Part shown: positions 1-64,000 of the stretch, piece by piece
Layout of the letters: the number at the start of each line of letters is the position of its first letter
Position numbering within the stretch: the stretch's first letter is position 1
Source of the DNA: Leptolyngbyaceae cyanobacterium
Lineage (GTDB): Bacteria; Cyanobacteriota; Cyanobacteriia; Phormidesmidales; Phormidesmidaceae
Assembly (NCBI GenBank): GCA_965263355.1
Contig: CBDHHL010000032.1
Span: 1,888,001-1,952,000 of the forward strand
DNA: 64,000 nt
Direction of reading: 5' to 3'
Position numbers and translations under genes: made by a program
The notes under the pieces: model-generated
Databases searched by the model: none
The model's input: only the letters and a program-made list of their open reading frames with translations
Told to the model about the DNA's origin: nothing

Positions 1-856
1 CTTGTGTTGTAGTTATCTGGGGTGGTGACGATTTAGCAGGCTTTGCAGAATTTGCAGAAATAGTTACAGGTGAAGCGGGTTTAAGATTTTGTGACCTTGC
101 TGCTGTCGTTAAATGTGTTGGCACACCTGGTAAAGACTGGGGTGACAGCTGAATTTCTTCTAAGGGTAGATCAGGTATTATCTTTAATTCTAATATTTCA
201 TTCCGGATAATGGGCAACAGAGATTTTGCCAGGTCTACAGGAGATTGCTCTAATGCTGTGGCAATATCCCAGATTGTATGCTTACCCGTTATATATTGAT
301 GGGGCACTGATAGCCATTGGGGGGCTATCGGTTTTGTTAAAGTAGGTGCCAAAGTCGGTTTAATAACTGGCAATGCTGCTTTTTGCCAGTCCCTTTGCAT
401 CTCCTTGATTTTGTGGATAATCATCTGGATTTCCCATGAAGAAAGGGCAATAGTCCGGCAGAAACGAGATATGGGTAATGGAGTTGGCTGCCATTCAGAT
501 TTTAGGTAGGTACATTGACTCAACTCAAAGAAACATTCTTGAGTAAGTGCTCGCAGCATCACCTTAGCCCGTACTAAACTAAACTGCTGATATTTAAAGC
601 CTTGATCCAGCAAATAGAGCTGCCAATGCTGGTGGCTTGATAGCTGAGCCGCTTTACTCTTTAAGTTGAACTTAGGAAAGTATTGATTAATGGCTCGGTT
701 CCAACGGCGAACACTATGTAGTTCATCCACAGCCAAAATGAGCCGCCCCTGCACAAAGTGAAGAATCCAAATTACATCGTGGTCATTCAGAGTTAAATGC
801 CCTTCAAACTGATTATTCGGTAGCTCTAACAGTTGGATCAGTTCTGTAATTTCCAT
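1..856 (-). CDS. PatA-family (PATAN/DUF4388) response regulator, 3' end outside the window
   Basis: Manual translation from ATG at 856: MEITELIQLLELPNNQFEGHLTLNDHDVIWILHFVQGRLILAVDELHSVRRWNRAI, typical of PATAN N-termini. Divergent from a che operon. Absent from the ORF track because it runs off the edge. Confidence 0.75.
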   Translation of the reverse strand, partial: MEITELIQLLELPNNQFEGHLTLNDHDVIWILHFVQGRLILAVDELHSVRRWNRAINQYFPKFNLKSKAAQLSSHQHWQLYLLDQGFKYQQFSLVRAKVMLRALTQECFFELSQCTYLKSEWQPTPLPISRFCRTIALSSWEIQMIIHKIKEMQRDWQKAALPVIKPTLAPTLTKPIAPQWLSVPHQYITGKHTIWDIATALEQSPVDLAKSLLPIIRNEILELKIIPDLPLEEIQLSPQSLPGVPTHLTTAARSQNLKPASPVTISANSAKPAKSSPPQITTTQ

Positions 857-1855
857 CTACTGTAATCGTTCAAATAATTTTCTTCAGAAGATTTTTTATT
901 TCCATAGGCACCAAACTTACCTATGGTTCCACCAGCAGCATGTATTAAATAAACCTTGTCCACGTCTATAGCGGTCGCCGCTTGTTTTGAACATAAAAAA
1001 CCCTTATTCCAAGGGAGTTTCACCATTTCAAATATAGTCAAGACAACTGAGATCCGCTATAGAACTGAAGGTTTTCCGTAGAAGAGCCCATAGGTTTCAA
1101 CTTGGACGTAGTGTATGTCAACCGAAACAGCGTTCCGGAAACCATAATTTATCTATGAAGGTGAGACTAGCACGCATGGACTAGCACAATAGGTTTGGAG
1201 AAATAGTGGTTATTTAACTCTTTAAATAAGGTAGATGACAATTAGACTGCCTCTGTTGTGCACAATCCCTGTCTTAAAAAAGACTCAGTAACAACTGAAT
1301 GGATCTACAATCAATTCAAAGTCTGCGGGATGTTATCAGGAAAGGTACTGAATTTTGTTCAAACTTGATTCAATTGATCTCCTATATGAAGACATCGTGA
1401 AACTAACACTTACTAAGCTTGAGTTTTTAAATCAAACATTGCCACTATAGAAGATACTTGGTCATTATTTTCAAGCTAATGGTCACAGGTTCTTATGTGA
1501 TTATGCTGTGTTTGGATTTTGATATCAAAGAATTTTGGCTGATTTTTTCTATTGTTTGTAACCTTTGTCCTATCTAGCACATCAAATCTACAAGGTTTAA
1601 GTAAGTAAAAAATATATTTGTAGTTATTTTGACACGGTGTATATCTATTAATATTTGTGCTCCCTATGGGGATGTCAATTACAAAATTTTAATCATGAGA
1701 CTAAACTGTATGGCTGGGACTGTTGAACTATTAAATTATCAAGGTATTCAGCTTTATCGTTAAAATCATCTATTCTTTTGCACATCTTTCTTAGCTTTAG
1801 TAACTAGTTTTTTCTGTTTATTCTTAATGAGCTTATTTCTCAAGGTTTAGCGAAT

Positions 1856-2950
1856 ATGTTTATCAAAATCTTGGATGACTTCAAAATCTTAGGTGATTTC
1901 AAAGGTCTTAAAGTTAGACACCAGTTTTTATTGTTAATTTTACTTAGCTCGACGATTCCTGCCTCAATTGTTGGGTTTTTAGGGACGATTTCTGCTAGTA
2001 AATCTTTGGCAAATAATACAACAGAGTTAGCATCGGTGAATGCATTTAAACGATCAGCAGCCTTATCGATGATTGCTTCTCTTGGTATTGTGCTTCCCAT
2101 CACCATTCTGCGTGGACGGCAGTTAATTAGAATGCTGGAGATACTAGCGGCTGATATTTCCATCTCTAGTCAGCAAATGACTTCCACAGTAGTTGAGCAG
2201 GAACGTATTGCCAGTCAGCAGGCGGCATCGGTGAATGAAACCACCACCACTATGGATGAGTTAGAAGCCTCATCTCGTCATGCCGCAGGACAAGCCAATG
2301 CAGCGGTGGATGCGGCAAAACATGCCTTTACAGCCTCTGAAGAGGGGGCCAAAGCCGTGGGTGAAACCTTGGAAGGGATGTTTGCCCTGGAAGAGAAGGT
2401 GGATGCGATCGCAGAAAAAATCGTCAACCTTAGCGCCCAGGCCAATCAAATTAGTAATGTATCGCAGCTGGTCATTGACTTTGCCAACCAGACCAATATG
2501 CTAGCCCTCAACTCTTCGGTTGAAGCCGTTCGAGCTGGCGAGCATGGTAAAGGCTTTGCCCTGGTTGCCAACGAGATTCGTAAATTAGCTGACCAAAGTC
2601 AACAGTCAGCTGACAAAATCAATAACTTGGTTTCTAGCATCCAAAAGTCTATCAACGAAACCGTTATGGTAGCGGAAGAAGGGACAAAAACAGTAAAAAC
2701 TGGGGTGCAAATCGCCAAGCAAACAGAAACCACCTTTAACGAAATCCAAGATTCAGTCAGTCAGGTAGTGCTGAACAACCAGCAAGTGTCACTCAACTTA
2801 AAACAGCAAGTAGATGCCATTCAACAGGTTGTCGATGCGATGGAAAATATCAATCGAGGCACTAGAGAAACAGCTTCCGGCTTGAGTCAGACAAAAGAAG
2901 GGTCAGAAAGACTCAATGAAGCCGCGCTTGGTCTTAAGAAAGTTGTGTAG
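1856..2950 (+). CDS. Methyl-accepting chemotaxis protein
   Basis: MCP hairpin-tip motif [34 protein letters not shown]; two N-terminal hydrophobic helices. Confidence 0.95.
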
Positions 2951-2984
2951 TCCGATCGTAATTTTACCTTGATGCCTCCAACCC

Positions 2985-5900
2985 ATGATGATTCAAGATG
3001 AAGAACTTCGTCTTCTCTACCAAGAAACCAATACAGTCCGGTTACAAAAGATACAGATGGGCTTGCTCCAGCTGGAGCAAGAGCCCAACAATCAGACAAC
3101 CATTGAAGATGTTCGGCAAGAACTCCATGGACTCAAAGGTGATTCTAGCTGTCTTGGGTTAGACGCCATTGCCACAATTGCCCAAGAACTGGAAACTGTT
3201 GTTAAAACACTGCAGCTACAGCAGCTTAAGTTTACCCTGGAGGTAAGCGATTGCCTATATCAGGGTATCTATATGATTGAGCAATTGGCTAGCGAAAGCT
3301 TAACTGGTGAACTCAGTGGTCTTGATTATGAGCAGTCTCTGACTGCGCTAACAACGACAATTGCCTCCGTCATGGCTGCAGTTCAGTCGGAAGATGCCGC
3401 TATTCAACTGAGGTCTATTTACATCGAAGACGATGAACTGCGGGAAATATATCGCATTACCAGTTCAAGGCGATTATATACCTTAGAAACTAGCCTGAGT
3501 AAGCTAGAAAATGAAATTACCAATGCTGAAGTATTGGAAGTTCTGAGACGGGAGACCCATAGCCTCAAGGGCGACTCCAGGGTTGTTGGGCTAGAGTCTA
3601 TTGGCGACTTAATCCAGCTGTTAGAAAATGTTGTCAAAGCGATCCAACGTCAATCGATGTCATTTACGACTGACGTTAATGACTATCTGCAAGATGGATT
3701 CCAAACCATTGGCCAGCTTGTACATGCAGCAACGTCGGGAGACCCTATCAGCATTGATATCGACCAGACATTAGTAAAATTTACAGCCGCCACACCAGCT
3801 TTAGTCTCATTCCCAACAGCCTTGGATGACGAAACGATTGACCCAGGTGAGACGACTGTAGCAACCGTTGATCCGGTTAACGGTATCACCCGGATTTCTG
3901 ACGTTACGTTCAATGGGACTGATGGTAGGGCTGATGGGCATGGGGGCAATGTACCTGAAATAGCTGGTTTAATTGCTGATCATGAACTGCGGGAAATTTA
4001 TCAGATAACCAGTGTAGAACGGCTGGAGCGATTAGAGAATAATTTGCTGTATCTGGAAAAGCACCCCAATGATAATGGAGCCTTATCAACCCTACTGCGA
4101 GAAGCCCATAGTCTAAAAGGAGATGCCAGAAGTGCAGGCGTAGAGTCTGTCGAAACCTTGGCCCATGCCATGGAAGATATACTCAGTCAAATTCAGCGAC
4201 AGACACTGCCCCTTGATTCGGTAGTCAGCGATCGACTTTATGAAGGATTAGACGCGATTGGGGCCTATGTTCAGGAAGCCGTTACAGGTTTACCGGTTAA
4301 TCTAGATATCGATCAGCTGCTACAGGGATTACGAGACACCTTAACATCCGACGCCCTGCAGGAGGAGGACTCTCAATCGGCCCCTGCCGATTCATTGGCT
4401 GTTGTCGAAAACCAACCAGAGGCAGGTACTCAAGTTGAAACTGTGCGGGTGCATACCCGTGACCTAGATGCACTGATAAATCAAACTGAAGAGCTAGCGG
4501 TTACCCGGATTCAAATTGCTCAGGTGGCGTCTCAGAGTGAACAATTAATAACGTTGTGGGAAGAATGGCAGGCGAATAAAGACCAGCAGCAGGTGGCATC
4601 AATACCATCCTATGAAGAACGTTTGGAAGAGCTGATCTTAAGCCTCGGCCTAGCCGTCCAAAACAACAGTTCACGGTTGGAGAGCATTTCCGAAACGCTG
4701 AGAGATCGCATACGGCAGTTGCAACTATTGCCAATGTCCACACTATTTCAACCCCTGCGGCGGATAGTGCGCGATTTGGCCAAGGCACAATCTAAGGACA
4801 TCAACCTGGTGTTTGAGGGCGAAAACACCATGGCTGACAAACGTCTGTTGGATGGGATCAAGGATGCCATGTTGCACCTGGTGCGCAATGCCATTGACCA
4901 CGGTATTGAAACACCCGCAGAACGGGAAGCTATGGATAAACCGGCAGAGGCTAACCTATGTATAAAAACATATCAAACCGCCATTAGTCTCACCATTGAA
5001 ATTACAGATGATGGCAGGGGATTGGACCCTGAAAAAATCAAACAAACTGCCATTAAACGTAAACTCCATACCCAGGAAGAACTTGAGGCTATGCCCATTA
5101 GCCAGATTCAACGGTTGATTTTAACCCCTGGGTTTTCCACCCGCAGCTTTATTACTGAAATCTCTGGTAGGGGTGTGGGGTTGGATGTTGTTCGTAGTCA
5201 GGTAGAAAACCTAAAAGGGGCGATTCAAATTGAATCTACCCAGGGGCAGGGCTGTACATTCCGACTACAGCTTAGTACTGCCTTGAGTACGGCCAATGTG
5301 GTACTGGCAGAAACCGAGGGTATGACCTTTGCAATTCCAATCGAATTCTTAGAAACAACACTGCTTGTTTCTCCGGAACAGATTGTCGATCAGGAGGGCC
5401 AGGACACCATTGTTGCTTCAGGTAATCAAAGGATTCCTATTGTTGAGCTAACCAGTACTTTAGAGATTTCTAACTCACCGATTTACGATTGGGTTGCCCA
5501 ACCCAGCACCTATAGCGGCAGTGCTCGCCCTTGCCTCGTTTTGAAGGTGGGGAATGACCAAGCTGGATTTTTAGTGGATCGGTTACTCAATAATCAGGAA
5601 GTTGTTGTTAAACCCTTAGGCTCCCTACTAAAGCGGGTACGCAATGTAAGTAGTACTACCATCTTGAGCACCGGGGATGTGTGTATGATTCTCAATCCCC
5701 CGGATTTGCTTAAGTCCTTACAACAGCTGCCTATATCTGACCCATCAGCAAAACCGAAGGTAGCTTTACGCCATAAACCGATCATTTTGTTAGTTGAAGA
5801 TTCACCGCCGGTACGTATTCAGGAAAAGCGACTCTTTGAAAGCGCTGGTTACACCGTTGTTACTGCCACCGATGGTTTGGAAGGCTACAACATGCTCCAG

Positions 5901-6137
5901 ATGGGTGGATTTGATGCGGTGGTATCCGATGTTGAAATGCCTCATTTAGACGGCTTTTCCCTGGCCACCAAAATACGCCAGCAACAGGAGTATGAGGATC
6001 TGCCAATCATTTTGGTAACCACCTTGGATTCTGAAGCCGACCGCCAACGGGGGGCTAACGCTGGGGCCAATGCTTATATTCTTAAAGGTCGATTTAACCA
6101 GGATGCACTTTTAGAAACGTTAGAACGATTAATTTGA
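2985..6137 (+). CDS. cheA: Hybrid CheA histidine kinase (3 Hpt, HATPase, CheW, REC)
   Basis: Hpt motifs LHGLKG, THSLKG, AHSLKG; HLVRNAIDHGIE; ISGRGVGLDVV; C-terminal receiver (LLVEDS...SDVEMP). Confidence 0.95.
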   Translation: MMIQDEELRLLYQETNTVRLQKIQMGLLQLEQEPNNQTTIEDVRQELHGLKGDSSCLGLDAIATIAQELETVVKTLQLQQLKFTLEVSDCLYQGIYMIEQLASESLTGELSGLDYEQSLTALTTTIASVMAAVQSEDAAIQLRSIYIEDDELREIYRITSSRRLYTLETSLSKLENEITNAEVLEVLRRETHSLKGDSRVVGLESIGDLIQLLENVVKAIQRQSMSFTTDVNDYLQDGFQTIGQLVHAATSGDPISIDIDQTLVKFTAATPALVSFPTALDDETIDPGETTVATVDPVNGITRISDVTFNGTDGRADGHGGNVPEIAGLIADHELREIYQITSVERLERLENNLLYLEKHPNDNGALSTLLREAHSLKGDARSAGVESVETLAHAMEDILSQIQRQTLPLDSVVSDRLYEGLDAIGAYVQEAVTGLPVNLDIDQLLQGLRDTLTSDALQEEDSQSAPADSLAVVENQPEAGTQVETVRVHTRDLDALINQTEELAVTRIQIAQVASQSEQLITLWEEWQANKDQQQVASIPSYEERLEELILSLGLAVQNNSSRLESISETLRDRIRQLQLLPMSTLFQPLRRIVRDLAKAQSKDINLVFEGENTMADKRLLDGIKDAMLHLVRNAIDHGIETPAEREAMDKPAEANLCIKTYQTAISLTIEITDDGRGLDPEKIKQTAIKRKLHTQEELEAMPISQIQRLILTPGFSTRSFITEISGRGVGLDVVRSQVENLKGAIQIESTQGQGCTFRLQLSTALSTANVVLAETEGMTFAIPIEFLETTLLVSPEQIVDQEGQDTIVASGNQRIPIVELTSTLEISNSPIYDWVAQPSTYSGSARPCLVLKVGNDQAGFLVDRLLNNQEVVVKPLGSLLKRVRNVSSTTILSTGDVCMILNPPDLLKSLQQLPISDPSAKPKVALRHKPIILLVEDSPPVRIQEKRLFESAGYTVVTATDGLEGYNMLQMGGFDAVVSDVEMPHLDGFSLATKIRQQQEYEDLPIILVTTLDSEADRQRGANAGANAYILKGRFNQDALLETLERLI

Positions 6138-6163
6138 TTTTATTCAGCAAAAGATAACTGCGC

Positions 6164-7219
6164 ATGTCTATCCGTGTCCTATTGGTTGAAGATTCACCCA
6201 TTGCCATGATGATCTTGAAACGGATTTTAACCTCAGCCCCTGAGATTGAAATCGTAGGAACGGCACGTACTGGTCAGGAAGGACTTGATCTTATCCCCAG
6301 GATTCAACCTGATGTAATTTGTACGGACTTTTTCATGCCCCAGATGAATGGTCTGGAATTTACAGTCCATGTCATGGTTGATTATCCTTTACCCATATTG
6401 GTGGTCAGTGCCTCAGTTCAAGAGGATGATCCCTTACGAGTTTTTCAGCTGCTAGACGCTGGGGCTTTAGATATATTACCAAAGCCTAAAACGGGGTTAG
6501 ATCCTGACAATGTGTTACTTCAGCAAACGCTGATCAACAAAGTTAAGGTTCTATCTGGAGTTAAGGTTTTCAGAAAAAGGCGATCGCACCTAAAACATCT
6601 CCAACAGCCTGCCCCCTCCCAACTAAAACAACCTATCCTTAACCTGTGCAATCTCAAGATTATGGCTGTCGGCGCTTCAACTGGTGGGCCATTGGCCCTA
6701 CAACAATTATTTATGGGGCTACCCAAACCCTTCCCATTACCGATTGTCTGTGTTCAGCATATTAGCCAAGGATTTCTGCAAGGGCTGATTGACTGGTTAT
6801 CAACCACTTGTGGGGTTGATATTGAAATTGCTCAAGCAGGCGAACGACCACAGCCAGGTAAAATCTATTTTCCACCGGAGCGTCAACATCTCACCATTAA
6901 TAAACGGGGTCAATTTGTTCATACCCAGGCCCGACCCAACGATACCCACTGTCCTTCTGTAGACACATTATTTTTATCGGTTGCTAATTTTTATGGCCGT
7001 AAGTCCATTGGTATTTTGCTCTCGGGCATGGGTCGTGATGGAGCCGATGGGCTAAAAGCAATGGTTGATGCTGGCGGATCAACCATTGCCCAGGATGAAG
7101 AAACCTCAGTGGTATTTGGCATGCCAAAGGCCGCTATTGAACTTGGTGCAGCTAATCAAGTGTTACCCATGGCTGCGATCGCACCTGCCATTATCAAGCT
7201 AGTCAGCCATGTCAATTAA
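6164..7219 (+). CDS. cheB: Chemotaxis methylesterase CheB (REC + esterase)
   Basis: N-terminal REC domain; GASTGGP, VQHI and GMGRDGA catalytic motifs. Confidence 0.95.
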   Translation: MSIRVLLVEDSPIAMMILKRILTSAPEIEIVGTARTGQEGLDLIPRIQPDVICTDFFMPQMNGLEFTVHVMVDYPLPILVVSASVQEDDPLRVFQLLDAGALDILPKPKTGLDPDNVLLQQTLINKVKVLSGVKVFRKRRSHLKHLQQPAPSQLKQPILNLCNLKIMAVGASTGGPLALQQLFMGLPKPFPLPIVCVQHISQGFLQGLIDWLSTTCGVDIEIAQAGERPQPGKIYFPPERQHLTINKRGQFVHTQARPNDTHCPSVDTLFLSVANFYGRKSIGILLSGMGRDGADGLKAMVDAGGSTIAQDEETSVVFGMPKAAIELGAANQVLPMAAIAPAIIKLVSHVN

Positions 7220-7257
7220 CCAAATCACACCCTGATTGAACCTACAATAAAACAAAC

Positions 7258-8358
7258 GTGTCATCAATAAAGCCCCTTAGCCCACGCATAAAACAGGCGT
7301 TTACTCAGTTAATCGCCGAACGAATTGGTGTCACTCTCAGAAAAAATGATTATGCGAGTTTTCAAGATTTTATCTTAAACAGAATTAAAGCTTTAAAATT
7401 AAATTTACCCGAAGAATATTATCTGTTGCTCCATGCCAATACCTGTCAAAGTCATCAAGAATGGGAGCTACTTGTTTCAGACGTTACTAATACTGAGAGC
7501 TTCTTTTTTCGAGATAAGGGACAGTTCAAACTACTCAAAGATTACATTTTTCCAAGTATAATCGCTCACAAATCCCATCAGAAAAAACTTCAGATTTGTA
7601 GTGCTGGATGTTCAACGGGGGAGGAACCCTATTCCATTGCTATCTTGCTTAAAGATATTATTCCAGATCTCCAGGATTGGGCTATAAAAATTGTCGGAGT
7701 TGATGTTAATGCAGCTGCGATTCAGGTGGCTCAACAGGGTACTTATCGCAACTGGTCTTTTAGGGGAATAGACAAAGCCCTGCAACAACGTTTTTTCAAA
7801 GAAGACAACAATTATTATCATATTAATGCTGATATTAAAGCGATGGTCGACTTCCAGATCGGAAATTTGCTAGACGACTCATTGTTAGCTCCATTTGCCA
7901 AGCTTAAAGATATGGATTTGATCCTATGTCGAAATGTCTTTATTTATTTTAATAACTCAGCCATTGAAAAAGCCGTACATAAAATCTATGATGCCCTTTG
8001 TCCATCAGGATACTTGCTCGTTGGTCATACAGAGCTTTATGGCCAAAACTCAAACAAATTTCACATCAAAATGTTTGAAGAGTCCATTGCATACCAGCGA
8101 CCTGAAAGTGATTCAGTTCAACCTATATCTGAATTTTTGTCGATGCAGATGCCTTCTGCCTCACCTCACTTTATTGAAGCCAAATCCGATCAACAGGATT
8201 TGGGGGAATTGTTCAAAGGAAATGACATCAAAATGCATAAAACAGCCCTTAATTTGTTACGACAACTCCCCAGTGGCAGCAGAATACCTAAGCTCGGTAA
8301 TCGCACGGCTTCAGAGTTAATTGCACAGCTTGAAAAGAATCTTGAAGATACTGATTAG
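7258..8358 (+). CDS. cheR: Chemotaxis methyltransferase CheR
   Basis: ESFFFRD, SAGCSTGEEPYS, DLILCRNVFIYF, GYLLVGHTE. Confidence 0.95.
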   Translation: MSSIKPLSPRIKQAFTQLIAERIGVTLRKNDYASFQDFILNRIKALKLNLPEEYYLLLHANTCQSHQEWELLVSDVTNTESFFFRDKGQFKLLKDYIFPSIIAHKSHQKKLQICSAGCSTGEEPYSIAILLKDIIPDLQDWAIKIVGVDVNAAAIQVAQQGTYRNWSFRGIDKALQQRFFKEDNNYYHINADIKAMVDFQIGNLLDDSLLAPFAKLKDMDLILCRNVFIYFNNSAIEKAVHKIYDALCPSGYLLVGHTELYGQNSNKFHIKMFEESIAYQRPESDSVQPISEFLSMQMPSASPHFIEAKSDQQDLGELFKGNDIKMHKTALNLLRQLPSGSRIPKLGNRTASELIAQLEKNLEDTD

Positions 8359-8381
8359 AGGAAACTGTTTAGAGAAACATT

Positions 8382-9458
8382 ATGGAAATGTCCTATTGCC
8401 TGTTTGAAATCGACCAACATTTTAGTGCTATAAAAACAGACTATCTTGAAGAAGTACTTGCACTGCCGGAGCTTATTCTGGTTCCCAATGCTCCATCCGG
8501 TATTATTGGTGTGATCGACCTGCGAGGAGAGGTTCTTCCTGTGGTTGATTTACGCCTTTGTCATGAAGAGCAATCTCAGCAGTATCGACTGAGCGATAGT
8601 ATCGTCATCTTAAAACAGGCTGATCTAAGCATTGGCATTGTTGTTACTAACATTCAAGATATTAAAGAACTTTCAACCCAGGGAATGATCACTGAATTCT
8701 CTGATTATCAAGGATGGATGAATCCCGATATCATCAGTTTTTTTGATGGCATAATCCTGAGTGAATCGATGATTTTTATGTTGGGTGAGCCCCAATCTTG
8801 GTTTAATCCTGGTGAACTACAGCAGATAATATCGGTTACACGATTTCTTGTGGATGACTTTTCTAAGGCGCGTTCAGAGCAGCCTGACATCCAGATATCT
8901 GCAACCAACGCTACGGCATTTTTTGTCCCTAATGCGACCAGCCAAGAGCAACTTATTTTTCGTCAACGGGCTAACGACCTTAGACAACCAATTGATGACG
9001 GAACTACTCTGGACTCAAGGGTTCTGATTGTGCTTGTCTTAGATGATAAACTGCTGGGGATTGATGCCAACTGTGTCCGCGAATTTATTACCATTAAACA
9101 GGCAACGCCTGTACCTTGCTGTCCCAGACACATTCTCGGGAGTACTAATTTGCGCGGAGAAGTTTTAACTGTGATTGATATTTCTGAGCCCATGGGTTTT
9201 CCTGTCAAAGCATTGCCTAGAAACCCTAAGGCTGTTGTCGTGGAACTTGATAATACCCTTGTCGCCGTAATTATAGAAGAGGTCCGTGATGCCCTGTTCG
9301 AGGTTAACTCAAACAATATTCAAATGGATGTGACATTCCCAACGCGCCATAACTATGTGCAAGGAACGGTTCCCTATGGAGAACAAATGATGCAAATCTT
9401 GGATCTGCCCAAACTATTGCACAGTGATGAGTTAATTGTTAATAACGAGTTTCACTAA
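8382..9458 (+). CDS. cheW: Tandem CheW-CheW adaptor
   Basis: Two CheW motifs: GVIDLRGEVLPVVDL and GSTNLRGEVLTVIDI. Confidence 0.9.
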   Translation: MEMSYCLFEIDQHFSAIKTDYLEEVLALPELILVPNAPSGIIGVIDLRGEVLPVVDLRLCHEEQSQQYRLSDSIVILKQADLSIGIVVTNIQDIKELSTQGMITEFSDYQGWMNPDIISFFDGIILSESMIFMLGEPQSWFNPGELQQIISVTRFLVDDFSKARSEQPDIQISATNATAFFVPNATSQEQLIFRQRANDLRQPIDDGTTLDSRVLIVLVLDDKLLGIDANCVREFITIKQATPVPCCPRHILGSTNLRGEVLTVIDISEPMGFPVKALPRNPKAVVVELDNTLVAVIIEEVRDALFEVNSNNIQMDVTFPTRHNYVQGTVPYGEQMMQILDLPKLLHSDELIVNNEFH

Positions 9459-9504
9459 GAACTGATATACCATTTAGGCTAGGTAGCCCCAAACAACCTG
9501 ATCA

Positions 9505-9645
9505 TCAAACGAGAACACGGATGCCAAGAAATCGATCACCTTCCCCGTATTCTCCTTTGCCTGTTTTGAAGAATCGTTGTGAGTATTCTGCAATGGTAGA
9601 ATCGGCCAGAAGTTGGAGAGTTTGACTGATTTCTTTTGCGTTCAT
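9505..9645 (-). pseudogene. N-terminal fragment of a DNA alkylation repair (AlkD-like) protein
   Basis: Manual translation [46 protein letters not shown]. The [20 protein letters not shown] motif is characteristic; it stops after 46 aa. Confidence 0.75.
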
Positions 9646-9863
9646 AATCTGCCGCGCCTACTATTAAGATTTTCCATCGTGAATAAACTCTTCAAATTCG
9701 AGGTTTCTTAAGAACGGATGGTACATTATCAAAGTTGAACATCAATACCGTTCCCGCTTTTTAGTGGAGGGCGTTTACGTTCCTTGCAGATCTAAAGTTT
9801 AGCCCAATACCAGTAATGGCAAGGGCATTCTTGGACTATCAAGGTCGTTTTTCAGGGTGGCTG

Positions 9864-11960
9864 ATGAGTTTATGCATTAATCCCGATTGTCCCCGGCCCG
9901 ATCATCCGGGTAATAATGAGGCCAATAGCTGTCAGGCCTGTGGGACAACTCTGATTTTGGCAGGGCGTTATCGTGTTATGCGATTGCTAAGCAGTCAAAC
10001 TGGTTTTGGCATGGTTTACGAAGCCTATGAACGGGATTTGCCAAAAATTCTAAAGGTGCTGCGTCGCGAGCATGGTCAAACGCCTAAAATCGTGGCTATG
10101 TTTCAGCAGGAGGCGGCTACATTAAGTCAGTTAAACCATCCGGGGGTGCCTTTTATGACTGAGGATGGCTACTTTACCCTGACCACCACCACCATGGCCA
10201 CGCCCCTGCACTGCATCGTCATGGAAAAAATTGATGGCATTAATTTAACCCAATGGATGAAACAGCAGGGCTACCATCCTATCCGTGAGCAACAGGCGTT
10301 GCGATGGTTGACTCAATTGGTTGAGATTCTGCAACAAATTCATCAAAGCAACTACTTTCACCGCGATATTAAGCCTGAAAATGTGATGATTCGTACCGGT
10401 GGTCAACTGGCTCTGGTGGATTTTGGGGCTGCTCGGGAAATGACTCAAACCTATTTAAAGCAAGTGAGTAATAGGGGAGGGATTGTCACCGCCATTAGCT
10501 CAGCTGGCTATACGCCCCCGGAACAGGAAAATGGACAGGCTGTGCCCCAGTCCGACTTTTACGCCCTGGGTCGCACTTTGATCTATTTATCGACAGCTAA
10601 AGCGCCCACCGATTCAGCCCTTTACGACCCTTTAGAAAATCGATTTGAATGGCGTGCCTATGCCCCTCAAATATCTACGGAGTTGGCTGATTTGCTAGAT
10701 AGTATGATTGCTCAACGGGTAGTGGATCGACCTGCCAGTGCCCAAGACATTCTGAGACGGCTAACGTCGTTGACTGACCGGATAGATCAAACAGCATCTC
10801 GATCTCCCAGTCCAACAGTTCCTGAAACTACCTTTCCCCAGGGTGCGCTGTTATCGAATTCAGCCTCCACATCGTTACAGTTTGGGATTACTACACCATC
10901 GTGGCAAACATTACCCCAGACGCTGTTGCCACCGAAGCGAAACCGGCGATGGCCCTGGGTGATTGCAACTTTGGTGGGTCTGGTGACCCTGGGCGGAGGA
11001 GCGATCGCACTGCGTCACTATGTCATCCCTCAACCTGTACCGGTGCAGCGTCCAGAGCCAAAACAGCTGAAAGTACAGCTCCAGCGAACGTTGCCAGCCC
11101 ACAGTGGAACTATCAATGACTTGCTGTTGTTTGCCGATGGCCTACGGATGGTCAGTGCCAGTGCAGATAAAACGATTCGGCTATGGGATTTAACCTCTGG
11201 TAAAGTGTTGCAAACTTTAGGCAATCAAACTGGTTTTGTCAATACGGTCCTGCTCAGCCCGGATGAAACCCTGCTTTACAGCGGTAATGCTGATGGTGCC
11301 CTACAGGGATGGATAATTGCCAACGGCACTTCACTTTGGCAGCAGCCTACTGCCCACAGTGGACCTATCAATACAATTACCCGTACCCCTGATGGTCAGC
11401 AATTGATCAGTGGTGGAGCCGATGGTCAAATCCATATTTGGCAGGCCAGCACCGGGCAATTGGTGCGCTCCCTGGATACTAAGCAAGGTGCGGTCAATAG
11501 TGTTGTGGTGACGTCAGACGGTCAGTACATAATTAGTGGCGGTAGCGATCGCACCATCAAGCTATGGAAAATCTCTACCGGCAATCTGGCTCGCACATTA
11601 AAGGGACATGAAAGTTTTATCAACGCCCTGGTGATTAGTCCAGATGGTCGTTTTTTATTTAGTGCTAGTGCCGACGGCACTATCCGTCAGTGGCAGATTA
11701 AGACCGGTAAACTGCTCCATATTTTGTCGGGACACACTAGCTTTATCAACGACATGGTCTTTAGTCGAGATGGTCGCACACTGAGTACAGGCAGTGCTGA
11801 CAAAACCGTGCGTATCTGGAATGTAGAAACTGGTGCAGCAGAACAGGTACTGACCGGGTTTAATATGCTGATCGATCACGTGGTGGTGTCATCGTCGGAT
11901 CAAATTGTGACAGCTAGTCGAACAATACCTGCCATCAAGGTTTGGTCGCGGGATCAATAA
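9864..11960 (+). CDS. Ser/Thr protein kinase with TM helix and WD40 repeats
   Basis: MSLCINPDC Cys-rich start (likely true start; ORF track starts at 9816), HRDIKPEN, DFG, a TM segment, then about 7 GH...WD-type repeats. Confidence 0.93.
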   Translation: MSLCINPDCPRPDHPGNNEANSCQACGTTLILAGRYRVMRLLSSQTGFGMVYEAYERDLPKILKVLRREHGQTPKIVAMFQQEAATLSQLNHPGVPFMTEDGYFTLTTTTMATPLHCIVMEKIDGINLTQWMKQQGYHPIREQQALRWLTQLVEILQQIHQSNYFHRDIKPENVMIRTGGQLALVDFGAAREMTQTYLKQVSNRGGIVTAISSAGYTPPEQENGQAVPQSDFYALGRTLIYLSTAKAPTDSALYDPLENRFEWRAYAPQISTELADLLDSMIAQRVVDRPASAQDILRRLTSLTDRIDQTASRSPSPTVPETTFPQGALLSNSASTSLQFGITTPSWQTLPQTLLPPKRNRRWPWVIATLVGLVTLGGGAIALRHYVIPQPVPVQRPEPKQLKVQLQRTLPAHSGTINDLLLFADGLRMVSASADKTIRLWDLTSGKVLQTLGNQTGFVNTVLLSPDETLLYSGNADGALQGWIIANGTSLWQQPTAHSGPINTITRTPDGQQLISGGADGQIHIWQASTGQLVRSLDTKQGAVNSVVVTSDGQYIISGGSDRTIKLWKISTGNLARTLKGHESFINALVISPDGRFLFSASADGTIRQWQIKTGKLLHILSGHTSFINDMVFSRDGRTLSTGSADKTVRIWNVETGAAEQVLTGFNMLIDHVVVSSSDQIVTASRTIPAIKVWSRDQ

Positions 11961-12184
11961 TTGCTATGCGTAACTTCACCCAAAATCCCATAACACTTAC
12001 AGAAAGCTTACGTAATTCTTCCGGAAGTAGGTATAAAATCATACTCAAGTAACACGTAATTCTTCGGGGAACTTGCTTGAACCCGTTTGAATAACCTTCG
12101 CAATACCTACTGTAGTCATAGCTTGTTTGGGAAAAACCAATGTCACCAGCCTTTTTTGTACTTTTACCGTTCACATTGCTCCTG

Positions 12185-12394
12185 ATGATGGCCAAGGGGG
12201 TTGGCAATAGCTCAGGCAAATCAACATTAGAAAAGCTTTCTTCTGACGAAGTGATAGATTTATTAACGGATCGGAAAAGTGCCGTCTCTCTTTTGGCAGT
12301 CGCTGAAAAAGAGGCATTGGATGCCCATAATAACCGTGTTGTTGTTGGTCCCAATGGTCGGCACTATCTTGTGAGCAACTTCACTCAGATGTAA
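12185..12394 (+). CDS. Small hypothetical protein
   Basis: Protein-like ORF (MMAKGVGNSSGK...GRHYLVSNFTQM) in otherwise intergenic DNA; no family recognised. Confidence 0.5.
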   Translation: MMAKGVGNSSGKSTLEKLSSDEVIDLLTDRKSAVSLLAVAEKEALDAHNNRVVVGPNGRHYLVSNFTQM

Positions 12395-12439
12395 TACCAA
12401 ATCCGAGTTCATTAACCCCGAGCAAACATGCATCAGTCC

Positions 12440-12462
12440 GCAGGGGCAATCCCTTTGCGGTT
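12440..12462. repeat. REP-like dispersed palindromic element
   Basis: gcaggggcaatccctttgcggtt resembles the reverse complement of the element at 29091-29116. Confidence 0.45.
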
Positions 12463-12640
12463 CAACTGGGCTAACCCTCGAAGCCTTGCTCTGCGATATC
12501 GGGTAGAAGTAGCCAAGATTTTGTATAGTTCCAGCCTCAAAAAATACCCCAAATAGCTCCAAATACACGCTGCTGGTTATCAGGTTCAGCAGCGTATAGC
12601 TGGAGGATAAATTTGGCACACCCTTCAGGGGACGAGGTTT

Positions 12641-14614
12641 CTAAAACAAAACCAATACTCGAGCTTCTTTGGGTTCCAATTTCAACGCCAATAAGCCATC
12701 TGCCACATCTACCGATTGCCCCGTTTCCACTTGCTCGTATCGAGTCACACCTTCTTCAACAAATGGCAGCAAATACTCCCCTCCATAGGTAGAGTATGCA
12801 TATAGAATCCTAGGCTGTCCAGCTTCTCCAGATTCCCGTAGCATAAATAGATCATTATCATCATCTGCGCTTGGAGGCGACAAAAAGCGAGTTGTTCCAT
12901 AGCGCAAGACTGGATAATCTTGCCGTAGATGGGCCATATGTTGAGTGGTTTGATAAATCTCATCTTCCCAACCGATGGACTCTGGCCAAATCATCATCGG
13001 TCGATTAAATGGATCACCACCCACCCCAAAAAGTCCTTGATGTTTTGGATGATAGGGAACAGCCAACCCAGTTTCTGTACCATACATAATCAATGGCACT
13101 CCCCGAGCCGCAAATTGAAACTTAATTAGACTCTGATAGTCTTGTGCAGTGCCGTTAGGATAGTAGGTTCTGACCCTGGGCTGATCGTGATTTTCAATAA
13201 ATGTCACCCACCCCTTAGCATCTTCGTCAGAAATTTTATCGAGGGAGTCTCGCGGAATTTCCAAGGTTTGGGCAGGATTCAATAATCCTTTCGTCACACG
13301 CTTAAAGGGACCAGCATTGTAGTATTCTCCTTCTCGTCCCAGACAAATCTCCTTGAGTACATAGGGACGACCATCCCAGCCGCGATCGCCCATAAAAAAG
13401 CGACGGGCTGCTTCACTCAAATTAAAGTCAAACTGGGTAATATCGTCAGTACGGGTAAGGAACTCAATGCTGGGCTGATTGCGATAACCACCGCTAAAAT
13501 ATTCTCCCACCAACACGGCATCAGGATTGATGTCTAAAACCGTATCTTCAAACTTACGCCAGAATTTATAGTTGACGTGTTTGACCGCATCTAGCCGGAA
13601 ACCTGCAATCGGTGTTTGTTCCTGGTTGAAGGTAAGCCAGAACCTAGCTACATCTAAGAAATACTCTTCTACCTGGGGGGCAGACTGGTCTATGTCGGGC
13701 ATACCACCGCTGATTTGACCGTTTTCAATCAGCTCTTGAGATGCTGTATCAAAATCCCAAATCATCATCGGGGGGTGAAACCATCCCTGGGGATCCCGCT
13801 CACCGGTTTTTGGGTCCCAATGGGTGGCCACAAGCTCACCCTGACGGTAAATATTGCCATTATCCGCAAACCAAGATTCACCAAACAAAGATCCACCTGC
13901 TCCCAGCTCGGGAACCTCAGTGGAAATATGCCCAGGAGACGTTTGGTTCATTGTCAGGTCGAGGATAATACCGATACCATGCTCCGCAGCCTCGTTTAGT
14001 AACTGGCGAAAACTTTGGTACGGATCATCACTATTGGGAGAGCGATAATGCTCTTCCATGGCAAACCAGTCCTTAGTCCAATAGCCATGGTAAGAGGTGG
14101 AAATATGACGATAAAAGTCATCGGGAGCGGTATCAATCTTTGAACGATGCAGATAGCTCTCAATGTCAGGATGGTAAAACATCCCGTTCGCATTGTCTTG
14201 AATTGGCGACAAAATTATCTTGGTAATGCCCAACTGTTCAAGGTAATCCAGCTTTTGAGTGACCCCTTGCAAATCGCCTCCCCAATACATGCCCATGTAG
14301 CGATGGGTTGGATCATAAGTATGGTTGAGCATCAACCGGTTCATTGCCTTATAAAGCGTTTCGGACGAACTGTCCTCTGACGTTTCAGAAAAGGCAAACT
14401 CTGGCACATTATTTCTGGGTTCAGCGTCAAAAAAACGATCCACAACAATGTAATACAGTACATCGTTGCCAAGATTTCCACGGGTGTGAGCTAGGGCTGG
14501 GGGGCAAATCAGACTAAAACTCAGACAAAGGAATAGGCCGATGCTGAATAGGAAACGAATAAACAGGGAAGCAGGTCTCAAGGGAGGGTATTGATAATTG
14601 ACAACGGTAATCAA
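12641..14614 (-). CDS. GH13 alpha-amylase/CGTase-like enzyme with probable signal peptide
   Basis: YYIVVDRFFD, GGDLQGV, SYHGYW; catalytic GFRLDAVKH, GEYF, ENHD; hydrophobic N-terminus ending in ALA. Confidence 0.9.
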   Translation of the reverse strand: MITVVNYQYPPLRPASLFIRFLFSIGLFLCLSFSLICPPALAHTRGNLGNDVLYYIVVDRFFDAEPRNNVPEFAFSETSEDSSSETLYKAMNRLMLNHTYDPTHRYMGMYWGGDLQGVTQKLDYLEQLGITKIILSPIQDNANGMFYHPDIESYLHRSKIDTAPDDFYRHISTSYHGYWTKDWFAMEEHYRSPNSDDPYQSFRQLLNEAAEHGIGIILDLTMNQTSPGHISTEVPELGAGGSLFGESWFADNGNIYRQGELVATHWDPKTGERDPQGWFHPPMMIWDFDTASQELIENGQISGGMPDIDQSAPQVEEYFLDVARFWLTFNQEQTPIAGFRLDAVKHVNYKFWRKFEDTVLDINPDAVLVGEYFSGGYRNQPSIEFLTRTDDITQFDFNLSEAARRFFMGDRGWDGRPYVLKEICLGREGEYYNAGPFKRVTKGLLNPAQTLEIPRDSLDKISDEDAKGWVTFIENHDQPRVRTYYPNGTAQDYQSLIKFQFAARGVPLIMYGTETGLAVPYHPKHQGLFGVGGDPFNRPMMIWPESIGWEDEIYQTTQHMAHLRQDYPVLRYGTTRFLSPPSADDDNDLFMLRESGEAGQPRILYAYSTYGGEYLLPFVEEGVTRYEQVETGQSVDVADGLLALKLEPKEARVLVLF

Positions 14615-15889
14615 CTAGGTGCCAGTATGGTCGGGGTTGTTTAACACGGCCTGACTCGCCAAGGTATTGGCCAGGTCAATGCCATACTCTTGGAGAATAT
14701 CGGGGGGATTATTTGCGATCGCATCAGGCTCATAAAGGGCCTGCCAAAACGCTGGAAATCCAATAATGATCTCGTCTGAATCAGGCAAATGGGCTGTCTG
14801 AATCGGTGAATCAGATATCTGAGCTAACTGTATCTGATCCAAATGTCCGAACATAGAAAACCAAGCTCTATTGAACTGGGTACCCGCACTAATCATCCAC
14901 CCGGACCAACCCGGAGCTACCAACACAACACAGTAAACACCACAAATGATCGACAACAACCAACGCCGATTTAGACTGTAACGATCAGTCACAGGAGTCA
15001 ATCGCCACAAAAAGCGGTATCGTAACTCACGCCAATAGCCTTGGAGCGTCTCGACCAAACGATAGATATATTGAGACACCCTGGCCGACTGTTCTTGTTC
15101 ACTGAGGGCAGTCGCTTGTTCTCGTGCCCAAGCCGAATATTGTTCCTCTAGCCACGCTATTCGGAAATGAAACCACTCGCCGATATTAAAGCCAATAATA
15201 TAACCATAGGTATTGACCAAATAAAACGTGAGCATTTCGAAAAAAGCAAAATGCACTAGTGGAGCTAAGCTAAATTCTGCTGACTGGGCAAAGAAAATAC
15301 CCACTGTATACATCGACCAACTCAGCACCAGACCCGCATAATCCACTAACGGCTTTAGCAATACCTGACGCATGGGAATATCTTCACTAGTAGCATTAAG
15401 ATCCTCGTGGAGATACTTAGAAGCAATTCGCTGCCAACGGCTTGGACGCTCAGCAACAGGCGAGGGCGAGGGCTTGGGACGAAAGGGATTAACCTGTCCC
15501 TCAATCAGCATTTTGCGCCCTAGCAGGTAATAGATGAAGTACTGAATAATTGTGTAGGGAATCAGACCAGACCAGGTAAATGCCCGTTGCCAAGGCCCTA
15601 AACCTGTCACAATCAGGAAAAATCCCAAATCACATCCAATTTTCCAAGCAACAAACCCAATAGTCTGCTCAAATACTACGGGAAAATTTACCCGAATCGA
15701 TTGCCATCTCGGACCTTCTGGCAATCGCTGTAGCAATTTTTCCCTAACCGCAGGGCGGAGCAGTAACTGCTCAACTAACAGATCTCTGACTAATACATAG
15801 CTAGCTAAAGGTATCAGGATCTGAAAGAGCTTACTCGCTCCATACCGAATACCCATGGAATTAACTGAAATAAATGGCAGGTCGAGCAT
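14615..15889 (-). CDS. Multi-pass membrane protein of unknown function
   Basis: 424-aa ORF with several hydrophobic segments, tightly packed between two GH13 genes. Confidence 0.75.
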   Translation of the reverse strand: MLDLPFISVNSMGIRYGASKLFQILIPLASYVLVRDLLVEQLLLRPAVREKLLQRLPEGPRWQSIRVNFPVVFEQTIGFVAWKIGCDLGFFLIVTGLGPWQRAFTWSGLIPYTIIQYFIYYLLGRKMLIEGQVNPFRPKPSPSPVAERPSRWQRIASKYLHEDLNATSEDIPMRQVLLKPLVDYAGLVLSWSMYTVGIFFAQSAEFSLAPLVHFAFFEMLTFYLVNTYGYIIGFNIGEWFHFRIAWLEEQYSAWAREQATALSEQEQSARVSQYIYRLVETLQGYWRELRYRFLWRLTPVTDRYSLNRRWLLSIICGVYCVVLVAPGWSGWMISAGTQFNRAWFSMFGHLDQIQLAQISDSPIQTAHLPDSDEIIIGFPAFWQALYEPDAIANNPPDILQEYGIDLANTLASQAVLNNPDHTGT

Positions 15890-15904
15890 TCTAGTCCAAA
15901 CTAT

Positions 15905-18028
15905 CTAGTTAAAACAGTATTTGAGTACAATCAAGCTTCTGGCCCCAATTCTAAGTTTGAGAACATTAGCCTGGTTAGAAAAGGTGCCTGTAGATTTTTC
16001 TAATCGTGTTCCAGGAGAATAGGCCTTCTGAGAATTACGATTATTCGCTATCCAGTCACCGTCAAAGAGCACCGTCCAATATCCTGCAAAGCCATCAGGT
16101 ACTGGTAACTCGTAACACCGATCATGATCAAACTCAGTGGGACCAAAGTTAAACATCACAAGCAAAGAATCTTCTAACGGTCCATGGCCATGCCTAAACA
16201 GGCAGAGTAATGAATCATCATGGTTAACATGATGGACATGGGATGTTACCTGGGGGGCACCCGTTGCCGCATCTACCTTGGTGTAGGTACGAAATATCTT
16301 GCGTAGACTAACCATATCAGCGCGATGTTGGTCATGCAGCCGGAACACCTCATGGCTTGGCAATCCTGTGTCTAACCAGCTTTCTAAAGCTTTGCCAGAC
16401 AGCCCTTCCCACGCTACCTTCCACTGATTGTCATCATCTAAACAGCCCAAGCTTAAGGCATCCACACCAGGTGTGAACATATATCGTCGGGTAGCCATGA
16501 ACATTGTCAGCGCTTCTGCATTGCGAACCATGCGACGTACATAGTCAAGCAACCGCTCAGAAGACAGCAAGCCTTGGTCAATCAATATCTCACCGTGGTC
16601 CTTAGCTAGCTGGGCTGGATGCTTACCATATGCCCAGGGAACAGTCGGTCGGCCTTGGGTCACATGGGGACAATACCAGGTCTCATCATGGAGCTGAGCA
16701 TAGAACGACTCTGATCGCTCCGACTTCAGCACCTCTTTAATATGGGTGGCCAACACCTCAACATCTGCATGTAGTGGCCTACCAGAATCGGTTGGAGGCT
16801 TATAAAGCTCTTCTAATATGGAGAAACCAATCGGTGCATAAAAGCTATCAATAAACGATTTAACAGCCTCATTGCCAGCCATTTCAAAGGTTTCACCCAG
16901 AGTTAACACATCGGGACATGCTTGCTTGAGTTCGGTCCGGAGTTCTTGAATAAATAACTCTCCGTAATTGATGTCGCGGTTAGAGTACTGCAGGATCAAC
17001 CCATCCACATAATCAATCCGCACTACCTTAAGCCGGTAACGCATAACGAATGCAACAAACTTTTCAATCAACATTCGTCGGGTACTTGGTTGCTCTAAAT
17101 TCAGCATCCACGTACCGTAGTCCCGAAACAAAAAAGCCCCCGCATCAACAAAGGGTTTGGGATTATCCTCAACCACATTATCCATCGAACCCTCAAAGGG
17201 CGACTTTACCTGATGGGCAAAAATCAGATCGGGGATCAATCGTAGTTGATGCTTATTACATTGATCTAAAAGCTGTTTAAACTCTTGAGCCTGACCAATC
17301 TGCCAATCGACATCAACAAAGTTGTAGGTTAAGTAGTTGAACTTAGGATTGAGATTAGCCCGATTAGCCACCGAAGAGCAGACAGGCACCATAATTTCGT
17401 CAATCCCCTGGGTGGCTAACTGTCCAATCAAATCGGTCGACAGGATGCGAGCAGCAACGGAACGATAGTGGAGTTCATCCAAACTCCTCGGAGCAAATCG
17501 CCCTCCCTTATAGCCCGCCAATAACCCCTCTAACGTAGTTTCCAGCAAAACAGTAGCATGCTCATAGACGGGAGGAGTATGCTTCCACTCGTAGCGCAGA
17601 CACGGAATGTAGGTGGTGCCATAGAGACTTTCACCATTATTTAAAGGCGCAATCGATTTCCACTGCCCATCAGCGTGACGATATCGAAACAAAAGGCGAC
17701 TGCCTTCAGGTACCCGCTTAAGGTCCAATACCCACAATTCTGGATCTTCCCGAGAAGGATTTAATGACTGCCACTGCCCTCGTGCTAATCGCACCTGCAC
17801 AGAAGTAACCGACGGTTGAGTATTCTCCTCAGTCGTTGTAGGTAAATAAACGACCGCACAAATATCAGCTCTACCATCCTCAAAAACCTCAGTTACATGG
17901 GTTAGGTAGTTGGGTAAATAGCCAGAGTGCCAATGATCTAAAGAACAAGCAGGATACTCCAACGGACCAATTCTTGGAAAACTGATAGGTGCGGATTTCC
18001 CTTCCCGCAAGCCTGGATCAACAAGCAT
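15905..18028 (-). CDS. Divergent GH13 branching-enzyme-like protein
   Basis: DLIFAH, VRIDYVDG, LGETF, LHDE regions; GlgB-like C-terminal beta domain. Confidence 0.75.
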   Translation of the reverse strand: MLVDPGLREGKSAPISFPRIGPLEYPACSLDHWHSGYLPNYLTHVTEVFEDGRADICAVVYLPTTTEENTQPSVTSVQVRLARGQWQSLNPSREDPELWVLDLKRVPEGSRLLFRYRHADGQWKSIAPLNNGESLYGTTYIPCLRYEWKHTPPVYEHATVLLETTLEGLLAGYKGGRFAPRSLDELHYRSVAARILSTDLIGQLATQGIDEIMVPVCSSVANRANLNPKFNYLTYNFVDVDWQIGQAQEFKQLLDQCNKHQLRLIPDLIFAHQVKSPFEGSMDNVVEDNPKPFVDAGAFLFRDYGTWMLNLEQPSTRRMLIEKFVAFVMRYRLKVVRIDYVDGLILQYSNRDINYGELFIQELRTELKQACPDVLTLGETFEMAGNEAVKSFIDSFYAPIGFSILEELYKPPTDSGRPLHADVEVLATHIKEVLKSERSESFYAQLHDETWYCPHVTQGRPTVPWAYGKHPAQLAKDHGEILIDQGLLSSERLLDYVRRMVRNAEALTMFMATRRYMFTPGVDALSLGCLDDDNQWKVAWEGLSGKALESWLDTGLPSHEVFRLHDQHRADMVSLRKIFRTYTKVDAATGAPQVTSHVHHVNHDDSLLCLFRHGHGPLEDSLLVMFNFGPTEFDHDRCYELPVPDGFAGYWTVLFDGDWIANNRNSQKAYSPGTRLEKSTGTFSNQANVLKLRIGARSLIVLKYCFN

Positions 18029-18672
18029 AGCAATCTTCCTCTATTCCCTAGTTAAGGCACCATGAAAAAGGCCAACGTTAGCCTCGTTATTGTCAAATAC
18101 AGATTTTAAAAGATAGATAATCCTATAAAGACCAGCTATGAAGGTTTTGCGCGGTAGAGCAACATACTTTTCAAGATGTAAACAATATAAACGTGTCACA
18201 AAATGCGTCTGCCAAGAGGTATTACAGAATACCTTTAAGAGCCGAAAAAGGTGTTTTACTATCTGTACGAGGTTAGTAGACCTGAACGACCGTTTTAATA
18301 TCCTTTTAACACAAATGTTCCGGAGAGCTAGAACTTTGTTTGGTTACAGGCTTTAGATCGTTACTTGCTTTCTAAGATTTTTATTCTAGCATTAAGTTTT
18401 GTATTTAAGAAAATACTCTGAAGAAAGTAAAATTAGTTTGGTGGCTTTTGCAAAGAGACGAGATTTTATACAATATTTTTTGGTGAAACTGGGGTTGCTA
18501 ACTACGTAGCGGCTCACCCTGCTCGATTGATTGGTCAAGAAGCCGAGGTGCTTCGTTAACTTGTCAAGCCCTAGTGCTTGTGTCACAAGTACAATATATT
18601 GATTTTCTTGGCTCAATTGCCAATCTGCCTACATAGTTGTTCAAATTTTCATAAGGTAACTAGACTCACGGA

Positions 18673-21306
18673 ATGGACGTCATAGCGATTTGTCTGGCCT
18701 GTCAACTGACTGCCCAGCTACCAGCCCTAGGTGCGAATGCACCCATAGTTCCTTTTTTTAGGAAAGGCCTAGAACTGCCTGTTCAGCAATTTCTTTCTGG
18801 TCGCCAGGGTGATTTCTGGATGGAGCCTCATCCTCCTTATTTGAGCGGTTCCCTGCCCAAAGTATCGCCTACGTTGGCAGACGTGCCGTCTGCTAAGTCT
18901 TCTCAACCATTTTGGGTGCGATTGTGGCGAGCGCTTACAAGTGGGTCGGAAAATCTGCAAGAGGCTCCTGGGGCTCTGCAAGAAATTTCTGAAAATCTGC
19001 AAGAGGTTCCTGAAGCTCCGCAAGAGCCCTCTGGGGATCCACAAGAAACTCCTGAGAATTTGCAGGAAGCTCCTGATGAATCAGCTCAATCGGCACTTTC
19101 GACGACGGTTGCACAGAAATCGTCGGAGAGTGGTGCAGTCAGCGAGCGCTTGGAGATTTCTGATGCAGACAATATAGGTATCAAGACGCAAATTGCTGCT
19201 GCTACGATCGCTACATTAGAGCCAGAGCTGAGTCCTATGGTGGCAGGTACTGATGTGAAACCTGCTGCATCGCGTCCAGATCGCCAAGTTAGTCCGGATG
19301 TCGAGCTACTGCAGCTGGCATCTACAGAGTTGCTGGGCCAAGAGCCTGTCTTGGATGCCGAAACGTTTCAGCCAGTTACAGGTGCTACGTTTAACTCAGA
19401 TGGGTCTGTCACGCTAAGAGTTCTGGTTGGTAACCCAAGTGAGCGTCTAACGGTTATCGGTGACTTTAATGATTGGGGTAATCGTGAGGATTTGGACGCT
19501 TATATATTGGCTCCTTCAGCTGATGATCCCAATATTCATGAGGCAACGTTGCCCCCTGGTAATTATCACAAAGCTCAATACCGCTTGCGTGATCAGGACG
19601 GACGAGAGCGGATTGATATGGGGGCTCCGCTTTTCTCAACGCCGGCGTTTAATGCCCGATTTTATGGTCAGCGTGCCGATGACAATTTGAATGCAGTTTT
19701 CTGGCAATCCACCCCCATTCCGGAGGCTGAGTTGGCTCCTGCAATGGATTTACGTGGCCAGCAGTTGGTCATTGCTGAAACGGATGCGGTTTCGCTATCT
19801 ATGAAATGGACCTGTCAAACATCCGGTTCTCAGTATTTTGGTCAGACGGGAGCAGATAATATCGATCAGCTTTACAACTTTATTGGTGAATGTGGTTTGC
19901 CTGAAAAGTTGGCGGAGTTAGGGTACAACGCTGTTCAATTTATGCCCCTTGATGCCCATGTAGACTTTTGGGATCCGGAGCGTTTTCCTTTTCCGGACTG
20001 GCGTTACAGCTACATCAACATTAGCTTCTATGCTAAGCATGCGGACTTCGGTAGTCCGGATGAACTAAAGCGGATGATCAATGCCTTCCACAAGGCCAAG
20101 GTAGCAGTGCTATTGGATGTAATTTATAGTCATTACTCTGATAGTGGTAATAACCCGCCGCGAGAATTTTATCCCTTAGGTTTTTCCCAGTATCATCGGG
20201 AAGATGGCTGGGAGCTATATGGTGGTTCCTGGACTCGCTGGGGCACGCGACGCTTTACCTATATCCCGGAAATTCGTCGGAATCTAATTGATGCAGCTTT
20301 AGTCAATATTCTGGACTATGGGTTTGATGGCCTGCGGGTTGACAATGTTAATGGTATTGACCGTCAGCCGGAAGGCCGTACCTTTTTGCGGGAGTTGACT
20401 GAGGCCCTTGCTCTCTACCGACCTCAAGCCGTAGTGATTGGGGAAGGTTATTTTGGCGATGCTTACTTGAATCGAAATCGAGGTGTGGGTGGTGCAGGAT
20501 TGATCACCACTTATAGCGATCGCTTTTATCTTTGGTTTACTGAGAACATCATTAAATACAGAGACCAGATAGATACCCAGCGTCTGGACTATATGTTGTC
20601 CAATGACTGGCCGCTGACGCTGCTCTACTACCCGGGTAACCATGATGAATTTGCTAATCCCGGTAATCAGTTTCAAACTCGAGGACGGTATCTATCCGAA
20701 GCGATTCAAGGCGGTATTCATACTCGCAAGGTTCAGTCCTGGTCAGCCCTGGCTATGTTTGCCAGTTCCTATTATTTGGATATGGTGCAGTTATGGACGC
20801 TACAGCCCGGTAGCTTAAATGACAACTCGCAGATTGATTGGCCTAGGTTTGAAGAGCCTTATGTGGCCGAACTAGCTCGGTTCCAGAGTGACATGAAGCA
20901 CTTTTACACCAGTCAGCCTGCATTTGCTCCCTATAATATCCATAGCCGGATGCTCCACTGGATGGACCATGAAAACAAAGTAGCGGTGTTTGAAAAGATT
21001 GACTTTGCTACTGGTCAACGGGTCTATGCCGTTGTGAATCTGGGGGATGAGGCTATTGATCATTACAAGATTCCGGTCCTACCTGATGGAGCAAGTTTCC
21101 GACTGGCATTGGACAGCGATCAGTCTACCTACGGTGGGCAGGGTAAAAATTTGGAGTGGCTAATGTCAGATAATCAAGAACTCGAGTTCTACTTAGGGTC
21201 CTATGGTGTCGTGGGTCTGGTACAGCAGGATAAGTTTGAACTGCCAATGGAAACGCCTTCTGAATTTGAGCTGAATCGTCCTACGGGTGACTGGTACGGT
21301 TATTGA
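18673..21306 (+). CDS. GH13 branching-enzyme-like protein with long N-terminal extension
   Basis: CBM48-like VIGDFNDW; LGYNAVQFMP; FGSPDELKRMINAFH; GLRVDNV, IGE, NHDE. Confidence 0.85.
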   Translation: MDVIAICLACQLTAQLPALGANAPIVPFFRKGLELPVQQFLSGRQGDFWMEPHPPYLSGSLPKVSPTLADVPSAKSSQPFWVRLWRALTSGSENLQEAPGALQEISENLQEVPEAPQEPSGDPQETPENLQEAPDESAQSALSTTVAQKSSESGAVSERLEISDADNIGIKTQIAAATIATLEPELSPMVAGTDVKPAASRPDRQVSPDVELLQLASTELLGQEPVLDAETFQPVTGATFNSDGSVTLRVLVGNPSERLTVIGDFNDWGNREDLDAYILAPSADDPNIHEATLPPGNYHKAQYRLRDQDGRERIDMGAPLFSTPAFNARFYGQRADDNLNAVFWQSTPIPEAELAPAMDLRGQQLVIAETDAVSLSMKWTCQTSGSQYFGQTGADNIDQLYNFIGECGLPEKLAELGYNAVQFMPLDAHVDFWDPERFPFPDWRYSYINISFYAKHADFGSPDELKRMINAFHKAKVAVLLDVIYSHYSDSGNNPPREFYPLGFSQYHREDGWELYGGSWTRWGTRRFTYIPEIRRNLIDAALVNILDYGFDGLRVDNVNGIDRQPEGRTFLRELTEALALYRPQAVVIGEGYFGDAYLNRNRGVGGAGLITTYSDRFYLWFTENIIKYRDQIDTQRLDYMLSNDWPLTLLYYPGNHDEFANPGNQFQTRGRYLSEAIQGGIHTRKVQSWSALAMFASSYYLDMVQLWTLQPGSLNDNSQIDWPRFEEPYVAELARFQSDMKHFYTSQPAFAPYNIHSRMLHWMDHENKVAVFEKIDFATGQRVYAVVNLGDEAIDHYKIPVLPDGASFRLALDSDQSTYGGQGKNLEWLMSDNQELEFYLGSYGVVGLVQQDKFELPMETPSEFELNRPTGDWYGY
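18949..19074 (+). repeat. Six degenerate 21-bp tandem repeats inside the CDS (ENLQEAP-type heptads)
   Basis: GAAAATCTGCAAGAGGCTCCT and five variants at 21-bp spacing. Confidence 0.85.
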
Positions 21307-21396
21307 CAAGGGGCTGATAGCTTAGCTTTTGAAGCCGCTAACAGGAGCCGATAGGATTTCACGTTGTGTCCCTTGATGATGCAGGCGAATGACTAA

Positions 21397-21436
21397 TACC
21401 CGCATTGAGCGCACTTATGTGTGCTCAATGCGGGTA
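21397..21436. terminator. Inverted repeat / putative terminator
   Basis: tacccgcattgagcgcac-ttat-gtgtgctcaatgcgggta, downstream of the GH13 gene. Confidence 0.7.
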
Positions 21437-21525
21437 CGCTCAATATCTATAATTTTTTTCCCTAAGCTAAATATTTACACGGTACGTCTCAGTAGAAAAA
21501 CTTAGGAATTTTTAGGTGACCAGAT

Positions 21526-24500
21526 ATGAAGAGGGATTGGATAAACATATTCGTTCTGCCGCTATTTTTGGTATTGCTTCTGGTGGGAGGAAAGCCAAGC
21601 TATGCTTCGTCAGAGTCATCCCTTGCTTGGGTCGGTGACATGTTTCCTAGGGGCCTGTCAAGCAATATTCTTACCCAGGGAGACTCATTTACGGTTTATA
21701 CCCAGGTTTACAAACCTGGAGTCACTGATTTATCGGGGCGTGGTGAGAACATTAATTGCACCTTTTATTGGGGTGAGGTGGAGCAATTTGACAACGGTTG
21801 GAGTCAGGATTTTGAAACTCCGATGGTCTACAGCGGCGATATCGGTGACAACGACGAGTACAAAGTCACTATCGTTCCCGAAACAGGTCTTTATGAGTTT
21901 ACGACTCGCTGCAGTTCTCAGGAACCAGCCGTAGTGCGCTGGCAGAATAAGGGAAATGGACGGCTAATGGTGACGCCTCTGCCGGATGTCCCTAACGACC
22001 GTCGGGCCATTTGGGTAGATCGCTCTACGATCGCATGGAATCACCCTGAAGGTGCGACCTATGAACTGCACTACTCAATCGATGGCAATTTGATGGTGCC
22101 CGTCCGCCAGGGAACAGGCGTTCCCTTAAAGCTGAACGGTGTTTTGAACTGGCGCAGCTATAAGAAATTTCCGAACTTGAACAGTTACGATGCCTGGCGA
22201 TTGCCCAAGTCTGCTCAGCAGGATATTCCTGATATTTTGAAGAGTGAGGTTGCGATCGCAGCCTACGATACTACCGGTAAACTCATGGCTGCTACCGGTG
22301 TGCAGATGCAGGGAGTCCTAGACGATCTCTATAAGTACGATGGTGACTTGGGTGTGATCTACCACGGGGACACACCCACCCTCAAACTGTGGGCACCCAC
22401 GGCCCAATCAGTAGCGCTACAGCGGTTTACCGACGCCGATCCGGCAACTAGTGCCATTATTGAGCCCATGCATCTAGACCCCGAAACCGGCGTTTGGAGC
22501 ATCGAAGGAGATCCCAGTTGGGACAAGCAGTATTATCAATATGAGGTGAAGGTTTATACCCCGACGACGAGGCATGTAGAAACCAATTTTGTGACCGATC
22601 CTTATTCTGTGGGTCTATCTACCAACAGTCGTCTGAGCCAGATTATAGATTTAGAGAATGACGACAGTCTAAAACCTGAGGGCTGGGATAATTTGGCGAA
22701 GCCATCGTTTACTGTCCCTGAGGACATGGCCATATATGAAGTCCATGTGCGTGACTTTAGCCGCGATGACCCCTTAGTGGCCCCTGAGCACCGTGGCACA
22801 TTTAAGGCCTTTACCTACAACGGCTTAAATGGTCAGCCATTATCCCAAGGCATGAATCATTTGCTCAACCTGACCGAAGCTGGTCTGACCCACATTCATC
22901 TGTTGCCTGTCGCTGATTTTGCCTCTGTCGAAGAAGATATCAACGCGCGTACGGATCCCAACTCTGGTTTACTTAGCAGTTTTAGTCCTGATTCAATCCA
23001 GCAGCAAGCAATCATTGGCTCTACCCGTACCACCGACAGTTTTAACTGGGGGTATGACCCTTATCACTATGGGGTACCCGAAGGCAGCTACGCGACAAAC
23101 CCGAACGATGCCACCCGAGTCTTAGAATTTCGGGAACTGGTGCAGGCCCTTAACCAAAGAGGTCTGCGGGTTGTACTGGATGTCGTTTACAACCACACCT
23201 TTGCCAATGGCCTCTATACCCAGGCGGTGTTAGATAAAGTTGTTCCCGGTTATTACCATCGTTATAACCGAGATGGCTATTCGCAAAATTCTAGCTGTTG
23301 TGCTGATACTGCTGTCGAATTTGACATGATGCACAAGCTGATGGTGGATACCATTTTGCGTTGGGCAACTGCTTATAAGGTAGATGGCTTTCGGTTTGAC
23401 TTAATGAATTTGCTGACGGCCCATCGAATGATTGAGCTGCGAGACCAAGTATCAGCGTTGTCTCTAGAGCATGACGGTGTCAACGGTGAAGAGATTTACC
23501 TTTATGGGGAAGGTTGGGATTTTGGGTCTGCCCGTGACAATGGGTTTTACCATGCCAATCAGTACAACATGGCGGGTACTGGCATCGGTACTTTTAATGA
23601 CAAAATTCGAGATGCACTCCATGGGGGCTATTCTCAGGATCCTCTAGATAGTCATCGCCAGGGGGTGATCAATGGTCTTGCCTATGACTGGAATGGATAT
23701 TTCTATGGCAAACGGTTTCGCACTGATTTACGTACTCTAAGTGATCGCTTACGCATTAACCTGACGGGTAGTTTGCAAAGCTATAGTTTGTTGGACCAAA
23801 ATGACAATCAGGTGGATGGGCGCTTCCTGGATGGTGCAGGCTACACCCGTGATCCCCAGGAGGCGATTAACTATTTATCCAAGCACGATAATGAGGCTCT
23901 GTACGATTTGAATCTGTTCAAGATGCCGTTGGGACAGTCGGGGATGGCCTTGACTTCAATGAAAGAGCGGGTGCGATCGCAAAACCTGGGCCTCAGTTTT
24001 ATTGGTCTTAGCCAGGGAATTCCCTTTTTCCATATGGGCAGCGACATGCTGCGGTCAAAATCCCTTGATCGCGACAGCTACGACTCTGGTGACTGGTTTA
24101 ATCGAGTAGACTTTACTTACCAAAGCAACAACTTTGCGTCTGGGTTGCCACCGGCCTGGAATAATCAATCACGCTGGTCAGAGATGGCACCGCTGCTGGC
24201 CAATCCAGCCCTCAAGCCAAGTCAGGAAGATATTCTTGACTCAGTAAACCACCTGCAAGAGATTCTCAAAATTCGTAAGAGTTCAAAGCTGTTCCGTCTA
24301 GAAACTGCCGCTGATATTCGCTCTAGAGTCCGATTCCACAATACCGGTTCTAATCAAAAAGATGGCCTAATTGTCATGTCCATCAGTGATGATACTAGCC
24401 GTGACCTGGATCCTAACTACGAGAAAATCATTGTCCTTTTCAATGCCAATAAATCTGACCAACATTGGTACATGCCAAACCTAAAAAATACTGATGTAAC

Positions 24501-24633
24501 GCTGCATCCAGTTCAGGCGGAGTCCCATGATAGTGTTGTGAAAACAGCCTCTTTTAATGCCAAGACAGGTGTATTCAAGGTACCTGCCCGGACCACTGCC
24601 GTATTTGTTGTTACTGAAAATGCCTCTGCATGA
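21526..24633 (+). CDS. pulA: Pullulanase-type alpha-1,6-glucosidase (GH13) with signal peptide
   Basis: LWAPTA, FNWGYDP, DVVYNH, GFRFDLM, YGEGWD, SKHDN; signal-like MKRDWINIFVLPLFLVLLLVGGKPSYA. Confidence 0.92.
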   Translation: MKRDWINIFVLPLFLVLLLVGGKPSYASSESSLAWVGDMFPRGLSSNILTQGDSFTVYTQVYKPGVTDLSGRGENINCTFYWGEVEQFDNGWSQDFETPMVYSGDIGDNDEYKVTIVPETGLYEFTTRCSSQEPAVVRWQNKGNGRLMVTPLPDVPNDRRAIWVDRSTIAWNHPEGATYELHYSIDGNLMVPVRQGTGVPLKLNGVLNWRSYKKFPNLNSYDAWRLPKSAQQDIPDILKSEVAIAAYDTTGKLMAATGVQMQGVLDDLYKYDGDLGVIYHGDTPTLKLWAPTAQSVALQRFTDADPATSAIIEPMHLDPETGVWSIEGDPSWDKQYYQYEVKVYTPTTRHVETNFVTDPYSVGLSTNSRLSQIIDLENDDSLKPEGWDNLAKPSFTVPEDMAIYEVHVRDFSRDDPLVAPEHRGTFKAFTYNGLNGQPLSQGMNHLLNLTEAGLTHIHLLPVADFASVEEDINARTDPNSGLLSSFSPDSIQQQAIIGSTRTTDSFNWGYDPYHYGVPEGSYATNPNDATRVLEFRELVQALNQRGLRVVLDVVYNHTFANGLYTQAVLDKVVPGYYHRYNRDGYSQNSSCCADTAVEFDMMHKLMVDTILRWATAYKVDGFRFDLMNLLTAHRMIELRDQVSALSLEHDGVNGEEIYLYGEGWDFGSARDNGFYHANQYNMAGTGIGTFNDKIRDALHGGYSQDPLDSHRQGVINGLAYDWNGYFYGKRFRTDLRTLSDRLRINLTGSLQSYSLLDQNDNQVDGRFLDGAGYTRDPQEAINYLSKHDNEALYDLNLFKMPLGQSGMALTSMKERVRSQNLGLSFIGLSQGIPFFHMGSDMLRSKSLDRDSYDSGDWFNRVDFTYQSNNFASGLPPAWNNQSRWSEMAPLLANPALKPSQEDILDSVNHLQEILKIRKSSKLFRLETAADIRSRVRFHNTGSNQKDGLIVMSISDDTSRDLDPNYEKIIVLFNANKSDQHWYMPNLKNTDVTLHPVQAESHDSVVKTASFNAKTGVFKVPARTTAVFVVTENASA

Positions 24634-25931
24634 TTGTTATCCAGAATGAACCCCTGCTTGAATTTATCAAACCTCGATATTCACTGACAGATATCCAGGC
24701 ACTGATCACATTCCTCAAGCAGCAGGGCACATTTGACTTTGCAGCCTTACCCAATGGTTTGTTTCCAGCTGCATTATTAACAGAAGAAACTGCCTACACG
24801 GGGTATGCGAATGTGTGGGTGCGTGACAACATGCATGTGGCCTATGCTCACTATAGGATTGGGGAGACAGCCGTTGCTGTTAAAACAGTCCAAACTCTGT
24901 TGACTTACTTTGGTAAGCATCGACATCGTTTTAACGCCATCATTCAGGGACAGGCCGATTTTCAGAAACCGATGAATCGCCCCCATATTCGGTTTAATGG
25001 GCAAACTCTGGAAGAAAATGAAGAGGACTGGCCCCATGCCCAAAATGACGCTCTGGGCTATTTCTTATGGCTGTATTGTTTGTTAGTCCGTGATGACCTA
25101 ATCGAACCGACCAGTGAAGATGTCGAAACGTTGGCACTTTTCCCGTTTTACTTTCAGTCAATTAGCTATTGGCAAGATGAAGATAGTGGCCACTGGGAAG
25201 AGACTCGCAAGATTGAGGCATCGAGTATAGGAGCTGTCGTCGCGGGGCTCAAAGCGTTGCGTCAAGTGCATCTGAAACCAGCATTTGTGACCCATTGTTG
25301 TCACCATGAGGGACAGTTGATTACACTACCCTTGTTGGATGAGTTGATTGCTAAGGGCCAGGAAGCACTGAACGAGATTTTACCGGCGGAATGTGTTCAA
25401 CCTAAACATGCCAGATCTGAAGATGGGGCCTTATTATTTTTAATCTATCCATTAAATGTGGTTGAGGGGGTTGTTGCCGATCAGATTCTCAATAATGTGC
25501 TCACTAACCTTGCTCGCGAAGTAGGTATATGCCGTTATCTTGGTGATTCCTTTTGGTGTGCTGATTATAAACAAAAGCTTTCTGGTGAACTGCGGACAGC
25601 AGATTTTAGCAACAATGTTAGCCTGCGCGATCAATTTTTGAAACCTGGAGAAGAGGCCCAGTGGTGCATTTTTGATCCGATTGTGTCGGTGATTTTTGGC
25701 CTGAAATATCAGACCACAGGCCAGGAAAAGTATTTGGACTTACAAATTCATCACCTCAATCGCGCCCTGGGTCACATTACGGGTACAGACAGTGAGTTTG
25801 GCAGTTTTCAATGCCCTGAGCTATATCACTTAGACAATGGTCGTTATGCGCCCAGTGATGCCACACCCTTGTTATGGACCCAGGCAACGTTACGGGTAGC
25901 CCTTGAAGTCATGGTACAAACCCTGACATAG
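24630..25931 (+). CDS. GH15-family (glucoamylase / phosphorylase-kinase-like) protein
   Basis: VWVRD, HAQNDALG, GHWEE, ELY...PLLWTQA; ATGA overlap with the pulA stop. Confidence 0.85.
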   Translation: MIVIQNEPLLEFIKPRYSLTDIQALITFLKQQGTFDFAALPNGLFPAALLTEETAYTGYANVWVRDNMHVAYAHYRIGETAVAVKTVQTLLTYFGKHRHRFNAIIQGQADFQKPMNRPHIRFNGQTLEENEEDWPHAQNDALGYFLWLYCLLVRDDLIEPTSEDVETLALFPFYFQSISYWQDEDSGHWEETRKIEASSIGAVVAGLKALRQVHLKPAFVTHCCHHEGQLITLPLLDELIAKGQEALNEILPAECVQPKHARSEDGALLFLIYPLNVVEGVVADQILNNVLTNLAREVGICRYLGDSFWCADYKQKLSGELRTADFSNNVSLRDQFLKPGEEAQWCIFDPIVSVIFGLKYQTTGQEKYLDLQIHHLNRALGHITGTDSEFGSFQCPELYHLDNGRYAPSDATPLLWTQATLRVALEVMVQTLT

Positions 25932-25948
25932 AACTAACATAGAAACTG

Positions 25949-26488
25949 TTACTCACCCTTGATCGACGAGGCGGATGCCAATGTTGAAGCCCCTTGCTGC
26001 ATTCGCTCAATGTCTGCTTCTGACCATACTTTAGATGTCTGACAATGATGGGCTGCCAGTAAACCCCATAGGCCCTGACTTGTCAGAACTGGCACCACCA
26101 GGTTGGCCCGTACCTGTAAATGGTGCAAAAAATCACGATGACAGGGTTCGATTGGTTCAGTTTGAATATCGTTTATGGCCCTTACTCGGCCGGCCAGGTA
26201 CAGCGCCGCATACTCATCGTTAAAACACTGATCAGGTCCTGTAGAGCCATAAATAGAAAACTTTCTATCACTCAAAGATTCGAAAGTAACCTGGCCTTTC
26301 CACTGATTGTAAAAATAGTAAATGGCTACTCGATCTACCTTTAGAAAGGTTCGCAGTCCATCGGTAGTACTCTGTACCAGCTGATCTCGTTGCATTGTCT
26401 GACTCAGACGCTGCAAAATAAACCTCATTGCATCGACTTCTGAGTCGAGTCGTTGGCCATGAATATTTGGATCAAACTGAATCGACAT
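25949..26488 (-). CDS. Single GAF-domain protein
   Basis: LKVDRVAIY...VRANLVVPV...LWGLLAAHHC, a cyanobacterial GAF pattern. Confidence 0.9.
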   Translation of the reverse strand: MSIQFDPNIHGQRLDSEVDAMRFILQRLSQTMQRDQLVQSTTDGLRTFLKVDRVAIYYFYNQWKGQVTFESLSDRKFSIYGSTGPDQCFNDEYAALYLAGRVRAINDIQTEPIEPCHRDFLHHLQVRANLVVPVLTSQGLWGLLAAHHCQTSKVWSEADIERMQQGASTLASASSIKGE

Positions 26489-26946
26489 GATAAAGCAGCA
26501 TTTTCCAGTATTAGTTTACCTTTTAACACTGGTTGCAGATATACCTGGGCTTATTTACAGAAACTTAAGCAATGAGATTTTTGGAATCGCCTTTATTTTT
26601 ATATATTCTTAAGCACTGAAAATCGTGAAGTGCCGCATCTAATGTTTGTTATCTCTACTAAGGGTTAGCGATCGCAAAAATGGCCAAGGGGAAACGCCCA
26701 AGCATTAATCGCAACTACAAACTGTAGTACGGCCAAAACTAGTGCCAGTTGGACTTCATTAAATAAAAATTTATGAGATATAGCCCCACTTACAGGAGAG
26801 TAACACAAATGCCTACTTAGATTTCCCTCAGCAGCACTCATCACAATTTCGATACAATTTCGATTGATAGAATAGATGAGCTTAAACCAAGTTCAATCCG
26901 CCAACGGTATACATGGGACGGTAAATTCAGTTATAGGCTCAATACT

Positions 26947-27591
26947 ATGAAATTAAATCAGGGGCTACTAATTGTTGGAGTATTCGTTGGCTTAGGCGCA
27001 TTACTTGTCTGGGGCTATCGAGCATCATCTGCCCCTTTACCAGAGGGGTTCCCGCCACCTACGGCAAAGGGGAACATTGAGGTGAAGCAGTATCCGGCCT
27101 ATCGGGCAGCGACAGTTCAGGTGCGGGGTGACTTAGAAAAAGCAGCATCTCGTGGTTTTTCGCCGTTATTTCGTCACATTAGCGACAATAATATTTCGAT
27201 GACGGCTCCGGTGGAGACGCGGTACCCGGTGGCGACTTTACGGTCGGGGGTGATTTCACAGGGGGATGCCGCCGTTTCGTTTTTGTATCGCAGTGTGGAC
27301 GTAGTGCCGAAAGAGGTGGCACAGAATGTGCAGGTGGAGGATATGTCGCCGATGGAGGTGGTAAGTGTTGGGGTACGCGGCGGCTATGGCTACGGGGTGT
27401 ATACAAAGGGTGTACAGCAGTTGCAGGATTGGCTGGCGGAGCATCCCGAGTATGGTGTGGCAGGTCCTCCACGACGTTTTTTCTATGATGGACCGTTTAT
27501 GCCGAATGGTTTAAAGCGTAGTGATATTCAGATTCCGGTGCAGCGCACTGATAATGAGGTGCCCATAGTTGACGACAATGGTGATCTCTAA
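26947..27591 (+). CDS. SOUL heme-binding family protein
   Basis: IEVKQYPAYRAA, LFRHI...ISMTAPVE, YDGPF. Confidence 0.85.
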   Translation: MKLNQGLLIVGVFVGLGALLVWGYRASSAPLPEGFPPPTAKGNIEVKQYPAYRAATVQVRGDLEKAASRGFSPLFRHISDNNISMTAPVETRYPVATLRSGVISQGDAAVSFLYRSVDVVPKEVAQNVQVEDMSPMEVVSVGVRGGYGYGVYTKGVQQLQDWLAEHPEYGVAGPPRRFFYDGPFMPNGLKRSDIQIPVQRTDNEVPIVDDNGDL

Positions 27592-27616
27592 AAGTTTCAA
27601 ATAACAACAGCTCGGC

Positions 27617-27646
27617 GCAAACTGCTGAATGTATTCAGCAGTTTGC
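27617..27646. terminator. Perfect palindrome between convergent genes
   Basis: gcaaactgctgaat-gt-attcagcagtttgc. Confidence 0.7.
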
Positions 27647-27686
27647 TGTAAATAACTGACTTAGATCGCGGGGTAGGCGATATCGA

Positions 27687-27839
27687 TCACCTTTTCCCAC
27701 GCACTGCCTTTACCTTACTCACCGTCAGGTAAAAACATTCATCCGGTTCCGAGCCACTTTCCAAGTCTTCTCGCTCTAATGTCGTTGAACCCAACGGATA
27801 GATGGTGTTGCCTTGCCTCAAGCATGCTCTGACCTTGAT
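27687..27839 (-). pseudogene. Internal fragment of a Uma2 (DUF820) endonuclease
   Basis: Manual translation ...IYPLGSTTLEREDLESGSEPDECFYLTVSKVKAVRGKR*; the GSTT...EPDECFY motif is present but there is no start codon. Confidence 0.7.
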
Positions 27840-27857
27840 TCTAGTGAATAATGCTCC

Positions 27858-28490
27858 TTAAAGCTCTCCTTCAAATTTCATCTCTTTTAAGTTTTTCTCA
27901 ACTTTGGACCGATGCTCCAGTTGCCAATCTTCTAAGGAACGAGCATCATCTTTCTCAGCTCGGCGCTTAGCAATCTCCCACACAGTCTCTTGCTGAGCAG
28001 CAGGAATCACAGCAATCCCTTCTTCATCGGCAATTACAATATCACCTGCATCGATCTGTACCCCACCACAGATAATCGTGTTTTGTAGGGTACCCGGTCC
28101 CTGCTTTTTACCCGGTACTGGCACGACACCTCGAGCAAATATTGGAAACCGTAGCGCACGGACCTCGGCCACATCTCGAATAACACCATCAATAACAAAC
28201 CCGGCGATCCCTCTTTTTTGAGCGGTGGCGCATACATTGCCCCCCGACATGGCATAGTCCACATCCCCGGCCTTTACTACAATGATGGCCCCTGGTTCTG
28301 CCCGATAGATGGCTGCATGCAGCATCAGGTTATCCCCTGGAGCACAGCTTACCGTATACGCTGGTCCGGCAATCCGAGGGATATGGGGCCACATTTCCCT
28401 AATCCCCATATCCATAAACTGTTCACGCCCCAGGCGAGCATCGGCATAGGTGGTAGGGGAGAACTCAACAAATTTTGAATAGGATTCCAT
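27858..28490 (-). CDS. RraA / HMG aldolase family protein
   Basis: AGPAYTV...GDNL, GFVIDGVIRD, GDIVIADEEG; likely start MESYSKF at 28490. Confidence 0.9.
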   Translation of the reverse strand: MESYSKFVEFSPTTYADARLGREQFMDMGIREMWPHIPRIAGPAYTVSCAPGDNLMLHAAIYRAEPGAIIVVKAGDVDYAMSGGNVCATAQKRGIAGFVIDGVIRDVAEVRALRFPIFARGVVPVPGKKQGPGTLQNTIICGGVQIDAGDIVIADEEGIAVIPAAQQETVWEIAKRRAEKDDARSLEDWQLEHRSKVEKNLKEMKFEGEL

Positions 28491-28783
28491 TGGATGATTG
28501 GGATAGCGACAACTAACGGTGTACTCAATGCTAGCCATACGGAGGTATAGAGAACTTCTACAATACAGGTATACCAATCATAGTGGCCATACCAGGAAGC
28601 GATTTCACTAATTTCACCAATGGAAACAGCCTACCCACGATAGGGGCTTTGTCTTCATTGATAGACCTATTTTGCAACTGGAATACTCTACAGCCCTCCC
28701 CCAGCGGACGTATCAGGTTAAGAACGTTAGCGGATTGATCATGCCTATGGTGAATATCTAACTACAAAAGTTAGGGACATGTC

Positions 28784-28942
28784 ATGATTACTCAAGTTAA
28801 ATGTATTAAATGCCAGAATTTTGCCGAGGATTTGTGGTGTAATCAGTACTGCCAAAGGTGTTGGGAGAGCTTTAGTGCGGGTGTATGGTCAGCTGTGATG
28901 GAACAGCTAAAAGAATTATCTGAGAAAACAACTCTCAATTAG
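28784..28942 (+). CDS. Putative 52-aa Cys-rich small protein
   Basis: MITQVKCIKCQNFAEDLWCNQYCQRCWESF...; two CxxC pairs; AGGGAC upstream; below the ORF-track cutoff. Confidence 0.45.
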   Translation: MITQVKCIKCQNFAEDLWCNQYCQRCWESFSAGVWSAVMEQLKELSEKTTLN

Positions 28943-29090
28943 TGTGTGAGTGACAACGCCTTACGGTAAGGGTCTGCCAAGAAATAAAATCCCTGGCTTA
29001 GATAGGTGGGTGAAAGGGTAAGGGTGAAAGGGTAAGGAGCAATCGGTTGGTATGCTTACGAAATCCTGTTTGATAGCGTCCGGTATCGAA

Positions 29091-29116
29091 GGGCATCCAC
29101 AAGGGAGTGCCCCTAC
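29091..29116. repeat. REP-like palindromic element
   Basis: gggcatccacaagggagtgcccctac hairpin of the cyanobacterial GGGCA...TGCCCCTAC type. Confidence 0.55.
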
Positions 29117-29489
29117 CGGATACAAGCACTCCACTTGCTATGGCGCTCAGCCACATGAATAACCTTTCAGCCTGGAGAAATGCATGAAGTCACGCGAAAG
29201 TAAAGTTTACTTATCACAATTAAAAGAAAGTTGATAACCCTAGGGTATCGGACTAGCTTCCGGTAAACATGTTGCTAGGGGGGCAGCCATAATGCCCAGG
29301 CATAAGCCACTTTAGATTCAGAGAGCAGACATACTGCTCCTTCACCTGCAGACATACTGCTTTACACATTATATGTGTAACTTTCTATGACTAAGCAGCC
29401 CCCGATGCCACTGGCATTGGGGGTTATTTAATGCTGGCATCATGAAAATAAACTATAAATATTCCGAGGTCTAGGCAAATTGGCAACCC

Positions 29490-30986
29490 ATGCAAGAAAT
29501 CTGGTGGATTTTGATGTTTCAGCTGCGATCGCAACTAGCCTTAATCCAGCTAGCAGCGGTTGAGCCCTATGGCAGCATTGCCTATGAGTATGAAAAAAAT
29601 TCTTATCCTCTGGCGATGGCAGATGTATTGTGGGGGCAGCCAGCATCGGGGCTAGATTTTTTACAGCAAATTGATCAGCAGGCCATCGAAACGGAAGGCA
29701 TTGACCTGCTTTCTGGGTTTACGCTCAAAGGCCAGATGCGCAAGTACTTTTACTTTGGTGATCAGTTGAACCCAGCCTATCGACAGCGCATGTGGGATGC
29801 CATGTATGGGTTTACGGTAACCGATCCACTGACCCGTCAGGCAAACCCACCCCGCAAATTCTGGTCGCGTTCCACGGATGACTGTGATACACCAGTGGAT
29901 TGTCGCAATACGGACAATCTCAGGGCCATGCGCGACACATCGGTATATTTAATGGCTGAGGAAACGGACAATGAATCAACCCGGTTGATTTATAAGCAAT
30001 ATCTAGAGCGTTACGTGTCAACGCTGCTGGATATTGGTATGGGGGAATGGGACAGTCCGGTTTACCATGGCCACACCACAGCGGCCTATCTAAATCTGTA
30101 CGACTTTGCCCAGGATCCTGAGGTAAAACAGCTGGCCAAAGATGCATTGGACTGGCTCTATCAGTCAGCGGCGATTAAGTACTGGCGTGGTACCTGGACG
30201 GGGCCGTCCAAACGAACCTATGGGGAAAGCGCAGCCCGGTTTTTCTGGCTATATTTTGGCAATGCCACCGGACCAGACGAAATTGAACGCGATTGGCTCT
30301 ATGGGCTAACCAGTGATTATAGGCCACCGGACGAAGTGGTTGCGATCGCACAGCGCCGTTTCCTCAAACCCATTGAACTCCGCCGTACCCATCCCCACTA
30401 CGAAAACTGGAAACCAGGGCGTTACGGCCCCGCCTTTTATGAAACGCTATATATTAGCCATAGCTACCAGCTTGGCAGTCTTGCCAAGGGTACAGGGGGA
30501 GACTGGAGTGGCTTTAGTCTTAGGGTAGCTACCGACAAGGGTGGCACCGATGCGCTGACAGTGGATGCCGATAAATCTCACAACATTGCCCAGTATAAAA
30601 ATCTGTTGATCTGGTATGGCCACAGTGCCCCTCAAATCGGTGTTCCAGGCACCTGTATTAAGCAAGAAAATGACATCACCTTTCTAGTCTGTGATCAAAC
30701 CTGGATCGCCATCCAAGAATTTGACCGTGGGTTTGTCCTGGAGATTGGTGAACCCCAAACTCACGGAAACTTTGCAGCGTTTCAGCAAGCAGTTAAGGCC
30801 CGGACCCAGTTAACCATAGAAGCTGATCGTGTTGAGTATCGTGGCAGCGATGGCAAAACTGTTGCCATTTCACCTCAAGGGAATCAACTACCTGACGTTT
30901 GGTACGATGGACAACAACATGACTGGCAAACCCACAGCAGTGCAGTCCCATTTGTTTTTCCGCAAATCTTGCCCTCATCACCTTAA
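29490..30986 (+). CDS. Hypothetical protein
   Basis: 498-aa ORF with protein-like composition; family not recognised. Confidence 0.75.
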   Translation: MQEIWWILMFQLRSQLALIQLAAVEPYGSIAYEYEKNSYPLAMADVLWGQPASGLDFLQQIDQQAIETEGIDLLSGFTLKGQMRKYFYFGDQLNPAYRQRMWDAMYGFTVTDPLTRQANPPRKFWSRSTDDCDTPVDCRNTDNLRAMRDTSVYLMAEETDNESTRLIYKQYLERYVSTLLDIGMGEWDSPVYHGHTTAAYLNLYDFAQDPEVKQLAKDALDWLYQSAAIKYWRGTWTGPSKRTYGESAARFFWLYFGNATGPDEIERDWLYGLTSDYRPPDEVVAIAQRRFLKPIELRRTHPHYENWKPGRYGPAFYETLYISHSYQLGSLAKGTGGDWSGFSLRVATDKGGTDALTVDADKSHNIAQYKNLLIWYGHSAPQIGVPGTCIKQENDITFLVCDQTWIAIQEFDRGFVLEIGEPQTHGNFAAFQQAVKARTQLTIEADRVEYRGSDGKTVAISPQGNQLPDVWYDGQQHDWQTHSSAVPFVFPQILPSSP

Positions 30987-31257
30987 GCCATATGATAAGG
31001 AATCATTAAGAAGCATTTTATGATTTGAGTTTATGCGCTGATTTTCCGCAAAAAATCGATCCAGAACTTTGATAATTGTCCCCGCCGTAACCCCAACTTA
31101 ATGCTATTAGGAATAACTCAGTACGTTGGGTTTTAGGGCGACGTCCCGGCCCTAATCATGGGAAACCCCAGTATGCCTAAACGAGATAACTTAATTACTT
31201 CCGGAAAGGGAACTCGGAGGGACCCCAAGCAACAGCTTTAACCACCTCACCAATATT

Positions 31258-32241
31258 CTACGCAGAATATTGCGATCGCCATGCCCCTGGCGGCATATCC
31301 AAATGTCGTTTAAACGCCCGGTTAAACGCCGCTAGATTCTCATATCCCACCTGTACAGCAATCTCACCAATATTGTTATCTGTATTTTTAAGAAGACGAC
31401 TAGCCACATGGATTCTCCACTTAGCCACATAGCTCATAGGACTTTCCCCCAGAGTGTCTTTAAAACGAGCAGAAAATCGAGAAGGAGATAGGTCAACACT
31501 TCGAGCCAAGGTCTCCACAGACCAATTATCTCCAGGCTGAGCATGAATCATAGCCAGGGTGCGACTAACAATGGGATCTTGCAGACCCGTTAACCAATTA
31601 GAATCTTGGGGCTGTATTTTATCCATATATGCTCGGATAGCCCCAGCACACAGCAATTCTAAAAGTCGCTCCACCATAAAGTCACTACCTGGAGAACGCT
31701 GATCTAGCTCTTGGGCAATCAAACTGGCAACACCCGACAGATTTTGAAACGTCTCAGCTTGAGACACAGGAGCATGTAAAACCGACGGTAGGGAGGCAAA
31801 CAAAGGATTAAGGTATGTGTCCTGTAAGTAAAAAACGCCGCACAGACACAACACAGAAACATTGCGAGTCCCCTTTGGGCAACGAAATGGCACATCTTTA
31901 CCAGCAAAAACATTCTCTACGGGAAAGATATGGGGATTTGTACCCTGGCCAATTTGATGAGATGCCCCCCCAAAGCAGATCACCATTTCTCCTGCTTCAA
32001 CCACTAAAGTGGAACTCTCTACAGAGGGAGACTCTGTGGATGTAACCTCGATATAACCACGCTCAACCAGATGAAATGGCACGACTCGGGTGCCTGTTTG
32101 TACATTCAAATGTTTTCCTAACTGCTCAGCAGATGGCAGTGTAATGGCCCAAGGCATCTCATACGACTCATGCAATAGGAGACTGCCACAGATATGCAGC
32201 GAGTCTAGGACGTCGCTCAAAATATCAAAATTTAAATCCAT
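31258..32241 (-). CDS. AraC-family regulator with cupin sensor domain
   Basis: DILSDVL N-terminus; WSVETLA...LSPSRF; VGYENLAAFNRAFKR. Confidence 0.93.
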   Translation of the reverse strand: MDLNFDILSDVLDSLHICGSLLLHESYEMPWAITLPSAEQLGKHLNVQTGTRVVPFHLVERGYIEVTSTESPSVESSTLVVEAGEMVICFGGASHQIGQGTNPHIFPVENVFAGKDVPFRCPKGTRNVSVLCLCGVFYLQDTYLNPLFASLPSVLHAPVSQAETFQNLSGVASLIAQELDQRSPGSDFMVERLLELLCAGAIRAYMDKIQPQDSNWLTGLQDPIVSRTLAMIHAQPGDNWSVETLARSVDLSPSRFSARFKDTLGESPMSYVAKWRIHVASRLLKNTDNNIGEIAVQVGYENLAAFNRAFKRHLDMPPGAWRSQYSA

Positions 32242-32370
32242 GTCAGTCGTTTTGGCATAATAAATAAATGTTTTAGTGTTTTATCTTACTTCTATCTCAC
32301 ACTAAACTGCATTGTATCAGCGACAAGCAAGCACGTCGTGATTAAGGCAAGTATTGGAGATAAAAGAACG

Positions 32371-32772
32371 ATGACGTCTGAACTGTATTGGTTGACTCTG
32401 ACTGTAACTATCACGGCTCTATTCTGGATGCCCTACATTGTGAATCGGATGATTGAAATGGGAGTTTGGGGCGCATTAAGTAATTCCAGCTTTGATCAGC
32501 CACCCAACGCAGCTTGGGCCGAACGGATGATGCATGCCCACAGTAATGCGGTGGAAAATCTGGTGATTTTTGCGCCGTTGGTGGTGGGACTTGCGATCTC
32601 AGGTATTAGCACCCCCGCCACCATTGCAGCGTGCCAGCTGTATTTCTTTGCCCGCCTGGCCCATTATGGGATCTATACCTTAGGAGTACCCTTTGCCCGC
32701 ACTGTGGCATTCCTCGCTGGGTTTGTCGCCCAAATCACCCTTGCCGTTGCTTTACTGGGAGCCGTTGCTTAA
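32371..32772 (+). CDS. MAPEG-family membrane protein
   Basis: WAERMMHAHSNAVENLVIFA; FFARLAH; likely start MTSELY. Confidence 0.88.
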   Translation: MTSELYWLTLTVTITALFWMPYIVNRMIEMGVWGALSNSSFDQPPNAAWAERMMHAHSNAVENLVIFAPLVVGLAISGISTPATIAACQLYFFARLAHYGIYTLGVPFARTVAFLAGFVAQITLAVALLGAVA

Positions 32773-33458
32773 TGAACAATAATCAGCCCTTGATGATTGT
32801 TGCTGGAGCCGGAGCCGGGCTGGGCCAATCTCTTTTGCGTCGCTTTGAAACCGATGGCTACAGGGCTATTGGTCTGGTCCGTTCCATGCCTGAAGAGCCC
32901 ACAGCTCTGGATCTGCGACGGGTAGATATGACTGATACAGAGACCGCAGGTGCCCTAATCACAGATTTGATTACCACCTACGGTCCTCCTAAAGTCGTTG
33001 TTCACAATACGGCAAAGCTAGTCATACAGTCCTTTGCTGAAACCAGCCTTGAGGATTTTGAGCAATGTTGGCAATCCATGGTGCAGGCAGCGGTGATACT
33101 GGCCCAGTCTGTCCTGCAGCCGATGGTTCGTGGGGGCGGTGGCACTTTTCTCGTGTCAGGGGCAACGGCTAGCCTACGGGGTGGTGCCAGCTTTTCGGCC
33201 TTTGCCTCAGCTAAATTTGCGCTGCGGGGACTCACTCAATCCCTGGCCCGTGAATACCAGCCAGTGGGTGTGCATGTTGTTCATGTCATTCTGGATGGGA
33301 TTATCGATACTGCACGGAGTCGTCAGTTGCATAGTTTGGATCCAACCAAAATGATGAACCCCAACGATATCGCTGAGGTTTATTGGCAACTGACCCATCA
33401 ACCGTCCTCTACCTGGACCCACGAGATAGACCTACGTCCAAGCGTAGAAACCTTTTAG
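32772..33458 (+). CDS. SDR-family oxidoreductase
   Basis: GAGAGLG, SGATASLRG, FASAKFALRGL; ATG at 32772 overlaps the MAPEG stop (TAATG). Confidence 0.9.
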   Translation: MNNNQPLMIVAGAGAGLGQSLLRRFETDGYRAIGLVRSMPEEPTALDLRRVDMTDTETAGALITDLITTYGPPKVVVHNTAKLVIQSFAETSLEDFEQCWQSMVQAAVILAQSVLQPMVRGGGGTFLVSGATASLRGGASFSAFASAKFALRGLTQSLAREYQPVGVHVVHVILDGIIDTARSRQLHSLDPTKMMNPNDIAEVYWQLTHQPSSTWTHEIDLRPSVETF

Positions 33459-33578
33459 CTGAGCGCTTTAGTAAGTAGGTAGGCAAAATAACTTACACAA
33501 GAACTTTTCAAGCATGACTTCCCAGGACTCGAACAGCCGAATCAACAGTAGGAATATCCTGATCAATTTGACTTAATC

Positions 33579-36116
33579 TCACGGATGACCTACCTTTAGC
33601 CCGGCATCAGCCTGGACGTACTCCTTAAGCACCACTGGTACAGGCTTAGTTTGCCAGATAGTCTCCACATAATCGCGAATAGAACGATCTGAGGAAAACT
33701 TACCTATACGGGCCGAATTAAGGATGGACATACGGGTCCATAGGGCCGGATTTGCATAGGCTTGACTTACCCGGTCCTGACAATCGACATAGGCTTGATA
33801 GTCAGCCAACAATAGATAAGGATCCTGGCAAAGTAGATTATCCACCAGAGGTTTGAACAAGTGTTGATCCCCCTGAGAGAAGACACCAGAGGAAAGCTGA
33901 TTGATAATTTTCTGGAGGTTGGGGTTGTTATTGCAATACTCTCTAGGAGTATACCCCTTCTCTCTCAGTGCCATCACCTGTTCTACCGTTAACCCAAATA
34001 AGAAGAAATTTTCCTCTCCAACGGCCTCACGAATTTCTACATTAGCGCCATCCAGAGTGCCAATGGTCAAAGCCCCATTCATTGAGAATTTCATATTACC
34101 CGTACCTGAGGCCTCTTTGCCTGCCATAGAAATCTGTTCTGAAAGATCGGCTGCAGGATACACGGGCTGGCTGTTGGTAACGTTATAATCTGGTAGAAAT
34201 ACTACTCTCAATCGTTCTGCTACGTCGGGATCGTTGTTAACCACATCTCCCACTGAGGTGATCAACTTAATCATTAATTTGGCCATAAAGTAGCCCGGTG
34301 CTGCCTTACCACCAAAGATAAATGTGCGAGGAACAATCGTCTGGGTAGGATTCTCCTTAATTCGGTTATAAAGGGTAATAATGTGCAACACATTTAGGTG
34401 CTGACGCTTATACTCATGGATGCGCTTGACTTGAATATCGAACATTGAGGCTGGATTGACGTCAATGCCCGTAAGTTTGACAATACGCTGGGCTAAACGG
34501 TGCTTATTTGCCAGTTTCACCTGTTGCCAGGCAGAACAAAAATCAGGATCATCTACAAATGATTCCAGCTGGCGTAATTCATCCAGATGACGCACCCAAC
34601 AATCGCCAATCTTACTGGTGATCAAGTCTGTTAGTCGAGGATTGCTCAATACCACCCAGCGACGGGGAGTAACGCCATTGGTGACATTGGTAATCTTGGT
34701 AGGCCATAGCTCGTGAAACTCTCTGAGAACCGTACTTTTTACCAGTTCACTGTGGAGGGCTGCCACACCATTGATAGCATAGCTACCCACCGAAGCCAGG
34801 TTTGCCATTCGCACATAGCGTTCTCCCGATTCATCAATCAGTGACAGTGCCGCCAGCTTTTCTCCATCATCTGGAAACCGCTGTTGCACCAAGTCTAAAA
34901 ATCGTCGATTAATCTCGTAAATAATTTCTAAATGTCGAGGCAACAACCGTCCAAACAAATCCACAGGCCATTTCTCAAGGGCTTCGGGTAAAAGTGTATG
35001 GTTCGTATAGGCAAATGTTTTTTGGGTCACCTCCCACGCGGTGTCCCAAAATATCCCATGATCATCCACCAGCAGACGCATGAGTTCTACTACACCGACA
35101 GCAGGATGAGTATCATTCAGCTGAGCTGTGAACTTTTTATGGAACGTCTCCAGGCTGTTCCCTTCAGCCAGGTGAATGCGGATCATATCCTGCAGTGAAC
35201 AGGATACAAAGAAATACTGTTGCTGTAGCCGTAGCGCTTTCCCTTGAATCTGCTCATCGTTGGGGTAAAGTACCTTAGTCAAGTTTTCTGCTGCTGTTTT
35301 GTCATTGACCGCACCGTAATAATCTCCTTGATTAAAGCGCTGAAAGTCAAAGGATTCACTGGCTTCTGCCTTCCATAATCGTAGCGTGTTAGCCGTATTC
35401 ACCCGATAACCAAGAATTGGTGTGTCATAGGGTACGCCTTTAAGACCGTAGTCAGGAACCCAGCGTATTCGTTGTTCCCCGTGGTCTGTAGTGTAAAACT
35501 CGGTGTAACCACCAAACTTTACTTCAACCGCTAAATCCGCCTGCAAAATTTCCCAGGGGTTGCCATACTGCAACCACTTATCGGTAATCTCTACCTGCCA
35601 ACCGTCGCGAATCTCCTGGTCAAAAATACCAAATTCGTAGCGAATACCGTATCCAATCGCTGGAATCTCTACACTTGCCAATGACTCCATATAGCAGGCG
35701 GCCAGTCGTCCCAAACCACCATTACCTAAACCAGGCTCTTCTTCCTGGGAAAGTAATTCATCCAGGTCTAGTCCAGAGTCTGTTACTGCTTTTTGTACGG
35801 GGTCGTAAATATTTAAATTAACCAGATTGTTCCCTAAGTGTGGTCCCAGCAAAAACTCTGCCGACAGATAGCAAACCACTCTCACATCAGCATTGTCATG
35901 GGTTCCCTTCGTCGCTAGCCATCGCTGCAACAAACGATCTCGTACAGTGTAAGCTAAGGCCATGTAGTAGTCATTTTTTGTGGCAATGCCCGGAAACTTA
36001 CCCTGTACATAGAACAAGTTATCAGCCATTGCTCGCCGCAGGGTTTCCGTACTGAGGCCAGTACGATCATCTTCCACCTGCACAGATTTGGACGTGACTA
36101 TATTTTGAGCTGCCAT
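33579..36116 (-). CDS. glgP: Glycogen/starch phosphorylase
   Basis: GLGNGGLGRLAAC, KRIHEYKRQ, EASGTGNMKF; likely start MAAQNI (ORF track starts at 36164). Confidence 0.97.
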   Translation of the reverse strand: MAAQNIVTSKSVQVEDDRTGLSTETLRRAMADNLFYVQGKFPGIATKNDYYMALAYTVRDRLLQRWLATKGTHDNADVRVVCYLSAEFLLGPHLGNNLVNLNIYDPVQKAVTDSGLDLDELLSQEEEPGLGNGGLGRLAACYMESLASVEIPAIGYGIRYEFGIFDQEIRDGWQVEITDKWLQYGNPWEILQADLAVEVKFGGYTEFYTTDHGEQRIRWVPDYGLKGVPYDTPILGYRVNTANTLRLWKAEASESFDFQRFNQGDYYGAVNDKTAAENLTKVLYPNDEQIQGKALRLQQQYFFVSCSLQDMIRIHLAEGNSLETFHKKFTAQLNDTHPAVGVVELMRLLVDDHGIFWDTAWEVTQKTFAYTNHTLLPEALEKWPVDLFGRLLPRHLEIIYEINRRFLDLVQQRFPDDGEKLAALSLIDESGERYVRMANLASVGSYAINGVAALHSELVKSTVLREFHELWPTKITNVTNGVTPRRWVVLSNPRLTDLITSKIGDCWVRHLDELRQLESFVDDPDFCSAWQQVKLANKHRLAQRIVKLTGIDVNPASMFDIQVKRIHEYKRQHLNVLHIITLYNRIKENPTQTIVPRTFIFGGKAAPGYFMAKLMIKLITSVGDVVNNDPDVAERLRVVFLPDYNVTNSQPVYPAADLSEQISMAGKEASGTGNMKFSMNGALTIGTLDGANVEIREAVGEENFFLFGLTVEQVMALREKGYTPREYCNNNPNLQKIINQLSSGVFSQGDQHLFKPLVDNLLCQDPYLLLADYQAYVDCQDRVSQAYANPALWTRMSILNSARIGKFSSDRSIRDYVETIWQTKPVPVVLKEYVQADAGLKVGHP

Positions 36117-36196
36117 GAGGATGCCTCTAATGTTCAATAGCGCACGCTGGAAAAGCTTAGTCATGAATTCAATGGTTAATTACCAGAGCCCCAGGT

Positions 36197-36234
36197 GCTC
36201 CAAAAGCGTTTTCTTAAGAAGACGCTTTTGGAGC
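36197..36234. terminator. Inverted repeat between xfp and glgP
   Basis: gctccaaaagcgttttctt / aagaagacgcttttggagc. Confidence 0.65.
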
Positions 36235-36250
36235 TAGGATCGCTGCAGTT

Positions 36251-38674
36251 TTAACACTCAGTTACATAGGGCCATTTCCATTGGGTAATTTCATCCTGGT
36301 CTTTGCCGTGCTCATGGGCATAGGCGAGACACTCAATGAGTTTGTTTTTCATCCGTTCCTTAACATGGGCTGCTGCCGAACCAAGCTTAGGCACACGATT
36401 AATTACATCAATCACCAAGTTAAAGCGGTCCACCTGGTTATTGATGGCTAACTCTAAAGGCGTATTGATATTTCCCTCTTCTTTATACCCCCGTACATGG
36501 ATGCGTTCCTGGTTAGAACGGCGATACACCAGCTTATGGATCAACCAGGGATAACCGTGGAAATTAAATATAACGGGTTTATCTGGAGTAAACAGTGAGT
36601 CGAAATCCCAATCTGATAGACCGTGGGGGTGTTCTCCCTCTGAGACCAGCTTGAACAAATCCACCACATTGACAAAACGAACCTTTAGTTCAGGAAACTC
36701 TGCCCGCAGAATTGCTGTTGCCGCCAAAGCTTCCATGGTGGGAATATCACCGCAACAGGCCATCACCACATCAGGGGCATCAGGGGCTGTGCCACAGTTA
36801 TCATTGCTAGCCCAATCCCAAATGCCAATCCCTTTAGTACAGTGGGCAATGGCTTTATCCATTGGCAGGTATTGCAGGTGCTTTTGCTTATCCGAGATAA
36901 TGACGTTAATGTAATCAGTGCTGCGAAAACAGTGATCGGCCACCGATAGCAGACAGTTAGCATCGGGTGGAAAATATACCCGCACTACCTCAGGGCTCTT
37001 ATTGGTCACTAAGTCCACATAGCCTGGGTCTTGATGGCTAAAACCATTGTGGTCCTGCCGCCATACTAAGGAAGATAGCAAGATATTGAGAGACGATACC
37101 GACCGCCGCCAGGGAACATGATTCCGACAAATATCTAACCACTTGGCATGTTGGTTAAACATGGAGTCCACCACATGGGCAAAGGCTTCATAGGTATGGA
37201 AAAGACCATGACGACCAGTTAGCAAATAAGCTTCTAACCAACCCTGCAGAGTATGCTCACTGAGCATCTCCATGACACGACCATCACGGGAGAGTTCAGT
37301 TCCTCCCTCATCTTCAGGATAGATGTCGGCCATCCAGACCTTTTTGGTCACTTCGTAAACATTCTGCAAACGATTTGATGCCGTTTCGTCGGGTCCCATC
37401 AAACGGAAGTTGTTGGGGTTATCTCGCATGATGTCCCGCATCAAAAAGCCCAGTACTTTGGTGTTTTCGAATTTCTCGGTACCATGGTGGTCCATCTTAA
37501 TGGCATAGTCACGGAAATCAGGCATCTTTAGTGCCTTACGCAGCAGACCACCGTTGGCATTGGGGTTAGCTCCCATACGACGGTTTCCAGTAGGGGCTAA
37601 TGCCTTTAGTTCAGGTATCAGAGCACCCATCTCATCAAATAGCTCTTCGGGTTTGTAGCTGCGCATCCACTCTTCTAGCTTAATCAAGTGATCAGGGTTG
37701 TCGTGCATGCCCCCCATGGGCACCTGGTGAGACCGCCAAAAGTCTTCAACTTTCTTGCCATCTACCTCGGCAGGGCCGGTCCATCCCTTGGGGGTACGCA
37801 GCACAACCATGGGCCAGCGAGGGCGCTCGATTTTGCCTGATACCCGTGCTTCTCGCTGAATTTCCCTAATTTTCAGGACACACTCTTCCATCACCGAGGC
37901 CATTTTCTGATGCATCTCTGCAGGGTCTTTACCCTCTACAAAATAGGGGGTGTACCCATAACCTCGGAACAGATATTCCAGTTCTTCGTGGGAGATACGG
38001 GCCAGAATAGTGGGGTTAGCAATCTTATAACCATTCAGGTTCAAAACCGGTAGCACTGCACCATCGCGGGCCGGGTTGATAAACTTGTTGGAGTGCCAGG
38101 CTGTGGCTAGAGGACCGGTTTCAGCTTCACCATCACCCACAACGCAGGTAACAATCAGGTCTGGATTATCTAACACAGCACCATAGGCATGGGAAACGCT
38201 GTAACCAAGCTCACCCCCTTCATGGATTGATCCCGGCGTCTCTGGCGTGACATGACTGCCGATGAATCCAGGAAAAGAGAACTGCTTAAAGAATCGCTGC
38301 ATCCCTTCTGCGTCTTCACTTTTATCGGGATAGAGTTCTGAGTAGGTACCTTCTAGGTAAACGGGACCCAATACACCAGGGGCACCGTGACCAGGACCGG
38401 CCACAAAAATCATGTCTAGATCATACTTTTTGATCAGACGATTACAGTGAATATAGGTAAAGCTTAAAGCAGGCGAAGCCCCCCAGTGACCCAGCAGACG
38501 ATGTTTTACATGCTCAGCTTTGAGCGGTTCCTGAAGCAAGGGATTATCTCGCAGATAAATCATGCCAACCGCCAAATAGTTACAGGCTCGCCAGTAAGCA
38601 TCTAGTAAGCGCAGCTCATCTTCTGTCAGCAGCGGAAATGAAGCACTTGTGGGTTGAATCGGGGCTTGTACCAT
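36251..38674 (-). CDS. xfp: Phosphoketolase (X5P/F6P)
   Basis: [32 protein letters not shown]. Confidence 0.97.
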
Positions 38675-38708
38675 AGTTGATAGTTTCCTCAGACAAGATG
38701 TAGAAACC

Positions 38709-38758
38709 CGGCTATAGACAATCGTTGGGGATGTATCTGTGGGCCTTGTCTATAGCCG
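38709..38758. promoter_or_regulatory. 13-bp inverted repeat in the xfp leader
   Basis: cggctatagacaa ... ttgtctatagccg, about 35 nt upstream of the xfp start. Confidence 0.5.
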
Positions 38759-39474
38759 TTATTTAGAACTTTGCTGAATACATGAGACGAATTTTTACAA
38801 GTATTTGTCCCTAAACAGAGTTGACTAACGCTTCAGGGATTGATGACTTTTTATGTTTATAAACATCATCAAATCTAATCTATGGACCCAACGTGAAATT
38901 ATCGTGGTTGTAATAGTGACTTAGGCGTATGTGTCTATGCCAAACCAGCTAGCGTAGGAAATCAAAAACTTTCAACAGTCTTTTCCTTTCTCCGCTTTAA
39001 GTCTAACTGCTTTCAATAAAACTGACCCCTCCCAAAGCAAAAAACTTAGTGCTTCTCGACACATAAAGCGTTTAATTTTCCTTTAAGAATTTGCTAGATT
39101 CTATATTCCCTAAGGTTTCTGCTAAAAGCTACAAACAATCAGCTATTGATTAGCTTACTTGATGATTTATTTCGCAATATTTACTTTGGATTAAGTAGTA
39201 TAAATGCACAGGGATGCATACACTTTAAACAACAAAACTATTGTTAATTATCACTCTAATTAAACAGTCATAAAGAATCTGATATAGTATTTTTTCTATG
39301 CTGATTAAATGCCCTAATCAATGATTTTATTCATTGTGAGAATGAGGTGATTTAGCTCTGTTTTGTGCAGTTAAATAAAGGGCTATAATTCTAATAAGGC
39401 TAGAGGTAGCTTATTAGAAATTACTCCGTATCATTGCAACAAGCTAAAAATAACGTTTTGAACGGGGATTGGGT

Positions 39475-40470
39475 ATGAAGGCAGCTTTTTTCAACACCAA
39501 ACGCTACGACGAACGCTCATTTGTTGAGGTCAATGCAGGCTATGGTCACGAGCTAACGTTCTTTGAACCCCGACTAACGCCAGATACGGCATCTCTGGCT
39601 GCAGGCTTTCCAGCTATCTGCGTGTTTATTAATGATGAGGTGGGGGAAGAAACGCTGCGTGCGATCGCAGCCACTGGCACCAAATTCATTGCCCTACGCT
39701 GTGCCGGCTATAACAATATCAATTTGCATATCGCTCAAACGCTGGGGATCAGAGTAGTGCGAGTCCCTGCCTATTCACCCTATGCTGTAGCAGAGCATGC
39801 TGTGGGCCTAATTATGAGCCTTAATCGTAAGCTGTATCGTGCCTATAACCGGGTAAGAGACGATAACTTTGCCCTGGATGGTCTGCTGGGGTTTGACCTC
39901 CACGGTAAAACCGTTGGCGTTGTTGGCACCGGCAAAATTGGTCAATGCTTTGCCCAAATCATGAATGGATTTGGCTGCAAGATCTTAGCCTACGATGTAC
40001 GACAAAATCCAGCCTGTTTAGACATAGGCGTGAACTATGTGGAACTGCCGGTATTGTTACAACAGTCTGACATTGTTTCCCTCCATTGTCCGTTGTTGCC
40101 GTCTACCCATCACATCATTAATGCAACGTCACTGCAACAGTTTAAGCCAGGGGCCATGTTAATCAACACCAGCCGGGGTGGTCTGATTGATACCGTGGCC
40201 GTCATTCAAGCCATTAAGTCAGGACAAATTGGATACTTTGGCATTGATGTATATGAACGGGAAGGAAATCTATTCTTTGAAGACCTGTCCGATACAGTTA
40301 TTCAGGATGACACATTCCAGCTGTTACAGTCCTTTTCAAATGTAGTGATTACAGCACACCAGGCATTTTTTACAAAAGAAGCATTACATAACATCGCTGA
40401 AACCACCCTGTCTAATATCAGTGATATGGAAGCAGGTCGTAATTGTCCCAACGAAGTGACTATAACTTAA
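39475..40470 (+). CDS. ldhA: D-lactate dehydrogenase (D-2-hydroxyacid dehydrogenase)
   Basis: RVPAYSPYAVAEH, GTGKIG, INTSRGGLID, DVYE, TAHQAF. Confidence 0.93.
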   Translation: MKAAFFNTKRYDERSFVEVNAGYGHELTFFEPRLTPDTASLAAGFPAICVFINDEVGEETLRAIAATGTKFIALRCAGYNNINLHIAQTLGIRVVRVPAYSPYAVAEHAVGLIMSLNRKLYRAYNRVRDDNFALDGLLGFDLHGKTVGVVGTGKIGQCFAQIMNGFGCKILAYDVRQNPACLDIGVNYVELPVLLQQSDIVSLHCPLLPSTHHIINATSLQQFKPGAMLINTSRGGLIDTVAVIQAIKSGQIGYFGIDVYEREGNLFFEDLSDTVIQDDTFQLLQSFSNVVITAHQAFFTKEALHNIAETTLSNISDMEAGRNCPNEVTIT

Positions 40471-40499
40471 ATCACATTAACATTGTTAATCTCACCCCT

Positions 40500-40664
40500 A
40501 TGAAATCCCTCCTTCATCGCACTAAGATTGTTGCTACCATCGGTCCTGCCAGTTGTTCTCCAGATGTCATCAAACAGCTGATGTTAGCTGTCATGAATAA
40601 GGAAATTGTCTTGCTTTTGGTTGATACTCGATTTTCTATAATAGGGAGGTTTTCACTGGTGTAG
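40500..40664 (+). pseudogene. pyk: Truncated pyruvate kinase N-terminus
   Basis: MKSLLHRTKIVATIGPASCSPDVIKQLMLAVMN matches the PK start (RTKIVATIGPAS...AGMN). Similarity ends before RLNFSHG and the frame stops at 40664. Confidence 0.85.
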
Positions 40665-40666
40665 TT

Positions 40667-41098
40667 ATGGCAAACTTGTTTCACCTGGCTTTTCCTGTTA
40701 GCAATATTGCTGATACTAAGCAATTTTATATTGATGGTCTGGGTTGCCAACCGGGTCGTGAATCTCCCAGTGCGCTGATTATGAATTTTCAGGGACATCA
40801 GCTGGTGGCCCATGTGACCCGCGATCAGCTGTCGGCCCAGGGTAGCATTTACCCTCGTCATTTTGGTTTGGTGTTTGATGTTGAGGCTGACTGGGAGGCC
40901 CTGGCAGAACGGGCCAAAGTTCAGGACCTTAATTTTTATCAGGAGCCAAAACGTCGCTTTGAGGGGACTCCCCTGGAACACCGTACGTTCTTTTTAGAGG
41001 ATCCGTTCCATAACCTGTTGGAATTTAAGTATTATTGTCATCCCAGTGCTGTCTTTGGTGAACGTGACCAGGGACAGGTGGGGGAGTTGCAGGGTTAG
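40667..41098 (+). CDS. VOC/glyoxalase family protein
   Basis: FHLAFPV, GHQLVAH, PRHFG, FLEDPFHNLLEFK. Confidence 0.9.
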   Translation: MANLFHLAFPVSNIADTKQFYIDGLGCQPGRESPSALIMNFQGHQLVAHVTRDQLSAQGSIYPRHFGLVFDVEADWEALAERAKVQDLNFYQEPKRRFEGTPLEHRTFFLEDPFHNLLEFKYYCHPSAVFGERDQGQVGELQG

Positions 41099-41709
41099 GT
41101 TTGGAGGGTGGTTGCAGGCTGAATAGTGAGGGCTTGTGCGATCGCAGCCAAACTCCGGTCATCCCACAGCATGCCATTGTGGCTAGACACTGGCAGCCGT
41201 TGATTGTCACCAATGGGTAAACAACAGTGACGGGCAGGTAACACCAGCAAGTCGTAAGGTGTCCACAGTGATAAGGGCCGACAGGCGGCTAGTATTTCCA
41301 TATCCCGATTTAAGTCAGCTAAAAACGAGCTACCGAGACGCATTTGCCTGATACCTATGTTCCAGCGAAACCAGGCCAGGGCTGTTCCGTAGTGAGGCAC
41401 CCCCACCCCAATAAACCGCTGGACTTGCTGCAGGCCCCCTAAACGCTGCATATAGTAGCGGCTGACCAGTCCGCCCATGCTAAACCCCAGCAAACAAAAG
41501 GACTGCCGCTCTCCCAATGTTTGGGTAATAAAGACCTTTAACTGATGGGCCTGCTGTTCAATGCTAATATCGCCATTGTTAGGCGTTAACCCAACGGCAT
41601 ATATGGTCCAGCCTTGTTTTTCTAAATAAGGCTGTAGTCGCCAAAAGATATTAACTGTATTCCACAGCCCATGGACCAGCACCACCGCTGGCTTGCCATT
41701 ATTTGTCAC
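41095..41709 (-). CDS. Lipase / alpha-beta hydrolase
   Basis: VLVHG, GFSMGG nucleophile elbow, PHYGT. Confidence 0.9.
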   Translation of the reverse strand: MTNNGKPAVVLVHGLWNTVNIFWRLQPYLEKQGWTIYAVGLTPNNGDISIEQQAHQLKVFITQTLGERQSFCLLGFSMGGLVSRYYMQRLGGLQQVQRFIGVGVPHYGTALAWFRWNIGIRQMRLGSSFLADLNRDMEILAACRPLSLWTPYDLLVLPARHCCLPIGDNQRLPVSSHNGMLWDDRSLAAIAQALTIQPATTLQT

Positions 41710-41998
41710 GCTTGCCTCGACTCTCTAACCAAAACAGAAATACAGCAATACCAATGACACCCATTTGGACGGCCAGGTTTGGCAATGCTGTTTCCACATC
41801 CTTACGGGCAATCAGCTGAGTTAAAAATACAAATGCCCCCAGTAGACCCGACGCACCCACCGCACCGTAGATAACTTTACGGAACCCCTTAAATGGTGTT
41901 TGGGTTTCCTGTACCAAACGCTCAAATCGTTCCTGGCTCATACCAGGGGGTTTAACGGGAACTTGCTCGTTTGCCTTGGATTTAGACTTTTTTGCCAT
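41699..41998 (-). CDS. DUF3493-like small membrane protein
   Basis: ERLVQETQTPFKGFRKVIY followed by two TM helices. Confidence 0.7.
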   Translation of the reverse strand: MAKKSKSKANEQVPVKPPGMSQERFERLVQETQTPFKGFRKVIYGAVGASGLLGAFVFLTQLIARKDVETALPNLAVQMGVIGIAVFLFWLESRGKRDK

Positions 41999-42082
41999 GG
42001 GGTCAAGGTTTTAACGGTTACTTACTATTTTTTCAAACTATGCTCCATCTTAGTAGACTCTGCTGCTATGCTTAGCATCCAT

Positions 42083-42154
42083 GCCAACGTGGCTCAGTGG
42101 TAGAGCACTCGATTCGTAATCGAGCGGTCACGGGTTCAAATCCCGTCGTTGGCT
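42083..42154 (+). tRNA. tRNA-Thr(CGT)
   Basis: Acceptor stem GCCAACG/CGTTGGC; D-arm GCTCAGTGGTAGAGC; anticodon arm CTCGA-TTCGTAA-TCGAG; T-loop GGTTCAAATCC. Confidence 0.97.
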
Positions 42155-42231
42155 TTAAGCCCAAAAGCATTGAAAATAAATAGATTAATCGATTTAAACA
42201 GGGATAAAATCTGCTTAAACATACATCATTT

Positions 42232-42294
42232 GGGTGTAAAAATTCCCTGATGTTGGACATTTTTAGACTAGTTTGGGTGTAAATCGGGTGTAAA
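42232..42294 (+). repeat. Three GGGTGTAAA direct repeats (candidate integrase arm-type sites)
   Basis: Copies at 42232, 42275 and 42286, between the tRNA 3' end and the integrase start. Confidence 0.6.
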
Positions 42295-42319
42295 TTCTTG
42301 TAAGAACTAATGTATTGCT

Positions 42320-43474
42320 ATGCCCCCACCAAAAGCACCGAAAACGCCGTCAGGCAAGGCACCTAAGGGGACCGTTCAGGTAGTTGCATCCCATGGACGT
42401 CTGCAGCTTCGATTTCGTCATCAGGGCAAACGTCGATATCTCTCCATTGGTCTCCCCGACTCTCCTACTAACCGAATTGTTGCCCAACAAACTGCCGGTC
42501 AAATTCAACTCGATATTATCTCTGGCAACTTTGACAACACGCTAGCAAAGTATAAACCTACAGCCAATCAACCCCAAGAGAAAGTTACCGTAGAAATCCC
42601 CTCAGTGTCGGAGCTGTGGGATAGTTTTTGTGAAATCAAACGCCAAACTGTTGCACCGGGTACATGGCGTAATGGATATTGTGTGAACACCCGCCATTTA
42701 ACCCGGTGTCCCTACAAAAAATTAGAGGATGCACAAAAAATTTACGACTGGGCAGTTACAACCTTAAAACCAGATCCAGCCAGACGGCTTATTCAGGCTT
42801 TGTCATCCTGTTGTAAATGGGCAAAGCGGGCCAATTTGATTGAGACTAATCCCTTTGAAGGGTTATCTGCAGAAATCAAAATCCCCAAAAAGTCTGCTGA
42901 AAACAACGATATTGATCCCTTCACACAAGCAGAACGGCAGACAATTATTGAGGCGTTCACCCAAAGCAAATATTATGCCCACTACACGTCGCTAGTAAAA
43001 TTCCTGTTTTTTACGGGCTGCCGTCCATCCGAAGCGGCTGGTCTGCAGTGGAAACATATTTCACCGCAGGAAATTGTTTTTGATCAGGCAGTAGTTGATT
43101 CTGTCTATGGGAGAGTCTTGAAAGAGGGGTTGAAAACCCAGTCCAAACGAAAGTTTCCAATTAACCGACAACTTCATAAGTTGTTGTCAGAACTCCGGAC
43201 CCCAGATGTCAAAGTAGACGATTTTGTTTTTCCCAGTCCAAATGGAAACTATTTGAACTGTCAGAATTTTCGCAGTCGTGGATGGACACCTATTTTGGCA
43301 CAGTTAGGTATCCGTTATCGTAAGCCTTATCAGGCTCGGCATACTTTTATTACCCATTGCTTGCAAGAAGGCATTAGCGTACAACAGGTAGCTAAATGGG
43401 TAGGTAACTCACCTGAGATCATCATGAAGCACTACGCTGGTATCTTAGAGCAACTCCAGGTGCCTGAAATTTAG
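42320..43474 (+). mobile_element. Tyrosine recombinase/integrase with N-terminal arm-binding domain
   Basis: GRLQLRF...RRYLSIG arm domain; TGCRPSE, LKT, YQARHTF, VGNSPEIIMKHY; starts about 165 bp after the tRNA. Confidence 0.92.
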
Positions 43475-43493
43475 TCCCAGCCTTGTCAGGTGC

Positions 43494-43532
43494 ACTACTT
43501 ATTTACGAATCGAGTGTTCGCAAATAAGTAGT
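43494..43532. terminator. Hairpin after the integrase
   Basis: actacttatttacgaa...ttcgcaaataagtagt. Confidence 0.55.
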
Positions 43533-43945
43533 CTTTACCACACAAGGACTCCAGGCGTTAAAAATTTCCATCTCAATTTTTTATCTCAATCTTTATCTCA
43601 ATAATCGACCTTTAGCTTAGCTGGTTGGGTGTTTTTGGACTTTTTAAGACATGTTTAGATAAGGCAATAGCAACTGAACTAGACACCTATCTGAAAGAAG
43701 CTTCTGCCTGGAAACCTGACTAAAAGAAGTGGAGGCAGGCTATATATTGTCGTGATTCTAACGTTAGATTGAACAGGTGGCAGCAGCATTGATGGTTGAG
43801 GAATCGGCTGAGGCGATAACTCATTTGCTGTATCAAGGGATAGCAGTAAGTAATGAAATTTAGGTTTACCTCGATCGATTTGGATAGCCTAATAGCTGCC
43901 CAACGAGATTCCGCTAGGCAGCTAGATATGGAATGCCATGAATGC

Positions 43946-44716
43946 TCAGGAGCTAGGTAAGTTATCTGGATCGACGCCGAGCGATCGCACATATTCGGCC
44001 AATTGATCAGCTCGTTGCTTCTCAGCTTGAGCTTTCTGACGTTCTGCAATTAGCTCAGATTCGGTAGACTCAATAATTTCATCCGGTGTTGGATAGGCTT
44101 TACCGTCAGCATCGAACCATAGCAGCACTTCCTGTTCAATCCCGCCTAAGATGCGACGACTGCGACCAATGCCAATGCCTACTTCAGGCATCCAAAAGGG
44201 TTCGCCAATTTGCAGTTGATAAGTTTGGCCACCCAGTTTGTAAACTTCGAACGGCTGGTGCCGGTCCCGTTGCCAATACTCTGGGTTGTAAACCACATAG
44301 TAGAGGACACCCAACTTGGCATAAAGATCACGCTTGGCATCATATTCCTCATTGGGTTGATGGGATACCATCTCCAGCGCCAGGATCGGCACCGTGTCAT
44401 TTTCTTCGCAGGTGGCATAGCTTCTACGGGATTTACCACCTTTTTTGCGTTCCACACCCAAGCTTAGAAATGCATCGGGCACAACAGGCACTTTCGGACT
44501 TAACCCTGTTGTGTGATACACTGCCATGTCTACACCGAAGAACCAATCCATGCGCTCTGACCAGATACGGGTTAACAGAAACAGCAATAGATTGGGCAGC
44601 AGATTCTGATCTTGGCTTCGCCACGTCCTGGGGCCTACGTTATCCACAGGGGTATCGTCAGAGCAGGGCAACTCTGTTGTACTGGGCAGAATGATTTTGA
44701 GCGGTTGTGAAACCAT
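43946..44716 (-). CDS. Uma2 (DUF820) family endonuclease-like protein
   Basis: LPCSDDTPVDN, VPDAFLSLGV, LALEMVS, C-terminal coiled coil ending LGVDPD. Confidence 0.9.
   Translation of the reverse strand: MVSQPLKIILPSTTELPCSDDTPVDNVGPRTWRSQDQNLLPNLLLFLLTRIWSERMDWFFGVDMAVYHTTGLSPKVPVVPDAFLSLGVERKKGGKSRRSYATCEENDTVPILALEMVSHQPNEEYDAKRDLYAKLGVLYYVVYNPEYWQRDRHQPFEVYKLGGQTYQLQIGEPFWMPEVGIGIGRSRRILGGIEQEVLLWFDADGKAYPTPDEIIESTESELIAERQKAQAEKQRADQLAEYVRSLGVDPDNLPSS
44614..44637 (-). repeat. 24-nt in-frame insertion resembling a short dispersed repeat
   Basis: TAGGCCCCAGGACGTGGCGAAGCC; removing it restores the usual DN-E-DQN motif. Confidence 0.65.
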
Positions 44717-45097
44717 TTTGGTGTGGTCGCATCGCTATTTTCCTATTGTAGGTGATCACTTTAGGAACCATGGAGCGCTAATGCTAAGACGTTTGCCTGG
44801 TCTGAAAACCAATTAGGGGTAAGTTCCTGAGGATCAACAGACGGCTCAACAGCTGGACCACACGGTTGCTCAAGTGGCGCTGCAAGCAGAGCATTTGAGT
44901 TAAGGTCTCACAGAAACAGTTGGTCGGCTAGCTTCATCAGTGTATGAAACTGGAGACTGCATAAAGTGCAACAACACAAGTGATCTAGCCTTTGAGAAAA
45001 GTCGTAAAAGTCAGATATTCCCTAATGCTCGATCAAGGTATTGGGTACATTTTTGCCCTAAATTATTTGAGTCGGGGCTTAAATCGGAGATGCCACT

Positions 45098-48000
45098 ATG
45101 TCTCAGCTTGTTTACCAGGTAGGGGGAAGTTTATCCGTTGATGCGGCTACCTACGTGGTGCGGCAAGCTGACCAGACTCTGTATGAGGCGCTACTGGCTG
45201 GTGAGTTTTGCTATGTCTTCAATGCTCGCCAGATGGGTAAATCGAGCCTGAGGACCCGAACGCAGCAAAAATTAGAAGACCTGGGCCATCGCTGTGTCTA
45301 TTTAGATATGACCCAGCTGGGTAGCGAAGAGGTGACCCACCAGCAGTGGTATCGCGGCGTTATGCTGGAGTTACTGCGGGATTTGGACTTGCTGGGCAAG
45401 GTGGATATTAGAGCCCGCTGGAATATGTGGGAAACACTGCCTGCGATCCAGCAGTTGCGGTTACTGCTCGATGAAATTTTGACGCTATTGTCTGACACTC
45501 GTCTATTTATTTTTGTAGACGAGATCGATAGTGTGCTCAATCTGGAGTTTCCGGTGAATGACTTTTTTATCTTTATTCGCTCGTGCTACGAACTACGACA
45601 AAGTCAGGCTGACTATCATCGGTTGACGTGGGCGTTGTTTGGGGTGGCAACACCATCGGATTTGATTCGCGATCGCAAACGCACCCCTTTCAACATTGGT
45701 CGCGCCATCGACCTACAAGATTTTCACCTCGACGAAGCCGAACCCCTCATGACTGGCTTCAAAAAACAAGTAGCCAGACCCGAAGCCATTCTCAAAGCCA
45801 TATTAGATTGGTCAGGTGGCCAACCTCTGCTTACCCAAAAGCTTTGTCAGCTAGCGGCACAGACTGAGGACTTAAGTAACTTATCCCCAGGGGAAGAAAT
45901 CCTCTGGATTAAAGATCTAGTCCATACAAATATCATCCAATACTGGGAGTCCCAGGATAATCCTGAACACCTACGCACAATCCGCAATCGTCTGTTTATG
46001 GACGAACAGCGGACACCTCGCTTGCTGGGGCTATATCAACGCATCCTAGAACAGGGGGGCATGCCCCTAGACGGTAGCCCAGAACAAACGGAATTACTCC
46101 TGTCTGGTCTGGTCAATCAGCAGCGCGGACAGCTCCAAGTCAAAAACCGTATCTACCAGACTATCTTTTCCACCGATTGGATTCAGACTCAGCTCGATAC
46201 CCTGCGTCCCTACTACCAGACTTTCAACGCTTGGGTAAAGTCAGAGTGTACCGATGAGTCCTCTCTGTTGCGGGGTCAAACTCTGGAAAATGGACTGACC
46301 TGGTCTAAACAACAAACCCTGAGCGATCTGGACTATCGCTATTTAGCCGCCAGTCAGGACCTCAATCTGAAAGAGTCTCTTACCCAGGCCGAAGCGACTC
46401 GTCTACAGGAAGTAGAAGCTCGACTTGCTACCGAACAACGACGCAGAAAAGAACAGCGGTGGCTGCTAGGCGGTGTCAGCTTAGCCCTGCTGGTGGCAAC
46501 TGGTTTAGGTATCTTTGCCTGGCAGCAATACCGTCGCTCTGCCGTCAGCGAAGCACAGGCCATTGTGCGTTCTGCCCAGGCGCTGTTTGCCTCAGACCAG
46601 TCCTTTGATGCGTTGCTTGGAGCTATTCGTGGAAAGCGGCAGGTGCAAAAGCTCTGGAACGCTGATCCCATGATTCAATCTCAGGCCAACACAATAACCG
46701 AACAATTAGTCCTCAACATTCGGCAGCAAAATCGGCTGGATGGCCATTCGGCTCCTGTCGCAACAGTGAGCTTTAACCCCAACGGACAGCAGTTAGCAAC
46801 GGCTGGGACGAATGGTGTAATTAAACTATGGGATCAAATGGGAGCGCTACTGGCCAATTTAGAGGGGCACACTTCGACTGTTCAAACCGTCAGGTTCAGT
46901 CCCAATGGTTCTCTGCTGGCTTCTGCCAGCGATGACGGTACAATTCGCCTCTGGACGACGCCTGATGGTACTCCAAAGCAGGTGATCAACAGTCAAATTT
47001 CTAGTCTCTGGGGGCTAGATTTTAGCCCTGATGGTCAAACCCTAGCGGCCTGTGGCCAATCTGGAGCGGCAGAACTGTGGCAGATTGATGGTACCTTAAT
47101 TAGCAACTTTGACGCTGGAGGCATCTGTGATCTGGCCTACAGCCCACTGGGAAACCAGATTGCTATTGGTAGCGGTGCCACGGTGACACTGTGGCACCCC
47201 AATGGCCAACTACTGCGTACCCTTAAACATCAGCACGTCGTCGGATCGGTTGCCTATAGCCCTGACGGTGAACTATTGGCAGCAGGTAGCCAGAACGGTC
47301 AAATCAAAATCTGGCGGTCGGATGGTAGCCTGCTCCAGACCCTCAATTACCATGAAGCCAGCGTTACGTCATTAGCCTTTAGCCCCGATGGCCAGCGACT
47401 TGTTAGTGCCAGTTTCGACAAAACTCTCTCTCTGTGGAGCCGCAATGGCCTTCTCCTAGATATTTTCAAGGGCCACCAGGGCGGTGTTTGGGAAGTGACG
47501 TTCAGTCCTGATGGACAAACCATTGTCTCTACAGGTTTAGATAGGACCGTGCTACTTTGGAAAACGGATAGTTCATTTCGTCAGTCTTTCTATGATTTCA
47601 GCAGTTTGGTGCTGAGAGTTCTCTACAGCCAAGATGGCAAGACTTTGGTGATGAGTGATGCCAACAATCTTATTGTATTTAATCTAGATAGCTTTACACG
47701 ACGTGTAATCGAGGCTCATGACGCTTATGTGATGAATCTGGCTCGTCATCCCCAAGCGGAAGAATTTTTATCGGCGTCTGAAGACGCAACACTGAAGCGC
47801 TGGAGTATGGATGGGACATTGTTACAGACTTATAGCCATGATACAGCGGTGTTGGCAGCTGGTTGGCACTCCAATGGGCAAGAGATATTAACGGGGACTG
47901 GCACCGGGGAACTTTATCGTTGGGCCGTCGATGGCACCCTAATCAATCGCTGGAATGGACATTCAGCCCCGGTTCGGGGGATCGCCTATAGTCCTGATGG

Positions 48001-48526
48001 CAAACTGTTTGCATCTGTAAGTAACGATAGTACAGTAAAGCTTTGGGGGGCTGATGGGGCACTGCTGCATACGATGAAGCATGACGCTGTCGTTTGGCAA
48101 GTAGCCTTTAGCCATGACGGTACTCGGCTGGTGACGGGAAGCGCTGATCAGACGGCAAAAATTTGGCGAACGGATGGTACGTTGTTGAGTACTCTAGACG
48201 GGCATCAGTCCGCTCTATGGGGTGTGGCGTTTAGCCCTGACGATACCGTTGTGGCGACAGCCAGTCTAGATAATACTGTTAAACTTTGGACGCCGGACGG
48301 CACGTTGCTAAAGTCCCTTGAGGGACATACCTCCGGCGCTCGCAGTGTGGCATTTAGTCCTGATGGACAATCCCTCGCATCCGTCGGCGATGATAAGGCG
48401 CTTTTTGTGTGGAATATTCCAGCCATTTTAGACCTGCAGCCCTTAGACTATGCCTGCAACTGGGTGCAGAATTACCTGCAGACTAACAACACTGTTTCTC
48501 AAGCAGAAAAGTCTCTTTGTCCTTAG
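45098..48526 (+). CDS. AAA-like NTPase + TM + WD40-repeat protein
   Basis: [16 protein letters not shown] (Walker A), FVDEID, TPFNIG; about 14 WD40 repeats. Confidence 0.93.
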
Positions 48527-48537
48527 ATGAAGTTGAG

Positions 48538-49314
48538 CTAAGTTAATACTTTATTAGGTAAATCATTTGCAACACTTTGAGCTTCAACCAATGCATTAAT
48601 CTCGGTCCATTCGCTAGGTGTTAATGGTTCTACTTGAAATGCTGCGTCAAAGCATGTTGTTGCAGCTGCCGTTAACGTTGAAATAATGTCAGGTATTTGG
48701 TCCGCTATGCCATGGTTAATCAAGGCCGGAATCTGTGGTGGGGCTTGCCCAAACACTTGCATAAACAAGCCCGAATCAGGATTGAGGAGCATTGAGCCAT
48801 GTTGTAAGACCCATTGTTTTTGACAGTACTGAGCACTGCCGATAAACTTGCTGCCAAAGTTATCAATTAAGTCCGCTGTGGTGGCTAGGCCAAAACAGTT
48901 TTGTGACTTGATGTAGGCGCGATCAGGGTCGCCAAATTGCAAATTTACCCCCAGCTTAGCCCAGCCGACAATTAAAAACTCACATAGGGCTCGATACCCT
49001 GCTGTGCGATTGAGGCTAGGCTGCTGGGTCACCAGTGCATAGGTTAAATCTCCCTGATGCAATACGCCCCGCCCACCACTGGGGCGCTGCACCAGGGAGA
49101 TCGGTTGCCCCTGCCAGGTGATCGAACGCCAATGCTCTGGCACCCGTCGCCGCTGACTCCGACCCAATGATATGGCCGGTGGGTTCCAGGTATAAAACCG
49201 CAGGGTGGGTGGATGCCCCTGCTGCTGTTGCTGGAGTAGCCAAGAGTCAATGGCCATCTGCACCGGACCTGGGGCATCGAGTAGAGGAATCAGTCGCCAA
49301 GGCGTCATAGTCAT
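48538..49314 (-). CDS. Lipoate-protein ligase A / octanoyltransferase family protein
   Basis: QMAID, LRFYTW, RPSGGRGVLH, KFIGSAQ, LQHGS. Confidence 0.9.
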   Translation of the reverse strand: MTMTPWRLIPLLDAPGPVQMAIDSWLLQQQQQGHPPTLRFYTWNPPAISLGRSQRRRVPEHWRSITWQGQPISLVQRPSGGRGVLHQGDLTYALVTQQPSLNRTAGYRALCEFLIVGWAKLGVNLQFGDPDRAYIKSQNCFGLATTADLIDNFGSKFIGSAQYCQKQWVLQHGSMLLNPDSGLFMQVFGQAPPQIPALINHGIADQIPDIISTLTAAATTCFDAAFQVEPLTPSEWTEINALVEAQSVANDLPNKVLT

Positions 49315-49360
49315 GAAGGAAGGGGGCTAAAAGAACGATTTTAGGGTGCTGTAATCATTC

Positions 49361-49924
49361 CTATTCTTTTATGTGTTCAGAATAAGCTGCTGCATCAAGC
49401 AGTGTATCTAGTTCACTTGGATCGCTCATCTCAATAACGACGAACCATCCCTCACCATAGGGATCTTGGTTGACGGTTTCAGGGTAATCCTCTAACGTAG
49501 CATAGTTAACGCTTACAACAGTGCCTGAAACCGGCGCATAAAGATCACTTGCAGCTTTGACAGATTCGACGACACCCATCTGATCGCCACCTTCAAGGGT
49601 CGCACCTTCCTCAGGCAGTTCAACATAAACTATATCGCTCAACGAAGCTTGAGCATGATCCGTAAAGCCTACAACGACCCGATTCCCATCTACTCTGACC
49701 CATTCATGAGAGCTGAGATAAAGCAATTCACTGGGGACTTGAGAGGCCAGCAGATCCGTGGACTGGCTAAGATTGGGATCAGTTTTGATAGAAGACGCTT
49801 TTGAATTAGATTCAGCTACAGAGTTCTGTTGTGAAGTGGTGACTGCTAAGGCAGAATCAGTCGAAGCAGTAACAGCAACAGTACCACCTAATACAACAGT
49901 TATAACTCGTAAGACTTTCTGCAT
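49361..49924 (-). CDS. gcvH: Glycine cleavage H-protein homologue with N-terminal signal-like extension
   Basis: HEWV, GFTDHAQ, ESVKAASD (lipoyl Lys), VNQDPYGEGW; preceded by about 60 extra residues. Start at 49924, 49942 or 49954. Confidence 0.88.
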   Translation of the reverse strand: MQKVLRVITVVLGGTVAVTASTDSALAVTTSQQNSVAESNSKASSIKTDPNLSQSTDLLASQVPSELLYLSSHEWVRVDGNRVVVGFTDHAQASLSDIVYVELPEEGATLEGGDQMGVVESVKAASDLYAPVSGTVVSVNYATLEDYPETVNQDPYGEGWFVVIEMSDPSELDTLLDAAAYSEHIKE

Positions 49925-50457
49925 CAGTTCTGGTTGACCCATAATTGAATTCACTTATAACAACAGTAATTATCATAGCCATAAAAAGAGATAAATAACG
50001 TCGTAAAAGTCTGATCGTTTGAGATAACTTTGAAATATCTAGAGCCTGCTCACTAAAGACAAAGGTTAATGCCATAAACGTCTATGCTGAGGTGATTCGA
50101 TAGATGGTGTTTAAGGCTATATCTGAGATTGTTGTCACAGCGACATACTGAACTACGGTATTTGTATTTTTAAACGGACATTGTTCACATGCTCTAAATC
50201 TCTGTTGTCTAAAACCACCTCAGCAATGAGCAGACTTTTCATACTTTTTAGACATTCTGTTAGCGCTATATTGTGAACGGCACTGTGGATGGGAAAGAAT
50301 GTGTGCGTCTTTGAGTATGAACGTGCATTCTTCTCGTTCAGATCCTCAAATGATTCTAAATTGAGTGCTTTAAAGACCACGGTATTCAACCAGTTGGTGC
50401 GATCTCATCTCGATTGTTCCAGCATTTGAAAACAATAGAAAATGGGAGATTAAGCAT

Positions 50458-51612
50458 ATGTATGAAGACCCAACAGCGATCGTCATTGATAATGGTTCAG
50501 GCTTTATAAAAGCTGGCTTTGCTGGCAAAGATGCTCCTAGCACCATTTTTCCAAGCATCGTTGCTCGACCACAAGACGCGGGAGCAATGCAGCCAAACGA
50601 TGCCTATGTTGGCCATGAAGCCGAGAGTAAGCGAGGGACTTTAGCCATCAATAATCCCATTGAGCATGGCATTGTGACCAATTGGGATGATATGGAGAGG
50701 ATCTGGTACCACACGTTTTATAACGAGCTCAAAATCACTCCCGAAGAACACCCTGTATTGCTCACTGCGTCTCCCTTAACTCCGAAGGAACATCGTGAGC
50801 AGATGGTTCGGATAATGTTCGAATCCTTTAATGTTCCAGCACTTTACATAACAACTGCCCCCGTGCTTGCGCTCTACGCAGCTGGACGCACAACCGGAAT
50901 CGTTGTTGACATCGGCGATGGTGTGACCCACGTAGTCCCCGTTTATGAAGGAGATGTGTTGCCCCATGGCATTATACGCTTAGATTTAGCAGGGAGAAGC
51001 TTGACGGACTATATGGTCAAACTCCTGAATGAAAGGGGGTATAACTTGAGCACCGCTGCAGAGCGAACCATTGTGCAAGACGTCAAAGAGACATTAGCGT
51101 ATACGGCCCTTGATTTTGAACAGGAAATGCAAACAGCAGCATCGAGCAGTAGCCTTGAGAAGAGCTACGAAGTGCCAGATGGTCGAGGGGTTATCACGAT
51201 TGGCAATGAGCGTTTCCGTTGCCCTGAGGCATTGTTTCAACCGGCCTTGAGTGGCATGGAGTCAGCTGGAATCCATGAAGCAGTGTGCAACTCCATTGTG
51301 AAATTGAAAGCTGATAGGTACACTGATGAGAACGGGATTTATAAGGATATGCGGAATAGCTTCTACTCCAACATCCTTATGACGGGTGGTTCAACCATGT
51401 TTCCAGGGATAGCAGATCGTATGCAAAAAGAAGTAGGGGCATTGGCTCCCCCCACTGTGAAAATTAAGATTATTGCCCCTCCAGAGCGTCGATATGGAGG
51501 TTGGAAAGGAGGCTCTATCACGGTTAGTCAGAGTACATTTCGACAAATGTGGATCTCTAAACAAGAGTACGACGAAAGTGGTCCCGGCATCGTCCATCGG
51601 CGAGAGTTTTAG
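50458..51612 (+). CDS. Eukaryote-type actin homologue
   Basis: Colinear with conventional actin: [112 protein letters not shown]. It is not MreB, FtsA or ParM. Confidence 0.97.
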
Positions 51613-51670
51613 CATGTTACTAGCCGTGAGCATGTAGATGGGATAGTTATTTCAATCATTGTAGTTGGCA

Positions 51671-51706
51671 ATCGCCCTGAGCAAAGACTTGGGGCGATCG
51701 TTTTTT
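51671..51706 (+). terminator. Rho-independent terminator of the actin gene
   Basis: atcgccctgag-caaaga-cttggggcgat followed by cgtttttt. Confidence 0.7.
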
Positions 51707-51927
51707 ATTATTCAGCTCTGCAACCAGTCCAACACTTCTTCTATTGCCAGTTGAACAAATGACTAATGGTGAATATAGAAGGCAATCGATAAAAAATGGG
51801 CGGCCTCAATGAATGAAACCGCCACAATCTGAGCTTTTAGTAAAGATTTGTTGGTGATAAGGGCTGTTATCCCGTATTCTTCCTAAAGTGGCTTTAGGAA
51901 AGTTCGATTACCATTGTCCGGAGCAAA

Positions 51928-53256
51928 TCACCTCCCTTCACTAACTTGCTCATACTCAGAGATAAGACTTTGGAGATTACGCTCTGCTTCCCTAAACTGC
52001 TGCTCATTCATCCCTTCATAAGTATAAAAATCAAAAAACTCTTTACGACGAAATAGCGTATCGAACTCTTCGAGCACTCTCAGCAATAAGATCTGGATTG
52101 CAGTTGTGTTGTTTGCAAATGTTGCAGAATACTCCAGGGCAAACGTTGGAATCTCACACACTAAATTATGAACACTATCAGAAATCGATGAGCGGATATA
52201 ATCAGCATTTTCCACCTGAATCTTGGACATCTGTTGGTCCACGTCTCTGCTCGACATGTCTCCTCTAAAACAAGTATAGGCTTTGAGTAACTGCCCTTGG
52301 CGTGGATCAGCAGCAGCCAGCATATTGTCTACGTTGAACATTTGTGGAACCAGTTCTGGTAGAGTTCTCGCCTCATACTGACGACTCCCAATAGAGAGGA
52401 TCGGGGCAAGCCCTGGCGTAATAAACTTCAAATCAGGTGATGGTGCTAGATTAGCCACCATATCTTTTAAGGTCCAGCGGTCTGAATTAGCAAGTGGTAG
52501 CCTCAATGGAACAGTCAAACCACTTATCGTTTGTGCCACAGTATAGTTGATGTCGTTCCAGCTTGGATTTTGTATTCCAAGTGAATGACGACAAGTATTG
52601 TAAAGGTGCTCATTGTCGAAACAAAAGGTTAAATCAGCATTTTTTATGAGATGTTCGATCCCAAGTGTCGCGTTGTAAGCACTGGTGATACTTTTGTCAC
52701 TAGCCGAACTACAGCCTAACTGAGTGGACGAGGGGAAGACAGAAAATGTGACAATTGGTTTTTCTGGATATTCTTCCTTTAATTTAGAAAGTAACAGCGC
52801 CCCCATTCCAGAGCCGGTCCCTCCTCCCAAAGTATGGAGAAGCATAAACCCTTGAAAATTTCGATAGTCAATCGTATCAACTTCCCGGCGAACCCCTTCC
52901 AAGACCTGTTCAATATATTCAGTCCCCTGTGTATAAAAGCCTTTGGCCCAGTTTTTAGTTGTTCCTTCTGCTTTCGTGAAAAAGAAGTTGTCGGGTCGAA
53001 AAATTTCTGCAAAAGAACCGCTACCGTACACCTCAGTAGTCAGCCTATGGTCTAAATCGGCAAGTATTGCTCTGGGAATATATGCACCTCCTGGTACTTT
53101 ATGACAAAAAATCTCAACGTGTTCTCGTTGCCGTTCATCATGTCCACGCCATCTGCGTGTGTGGTCAATCTCATGTTCACGAAAAAACATTTCCCAAAAT
53201 TTACACCCAATTCGGTTGCCACCTTGACCAAGGTGAATGGTAATGATCTCGTTCAT
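51928..53256 (-). CDS. Beta-tubulin-like protein
   Basis: MNEIITIHLGQGGNRIG, YIPRAILADL, IFRPDNF, NWAKGFY, HTLGGGTGSGMG, YNATL, AADPRQG, FRRK...YTYEGM...AERNLQSLISEYEQ. Likely start 53256 (ORF track starts at 53286). Confidence 0.95.
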   Translation of the reverse strand: MNEIITIHLGQGGNRIGCKFWEMFFREHEIDHTRRWRGHDERQREHVEIFCHKVPGGAYIPRAILADLDHRLTTEVYGSGSFAEIFRPDNFFFTKAEGTTKNWAKGFYTQGTEYIEQVLEGVRREVDTIDYRNFQGFMLLHTLGGGTGSGMGALLLSKLKEEYPEKPIVTFSVFPSSTQLGCSSASDKSITSAYNATLGIEHLIKNADLTFCFDNEHLYNTCRHSLGIQNPSWNDINYTVAQTISGLTVPLRLPLANSDRWTLKDMVANLAPSPDLKFITPGLAPILSIGSRQYEARTLPELVPQMFNVDNMLAAADPRQGQLLKAYTCFRGDMSSRDVDQQMSKIQVENADYIRSSISDSVHNLVCEIPTFALEYSATFANNTTAIQILLLRVLEEFDTLFRRKEFFDFYTYEGMNEQQFREAERNLQSLISEYEQVSEGR

Positions 53257-53292
53257 TGTAAAGCTCTTATTTTCTGTTGTCTGCAATATCCA

Positions 53293-53329
53293 ATAGCAGA
53301 AACTCAGCTCAACGGTGAGTTTCTGCTAT
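53293..53329. promoter_or_regulatory. 14-bp perfect inverted repeat upstream of the tubulin gene
   Basis: atagcagaaactca-gctcaacgg-tgagtttctgctat. Confidence 0.6.
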
Positions 53330-53587
53330 CCAAAAACTTAACCCTGAATTCCTAATGAAGTTGCTCAACTTTTGGCCGTGACGTCCGTTTCAACACTCTG
53401 TTGTACCCAAAGTTGTCTTCTCCTCGAACCAAAACAGCACTCCAGTTATCGAGGAATATCATAGGCTAGCTTATCTGCATCTATTCTATTTCCAATAGAC
53501 CCAATGATCTGAGTCTTAGATTGTTTTTTTGATTTTGTCAGCTGTTGCATGATGGGAGTCCTTTCTTCTTATAAGCAGAAGAGATTT

Positions 53588-54319
53588 TTACACCTGTTTT
53601 TTGAGGATAGAGTTCCAGTTTTTTGAGACGTTATAGCCGTACATATCCTGATAGTGTGTATCGATGCTATAGGCATCAGGATGATTCATTAGCCAGCCCC
53701 TCAACTCAGCCATTCTTCGACTTCCCCGCTGGATTAATTCCTGATCGTCCCAATCATCCCAGACCTCCCACAAAAACTGATTGGTGTCTTCGATAATGAG
53801 ATAATCACCAGCCTGTAACCCATGGTGATGAAAATGTTCAAGAATCCCCAATAGATTATCGTGAACATCCTCTATCACTACCCAGGGGTGGGGCAAGGTG
53901 GCCAACAACGTGGCAGGTAAAACCGTCTCAATGTCTCGACAGTCTCCTTCTAAGAAACGGATCCTGGAATCTGTTTTAGCCGTTTTATGGAGCTGGGACA
54001 AATCATGATCAATGCAAATAACCTGACCAGGAATGTAAAACTGCTCCAGCTGATCTGCTAGCCAAAGAGCACTACCGCCTTTGAGTGCCCCCAGCTCAAT
54101 AATGGTTTTGGGTCGCAGCTCATGCAACAGCATAGGATACGCTGCAATTTGCATGGGATCTTTCTCTAAGAGCACCCCTTTCCATTGTTGTAAATAGCCA
54201 TTTTCAGTCAACGGTCTCCAGGCTGACTTAGGCATATCACAACGATCGTCCCGTTCAGAAATTTTGACAAATCGCTTGTTCTCAACAGTCTCTTGCGTAG
54301 ATGAGTTTGATTTCACCAT
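53588..54319 (-). CDS. CmcI (cephalosporin hydroxylase) family methyltransferase-like protein
   Basis: WKGVLLEKDP, LRPKTIIELG...GGSALW, GDYLIIEDT. Confidence 0.88.
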   Translation of the reverse strand: MVKSNSSTQETVENKRFVKISERDDRCDMPKSAWRPLTENGYLQQWKGVLLEKDPMQIAAYPMLLHELRPKTIIELGALKGGSALWLADQLEQFYIPGQVICIDHDLSQLHKTAKTDSRIRFLEGDCRDIETVLPATLLATLPHPWVVIEDVHDNLLGILEHFHHHGLQAGDYLIIEDTNQFLWEVWDDWDDQELIQRGSRRMAELRGWLMNHPDAYSIDTHYQDMYGYNVSKNWNSILKKQV

Positions 54320-54374
54320 GGTATGTTGGCTGTGAAATGGACTTGGATAATGACATCAAGAGGTAAGCGTCCCT

Positions 54375-54450
54375 TGAGCGGAGTCGAAGAAGCGCATCGG
54401 ATAGGCTGTAGCTAACTCCGTTGGGAACGCTTTACGAACGACTCCGCTCA
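54375..54450. repeat. REP-like inverted repeat pair
   Basis: tgagcggagtcg ... cgactccgctca. Confidence 0.6.
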
Positions 54451-54475
54451 GCTAGCGGGTACAATCAGAGAGATT

Positions 54476-54832
54476 TTACTTATAGGTTGCAGCAAACACT
54501 TTGCCTTCCTCGTCTCCACTCCCGTCTTTATTCCATTTCCAGTTAAAGGCATAAATCCAGTAAACGTAGTTAACTGTTTCGCCAGGATTACCAAACTTAT
54601 GGGGAGTATGGGCAGGTGTTTTGAATAACTCACCAACAGCAGGACGATAAACAGTGTCTCGTAACGAGACTTGCACCTCCCCCTCGATTAGAATAATGTA
54701 CTCATCTGTTTTATGACCTGGGTTAGACCAGAACTCTCCCGGTTCAGTTTTGTACAGTTCACACTTAAACCCCTTGGGTTCCCATTCCTGACGGAGTTTT
54801 TCTAGGCCCAGTTCAACGTCTTGTGTATTCAT
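54476..54832 (-). CDS. Cupin-domain protein
   Basis: GHKTDEYIILIEGE...GELFKTPAHTPH. Confidence 0.85.
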   Translation of the reverse strand: MNTQDVELGLEKLRQEWEPKGFKCELYKTEPGEFWSNPGHKTDEYIILIEGEVQVSLRDTVYRPAVGELFKTPAHTPHKFGNPGETVNYVYWIYAFNWKWNKDGSGDEEGKVFAATYK

Positions 54833-54857
54833 GGTTATTTCCTAAGAGTTGACAACA

Positions 54858-55587
54858 TTAACTTCTTTTGAGGATAGAGTTCCAATTCTTTGAAGCATTA
54901 TAGCCAAACATATCTTGGTAATAGCGATCAATCAGATACTCATTGGGATAGTTTATCAGCCAGTTTTTGAGTACATCTGAGTTTGCTTAGCATCCGCTTG
55001 ATGAAGTCTTTATCGTCCCAATCTGACCAAGCTTGCCATAAATCTTGGTTGGTATCTTCAATAATGACGTAATCACCACTACGCAAACCATTGTGATGAA
55101 AGTAATCTAGGAGCCCGTCTACATTAACATGTACATCTTCTACGATTAACCAAGGATGCTCATAGTTAGCCAGTAACTCTGGCGGTAAAATCTCTTCAAT
55201 CTTGTTACAGTCTCCTTCTAAGAAATGAATGCCGGAGTTGTTTCTAGCCCTTTCATCTAGTAAAGACAGATCAATGTCAACCGAGTAAACCTTCCCATCG
55301 ATATCGAACGCCTTTAGCTGGTCGGCTAACCAGACGGCACTCCCCCCCGTCTCTGCCCCCAGCTCAATAATTGTTCTGGGTTGAAGCTCATAGATTAACA
55401 TGGGATAAAGTGCAATCTCGAAAGGGCTTTTATCCATGGATATACCTTTCCAGGTTTGCAGAAGATAATTTTGAGTCAGGGGCCTCCAAATACTGTTAGG
55501 CAGGGTACATCTATCTTGTCGATTGGTGATGCTTACAAACCTCTCTGGCGTAGAAGATGCTGGATTATCAAAAGACTGCATATCCAT
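54858..55587 (-). pseudogene. Second CmcI-family gene, frameshifted
   Basis: One extra base near 54978. The shifted frame reads DVLKNWLINYPNEYLIDRYYQDMFGYNASKNWNSILKRS*, matching the C-terminus of the paralogue. Confidence 0.85.
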
Positions 55588-55592
55588 GGTAA

Positions 55593-56237
55593 TTAGTCCT
55601 TTTTAAAGGCAAGCAGATGCATTAACGTGGTGTCATCATACATGGGGAATGTTTGCTCGCTGACTAGGGTCCACGATAGGTGGTCTAAGGCTGACTGCAT
55701 TTGCTGGCGATAGTCCTGGCGTATGGTTAATAGAAACAGGCCCTGGTCTTTTAAGAGAGTAAAGAGATTGTCTAATACCTTCGGCCCGGCATGGGCGTAG
55801 GCAAACACTCCAGCCGCAATAATCACATCAAAGCTGATTGAATTGCCGAAGATGGGCTCTTCTAGATTTCCTTGATGCAGATTTTGATAAACCTGCTTTT
55901 CTTTGGCAAGTGCTAACATTTTTTCTGATAAATCGACTGCCGTAAGATTGGTATAGCCTTGATTGGAAAGCGCTTCACCCACTAACCCTGTACCAGCACC
56001 GGCATCTAAGATTGCGGCATTTGGATTATCATTAAGTAGTTGGGCTAGTGTGCGAGCTATGTTAACGGGCATAAAAGACCAATCATTTTCTAAATCTACG
56101 TCGTAGGTATTTGCCCAGCTGTCGTATTTATTTTTTAATTCTTCAATACTTTGACTGCCACAGATCTCAGTTAACCAGGGCCTTTTTTCTAAGAAATCTT
56201 TGGCTTGTTCTTCGGGGCCCTGTTTTTTAGTCTCCAT
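55593..56237 (-). CDS. Class I SAM-dependent methyltransferase
   Basis: YDSWANTYD, ILDAGAGTG, VDLSEKML, FDVIIAAGVF. Confidence 0.92.
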   Translation of the reverse strand: METKKQGPEEQAKDFLEKRPWLTEICGSQSIEELKNKYDSWANTYDVDLENDWSFMPVNIARTLAQLLNDNPNAAILDAGAGTGLVGEALSNQGYTNLTAVDLSEKMLALAKEKQVYQNLHQGNLEEPIFGNSISFDVIIAAGVFAYAHAGPKVLDNLFTLLKDQGLFLLTIRQDYRQQMQSALDHLSWTLVSEQTFPMYDDTTLMHLLAFKKD

Positions 56238-56340
56238 GGCATTACACCTTTACTACGTCTTTAAGAACCTTGTTTCTGATGTTTGACCGAATAATTTTCT
56301 CTTCGTAGATATGACAGTTGTGAAATATTATTATATGCCG

Positions 56341-57357
56341 TTAGCAAACTCCGAAAGTAACCCCTAAATCTTTGAGCCATCTGCGATAGGCAATCGACGC
56401 TTTATCAGCTTCAACGTGTTTTTCTGGAGGCCAGGATGAATCATCTCCTCTGTGAGGGAGCAATGGCAAACGAGATGGCCGTTGGGACTCTAGCATACTA
56501 ATATCTTCTCGCATATACTCTTCTGTAGACTCGTAAAACTGTGAGTCAGGCACGTCATGCCCATAGTTTAAAGCGAACGCTAGCCACACCAGACAGCTAT
56601 CTTCCTCGACAGGTGTGGCACTCAAAACCAAAGACACTCGGTCAGAACTATTCTCCATTTCCCGAATGGAGCGCATCATCAAAGGACTATCAATCGTGAT
56701 TGTCCGCATTATGGCCTTACTCAAGGTTCTAACCCCTGTATAGGTGGCATCCACCTGAAAGAACTGGAGGTTGCTAATGGTTACACCGTTTTCATCCCTT
56801 TTTACATCGTATTTGTCGGTCAGGGGATAGCGAGAATCTCCAATAGTGTTGTCATGTAAAAATGCAACATGGGATAGATCGAAATTATTCTCAATTGCCC
56901 GAAATCCACTAACGTTAAATCGATAGGGACCACATATAACCTGACGATAGTCTGGATTATCCCACTCTGGAAATGGAGGTACATCCTGTTCAGGATTTCC
57001 CAAGCTAATCCAAATAAACCCTCTACTTTCCTTACATTGATAGGTTTTTACACAGGTGTTTGGCAGCGGCTGTGTAGGCTGAGATGGAATATGGACGCAT
57101 TTACCCGTGTTTTCATACTGCCAGCCATGATATCTACACGCTAGGTGATCACCAACTATTTTTCCTTGGGACAGCGCCACCCCCCTATGGGGGCACCAAT
57201 CTTGCCAAGCGAGTATAGGAGATTGTGGAGAACTACCACGCCATAGCACAATATCTTCACCCAGAAGTCTCACTGGTTTGACATCACCTGGCTGAATATC
57301 GTCCGTTTTGCCAATGATGTACCAGTCGTTTACTAAAATTGGATCTATTTCAGCCAT
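56341..57357 (-). CDS. Rieske non-heme iron oxygenase, SxtT/SxtH-like
   Basis: CPHRG...CRYHGW Rieske motif; ENNFDLSHVAFLH mononuclear Fe motif; C-terminal AYRRWLKDLGVTFGVC. Confidence 0.9.
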   Translation of the reverse strand: MAEIDPILVNDWYIIGKTDDIQPGDVKPVRLLGEDIVLWRGSSPQSPILAWQDWCPHRGVALSQGKIVGDHLACRYHGWQYENTGKCVHIPSQPTQPLPNTCVKTYQCKESRGFIWISLGNPEQDVPPFPEWDNPDYRQVICGPYRFNVSGFRAIENNFDLSHVAFLHDNTIGDSRYPLTDKYDVKRDENGVTISNLQFFQVDATYTGVRTLSKAIMRTITIDSPLMMRSIREMENSSDRVSLVLSATPVEEDSCLVWLAFALNYGHDVPDSQFYESTEEYMREDISMLESQRPSRLPLLPHRGDDSSWPPEKHVEADKASIAYRRWLKDLGVTFGVC

Positions 57358-57453
57358 GCTTCACTGTTAATTGTTTCTGAAGTACTCATGCGAGGCCTAG
57401 TCACACCATATTCATGTTCGTAGCTGTATATCCAATACCCACGAATAGCTACC

Positions 57454-58461
57454 TTACGAACACATATTCCCAACCACCTCCACAACCGTATCAGGAGGTA
57501 AACGATTTAGGTGCCAGGCTGTAACTTCTTCCCCTGGTATTAAAATTGGACTACCGGGTGGAATTTTCTTAATGCAGCTGCCGCTGATTCTGCCAAGGGC
57601 CTGATCAAGAGACAATTTCTCTTTTGGTGAAAAGAATGCCTGGTTTGGCAAAACTTTGATTTGAGGACAGCGGCTAAAGTAATTAACAGGGAACGGTGTT
57701 TGGACCGCTTTACCCTTAAGAATAGGAACTGCTGTTGCCAGACATTCTCGAATAAATTGAAAATCTTCTTGACTGTGGTTAAACGAAAACAGCAATAACA
57801 GCCCTTCTTCGTTGGCAAATTCGCCATCTAGACCCAGGTCAAACAAAATATCGGCCAGTTCAGTGCCCAACACGCGATCGCTTTTCAAAAAGATCTTCAG
57901 CGGATCGTTGACATCAGGATCATAGGTCAATAGTTGACCATACGTATCTAACTGAGTGCGAAGACGGTCGCATTCACCAATGGCTTGAGCAAACATTGCC
58001 TTCCCTGCTTCTGAGTACCTTCGCTTGATGGCATCTTCAATACTGAGGATCAACAGGTTACTGCGGGTCGTTGCTTCAAATAAAGGAAAATTTCCTCGAT
58101 ACAGATCTTGATAAATGTTTTTCTCTTTGGCAAGTGCTAACATTTTTTCGGATAGATCCACCGCCGTAAGGTTCTTATATCCTTGTTTGGATAGCGCCTC
58201 ACCCACTAGCCCTGTACCAGCACCTGCATCTAAGATTGCGGCATTTGGCTTATTCTTCAACAGTTGGGCTAAAGTGCGCGCTATGGTGACGGGCATAAAG
58301 GACCAATCTTTTTCTAAGTCTGCATCGTAGGTACTAGCCCAGCTATCGTATTTGTCTTTTAATTCCTCAGTACTTTGGCTGTCACAGATCTCATTTAACC
58401 ATGGTCTTTTTTCTAAGAAATCTGTGGCTTGCTCTCTGGTGCTCTGACCTTTAGTCTCCAT
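57454..58461 (-). pseudogene. In-frame chimera: methyltransferase N-half fused to decarboxylase C-half
   Basis: 58090-58461 parallels 55866-56237. About 57490-58088 is near-identical to 58851-59449. The PLP Lys motif SLHK is missing. Confidence 0.8.
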
Positions 58462-58476
58462 AGAATTACCGCTCCA

Positions 58477-58812
58477 CTAATCTAGGTCTAGGGGGCTGCC
58501 AACATCACCTTTATCCCATCCCAATCCCATAAGGAAATAGTAACGACAAAATGTTTTAACTTTAAAGGTATGGAAAATTTTTGCAGGAATAATAAACTCC
58601 TCTCCAATACTGGGATAGTAGGTTTTGTCTTCAAAAAATACTTCTGCTTCTCCCTCTAGGAAAATCAATACCTCATCCGCCTCATGACCTTCACTTTGCC
58701 ATGCCTCTCCTGGTATACCTGTGAGCAGGTCAGCCTTAAAACCTTTTTTGATCCACCGATTTTTTGATTCCTCTATTCCAATATTTGTTTGTGGATTATT
58801 CATGTTTTTCAT
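58477..58812 (-). CDS. Cupin-domain protein (paralogue of 54476-54832)
   Basis: PGEAWQSEGHEADEVLIFLEGE...GEEFIIPAKIFH. Confidence 0.8.
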   Translation of the reverse strand: MKNMNNPQTNIGIEESKNRWIKKGFKADLLTGIPGEAWQSEGHEADEVLIFLEGEAEVFFEDKTYYPSIGEEFIIPAKIFHTFKVKTFCRYYFLMGLGWDKGDVGSPLDLD

Positions 58813-58814
58813 GC

Positions 58815-60146
58815 TTAAATACACTCCAATCTGATAACTTCAACGGTCGTCTCAGGAGATAAACGGTTTAGATGCCAGGCTGTAACTTCTTCCCCTGGTA
58901 TTAAAATTGGACTACCGGGTGGAATTTTCTTAATGCAGCTGCCGCTGATTCTGCCAAGGGCCTGATCAAGAGGTAATTTCTCTTTTGGTGAAAAGAATGC
59001 TTGGTTTGGCAAAACTTTTATTTGAGGACAGCGGCTAAAGTAATTAACAGGGAACGGTGTTTGGACCGCTTTACCCTTAAGAATAGGAACTGCTGTTGCC
59101 AGACATTCTCGAATAAATTGAAAATCTTCTTGACTGTGGTTAAACGAAAACAGCAATAACAGCCCTTCTTCGTTGGCAAATTCGCCATCCAGACCCAGGT
59201 CAAACAAAATATCGGCTAGCTCAGTGCCCAACACGCGATCGCTTTTCAAAAAGATCTTTAGCGGATCGTTAACGTCAGGATCATAGGTCAATACCTGGCC
59301 ATACTGGTCTAGCTGATCGCGAAGACGGTTGCATTCACCAATGGCTTGAGCAAACAGCGTTTTCCCTTCTGCTGAATAGCATCGCTTAATGGCATCTTCA
59401 ATACTGAGGATCAACAGGTTACTACGGGTCGTTGCTTCAAATAAAGGAATAACGCCCATCACCTGCTCGACTGTAAATCGAGACCCCGTCGGTAAATGCA
59501 ACAATGCGGTTTGCACCAAACTGCCGGTGTATTTGTGCAAACTGTGGGTGACAATGTCAGCATGGGTTGCGATCGCAGATGGCCACGGCCCATCTAAAAA
59601 TGGAAAATGGCTGCCGTGGGCTTCATCTACCACGAAGGCAATGTCGTGCTGACGACAATAATCAGATAGATAGGCCAGATCGACGGTAATGCCTTCATAA
59701 CTGGGATGGGTTAGCAGCAGCGCTGACACACCGCTTATTTCCAGCGCTGTAATGATCTCCTCCGTCGTTGGCATCAACGTTTTGGATGGAATAAAGTAGG
59801 GCTCTAATCCAGCCAGGATGATGCCATTGACAGTGGAAATGTGGCTATTGAGCGCGATCGCAACCCGCCTATACTGAGTACCCAACAACGCACAGGCCGT
59901 CAGCACCCCTTGACTTCCCCCACCCGTCAGCCAAAACGTATGGTTAGTGCCATACAGCTGAGAGAAATGTTTCTCTACATGCTCAGTTCGAGTACGCGTC
60001 AAAAACGGTACATCATACTCATACATCTCTTGACTGAGATAAGCACCTGCATGCACCCGACCCTGGTGTGCAGGGGTATAAAGCTTGGCCTGCACATCAG
60101 AGTTATGGCCAGCAATCACATCATACGTAGAGGCAGACTGGTTCAT
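58815..60146 (-). CDS. PLP-dependent Orn/Lys/Arg decarboxylase family protein
   Basis: YTPAHQG, LTHPSYEG, VDEAHGSH, HSLHK, PPGSPILIPGE. Confidence 0.9.
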   Translation of the reverse strand: MNQSASTYDVIAGHNSDVQAKLYTPAHQGRVHAGAYLSQEMYEYDVPFLTRTRTEHVEKHFSQLYGTNHTFWLTGGGSQGVLTACALLGTQYRRVAIALNSHISTVNGIILAGLEPYFIPSKTLMPTTEEIITALEISGVSALLLTHPSYEGITVDLAYLSDYCRQHDIAFVVDEAHGSHFPFLDGPWPSAIATHADIVTHSLHKYTGSLVQTALLHLPTGSRFTVEQVMGVIPLFEATTRSNLLILSIEDAIKRCYSAEGKTLFAQAIGECNRLRDQLDQYGQVLTYDPDVNDPLKIFLKSDRVLGTELADILFDLGLDGEFANEEGLLLLFSFNHSQEDFQFIRECLATAVPILKGKAVQTPFPVNYFSRCPQIKVLPNQAFFSPKEKLPLDQALGRISGSCIKKIPPGSPILIPGEEVTAWHLNRLSPETTVEVIRLECI

Positions 60147-60149
60147 GGG

Positions 60150-61511
60150 TTATAGATATACAGGTTGAATTTGAGGCATGGGACGAGCGGTACTCTCTGG
60201 GGCGATGCCATTACGCAAGGCCAACAGTAACCCTGACGCTTCCATGTAGCTATTCACCCGATAGATGGGTCTACCCTTAGTTTCAATCTGCAGAGCCTCG
60301 GGCGTAATGTCGTACATGGTCGTATTATCTTTCACCAAGATAACGGGCACCCCTTGATCCAAAGAGGCCAAGAATGGGATATTCCCCACCGTTGTTTCCG
60401 GCATTACCACCGCAGAAACATTTTCCACCGACAGTCGGGTCTCCCCTGGTGCAACTGGAGTATTAAAGCTTACCGGACGAGGAGAATTAATTAAACCATT
60501 CAGGGGAGAACACACATAGGCACTGGAAATCAGTTCGGCTCCATCCCTGGGGTCCACCAGCTTACCAAATCCGGTGTGTTCCCATTCCAATAATAGGGGC
60601 GCATGGGCGGCAGTTAACCCATAGAAATTAGTCGTCATGTGGGTCATGATCGCCTCTGCCCCACCCCAGGGATTCGCGATCGTTTCTCCTCGATAATAGG
60701 CCTGACGAACCGCATCATCCACCAGCAGCGTCGTCATCAAAGCAACGGCTCCGGCTGAGGACTGGTCCACCACATCCAACGCCTTCATTAGCTCATCCAT
60801 GCCTTGAAATTCTCCAGAGGCATTACCAAACTGGGAATAGGTGCAAGTAGTTTCAATCGGACCAGCCGTAACAACGACAGGGTCAATGGTGATCCCCCCC
60901 ACCGCACGCAACCCATTTAGGGCATTGAGCACATTGTTGAGAAACCGCTCATCTTTTGGCTTTTCAATAATGGCCGCAATGTGATCACGCTTTTCAGGGA
61001 TGACGCCAATATTTCCCAGCATAAGCTGGCAAATCAAATTTCCCTCTAGATACAACACATTGTCTTGAGCAAAATACAGATCTGAGGCCGTTACCGCGTT
61101 GGGGTTTGTAATCAGATAGTCACAGGCAGAGGCCAAAAGATTCGTACTGGGGGTGGCATCACCAGCAAAGCCGCCAATTTCGGCCCTCACCCCGGTGGGA
61201 ATAATACTGACAGCCACAAACGGTTGATTCGACGCCTTTTCACGAACATTCAGGTTCAACAGAGAAGGCCACACCGGCTGTTTATCAGTGTTGATAAAAC
61301 TGCATTCAAACAACAATGAATCTGCCTTGACAGCCGTTAACACTAATCGAATAGGCGTACCCGGTAAAGAAAGAGACGCGATTTCCTGAGATATGTGTTG
61401 CCATGTGCGCTGCTCAGGCGGACATTGAATTTCAAGTTTTGTGGTAAAAACTTGAGCTTTACTTCCTGTAAGAGTAGGGGCAATTCCCTGATTAAAGACC
61501 TGTGAAACCAT
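60150..61511 (-). CDS. DUF3326-domain protein with N-terminal extension
   Basis: IIPTGVRAEIGGFAGDATP, LITNPNAV, PWGGAEAI, AAHAP, VDPRDGAE. Confidence 0.8.
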   Translation of the reverse strand: MVSQVFNQGIAPTLTGSKAQVFTTKLEIQCPPEQRTWQHISQEIASLSLPGTPIRLVLTAVKADSLLFECSFINTDKQPVWPSLLNLNVREKASNQPFVAVSIIPTGVRAEIGGFAGDATPSTNLLASACDYLITNPNAVTASDLYFAQDNVLYLEGNLICQLMLGNIGVIPEKRDHIAAIIEKPKDERFLNNVLNALNGLRAVGGITIDPVVVTAGPIETTCTYSQFGNASGEFQGMDELMKALDVVDQSSAGAVALMTTLLVDDAVRQAYYRGETIANPWGGAEAIMTHMTTNFYGLTAAHAPLLLEWEHTGFGKLVDPRDGAELISSAYVCSPLNGLINSPRPVSFNTPVAPGETRLSVENVSAVVMPETTVGNIPFLASLDQGVPVILVKDNTTMYDITPEALQIETKGRPIYRVNSYMEASGLLLALRNGIAPESTARPMPQIQPVYL

Positions 61512-62002
61512 TCACATAAACTCCGTATAAGACACTATCTGCGGAATACAATCCGAGCCTGAACTAATCCTTGCTATGCGGCACCGTACGTCAATCAAGA
61601 ATGCACTCAAATGCCGAACATTATTGGTCCTGAAATCGTTAAAGTTGAAAAGAGATAAAACCGTATTTTGAGTAACAACTCACAGAGTGACTAAGAAAGC
61701 TTCGCCACAGTTTTTAAATGCATAATAACTGAATGATTTCTCACGTAATCTGTGTAATGCTCTGCGAATCGACATAGCTCATATAGTACACTAATTATTG
61801 AAGTAGACCACTCTGAAAAGTCAGATAAAATCTTTATATTTTGCGGGACTCAGTACTTCCAAAAAAGTCTTTTTTGTCAGAAAAGACGTAAAAGTTTTTT
61901 TTAACTGCTAAAGATAAAAAACCGGCCAACAAGACAAAGATTTTTGTAGTGCAGTAATTGCTCCTATCTATTAATGAGACAGTACGTGAGCCAGTCATTT
62001 AA

Positions 62003-63550
62003 ATGCTTAAACAGTTAATGTTTAACCCATACCGCTATACCCAAGACTTAGATCAACCTTTTTCCTTTAATCACCTGTACCGTCACCCAGGGGATCTCAG
62101 TCGCCACGACCCAGGGGGACAGCGTCAGCGTATTGCCATTATTGGTGGCGGCATTGCCGGGCTGGTAAGCGCCTACGAACTGAGTCAGCTCAAGCATCAC
62201 GTCACATTGCTAGAGGCCGATCCCCGTTTGGGCGGACGGATAAAGACCCATTACTTTAATGACGGCACCTACGCAGAATTGGGGGCTATGCGCATTCCCT
62301 CCAGCCATCGATGCGTGATGCATTACATTGAGAAATTTGCGCTAGAATGTCATGATTTCGTTAGCTACAATCCCCAAGCGTTTTATCATCTGCGGGGTCA
62401 GAAAAGTAGGATGGATGCCTACGATACACTTTTCTCCCGCTATCAGGTGCCGCCTGAAGAACGCCAAGATCCCGCCATCATTTATGACCAGTTCTTAAAG
62501 GAATTAATCGAGTCTTTTTCTGAGACTGAAAAATGGGAACTGTTTTCGCCTGAGTTTACGAGTCCTCGCCTCAGATACTACGACGGCCTATCGTTAACTC
62601 AGTTTTTTCGCGATCGCATCTCCCCCGACATGTTCGAATTCGTCGGTCATGCCACCGGAATGATTCATTACGAGCGAGTATCATTACTCAACGGCTTAAT
62701 TGACTTTTTTGCCTGGTATAGAGCCAAGCAGTACAAATTAGCCGGGGGCCTAGAAACCCTGGTGAATGCCTTTGTAAAAAGGCTGCCTGGCAATATAGTC
62801 ACCCAGGCCCAGGTAAGCACCATCGAAATGACGAATACTGGTGTCAGGCTTCACTGGAATGGCCTTCGGGGGAAACAAACGACGGAGTTTGATGCCGTTA
62901 TCTGCACCGTACCCGCTACGGCTCTAGCAAACATTGAGTTTCATCCGCCGCTGCCTCAAAAACAGCAGTATGCCATTGATAATCTCGGCTATTGCAGTGC
63001 AGCCAAAACCCTATTTCACTGTACAGCTCGACCGTGGGAGTTTGTCGATGGCATTTACGGCGGTGCTAGTTTTACAGACCTAAATATCGAGAAATGCTGG
63101 TACCCGCATGATAATGCCCGCCTGGCGGAGTCATCATCGGATGATCCCCGTTGGGTGGCGCATACCCCTGATAGGTCACACCAACCGGCAGCATTCACCG
63201 CTGCCTACCGATGGGAGCAAAATGCCCGAGATTTTCGCGATCTTAACGAGGGCGATCGCACTGAGCGGACACTAGATGACATCAGACAGCTCCATCCCCA
63301 GATTGATCCCCATGTGGATCAGGTGGTTCACTATATTTGGGACGAAGACCACCAGCCAGGGTCCGGTGCCTATGCGTTTTTTGCCCCCGGAGAGCGGGAA
63401 CAGTTTCAGGGGTGGCTGGGGTTACCCTATCCGCAAGAACGCCCCCGAGTCTTTTTTGCAGGAGAACATTTGGCGATTAACCATGCTTCAGTACAAGGGG
63501 CGGTACAAACTGCGATCGCAGCCATCATCAACTATCTCGAAACTCACTAG
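62003..63550 (+). CDS. Flavin monoamine / L-amino-acid oxidase family protein
   Basis: IAIIGGGIAGL, EADPRLGGRIKT, ELGAMRIP, FFAGEH...VQGA. Confidence 0.92.
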   Translation: MLKQLMFNPYRYTQDLDQPFSFNHLYRHPGDLSRHDPGGQRQRIAIIGGGIAGLVSAYELSQLKHHVTLLEADPRLGGRIKTHYFNDGTYAELGAMRIPSSHRCVMHYIEKFALECHDFVSYNPQAFYHLRGQKSRMDAYDTLFSRYQVPPEERQDPAIIYDQFLKELIESFSETEKWELFSPEFTSPRLRYYDGLSLTQFFRDRISPDMFEFVGHATGMIHYERVSLLNGLIDFFAWYRAKQYKLAGGLETLVNAFVKRLPGNIVTQAQVSTIEMTNTGVRLHWNGLRGKQTTEFDAVICTVPATALANIEFHPPLPQKQQYAIDNLGYCSAAKTLFHCTARPWEFVDGIYGGASFTDLNIEKCWYPHDNARLAESSSDDPRWVAHTPDRSHQPAAFTAAYRWEQNARDFRDLNEGDRTERTLDDIRQLHPQIDPHVDQVVHYIWDEDHQPGSGAYAFFAPGEREQFQGWLGLPYPQERPRVFFAGEHLAINHASVQGAVQTAIAAIINYLETH

Positions 63551-63805
63551 AGATAAGGAAAAACACTAATATAACTTTTCTGTTTTTTAGCTGCTTAGTT
63601 GTCTAGTTGAATAGGCTGCCTTTACAACGTTCGAGACCACCCTCAGCTGTCTCGAAATAGCCTAAATCTCAACAAGAAATACATGACTTTTCAGACTTGT
63701 GCAGGCTTTTCTTCTATTTTATGCTGATGGTGGCAATTTAGCCCACAATCCATACTGCAAGTTTGTAAATATTACATGCCTATACGAGTTAGGCATAGAA
63801 ACTCC

Positions 63806-64000
63806 ATGGAAATAGCAACTACAGAAAATTTCTTTGATGAATTCGCAGACAGATATGATCTTGAATTTGTGGAGTATAAAAACTCTACATTAATAGAAGT
63901 AAAAAATATTTTTGAAAAGTATTCTTATAAATCTGGAAATATTCTAGACCTAGGATGTGGGACAGGTTTGCTGAGTGAAGCCTTAGGAAGCGACTTTGAA
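63806..64000 (+). CDS. Class I SAM-dependent methyltransferase, 3' end outside the window
   Basis: Manual translation MEIATTENFFDEFADRYD...ILDLGCGTGLLSEALG. Confidence 0.85.
   Translation, partial: MEIATTENFFDEFADRYDLEFVEYKNSTLIEVKNIFEKYSYKSGNILDLGCGTGLLSEALGSDFE

Follow-up and report, generated by a model that had tools for sequence, protein, structure and literature searches.

A eukaryote-type actin gene and a beta-tubulin-type gene lie tail to tail in the chromosome of a cyanobacterium, an arrangement that, as far as our literature search extends, has not been described before. The initial annotation of this DNA had likewise named no characterised locus pairing the two, and the search returned neither such a pairing nor a cyanobacterial tubulin. 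Both genes fall within the window, by which we mean the whole 64-kb stretch of DNA that was analysed, and the window proteins were placed on a 3,935,139-bp contig of a Phormidesmis/Leptolyngbya-like organism. The actin open reading frame occupies positions 50458..51612 of the forward strand (384 aa from an ATG) and the tubulin frame positions 51928-53256 of the reverse strand, such that they converge upon a spacer of 315 bp (51613-51927), and neither gene needs an intron or a frame break. Both genes are genuine and undamaged, and their composition resembles that of the host.

The locus and its assembly

The ORF list agrees with the initial reading of two intact, intron-less, convergent genes. 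The listed tubulin frame, 51928..53286 on the reverse strand, comprises 452 aa from a TTG and includes an ATG at 53256, which yields 442 aa beginning MNEI; since the relatives of this protein all begin MNEI, 53256 is the likely start, in agreement with the end initially assigned to the gene. A coverage break around the block had been considered as a way in which the pair might prove spurious, and the short-read contigs instead reproduce its junctions: the X1 contigs show 0 differences over 49629-51830, which runs from a GcvH-like gene through actin, and 0 differences over 51801-53436, which contains tubulin. Short reads cover 30 of 30 bins in all three runs, which belong to one study and possibly to the source sample. 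Synonymous codon choice scores -1.188 for actin and -1.167 for tubulin vs -1.144 +/- 0.032 for the 22 genes to the left of a nearby tRNA, and the GC3 of both genes is host-like as well. The bacterial flanks reported at the outset are borne out by Pfam, with bacterial genes only a few hundred bases away on either side of the pair. To the left are GcvH-like, LplA-like and WD40 NTPase genes and, farther away, a che operon, glycogen enzymes and a phosphoketolase, while methyltransferases, a cupin and a Rieske oxygenase lie to the right.

In the X3 read contigs, a loose end occurs at 53327 and depth is low over 49161-51113, both of which are weak hints of strain variation; the read contigs faintly hint that co-occurring strains may be without one or both genes. 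A read joint from 51845 to 53599, which would skip the tubulin gene, was treated as unreliable, because it is found in one contig at a depth of 4.5 with a 30-letter side, position 53599 begins a 98-nt repeat, and the two ends share no common repeat.

Chromosomal surroundings

Eight kb upstream of the pair, a tRNA-Thr (CGT) gene at 42083..42154 of the forward strand (ARAGORN; Rfam tRNA, 75.1 bits) is a possible integration site that would open an accessory region. It is directly followed on the same strand by a tyrosine recombinase of the phage-integrase family at 42320..43474 (Pfam Phage_integrase, 54.9 bits; Arm-DNA-bind_2, 47.8 bits), and read contigs have loose ends at 42092-42111. An att-like direct repeat of the tRNA was not found, the only match being a 16-17-nt inverted copy of the anticodon arm at 43503. 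The nearest locus (L003, with 86% phosphoketolase identity) has 0 neighbouring genes in common with the window. The pair probably lies in an accessory stretch of the chromosome, as suggested by the nearby tRNA and integrase and by the rarity of both genes in the sampled genomes (tubulin 0 of 401 and 0 of 172, actin 3 of 401). On the right, the tubulin gene forms the last member of a same-strand run in which positions 53588-60146 encode two CmcI-type and two SAM methyltransferases, a cupin, a Rieske oxygenase and a PLP enzyme, with a gap of 331 bp between tubulin and these tailoring-type genes.

Expression signals

A Shine-Dalgarno-like GGAG is located at 50445..50448 of the forward strand, 9 nt before the actin ATG, as initially read from the sequence. 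The hairpin and T-run initially noted after actin were recovered at 51671..51708 of the forward strand (hairpin 51671-51698; 11 pairs, 6 GC), and a second terminator-like hairpin with a T-run follows tubulin at 51789..51823 of the reverse strand (hairpin 51823-51799; 10 pairs, 6 GC). By themselves, these hairpins are only modest evidence, since the scan yielded 7 such sites in 4 kb vs 3.0 +/- 2.0 in shuffled sequence. A promoter scan yielded 1 site in 4 kb vs 6.8 +/- 2.0 in shuffles, and this single site overlaps the tubulin ATG. The two genes are probably transcribed separately. The sequencing runs listed for the stretch included no RNA run. The initial proposal that the genes form one joint module finds no support: they are convergent, they end in separate terminator-like signals, and actin and tubulin co-occurred in none of the 401 cyanobacterial genomes sampled (0/401). 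The cytoskeletal or host-interaction role proposed for them is likewise conjectural.

The actin gene

The actin protein scores 407.9 bits on the Pfam Actin profile (PF00022), where the curated threshold is 27, with residues 5-382 falling on profile positions 4-408 of 410, and among solved structures its residues 3-383 of 384 align to residues 3-374 of 375 of beta-actin (E 1.4e-172). The end-to-end match originally reported is thus confirmed for this protein, as it is for tubulin below. Its best identity is 70%, a value reached with eukaryotic as well as other cyanobacterial actins. Alignments indicate that the protein retains DNGSG and DxGDGV, the phosphate-binding loops of actin, together with the His at actin position 161. 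Its A134 aligns to Q137, which places an Ala in the catalytic site; the D-loop (residues 40-50) has a 3-residue deletion; a separate insertion of 11 residues is present; and the C-terminal Cys374 is replaced. The Ala at 137, the D-loop deletion and the insertion could mean that canonical polymerisation has been lost rather than changed. In the trees, the terminal branch of this actin measures 0.47 vs a median of 0.021-0.023, and its grouping with Microcoleus-type actins is weak (74/0). By sequence, it is a fast-evolving, long-branch orphan that has derived residues in common with the Microcoleus-type cyanobacterial actins. Its structure model is poor (pLDDT 61.7), probably owing to a messy, near-invariant alignment, and NCBIfam returned a partial "syringactin" match only (92.9 bits vs a cut-off of 300). 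Eukaryote-type actin was detected in 3 of 401 sampled cyanobacterial genomes, at identities down to 44%.

A viral origin of actin or tubulin was also considered and is not supported, since the viral contigs lacked a tubulin relative and their 21 giant-virus actin loci are merely 49-56% identical to the window actin.

The tubulin gene and its lineage

The intron-less tubulin gene encodes a protein without the acidic C-terminal tail that matches Pfam Tubulin at 163.4 bits and Tubulin_C at 65.6 bits. Residues 11-450 of the 452-aa form align to residues 1-427 of beta-tubulin among solved structures (E 1.3e-125), and the best 60 solved-structure matches are beta chains in 60 of 60 cases. Its best identity is 54%, with 46-48% to beta-tubulin vs 31% to alpha-tubulin. 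The GGGTGSG motif is kept, as are 74 of the 88 columns invariant in eight other tubulins, and an insertion of 6-7 residues is found at 176-188. Canonical tubulin constraints are largely gone, since of 162 positions that do not vary among two eukaryotic beta-tubulins and an alpha-tubulin, the protein keeps only 98, vs 149 of 162 in the protein P0015. The structure model is confident (pLDDT 90.4, pTM 0.92), with a TM of 0.93-0.97 to solved beta-tubulins. No alpha-type tubulin, profilin or second copy of either gene was found in the 64-kb window, and NCBIfam holds no family for this tubulin.

In the tubulin tree, which includes no named BtubA/B and no Asgard tubulins under a name, the window protein pairs with P0012 (100/100) within a subclade of five that contains a named cyanobacterial MAG protein (100/99). 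A total of 14 bacteria-associated beta-like entries group together (94/92), and beta is split from the alpha outgroup at 100/100; the terminal branch of the window protein measures 0.68 vs a median of 0.068. The MNEI start is found in 11 of 267 fetched tubulins, with MREI in 105 of 267. Several of the relatives adjoin an alpha-type gene (loci L084, L085 and L087), and the L084 copy, L084_a, scores 611 bits to alpha-tubulin. By sequence and tree, the window tubulin is a member of a bacterial lineage of beta-tubulin derivatives located within or beside eukaryotic beta-tubulin diversity. As a member of such a lineage, it probably came from another bacterium. Neither the MNEI-type bacterial lineage nor the alpha plus beta operons of L084, L085 and L087 were found described in the literature searched, and the word stem "cyanobacteri" is absent from the tubulin-evolution papers of 2023 and 2026 that were consulted. 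Searches with the tubulin gave 0/401 in a sample of the cyanobacterial phylum, 0/172 in the order of G001 and 0/5 in further genomes, while P0015 as the query gave 0/401 in the order of G002. A Verrucomicrobiota sample intended as a positive control also gave 0/401. These zeros signify "not found in those searched", since no positive control worked, whereas the actin query did find its 3 of 401 genomes in the same search. A contig scan with tubulin alone produced 9 pattern matches and 0 relatives.

Discussion

Few eukaryotic proteins are as conserved as actin and tubulin, which is usually attributed to their many partners. In a single bacterial genome, both appear to have been freed from those partners: about 30% of residues have changed in actin and about 50% in tubulin, while folds and nucleotide sites are kept. 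Such partner-free divergence would separate the features intrinsic to these proteins from those that the eukaryotic cell imposes on them, making the locus a natural experiment in how actin and tubulin change when living in a bacterium. We favour, with moderate confidence, a scenario in which both genes derive from eukaryotic actin and beta-tubulin, were horizontally acquired and adapted to a bacterial cell, are transcribed separately, have been maintained by selection, and encode proteins that form static, non-canonical assemblies. Horizontal transfer would have brought in both genes, the donors probably being other bacteria rather than, directly, a eukaryote. The original proposal of horizontal acquisition stands insofar as both genes are eukaryote-derived, but the tubulin is not a one-off import, given its place in a bacterial lineage. 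Purifying selection would then have retained both, with features useful only in a eukaryotic cell being shed: the full-length D-loop, Gln137 and Cys374 from actin, and from tubulin the alpha partner and the acidic tail together with many of the surfaces that contact the lattice or partners. Each protein presumably retains the ability to bind its nucleotide, ATP or GTP, and may self-assemble into non-canonical, slowly hydrolysing and rather static structures, which could serve as an intracellular scaffold by analogy with ActM of Microcystis.

Several other explanations must be weighed against this scenario. The pair might be an assembly artefact in which eukaryotic DNA of the sample was stitched into a bacterial contig, as the runs holding the stretch do resemble mixed samples with millions of contigs. 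This is extremely improbable: the short-read contigs join the GcvH-like gene to actin and cover tubulin exactly, bacterial genes adjoin on both sides, introns are absent, the GGAG site and terminators are bacterial in type, and codon usage is that of the host. Furthermore, a contaminant would be near-canonical, whereas among 5.8 billion proteins the nearest eukaryotic ones are 70% (actin) and about 50% (tubulin) identical. Near-identity to the genes of a eukaryotic co-inhabitant, which had initially been named as a finding that would count against the locus, was not found, as best identities of just 70% and 54% indicate that the genes did not come from such an organism; contamination is very unlikely as the source of the pair. 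The open frames similarly argue for selection, as the initial annotation had maintained. In 3000 simulations per gene with random change at 10% of sites, the frame stayed open in only 1.5% of runs for actin and 0.4% for tubulin, so that two open frames at the observed divergence point to purifying selection. These same results bear upon the idea that both genes are passengers, namely cargo of an island that now does little or nothing for the cell and was either received recently from an unsampled, already diverged donor or is drifting to decay. The very long terminal branches, the loss of 40% of the beta/alpha-invariant positions from tubulin, the absence of the usual partners (alpha-type tubulin and profilin) from the window, the nearby tRNA and integrase, the hints of presence/absence variation among strains and the lack of a convincing promoter would all fit passengers. 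Nevertheless, we regard this as unlikely, if deserving of serious thought, because frames intact over 384 and 442 codons are improbable under drift, nucleotide-binding motifs are retained, codon usage is host-like, a separate terminator-like hairpin follows each gene, and tubulin is modelled with high confidence.

A different possibility is that the proteins act on, or in connection with, the cytoskeleton of a grazer or host, whether by interfering as subunits or by binding or carrying a metabolite that targets it. Compounds directed at tubulin and actin are known from cyanobacteria, and the tubulin gene does end the same-strand run of tailoring-type genes. However, the window contains no PKS, NRPS or secretion-system gene, neither protein has an N-terminal signal-like segment by eye, 331 bp separate tubulin from the gene cluster, and a bacterium has no native target that would need protection; we consider this explanation improbable. 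It is also doubtful that eukaryote-type actin and a beta-type tubulin on its own both serve as working polymers in one cell and that they are neighbours because they function together, for example in a composite scaffold or compartment. If so, this would be the first prokaryote known with both eukaryote-derived cytoskeletal systems, and its tubulin would assemble without an alpha partner.

The locus also brings to light a bacterial lineage of beta-tubulin (and alpha-tubulin) derivatives that stands apart from the Prosthecobacter pair, and it bears on the frequency of eukaryote-to-bacterium transfer of cytoskeletal genes. A tubulin that functions with no alpha partner, or an Ala137 actin, would also be a useful minimal biochemical system.

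Comparison with known systems

When the window genes are compared with canonical eukaryotic actin and beta-tubulin, the similarities include end-to-end alignment, nucleotide motifs and the tubulin fold. The differences are equally evident, as the actin lies 30% and the tubulin about 52% below full identity, and the genes are bacterial in form, with no introns, an SD-like site and terminator-like hairpins. In the proteins, the D-loop is altered, Ala137 is present and the Cys is replaced, while the tubulin lacks the E-hook and carries its insertion. The Asgard tubulins (OdinTubulin, AtubA/B) and the viractins of giant viruses are likewise actin or tubulin relatives of eukaryotic type outside eukaryotes; the giant-virus actins share only 49-56% identity with the window actin, and the window tubulin lies inside the beta family, apart from the alpha outgroup.

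The closest parallel for actin is the ActM/PfnM system. ActM of Microcystis aeruginosa PCC 7806 is reported to be 65% identical to eukaryotic actin, to fold when expressed in E. coli and to assemble into ribbon-like polymers (PMC3254629). Like the window gene, it is a eukaryote-type actin of a cyanobacterium that is located in an accessory region and is strongly diverged (65% for ActM, 70% for the window). A shortened D-loop is common to the window actin, the ActM-like actin of locus L089 and that of locus L088 in genome G303. Unlike L089, which has a profilin (Profilin, 104.5 bits), the window has none (tblastn of the L089 profilin, best E 9.5), and the 11-residue insertion and the tubulin neighbour are the window's own. 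Nor is the window actin closest to the ActM type, its identity to the L089 actin being 55%, which is below its 70% to eukaryotic actins; the tree does not resolve the matter.

For tubulin, the obvious parallel is BtubA/BtubB of Prosthecobacter, which are described as eukaryote-like tubulin genes of a bacterium that are also intron-less and without the eukaryotic tail, with A and B adjacent and accompanied by a kinesin-light-chain-like gene (PMC2171859, PMC3232192, PMC13394414). In contrast, the window has a single beta-type gene with no TPR neighbour, its neighbours being actin and a CmcI-type methyltransferase, and its best 60 structure matches are all eukaryotic beta-tubulins. The alpha plus beta operons of L084, L085 and L087 share its MNEI start and group with it (94/92). 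They differ, however, in having an adjacent alpha-type gene, in being far less diverged and, in some cases, in retaining an acidic tail, whereas the window copy stands alone.

Integrity of the gene pair

The locus is genuine. Actin is encoded on the forward strand at 50458-51612 (384 aa) and tubulin on the reverse strand at 51928-53286 (452 aa counted from a TTG codon); an in-frame ATG at 53256 yields a 442-residue tubulin beginning MNEI, and 53256 was taken as the start because every relative begins in this way. The ORFs match the Pfam models Actin (407.9 bits) and Tubulin plus Tubulin_C (163.4 and 65.6 bits), respectively, and among solved structures their products align end to end with beta-actin (E 1.4e-172) and beta-tubulin (E 1.3e-125), with beta chains accounting for 60 of 60 tubulin matches among those listed. 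The stop codons are 315 bp apart, a GGAG motif lies 9 nt upstream of the actin ATG, and one terminator-like hairpin with a T-run lies 3' of each gene, the two hairpins being opposed in the spacer. The initial annotation had described two intact, convergent, full-length ORFs with this spacing, this GGAG site and a terminator after actin, all of which hold, the tubulin having its own terminator as well.

It is very improbable that the block is an assembly artefact or contamination. In sequencing data containing the stretch (three runs, one study), read contigs match the window at 0 differences over 49629-51830, a span that starts within the GcvH-like gene and takes in the entire actin gene, and over 51801-53436, which takes in the entire tubulin gene; coverage was found in 30/30 bins in 3/3 runs. 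The source sample may be among these runs, so the match speaks for internal consistency rather than independence. In GC3 and synonymous codon choice, both genes fall within the spread of the 22 genes to the left of the tRNA. Furthermore, genes from a eukaryotic co-inhabitant are expected to be near-canonical, whereas no protein among 5.8 billion exceeds 70% identity to the actin or 54% to the tubulin; the case initially made against contamination is upheld by reads, codon usage and identity alike. Both proteins are also on record from a 3,935,139-bp contig.

Open frames despite many substitutions had been read as a sign of selection, and this reading gains from simulations in which a set fraction of sites was changed at random (3000 runs per gene) and the frame scored as open or not. 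With 10% of sites changed, an open frame survived in 1.5% of the actin simulations and 0.4% of those for tubulin; with 20%, in 0/3000 and 1/3000. The proteins differ from their nearest relatives by 30% (actin) and 46% (tubulin), which arithmetically requires nucleotide change of at least ~10% and ~15%. Since open frames are improbable at such divergence and nucleotide-binding motifs are retained, the sequences argue for purifying selection over most of both genes' history, in the present or an earlier host.

The tubulin and its bacterial relatives

The window tubulin retains 74 of the 88 columns invariant in eight other tubulins, the 14 changes being mostly conservative, along with GGGTGSG and the GQxGN loop. 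At columns invariant across two eukaryotic beta-tubulins and one alpha-tubulin, it keeps only 98/162, versus 149/162 in P0015, a relative whose record name assigns it to a cyanobacterial MAG. It is without the acidic tail and has insertions of 6-7 residues at ~176-188 and of 2 residues near 134. The structure is predicted with confidence (pLDDT 90.4, pTM 0.92), is disordered solely at 182-187 and superimposes on solved beta-tubulins with TM 0.93-0.97. A search of the 64-kb window found neither an alpha-type gene nor a profilin nor an additional copy.

Its nearest relatives are a handful of short-contig sequences, P0015 among them, which begin MNEI, in contrast to the MREI of eukaryotic beta-tubulin, and have further derived motifs in common. 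Among 267 fetched tubulins, 11 begin MNEI and 105 MREI. Scanning metagenome contigs for the MNEI start recovered four loci; in three of them another tubulin gene lies immediately upstream, giving operon-like pairs of alpha-type and beta-type genes (L084 7881-11317; L087 7235-10042; L085). The upstream gene of L084 matches alpha-tubulin at 611 bits and is accompanied by a family of relatives of its own. Judged from neighbouring genes, L084 and L087 are bacterial contigs, and no paper on such bacterial pairs was found in the literature searched. Eukaryotic tubulins are far closer to these pairs than to the window copy. A CVNH-domain gene precedes the L084 pair, and a relative in this group, P0302, carries the name of Microbulbifer epialgicus.

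In a 38-row tree rooted on alpha-tubulin, a three-way split is evident between all 14 bacteria-associated beta-like rows (support 94/92), animal beta-tubulins (86/85) and other eukaryotic beta-tubulins (90/99). Within the first, the window tubulin groups with database protein P0012 (100/100), and these two form a five-member subclade with P0015, P0241 and P0017 (100/99). Identity to insect beta-tubulin is 82% for P0015, 85% for plant beta-tubulin and 48% for the window copy. From these sequences we infer that the MNEI lineage derives from eukaryotic beta-tubulin, that alpha-tubulin was probably transferred along with its ancestor, and that the lineage then spread among bacteria, with the window copy as a fast-evolving offshoot.

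The actin

The window actin shares 70% identity with eukaryotic actins and likewise with the cyanobacterial actins of Roseofilum and one Microcoleus MAG, but only 55% with the ActM-like actin of L089, which has a profilin neighbour, and 45% with a third type. Actin trees are commonly unresolved, and ours give no resolved placement, with a window terminal branch of 0.47 against a median of ~0.02. The window and Microcoleus-type actins have the derived residues PALYI, LT.SP and APV (QAV in eukaryotes) in common, and their grouping has a tree support of just 74/0. The phosphate loops are retained and A134 aligns with actin Q137; the D-loop is missing 3 residues, an 11-residue insertion follows position 287, and Glu stands in place of the C-terminal Cys. 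Four separate cyanobacterial actins have a shortened or missing D-loop (window 50458-51612, L088 9732-10859, L089 5452-6555, L090 9269-10342), and the Roseofilum and Microcoleus-type actins keep it in full. This shortening may represent convergent loss of a canonical filament contact.

In L089 (5452-7264, cyanobacterial genome G159), actin, profilin and an adjacent Uma2 gene reproduce the arrangement described for Microcystis PCC 7806, so ActM-type loci can be found in the species-representative set. NCBIfam includes a model, "syringactin", that matches the last 86 residues of the window actin at 92.9 bits, well under its cut-off of 300; this hints that bacterial annotations may include further eukaryote-type actin fragments.

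Genomic setting

As initially described, the flanking genes are bacterial, and the rest of the window plainly so: a che operon, glycogen-metabolism genes, glycogen phosphorylase, phosphoketolase, WD40 NTPases and Uma2. Phosphoketolase identity to the counterpart in a Phormidesmis MAG is 86%, and cyanobacteria at 74-77% are among the matches that come next. A tyrosine recombinase directly follows tRNA-Thr (42083-42154). The search found no att-like repeat of this tRNA, which leaves the right border of any island undefined. Just past the integrase stop codon, a 16-17-nt inverted match to the tRNA-Thr anticodon arm (43503-43519) may be a remnant of older integration. At 42092-42128, read contigs from two samples depart from the window in the 5' part of the tRNA, which suggests that co-occurring strains carry alternative left flanks or that the tRNA has a second copy. 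Within 48538-49954, a GcvH-type lipoyl-carrier protein (NCBIfam GcvH, 166 bits) has a 70-residue N-terminal extension that combines a hydrophobic, signal-like segment with a Ser/Thr-rich linker, and adjoins a short LplA-like ligase scoring far under equivalog cut-offs.

Right of the tubulin, and on its strand, a cluster (53588-60146) encodes two CmcI-type and two SAM methyltransferases, a cupin, a Rieske/VanA-type oxygenase and a PLP enzyme. It contains recent segmental duplications (57476-57775 versus 58837-59136, 96%; 55866-56165 versus 58090-58389, 85%), of which a chimeric methyltransferase/decarboxylase-C-terminus ORF (57454-58461) is a product.

Rarity, origin and proposed function

Eukaryote-type actin occurred in 3 of 401 sampled cyanobacterial genomes. 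Scans run without a working positive control returned tubulin in 0/401 of these genomes, 0/172 of the host's order and 0/401 of a second order; no sampled genome held both genes. The literature searched yielded no paper on a cyanobacterial tubulin or an actin-tubulin pair, in agreement with the earlier statement that no characterised locus pairing both was known. ActM and PfnM are named together in only three papers of the literature searched. A 2023 paper confines prokaryotic tubulins to Prosthecobacter and Odinarchaeota; Asgard tubulins and additional verrucomicrobial ones appear in a 2026 paper, and the stem "cyanobacteri" is absent from the searched text of both. The locus is rare and apparently undescribed.

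Both genes are real and intact, derive from eukaryotes and have a host-like composition, with conserved nucleotide sites. Of the horizontal acquisition and domestication originally proposed, eukaryotic derivation and the argument for selection stand, and the tubulin is to be seen as a member of a bacterial lineage. We infer that both genes were transferred horizontally via bacteria and have been maintained by selection, the lost features presumably being those serving eukaryotic partners. That the two lie side by side could be due to joint function, co-transfer or a common landing site for foreign DNA. In the proposed mechanism, each protein would bind its nucleotide and build non-canonical, slowly hydrolysing assemblies within the cell. 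There is a precedent in ActM, the Microcystis actin, which is able to fold in E. coli and assembles into ribbons and a shell-like layer (PMC3254629). ActM and the Prosthecobacter tubulins BtubA/B are the known systems of the same kind as this locus.

Follow-up and report, generated by a model that had tools for sequence, protein, structure and literature searches.

A diverged eukaryote-derived actin beside a β-tubulin gene in a cyanobacterial chromosome, with candidate features of a slow, self-restrained relative of ActM

The window analysed here, a 64,000-nucleotide stretch from a Leptolyngbyaceae cyanobacterium, carries an intronless actin gene that is followed by a convergent gene for a divergent β-tubulin (Table 1). 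The actin matches the Pfam Actin family with an E value of 5e-122, and its AlphaFold model (pLDDT 91) has a TM-score of 0.93 to actin. All 60 best PDB sequence matches listed are actins, with no Arp among them (Arps stand outside the trees described below), and the MreB family profile scored 22 bits, below its cut-off of 27. The protein is about 70% identical to eukaryotic actin, with 92 of 371 positions outside the eukaryotic residue set and three in-frame indels, and keeps the P1 and P2 phosphate loops, H73, H161, R177 and F375. It is an actin, with the actin fold, the phosphate loops and both histidines. A search 5' of the gene found no sigma-70-like promoter, and the gene matches the codon usage of its host poorly, with a fit of 0.003 where most reference genes reach 0.04-0.08. 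The separate terminators of the two genes argue against a single actin-tubulin transcript.

The surrounding genes are of cyanobacterial type, several of them named by eye: chemotaxis genes, glycogen enzymes, phosphoketolase, Uma2, AAA-WD40, lplA and gcvH. One gene close by has a 90% cluster mate carrying the label Cyanobacteria, and the actin protein is recorded on a 3.94-Mb contig. A short-read contig from three runs of one study, possibly that of the source sample, is identical to the window over 49629-51830 and links gcvH to the complete actin gene. These contigs rule out contamination or a chimera for the actin gene, which sits in the cyanobacterial chromosome. A tRNA-Thr(CGT) followed by an Arm-DNA-binding tyrosine integrase at 42083-43474, 8 kb upstream of actin, may mark an island edge; lplA and gcvH stand between them and the actin gene, and no attachment-like repeat was found among the 20 largest repeat families. 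Carriage by phage or plasmid was rejected, with no match in the phage and plasmid collections.

Behind the tubulin gene, at 53588-63550, lies a small-molecule tailoring cluster with two CmcI-like genes, two cupins, methyltransferases, an Orn/Lys/Arg decarboxylase, a DUF3326 protein, an amine oxidase and a Rieske oxygenase whose best PDB matches are SxtT and SxtDIOX (E 4e-86). A local duplication has given rise to a chimeric ORF at 57454-58461, in which a methyltransferase N-terminus, resembling 55866-56165 at 85%, is fused to a decarboxylase C-terminus that resembles 58837-59136 at 96%.

Table 1. Features of the actin-tubulin locus and of two thymosin-bearing loci of relatives
Feature	Position	Strand	Basis or remark
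Shine-Dalgarno-like GGGAG	50444..50448	+	9 nt 5' of the ATG, read from the sequence
Eukaryote-derived actin, ActM lineage, 384 aa	50458..51612	+	Pfam, PDB search, AlphaFold, tree
Rewritten D-loop, 3 residues short	50572..50598	+	alignments; pLDDT <50 at residues 42-44
Pro-rich loop and phosphate back door: E107A, A108S, N111T	50767..50781	+	alignment; A108S common to the subclade
Q137A and A138P	50857..50862	+	alignment; inherited from the cyanobacterial subclade
Y169D at the W-loop tip	50953..50955	+	alignment; filament partner I64 also altered (I64T)
D286K, V287A and 11-residue insertion	51307..51345	+	subdomain-3 barbed face; absent from all other aligned actins
Target-binding cleft, now polar: I341K, L346T, L349Q	51505..51531	+	alignment
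C-terminus REF (K373R, C374E, F375 kept)	51601..51609	+	alignment
Terminator-like hairpin 3' of actin	51671..51698	+	position where several relatives have a β-thymosin gene
Terminator-like hairpin behind the tubulin gene	51799..51823	-	sequence
Divergent β-tubulin, 442 aa, convergent with actin	51928..53256	-	sequence, PDB search, tree
β-thymosin genes	L039:2687-2818; L008:9193-9324		PF01290, directly behind actin

Residues are numbered as in conventional actin, from phmmer and MAFFT alignments. The original prediction, read from the sequence by eye, had described Gln137 as replaced by alanine, LLTEAP as changed to LLTASP, the D-loop as rewritten and about three residues shorter, about 11 residues as inserted near 286-289, the C-terminal KCF as REF, and the phosphate loops, His73 and His161 as kept, and all of this agrees with the alignments. 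The codon at 50857-50859 is GCC, and Q137 is not retained in the multiple alignment. The loop change is E107A/A108S, the C-terminal one K373R and C374E, and the D-loop is three residues short, with a gap of ambiguous position (45-47 by phmmer, which leaves M44 in register; 43-45 by MAFFT). The insertion amounts to a net 11 codons at 51313-51345, the earlier span of 51304-51348 taking in its flanks, and is predicted by AlphaFold to form a β-hairpin (block pLDDT 78-79). Beyond that description, the protein carries A138P, N111T, Y169D, D286K/V287A, I341K, L346T, L349Q and one extra residue after 246, and the gene has bacterial surroundings and an adjacent tubulin. Both partners of the R39-D286 pair and of the I64-Y169 pair are altered together, and 6/16 positions are changed in the cleft for WH2, profilin and gelsolin, in which I341K, L346T and L349Q lie.

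Bacterial relatives were collected by a genome scan that gave 32 loci, nine of which have bacterial flanks and were taken as bacterial actins; most of the others are short, likely contaminants and served only as eukaryote-type rows. The eukaryote set holds 54 sequences (60 candidates, six dropped for gaps) and includes unnamed proteins taken as eukaryotic. Actin occurs in 4/401 genomes of a phylum sample and in 11/401 of a sample of one cyanobacterial order, with the chosen centre genome counted in each figure and a truncated copy among the 11; further clade members come from gammaproteobacterial (Alteromonadaceae) and Bacteroidota (Aureispira) MAGs. ActM of Microcystis aeruginosa PCC 7806 itself is not in the trees and is represented by L037, in which actin neighbours a profilin and the termini resemble the published actM/pfnM primers.

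The protein tree (LG+G4) was built without L039 and without the three bacterial copies that were partial or had diverged most, and has long branches and thin eukaryote sampling. It separates 15 bacterial actins (98/92) from 22 eukaryote-set actins and one myxobacterial actin, with the bacterial clade nearest to animal-type and unnamed sequences; a quick version of a mixture-model tree recovers the same bacterial side with an SH-aLRT of 85. The window actin groups with L037, L001, L006, L045, L053 and L054 (95/93). A DNA tree of 22 rows, built without codons 107-108 and 132-138 and the D-loop, keeps it in a subclade with A137/P138 (81/99), together with L002 (98/99), and places L037 in the sister group. 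By these phylogenies, the window actin shares descent with the ActM lineage inside the eukaryotic actins, and ActM seems to be a single branch within a broader clade of bacterial actins. As the placement holds on a tree free of the trait codons, Q137A/A138P, common to the window actin and at least seven other sequences of the cyanobacterial subclade, are inherited, and Q137A as a change private to the window was ruled out. Private to it are the hairpin, D286K/V287A, Y169D, E107A, C374E, N111T, the rewritten D-loop sequence and the polar cleft. Its terminal branch is long (0.36-0.49), and no relative above 75% identity to the actin or the tubulin is among the matches listed by the searches, two of which scored about 8000 candidates and listed 120.

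Other unusual actins turned up beside this clade. A Myxococcales actin with P137/P138 (L024:1222-2361) lies outside the main bacterial clade, which suggests a second capture with convergent change. Two 265-residue mini-actins (L049:1495-2292 and L050:1495-2292) stand between two-component genes; the D-loop region is missing from them, as is most of subdomain 4 when judged by eye, and genome G073 has one of them plus a second divergent actin, L047. Three eukaryote-looking proteins of 1250-1280 residues (L052, L056, L057) contain an internal actin domain with A/E137 and P138, between regions that look WW-like and vWA-like by eye.

Further comparison revealed that changes at position 137 recur within the bacterial actins. 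Q137 is kept in 54/54 eukaryote-set actins versus 6/18 bacterial ones, and a tree-based count requires at least five changes between Q and non-Q. Among the 284 positions invariant in eukaryotes, position 137 shows five different replacements, with 9/16 sequences changed; only one of these positions is more varied and three are equal to it. A138 is changed in 11/16 bacterial sequences, and D-loop deletions occur in 9/18 bacterial actins. P138 is not exclusive to bacteria, since it also occurs in divergent eukaryote-looking actins (4/7 loci of one search).

Several relatives carry a partner gene directly behind actin. In 7/19 loci (L003, L004, L008, L039, L044, L053, L054), two of the 19 being short-flanked, a β-thymosin ORF (PF01290, E 2e-21) encoding 44-48 residues lies within about 80 nt 3' of actin. 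The bearers include Roseofilum-type cyanobacteria and a gammaproteobacterial MAG, and thymosin was found in 3/371 genomes, each time beside actin. β-Thymosin sequesters actin monomers. IS elements and a Dam-type methylase pair are also found near actin in the relatives. The thymosin profile found nothing in the 64-kb window (best E 4.1), and a profilin search there was likewise negative; a profilin search of five actin-bearing genomes, run without a positive control, also found none. Since thymosin is present on either side of the clade and, with L053 and L054, within the window's own subclade, the simpler reading is that the window lineage lost it, although the presence and absence of thymosin take five changes on the tree, a count that by itself fits gain and loss alike. 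L001, L006 and others have no thymosin, yet their filament interfaces are intact, which argues that partner loss does not require self-blocking.

The neighbouring tubulin is 48% identical to a canonical β-tubulin, and its best PDB matches are eukaryotic β-tubulins. It keeps GGGTGSG but has a rewritten T7 loop, an acidic residue at the K254 position and no acidic tail. Together with seven others (P0133, P0136, P0138, P0141, P0149, P0154, P0166) it lies on one side of a branch from 20 canonical β-tubulins (100/99), and D or E occupies the K254 position in 7/8 members of this divergent group. In α-tubulin, E254 is catalytic. The acidic 254 and rewritten T7 could permit self-activation or reflect a loss of heterodimer constraints. 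No second tubulin (alpha or A partner) was found in the window. Only one of the seven relatives is labelled cyanobacterial (genome G003); this genome also has an alpha-like tubulin and an actin with thymosin, with actin and tubulin on different contigs. On a 3.1-kb contig of G003 (L033:45-2555), a degenerate alpha-like tubulin gene lies behind a β-tubulin gene in the same orientation.

Actin-tubulin adjacency was seen only in the window. Conserved synteny was rejected, with tubulin in 1/10 actin-bearing genomes and 0/401 of the order sample; in the phylum sample of 401 genomes, tubulin was found only in the chosen centre genome. That two genes this rare are neighbours suggests co-transfer or a linkage favoured by selection. 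A low-depth contig (depth 4.5, 30 letters on the short side) joins 51845 to 53599 and skips the tubulin gene, leaving the tubulin terminator behind cmcI, and hints faintly at a tubulin-less strain. The closest listed tubulin (P0133, 54%) and a 90%-cluster LplA (P0409) are each on a 4104-bp Logan contig; if the two contigs are one, a relative has a fast-diverging tubulin at the same locus.

The dN and dS values of the window actin are 0.214 and 1.42 against L001 and 0.229 and 1.43 against L053, with 0.074 and 0.53 between L001 and L053; dN/dS of other pairs ranges over 0.08-0.41. From the pairwise values, dN/dS on the window branch is about 0.15-0.16, with dS near saturation. When neutral evolution was simulated to similar divergence, 1-3% of 300 runs kept an open frame. 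The real substitutions, with a mean BLOSUM62 of +0.13 to +0.19 versus -0.47 under neutrality, are more conservative than those of every simulated run. These comparisons indicate that the gene is under purifying selection and maintained as a folded protein.

Published mutants of other actins bear on what the changes would do. In the accessible text of 10.1101/309534 and PMC10062479, Q137A cardiac actin polymerises into normal-looking filaments and releases phosphate about 4-fold slower. N111S opens the phosphate back door at least 15-fold in the part of PMC10643162 available, the D286A/V287A/D288A "DVD" actin is described as non-polymerisable in a passage of PMC9010300, and 10.1101/309534 names Y169, R39-D286 and the D-loop as key long-pitch contacts there, with Y169 and the D-loop as the main one. 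The slow hydrolysis put forward in the original prediction is fair in the light of the Q137A data, and the altered polymerisation is plausible given the changes at D286/V287 and Y169; a block through Q137A alone does not hold, as this mutant still polymerises. In the window actin, 24/40 filament-contact residues are kept, including the longitudinal salt bridges K61-E167, R62-D288 and D244-R290 and the lateral residues K113, E195, H173, G268 and E270. The 16/40 changes at the interface (p 0.018) fall to 6/27 versus 76/330 elsewhere once the D-loop is removed (p 0.62), the insertion being uncounted, so beyond the D-loop the interface shows no excess of changes.

Altogether, we consider there to be an even chance that the protein is a slow-ATPase, partner-less, self-restrained actin, held as monomers or short static polymers inside its own cell; every biochemical step is inferred by analogy with mutants of other actins. 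It would be a eukaryote-derived actin of the Microcystis ActM lineage, domesticated by the cyanobacterium and working in its own cell. It likely binds ATP, given the kept nucleotide loops, and would do so as Mg-ATP. Cleavage would be slow through the inherited Q137A/A138P, and N111T, which may act on the back door as N111S does, would release phosphate at once; such a combination would leave no ADP-Pi timer and no treadmilling. The ancestor of the subclade was presumably paired with a monomer-sequestering β-thymosin that the window lineage lost, and restraint would now lie in the actin's own sequence, with D286K/V287A, the hairpin and Y169D weakening barbed-end docking. The outcome would be monomers, short oligomers or short static ribbons, and the protein would be a low-cost structural or binding element rather than a dynamic cytoskeleton. 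The RBS-like motif and terminator, the purifying selection, the kept nucleotide loops, the clade position and the partner-free window favour this reading, as do the published data on the DVD site and the long-pitch contacts and the D-loop deletions and shortened forms among bacterial actins; against it stand the 24/40 contacts kept, the lack of interface enrichment beyond the D-loop, the thymosin-less relatives with intact interfaces, the missing sigma-70-like promoter and the polymerisation of both Q137A actin and ActM in the published accounts. A reading as toxin resistance or a toxin sponge was discarded, with changes at the presumed latrunculin and macrolide sites near the background rate by a hand count.

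A fairly unlikely alternative is that the protein forms a robust ActM-like polymer, which would assemble efficiently into stable ribbons or into a shell at the periphery and give mechanical or osmotic support; the hairpin would then point outward, and rearranged contacts (e.g. D40-K286) would compensate. The clade and the D-loop length are those of the ActM-like L037, most salt bridges and lateral contacts are kept, the partners of R39-D286 and I64-Y169 have changed together, Q137A actin polymerises in the accounts above, and ActM forms ribbons and shells in the accessible text of PMC3254629. However, the insertion sits exactly at the DVD site, Y169D puts a charge on the hydrophobic W-loop tip, L037 retains Y169 and D286 without an insertion, and the window holds no profilin.

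The original prediction had also offered a capper or decoy for host actin, which finds no support here: no host or export route is evident, and the target cleft is now polar. In its fuller form, which we think very unlikely, a protein directed at a host or grazer would join eukaryotic barbed ends by its partly intact pointed face and expose a blocked barbed face, perhaps with the unpartnered β-tubulin. Pointed-face K61, R62, T202, E205, D244 and possibly M44 are indeed kept while the barbed face is altered, and two eukaryote-type cytoskeletal genes stand side by side. But R39, H40 and I64 are changed, no signal peptide was visible by eye, no secretion or injection gene is among the window ORFs, and the relatives are spread over many unrelated cyanobacteria as well as other bacteria; the polar cleft for WH2, profilin and gelsolin would, moreover, make a poor decoy.

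It is just as doubtful that the gene is a relic, formerly selected and now drifting after partner loss with no present function. The long terminal branch, the low codon fit, the truncated or IS-flanked copies in relatives (L048, L044) and the patchy distribution over the two genome samples are consistent with decay. Yet dS is long too, and the branch dN/dS therefore comes to about 0.16; the three indels all preserve the frame, the substitutions are conservative, and the gene has its RBS and terminator. Such tests would not reveal a function lost very recently. Highly improbable is a stress- or phage-triggered switch, in which an ancestral toxin-antitoxin-like pair of actin and thymosin would free a stable polymer on loss of the peptide and the window copy would be an attenuated orphan: the two-gene layout with a 44-48 residue partner, the IS elements and Dam-type methylase pair beside relatives and a phage role for ActM raised in part of PMC3254629 fit it, but there is no match in phage or plasmid collections, no partner in the window, and no mention of toxicity in the accessible passages of PMC3254629 on ActM expressed in E. 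coli.

The closest known system is ActM/PfnM of Microcystis aeruginosa PCC 7806 (PMC3254629, PMC2442094), which is likewise a eukaryote-derived actin in a cyanobacterial genome. In the portions available, ActM polymerises into short ribbons and the profilin PfnM bundles rather than sequesters (PMC3254629), and the pair is said to be restricted to a single strain or reservoir (PMC3254629, PMC2442094). The window actin and L037 are 53% identical and both have lost Q137, whereas the window has no profilin, A137/P138 in place of G137/S138, the 11-residue hairpin at 287, Y169D, D286K, C374E and an adjoining β-tubulin. Databases already label Microcoleus and Roseofilum proteins as actin, and the database bacterial actins (Microcoleus, Oscillatoria, Roseofilum-type, Alteromonadaceae and Aureispira MAGs) form one clade with the window actin, the Microcoleus-type ones sharing Q137A/A138P/A108S. 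The window actin is about 67-70% identical to most of them and 55% to the Aureispira copy. Most of them are 82-89% identical to eukaryotic actin and several have a downstream β-thymosin, whereas the window actin is far more diverged and has no partner nearby. Unlike conventional eukaryotic actin, it has changed Gln137, the conserved D-loop, Y169 and D286/V287 and gained an insertion, and the engineered Q137A, N111S and DVD mutants all have a natural counterpart in it.

BtubA/B of Prosthecobacter and the Beggiatoa tubulins (PMC3349469, PMC4202323) are also eukaryote-derived tubulins in bacteria, whereas the window has a single tubulin gene, clearly β-derived, and offers no alpha or A partner for it; the accessible parts of both papers name no cyanobacterial tubulin. 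BARP of Haliangium and the Uab actin (PMC6906331) are other actin-like genes in bacteria, neither of them in our trees; the available text of PMC6906331 places the Uab actin nearer to archaeal actins, and that of PMC8850707 and PMC9950537 gives no further bacterial case. A literature search, in which subscription journals and supplementary trees were thinly covered, found no report of the wider clade, of actin paired with thymosin in a cassette or of adjoining actin and tubulin genes in a cyanobacterium.

A broader scenario may tentatively be drawn, which we consider possible but less than likely. One old capture of an animal-type actin, with a β-thymosin or profilin cassette, would have spread among cyanobacteria and other aquatic bacteria, where selection would keep the protein and repeatedly erode ATP hydrolysis and filament contacts towards a restrained, non-treadmilling actin. 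The window would be a self-blocked, partner-free end state, linked to a parallel β-tubulin group with an alpha-like acidic 254, and the two together may form an undescribed actin-tubulin module.

The bacterial actins form a natural mutagenesis series on why actin is so conserved, which also bears on the roles of hydrolysis and the D-loop once binding proteins are gone. The window actin, small, expressible and uniting counterparts of three classic mutants, offers a natural test of what actin does inside bacteria, and its β-tubulin neighbour a test of whether a lone β-tubulin self-assembles.

Follow-up and report, generated by a model that had tools for sequence, protein, structure and literature searches.

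Descriptions of tubulins in bacteria center on one system. In the accessible parts of two reviews, true bacterial tubulins are limited to Prosthecobacter and the Verrucomicrobia (PMC9871819, PMC13394414). A partly accessible paper mentions two tubulins in Beggiatoa, a gammaproteobacterium, which group with the alpha/beta branch (PMC3349469). As far as the available text of one study goes, both Prosthecobacter proteins, BtubA and BtubB, have the acidic residue of the GTPase-activating site, the loop of BtubA deviates, and BtubA alone gives neither polymer nor GTPase activity, which its authors link to the deviant loop (PMC2171859). In excerpts of another, the BtubA substitution E258K acts at the within-dimer interface and prevents assembly, and BtubA/B mutants left with within-dimer contacts only hydrolyze GTP at 0.07-0.08 per min, compared with 0.014-0.017 per min when BtubA has no partner (PMC2746283). 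That text calls the BtubB loop aberrant; the sequences compared here point to BtubA instead.

The activating residues are described in similarly excerpted sources. Asn246, Asp248, and Glu251 of OdinTubulin surround the lytic water and a second cation (PMC8956254), D251 and E254 are termed essential for activation (PMC10056924), and E254 is the catalytic base, which a salt bridge from R2 is required to position (PMC10319017). For actin, the closest precedent in a cyanobacterium is Microcystis ActM, which matches actin at 65% and, in the part of the paper available, forms short altered polymers (PMC3254629).

Herein, we describe a tubulin gene beside an actin gene in one cyanobacterial locus. 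Comparison of its relatives suggests that eukaryote-derived alpha/beta tubulin pairs occur in several bacterial phyla and have converged on BtubA-like changes. Our literature search, with subscription journals mostly outside its reach, found no description of such a bacterial family, and an atlas search returned tubulin clusters only.

A tubulin gene next to an actin gene

The window, meaning the whole stretch of DNA that was analyzed, covers 64 kb of a 3.94 Mb contig, and "solo" status applies to this window. A beta-derived tubulin gene encoding 442 aa lies at 51928..53256 on the minus strand. The frame is intact and free of introns from the ATG at 53256, and an in-frame TTG at 53286 could lengthen the protein by 10 aa. 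Beta-tubulins aligned to the product over its entire length (E 1e-125, identity 44-48% for most), and at 71 diagnostic sites it holds 33 beta states vs 8 alpha states. The N-terminus reads MNEI, not MREI. The protein ends in EYEQVSEGR and has no acidic C-terminal tail, which is also absent in the alpha-paired relatives P0008 and P0009. Searches of the 64-kb window by tblastn with seven alpha-like queries and one beta query found this one tubulin locus and no remnant of another. The original prediction of a solo, tailless beta-type tubulin with no alpha gene in the window was therefore correct, its beta origin resting on the diagnostic sites and the trees described below.

A eukaryote-type actin gene (384 aa, approximately 67% to actins by alignment) occupies 50458..51612 on the plus strand, adjacent and tail-to-tail with the tubulin gene. 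Each gene has its own 3' terminator-like hairpin with a T run, at 51671..51698 after actin (plus strand, z -3.2) and at 51799..51823 after tubulin (minus strand, z -3.7, 105 nt past the stop). An alpha gene occupies the place of this second hairpin in the closest readable relative. A strong hairpin at 53290..53330 (minus strand, z -4.1) lies just upstream of the tubulin gene. The other neighbor is a CmcI-like methyltransferase gene, and neither btubB nor btubC lies beside the tubulin gene. A promoter scan gave 1 match vs 7.1 expected.

The tubulin gene of the window is genuine and has been domesticated in a bacterium. In a second sample, one contig piece (X3 record 20) spans 52350-52888 with identical letters, including the Asp codon discussed below, which is thus not a read error. 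In contigs from public runs, the tubulin gene is present with its flanks on either side, and gcvH is connected to actin; one of these runs, X1, could be the source sample itself, and at some joins the pieces overlap by 30 letters only. Run X4, in which the lplA and cmcI region is covered and gcvH-actin-tubulin is not, carries no evidential weight. Codon adaptation of the tubulin gene is 0.711 in a window range of 0.709-0.784. The octamer GCGATCGC, which we take to be HIP1, occurs 25 times in the window vs 0.44 expected, with no copy within 49900-53600; its abundance marks the host as a cyanobacterium. A low-depth X1 contig links 51845 to 53599 (side 30) and so skips the tubulin gene, and X2 and X3 contigs depart from the window sequence at 53327; these divergences hint weakly that alleles or paralogous loci without this gene exist.

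An acid at position 254 without its usual companions

The T7 loop and helix H8 (52435..52506, minus strand) correspond to residues 251-274 of the window tubulin, LRLPLANSDRWTLKDMVANLAPSP, with T-L-K-D at the helix start. Every alignment places Asp265 (codon GAT, 52462..52464, minus strand) on tubulin position 254, and the T7 loop is 2 residues longer than in beta; Thr262 (52471..52473, minus strand) corresponds to position 251. The AlphaFold model has a mean pLDDT of 90.9, with 93 and 97 in the blocks covering 251-270. Helix H8 spans residues 263-270 in this model and Asp265 is its third residue, which puts it at position 254, as we take H8 of tubulin to begin at 252. Both the Asp opposite beta K254 and the longer loop, as originally proposed, hold in the alignments, and the structural check keeps the Asp in register. 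An earlier AlphaFold run from a 12-row alignment (pLDDT 72.5), for which Foldseek returned beta-tubulins, is superseded by the stronger model.

Database matches filtered by length and aligned gave 66 eukaryotic beta (425-460 aa) and 69 alpha (430-460 aa) sequences. K254 was found in 66/66 beta and E254 in 69/69 alpha, so Asp at this position is not a matter of chance. N249 and D251 also occur in 66/66 beta, and position 251 is Asp in 69/69 alpha as well.

The acid of the window tubulin stands apart from the residues that accompany it elsewhere. Arg2 is replaced by Asn, and Asn249 and Asp251 are out of register. An N-S-D triplet is present, but its distance to the acid is 3 residues too great, and it is Thr262 that precedes H8. 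This triplet is not preserved in relatives; pairwise aligners gap it onto 249-251, multiple alignments do not, and the N-x-D-x-x-E spacing is broken under either type. The window tubulin thus resembles OdinTubulin and FtsZ-type proteins in being a single gene at its locus with an acid at the 254 position, and differs from OdinTubulin, as described in the accessible text, in having no equivalents of Asn246 and Asp248 (PMC8956254).

The nearest match to this arrangement is BtubA, whose corresponding stretch, RFSGFLTVEITLRELLTNLVP, has the same loop length and T-L-x-acid. Chain 5o09_1A was taken as BtubA because the other chain of the entry is BtubB, and 2bto_A matches the same stretch. Like BtubA (2bto_A), which occupies the beta position in its dimer, the window tubulin has a T7 loop longer by 2 aa, no N-x-D, and T-L-x-acid at H8. 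Its model superposed best on a eukaryotic beta-tubulin (Z 59.0, rmsd 1.3), with Z 55.5 and rmsd 1.9 for BtubA and Z 52.9 for alpha. Identity by structural alignment was 31% to BtubA vs 42% to a beta-tubulin. The likeness is most likely convergent, because the clade of the window tubulin is beta-derived, with relatives at 82-84% to animal-type beta. In a tree built without BtubA, the BtubB orthologue P0374 fell outside the 55-row beta group that contains the window tubulin. The window tubulin would work most like BtubA, yet it is not a member of the Btub family.

We also compared divergent beta-like proteins, of which 62 of 149 passed as beta-like, less than 65% identical, and covered at the site. 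An acid at 254 occurred together with T251 in 7/15 and with other residues in 3/47 (p 0.001 over rows that are not independent). This co-occurrence is as expected of a helix capping box, a known motif at helix starts. Most likely, the acid caps helix H8 together with Thr and shapes the within-dimer interface as in BtubA.

Compared with eukaryotic beta, the window tubulin keeps the tubulin fold, a beta-side tree placement, the GTP pocket, and 46-48% full-length identity. It differs by K254D, D251T, loss of N249 and R2, N101K, an insertion in loop T5, hydrophobic residues at 136/138/200, and the absence of both a tail and an alpha gene at the locus. It accordingly lacks the K254, N-x-D, and tail of a canonical beta-tubulin.

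Descent from bacterial alpha/beta pairs

The nearest proteins, P0007-P0010, share 49-53% identity with the window tubulin and are not eukaryotic; P0008 derives from the MAG of a cyanobacterium. Scanning prokaryotic genomes returned 32 loci, and 10 of these hold adjacent alpha-like and beta-like genes, in a cyanobacterium (L001), gammaproteobacteria (L015, L017, L022, L026), and Myxococcota (L013, L014, L016, L018, L020). One further locus, L021, has a lone beta-like gene from a different branch. Short or split eukaryote-like pieces accounted for 21 of the 32, which were set aside, and L002, L003, L006, and L023 were reused as eukaryotic references. A motif scan of metagenomes gave 2/10 loci that were tubulins, the other 8 being chance, and added L034 with an alpha gene upstream. 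No tubulin match was found in viral contigs or plasmids, and a single-protein search of genome contigs gave none. Among 401 sampled cyanobacterial genomes, one has a tubulin, which is the center genome of the sample itself. Long contigs of bacterial origin, from cyanobacteria, gammaproteobacteria, and Myxococcota, carry beta-derived tubulins, and some of these proteins are more than 80% identical to eukaryotic beta (82% for P0008 and 84% for P0010, to animal-type beta).

In a quick first tree of 78 rows, the window tubulin was sister to P0007 (100) within a five-row clade (99 SH-aLRT) with P0008, P0123, and P0009. A second tree used 42 rows and a careful search. With P0007 and the long rows excluded, placement was unchanged (100/99), and the branch of the window tubulin measured 1.24 vs 0.13 for its sister. 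Support for the wider 12-row bacterial group was 94, and 87/85 in the second tree with slightly different membership. The eukaryotic rows were picked by similarity to the query, a scope within which any donor or count of transfers is tentative.

The changes shared by this clade, N2, hydrophobic 136/138/200, T251, and acid 254, are all present in the window tubulin. An acid at 254 was found in 11/12 members, and the buried polar Q136 and E200 and the small residue at 138 became hydrophobic in 12/12 members and in 7/7 of a second group. All 4/4 acid-bearing members with readable DNA (L001, L015, L017, L034) adjoin an alpha-like gene. Because the acid is present in alpha-paired relatives and the window tubulin is nested among them, it was inherited. 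The suggestion that the acid marks re-adaptation to solo life after the loss of alpha is not supported by this result, as the acid predates partner loss.

The partner alphas changed as well. Q11G was found in the alpha of 10/10 bacterial pairs and N101 was lost in 9/10; the sole pair whose alpha keeps N101 is the sole pair whose beta has K254, and position 254 in the other nine betas reads E, D, D, D, S, S, A, A, A. These pairs are related rows and not 10 independent events. P0008 is identical to a reference beta at 39/42 positions on the GTP-side face and at 26/43 on the T7 side (p 0.0006), which we read as remodeling of the T7/H8 face into an interface within the dimer. The alphas of L015 and L017 keep R2, N249, D251, and E254, and these pairs should therefore hydrolyze GTP at the usual site.

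A short alpha of 361-384 aa accompanies P0008, as seen in the DNA of L001, and probably also P0123 and P0009, whose contigs equal those of short alphas in length (45490 and 4080). The short alphas (L001:1919-3073 and P0391-P0395) are 76-84% alike, lack the S8-H10-S9 stretch and N-x-D, and keep E254; such a protein could be an end cap. Since both features were lost, the betas of short alphas may stack on themselves. In a word-based search, none of five short-alpha matches among the best 120 of 925 was on a contig as long as that of the window tubulin or of P0007.

Several observations concern other branches. The pairs L013, L014, L016, L018, L020, L022, and L026 form the second group on a separate branch (99), and L026 presumably resembles foraminiferan tubulins. 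Single divergent beta-like genes on further branches lie at L021:9829-11280, preceded by a 2355-aa ORF, and at L056:921-2312. Genome G004 gave a single tubulin match. The Thiothrix genome G003 holds three tubulins and two actin-like genes, and the Beggiatoa tubulins, compared by description only, may belong with the Thiothrix pair L017.

GTP pocket and polymer faces

The nucleotide pocket is largely kept. The tubulin signature GGGTGSG of loop T4 is intact (52807..52827, minus strand), the GTP-binding loops T1, T4, and T6 are present, and 15/25 pocket positions are identical to the beta consensus. Q11, N206, N228, and D179 are retained along with the signature, and the altered positions are N101K, E183S, and Y224W. 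Lys101 replaces the conserved Asn101 in loop T3 (52954..52956, minus strand), a change common to the sister P0007. Tyr283 of the M-loop and Arg88 are also retained.

The GTP-side polymer face is less well kept. Alignment and model show 6-7 extra residues in loop T5, which lies on this face (52711..52728, minus strand); they form the block of lowest confidence in the AlphaFold model, and H11' is altered too. On conventional face lists, rather than ones derived from coordinates, identity between the window tubulin and P0008 was 15/42 on the plus face vs 193/342 elsewhere (p 0.013), and 21/43 on the minus face (p 0.42, no excess divergence). The H8 region 241-270 is identical at 20/30 positions between the window tubulin and P0007, proteins 54% alike overall, and a binding role of the minus face may therefore persist. 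Of the informative plus-face changes, 6/19 agree with the short alpha vs 11/81 elsewhere (one-sided p 0.067, post hoc), and 0/12 do so in the sister P0007. Such drift to short-alpha states is a weak hint of self-complementarity.

Two further candidates were rejected. For beta/alpha chimerism, no 30-residue block was nearer to alpha than to P0008/P0007 except block 211-240 (12 vs 10), the last block being tied. In paired cyanobacterial betas, selection on this face did not significantly exceed that on the rest of the protein (plus face, p 0.12).

A proposed orphaned beta subunit and its alternatives

We favor, at about even strength, the reading that the window tubulin is an orphaned beta subunit that binds GTP, does not activate itself, and forms static assemblies at most. 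Its descent from paired bacterial tubulins is shown by the trees and the neighboring genes. An alpha/beta pair would have passed from a eukaryote to bacteria and then spread, donor and direction being our reconstruction. The sequences show that the beta face that meets the GTP of alpha was rebuilt while still paired, with a longer T7, loss of N249 and D251, and T-L-x-E/D at H8, alongside the loss of Q11 and N101 on the partner alpha. The partner was then lost in this lineage, as seen at the locus and presumed for the genome. Fast evolution followed, in which fold and GTP pocket were kept and the GTP-side face eroded. From partner loss and this eroded face, the window tubulin most likely binds GTP, hydrolyzes little of it alone, and exists as a monomer or a short static oligomer or bundle. 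The weakest step is its role, which might be that of a non-dynamic structural protein beside a presumably ATPase-impaired actin, in the manner of Microcystis ActM. Several points weigh against an inert orphan. The dimer-only BtubA/B mutants still hydrolyzed GTP, and the acid may hence give weak catalysis even where N-x-D is missing. The H8 region is conserved with P0007, the plus face drifts toward short alpha, the betas of short alphas may already self-stack, and a selective role for a poorly polymerizing tubulin is still hypothetical.

A self-activating homopolymer was the original proposal. After the loss of alpha, the plus face would have become fitted to the minus face of the same protein, with Asp265 now activating GTP hydrolysis, perhaps together with Lys101. 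We regard this as unlikely. It draws on the in-register Asp, the kept pocket, Tyr283 and Arg88, the conserved H8, the weak plus-face drift, the absence of an assignable short alpha among the best 120 of 925 matches, and the dimer-level GTPase of BtubA/B in the available text (PMC2746283). Against it, Arg2, Asn249, and Asp251 are absent, the acid is older than partner loss, the plus face has diverged beyond the rest and carries the T5 insertion, and the BtubA precedent is negative. A pairing of K101 with D254 is not general, as P0020 has K101 with K254. The beta origin and the in-register Asp of the prediction hold, and the acid as a re-adaptation to solo life is not supported; nor is the acid as a sign of self-activation, with its three companions lost and BtubA, of the same design, inactive alone. 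A bolder form, which we also doubt, is a one-gene self-activating filament, a eukaryotic beta rid of alpha and of folding cofactors, with a catalytic acid and the short alpha as end cap. If true, two neighboring genes would supply a minimal cytoskeleton of actin plus tubulin, and the alpha/beta split would be reversed.

Quite unlikely, in our judgment, is an obligate heterodimer, as in BtubA/B, whose alpha-like partner is encoded at another genomic site. An alpha partner lies beside every relative that bears the acid and whose DNA is readable, the window is only 64 kb of the 3.94 Mb contig, and the short-alpha search was word-based. Nevertheless, the partner is adjacent in all 10 pairs and in L034, and here a terminator-like hairpin takes its place. 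The five short-alpha matches among the best 120 of 925 were on contigs of different length, and release from a partner would account for the long branch.

We consider it very unlikely that the protein is a decoy or anti-grazer agent, a broken-face tubulin that, with the actin, would cap grazer filaments or absorb cytoskeletal toxins. Polymer faces are altered in both proteins, and the pocket of Q136, T138, and E200, which we take to be the colchicine site, turned hydrophobic in 12/12 clade members. By eye, however, neither N-terminus has an evident export signal, erosion is strongest on the plus face, the one expected to contact host alpha, and both full copies read of the adjoining biosynthetic cassette (L070, L072) occur without actin or tubulin.

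A misassembled chimera containing eukaryotic DNA, or else a pseudogene in decay, suggested by the many short eukaryote-like contigs among tubulin matches in bacterial assemblies (21/32 loci set aside), the low-end codon adaptation, and the HIP1 gap at 49900-53600, is highly improbable given an intact, intron-free frame despite approximately 47% change from relatives, terminators of bacterial type, greater nearness to bacterial than to eukaryotic tubulins, and contig pieces that bear the gene with both flanks and link gcvH to actin.

The family forms a graded natural experiment on the residues behind the dependence of alpha/beta-tubulin on CCT and cofactors, and also bears on whether GTPase activation needs more than an acid at 254.

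Neighboring actin and other features of the window

The window places actin and tubulin side by side in one cyanobacterial locus. In standard actin numbering and by the usual residue roles, the actin has a shortened D-loop, Q137A, A138P, Y169D, C374E, and an 11-aa insertion near D286-D288, presumably at a polymer contact. These changes parallel the altered polymer face of the tubulin. Actin was found in 4/401 sampled cyanobacterial genomes, and in the L001 genome it lies on a separate contig. The A-P pair of the window actin is common to P0210, P0214 (Microcoleus), and P0219, and L058 has a similar D-loop deletion. As with Microcystis ActM and its profilin PfnM, a eukaryote-type cytoskeletal gene is kept in a cyanobacterium; unlike ActM in the text available, the window actin adjoins a tubulin and not a profilin, and lacks Gln137 along with a portion of the D-loop (PMC3254629). 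In another cyanobacterial genome, a profilin-like ORF (by eye, L059:2882-3301) directly follows actin in a Microcystis-like arrangement.

Beyond the tubulin gene, a biosynthetic-looking cassette extends over 53588-63550 and includes DUF3326, PLP decarboxylase-like, SAM methyltransferase, and CmcI-like methyltransferase genes, cupins, a Rieske oxygenase, and a flavin amine oxidase. Its decarboxylase occurs in 7/401 cyanobacterial genomes, and the gene order is kept in L070 and L072, the copies that led us to reject a link of the cassette to tubulin and actin. At 57454-58461 (minus strand), a chimeric ORF joins a methyltransferase front, an 84% copy of 55866-56245, to a decarboxylase back, a 94% copy of 58848-59449, arising from local duplication or misassembly.

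For the phosphoketolase of the window, the best plasmid matches were from Nostoc, again in line with a cyanobacterial host. On the far side of actin, GcvH (49361-49954, minus strand) has a 70-aa N-terminal extension resembling an export signal and adjoins a lipoate ligase-like gene. An integrase-like ORF (by eye) lies at 42320-43474 on the plus strand, approximately 7 kb from the actin gene.
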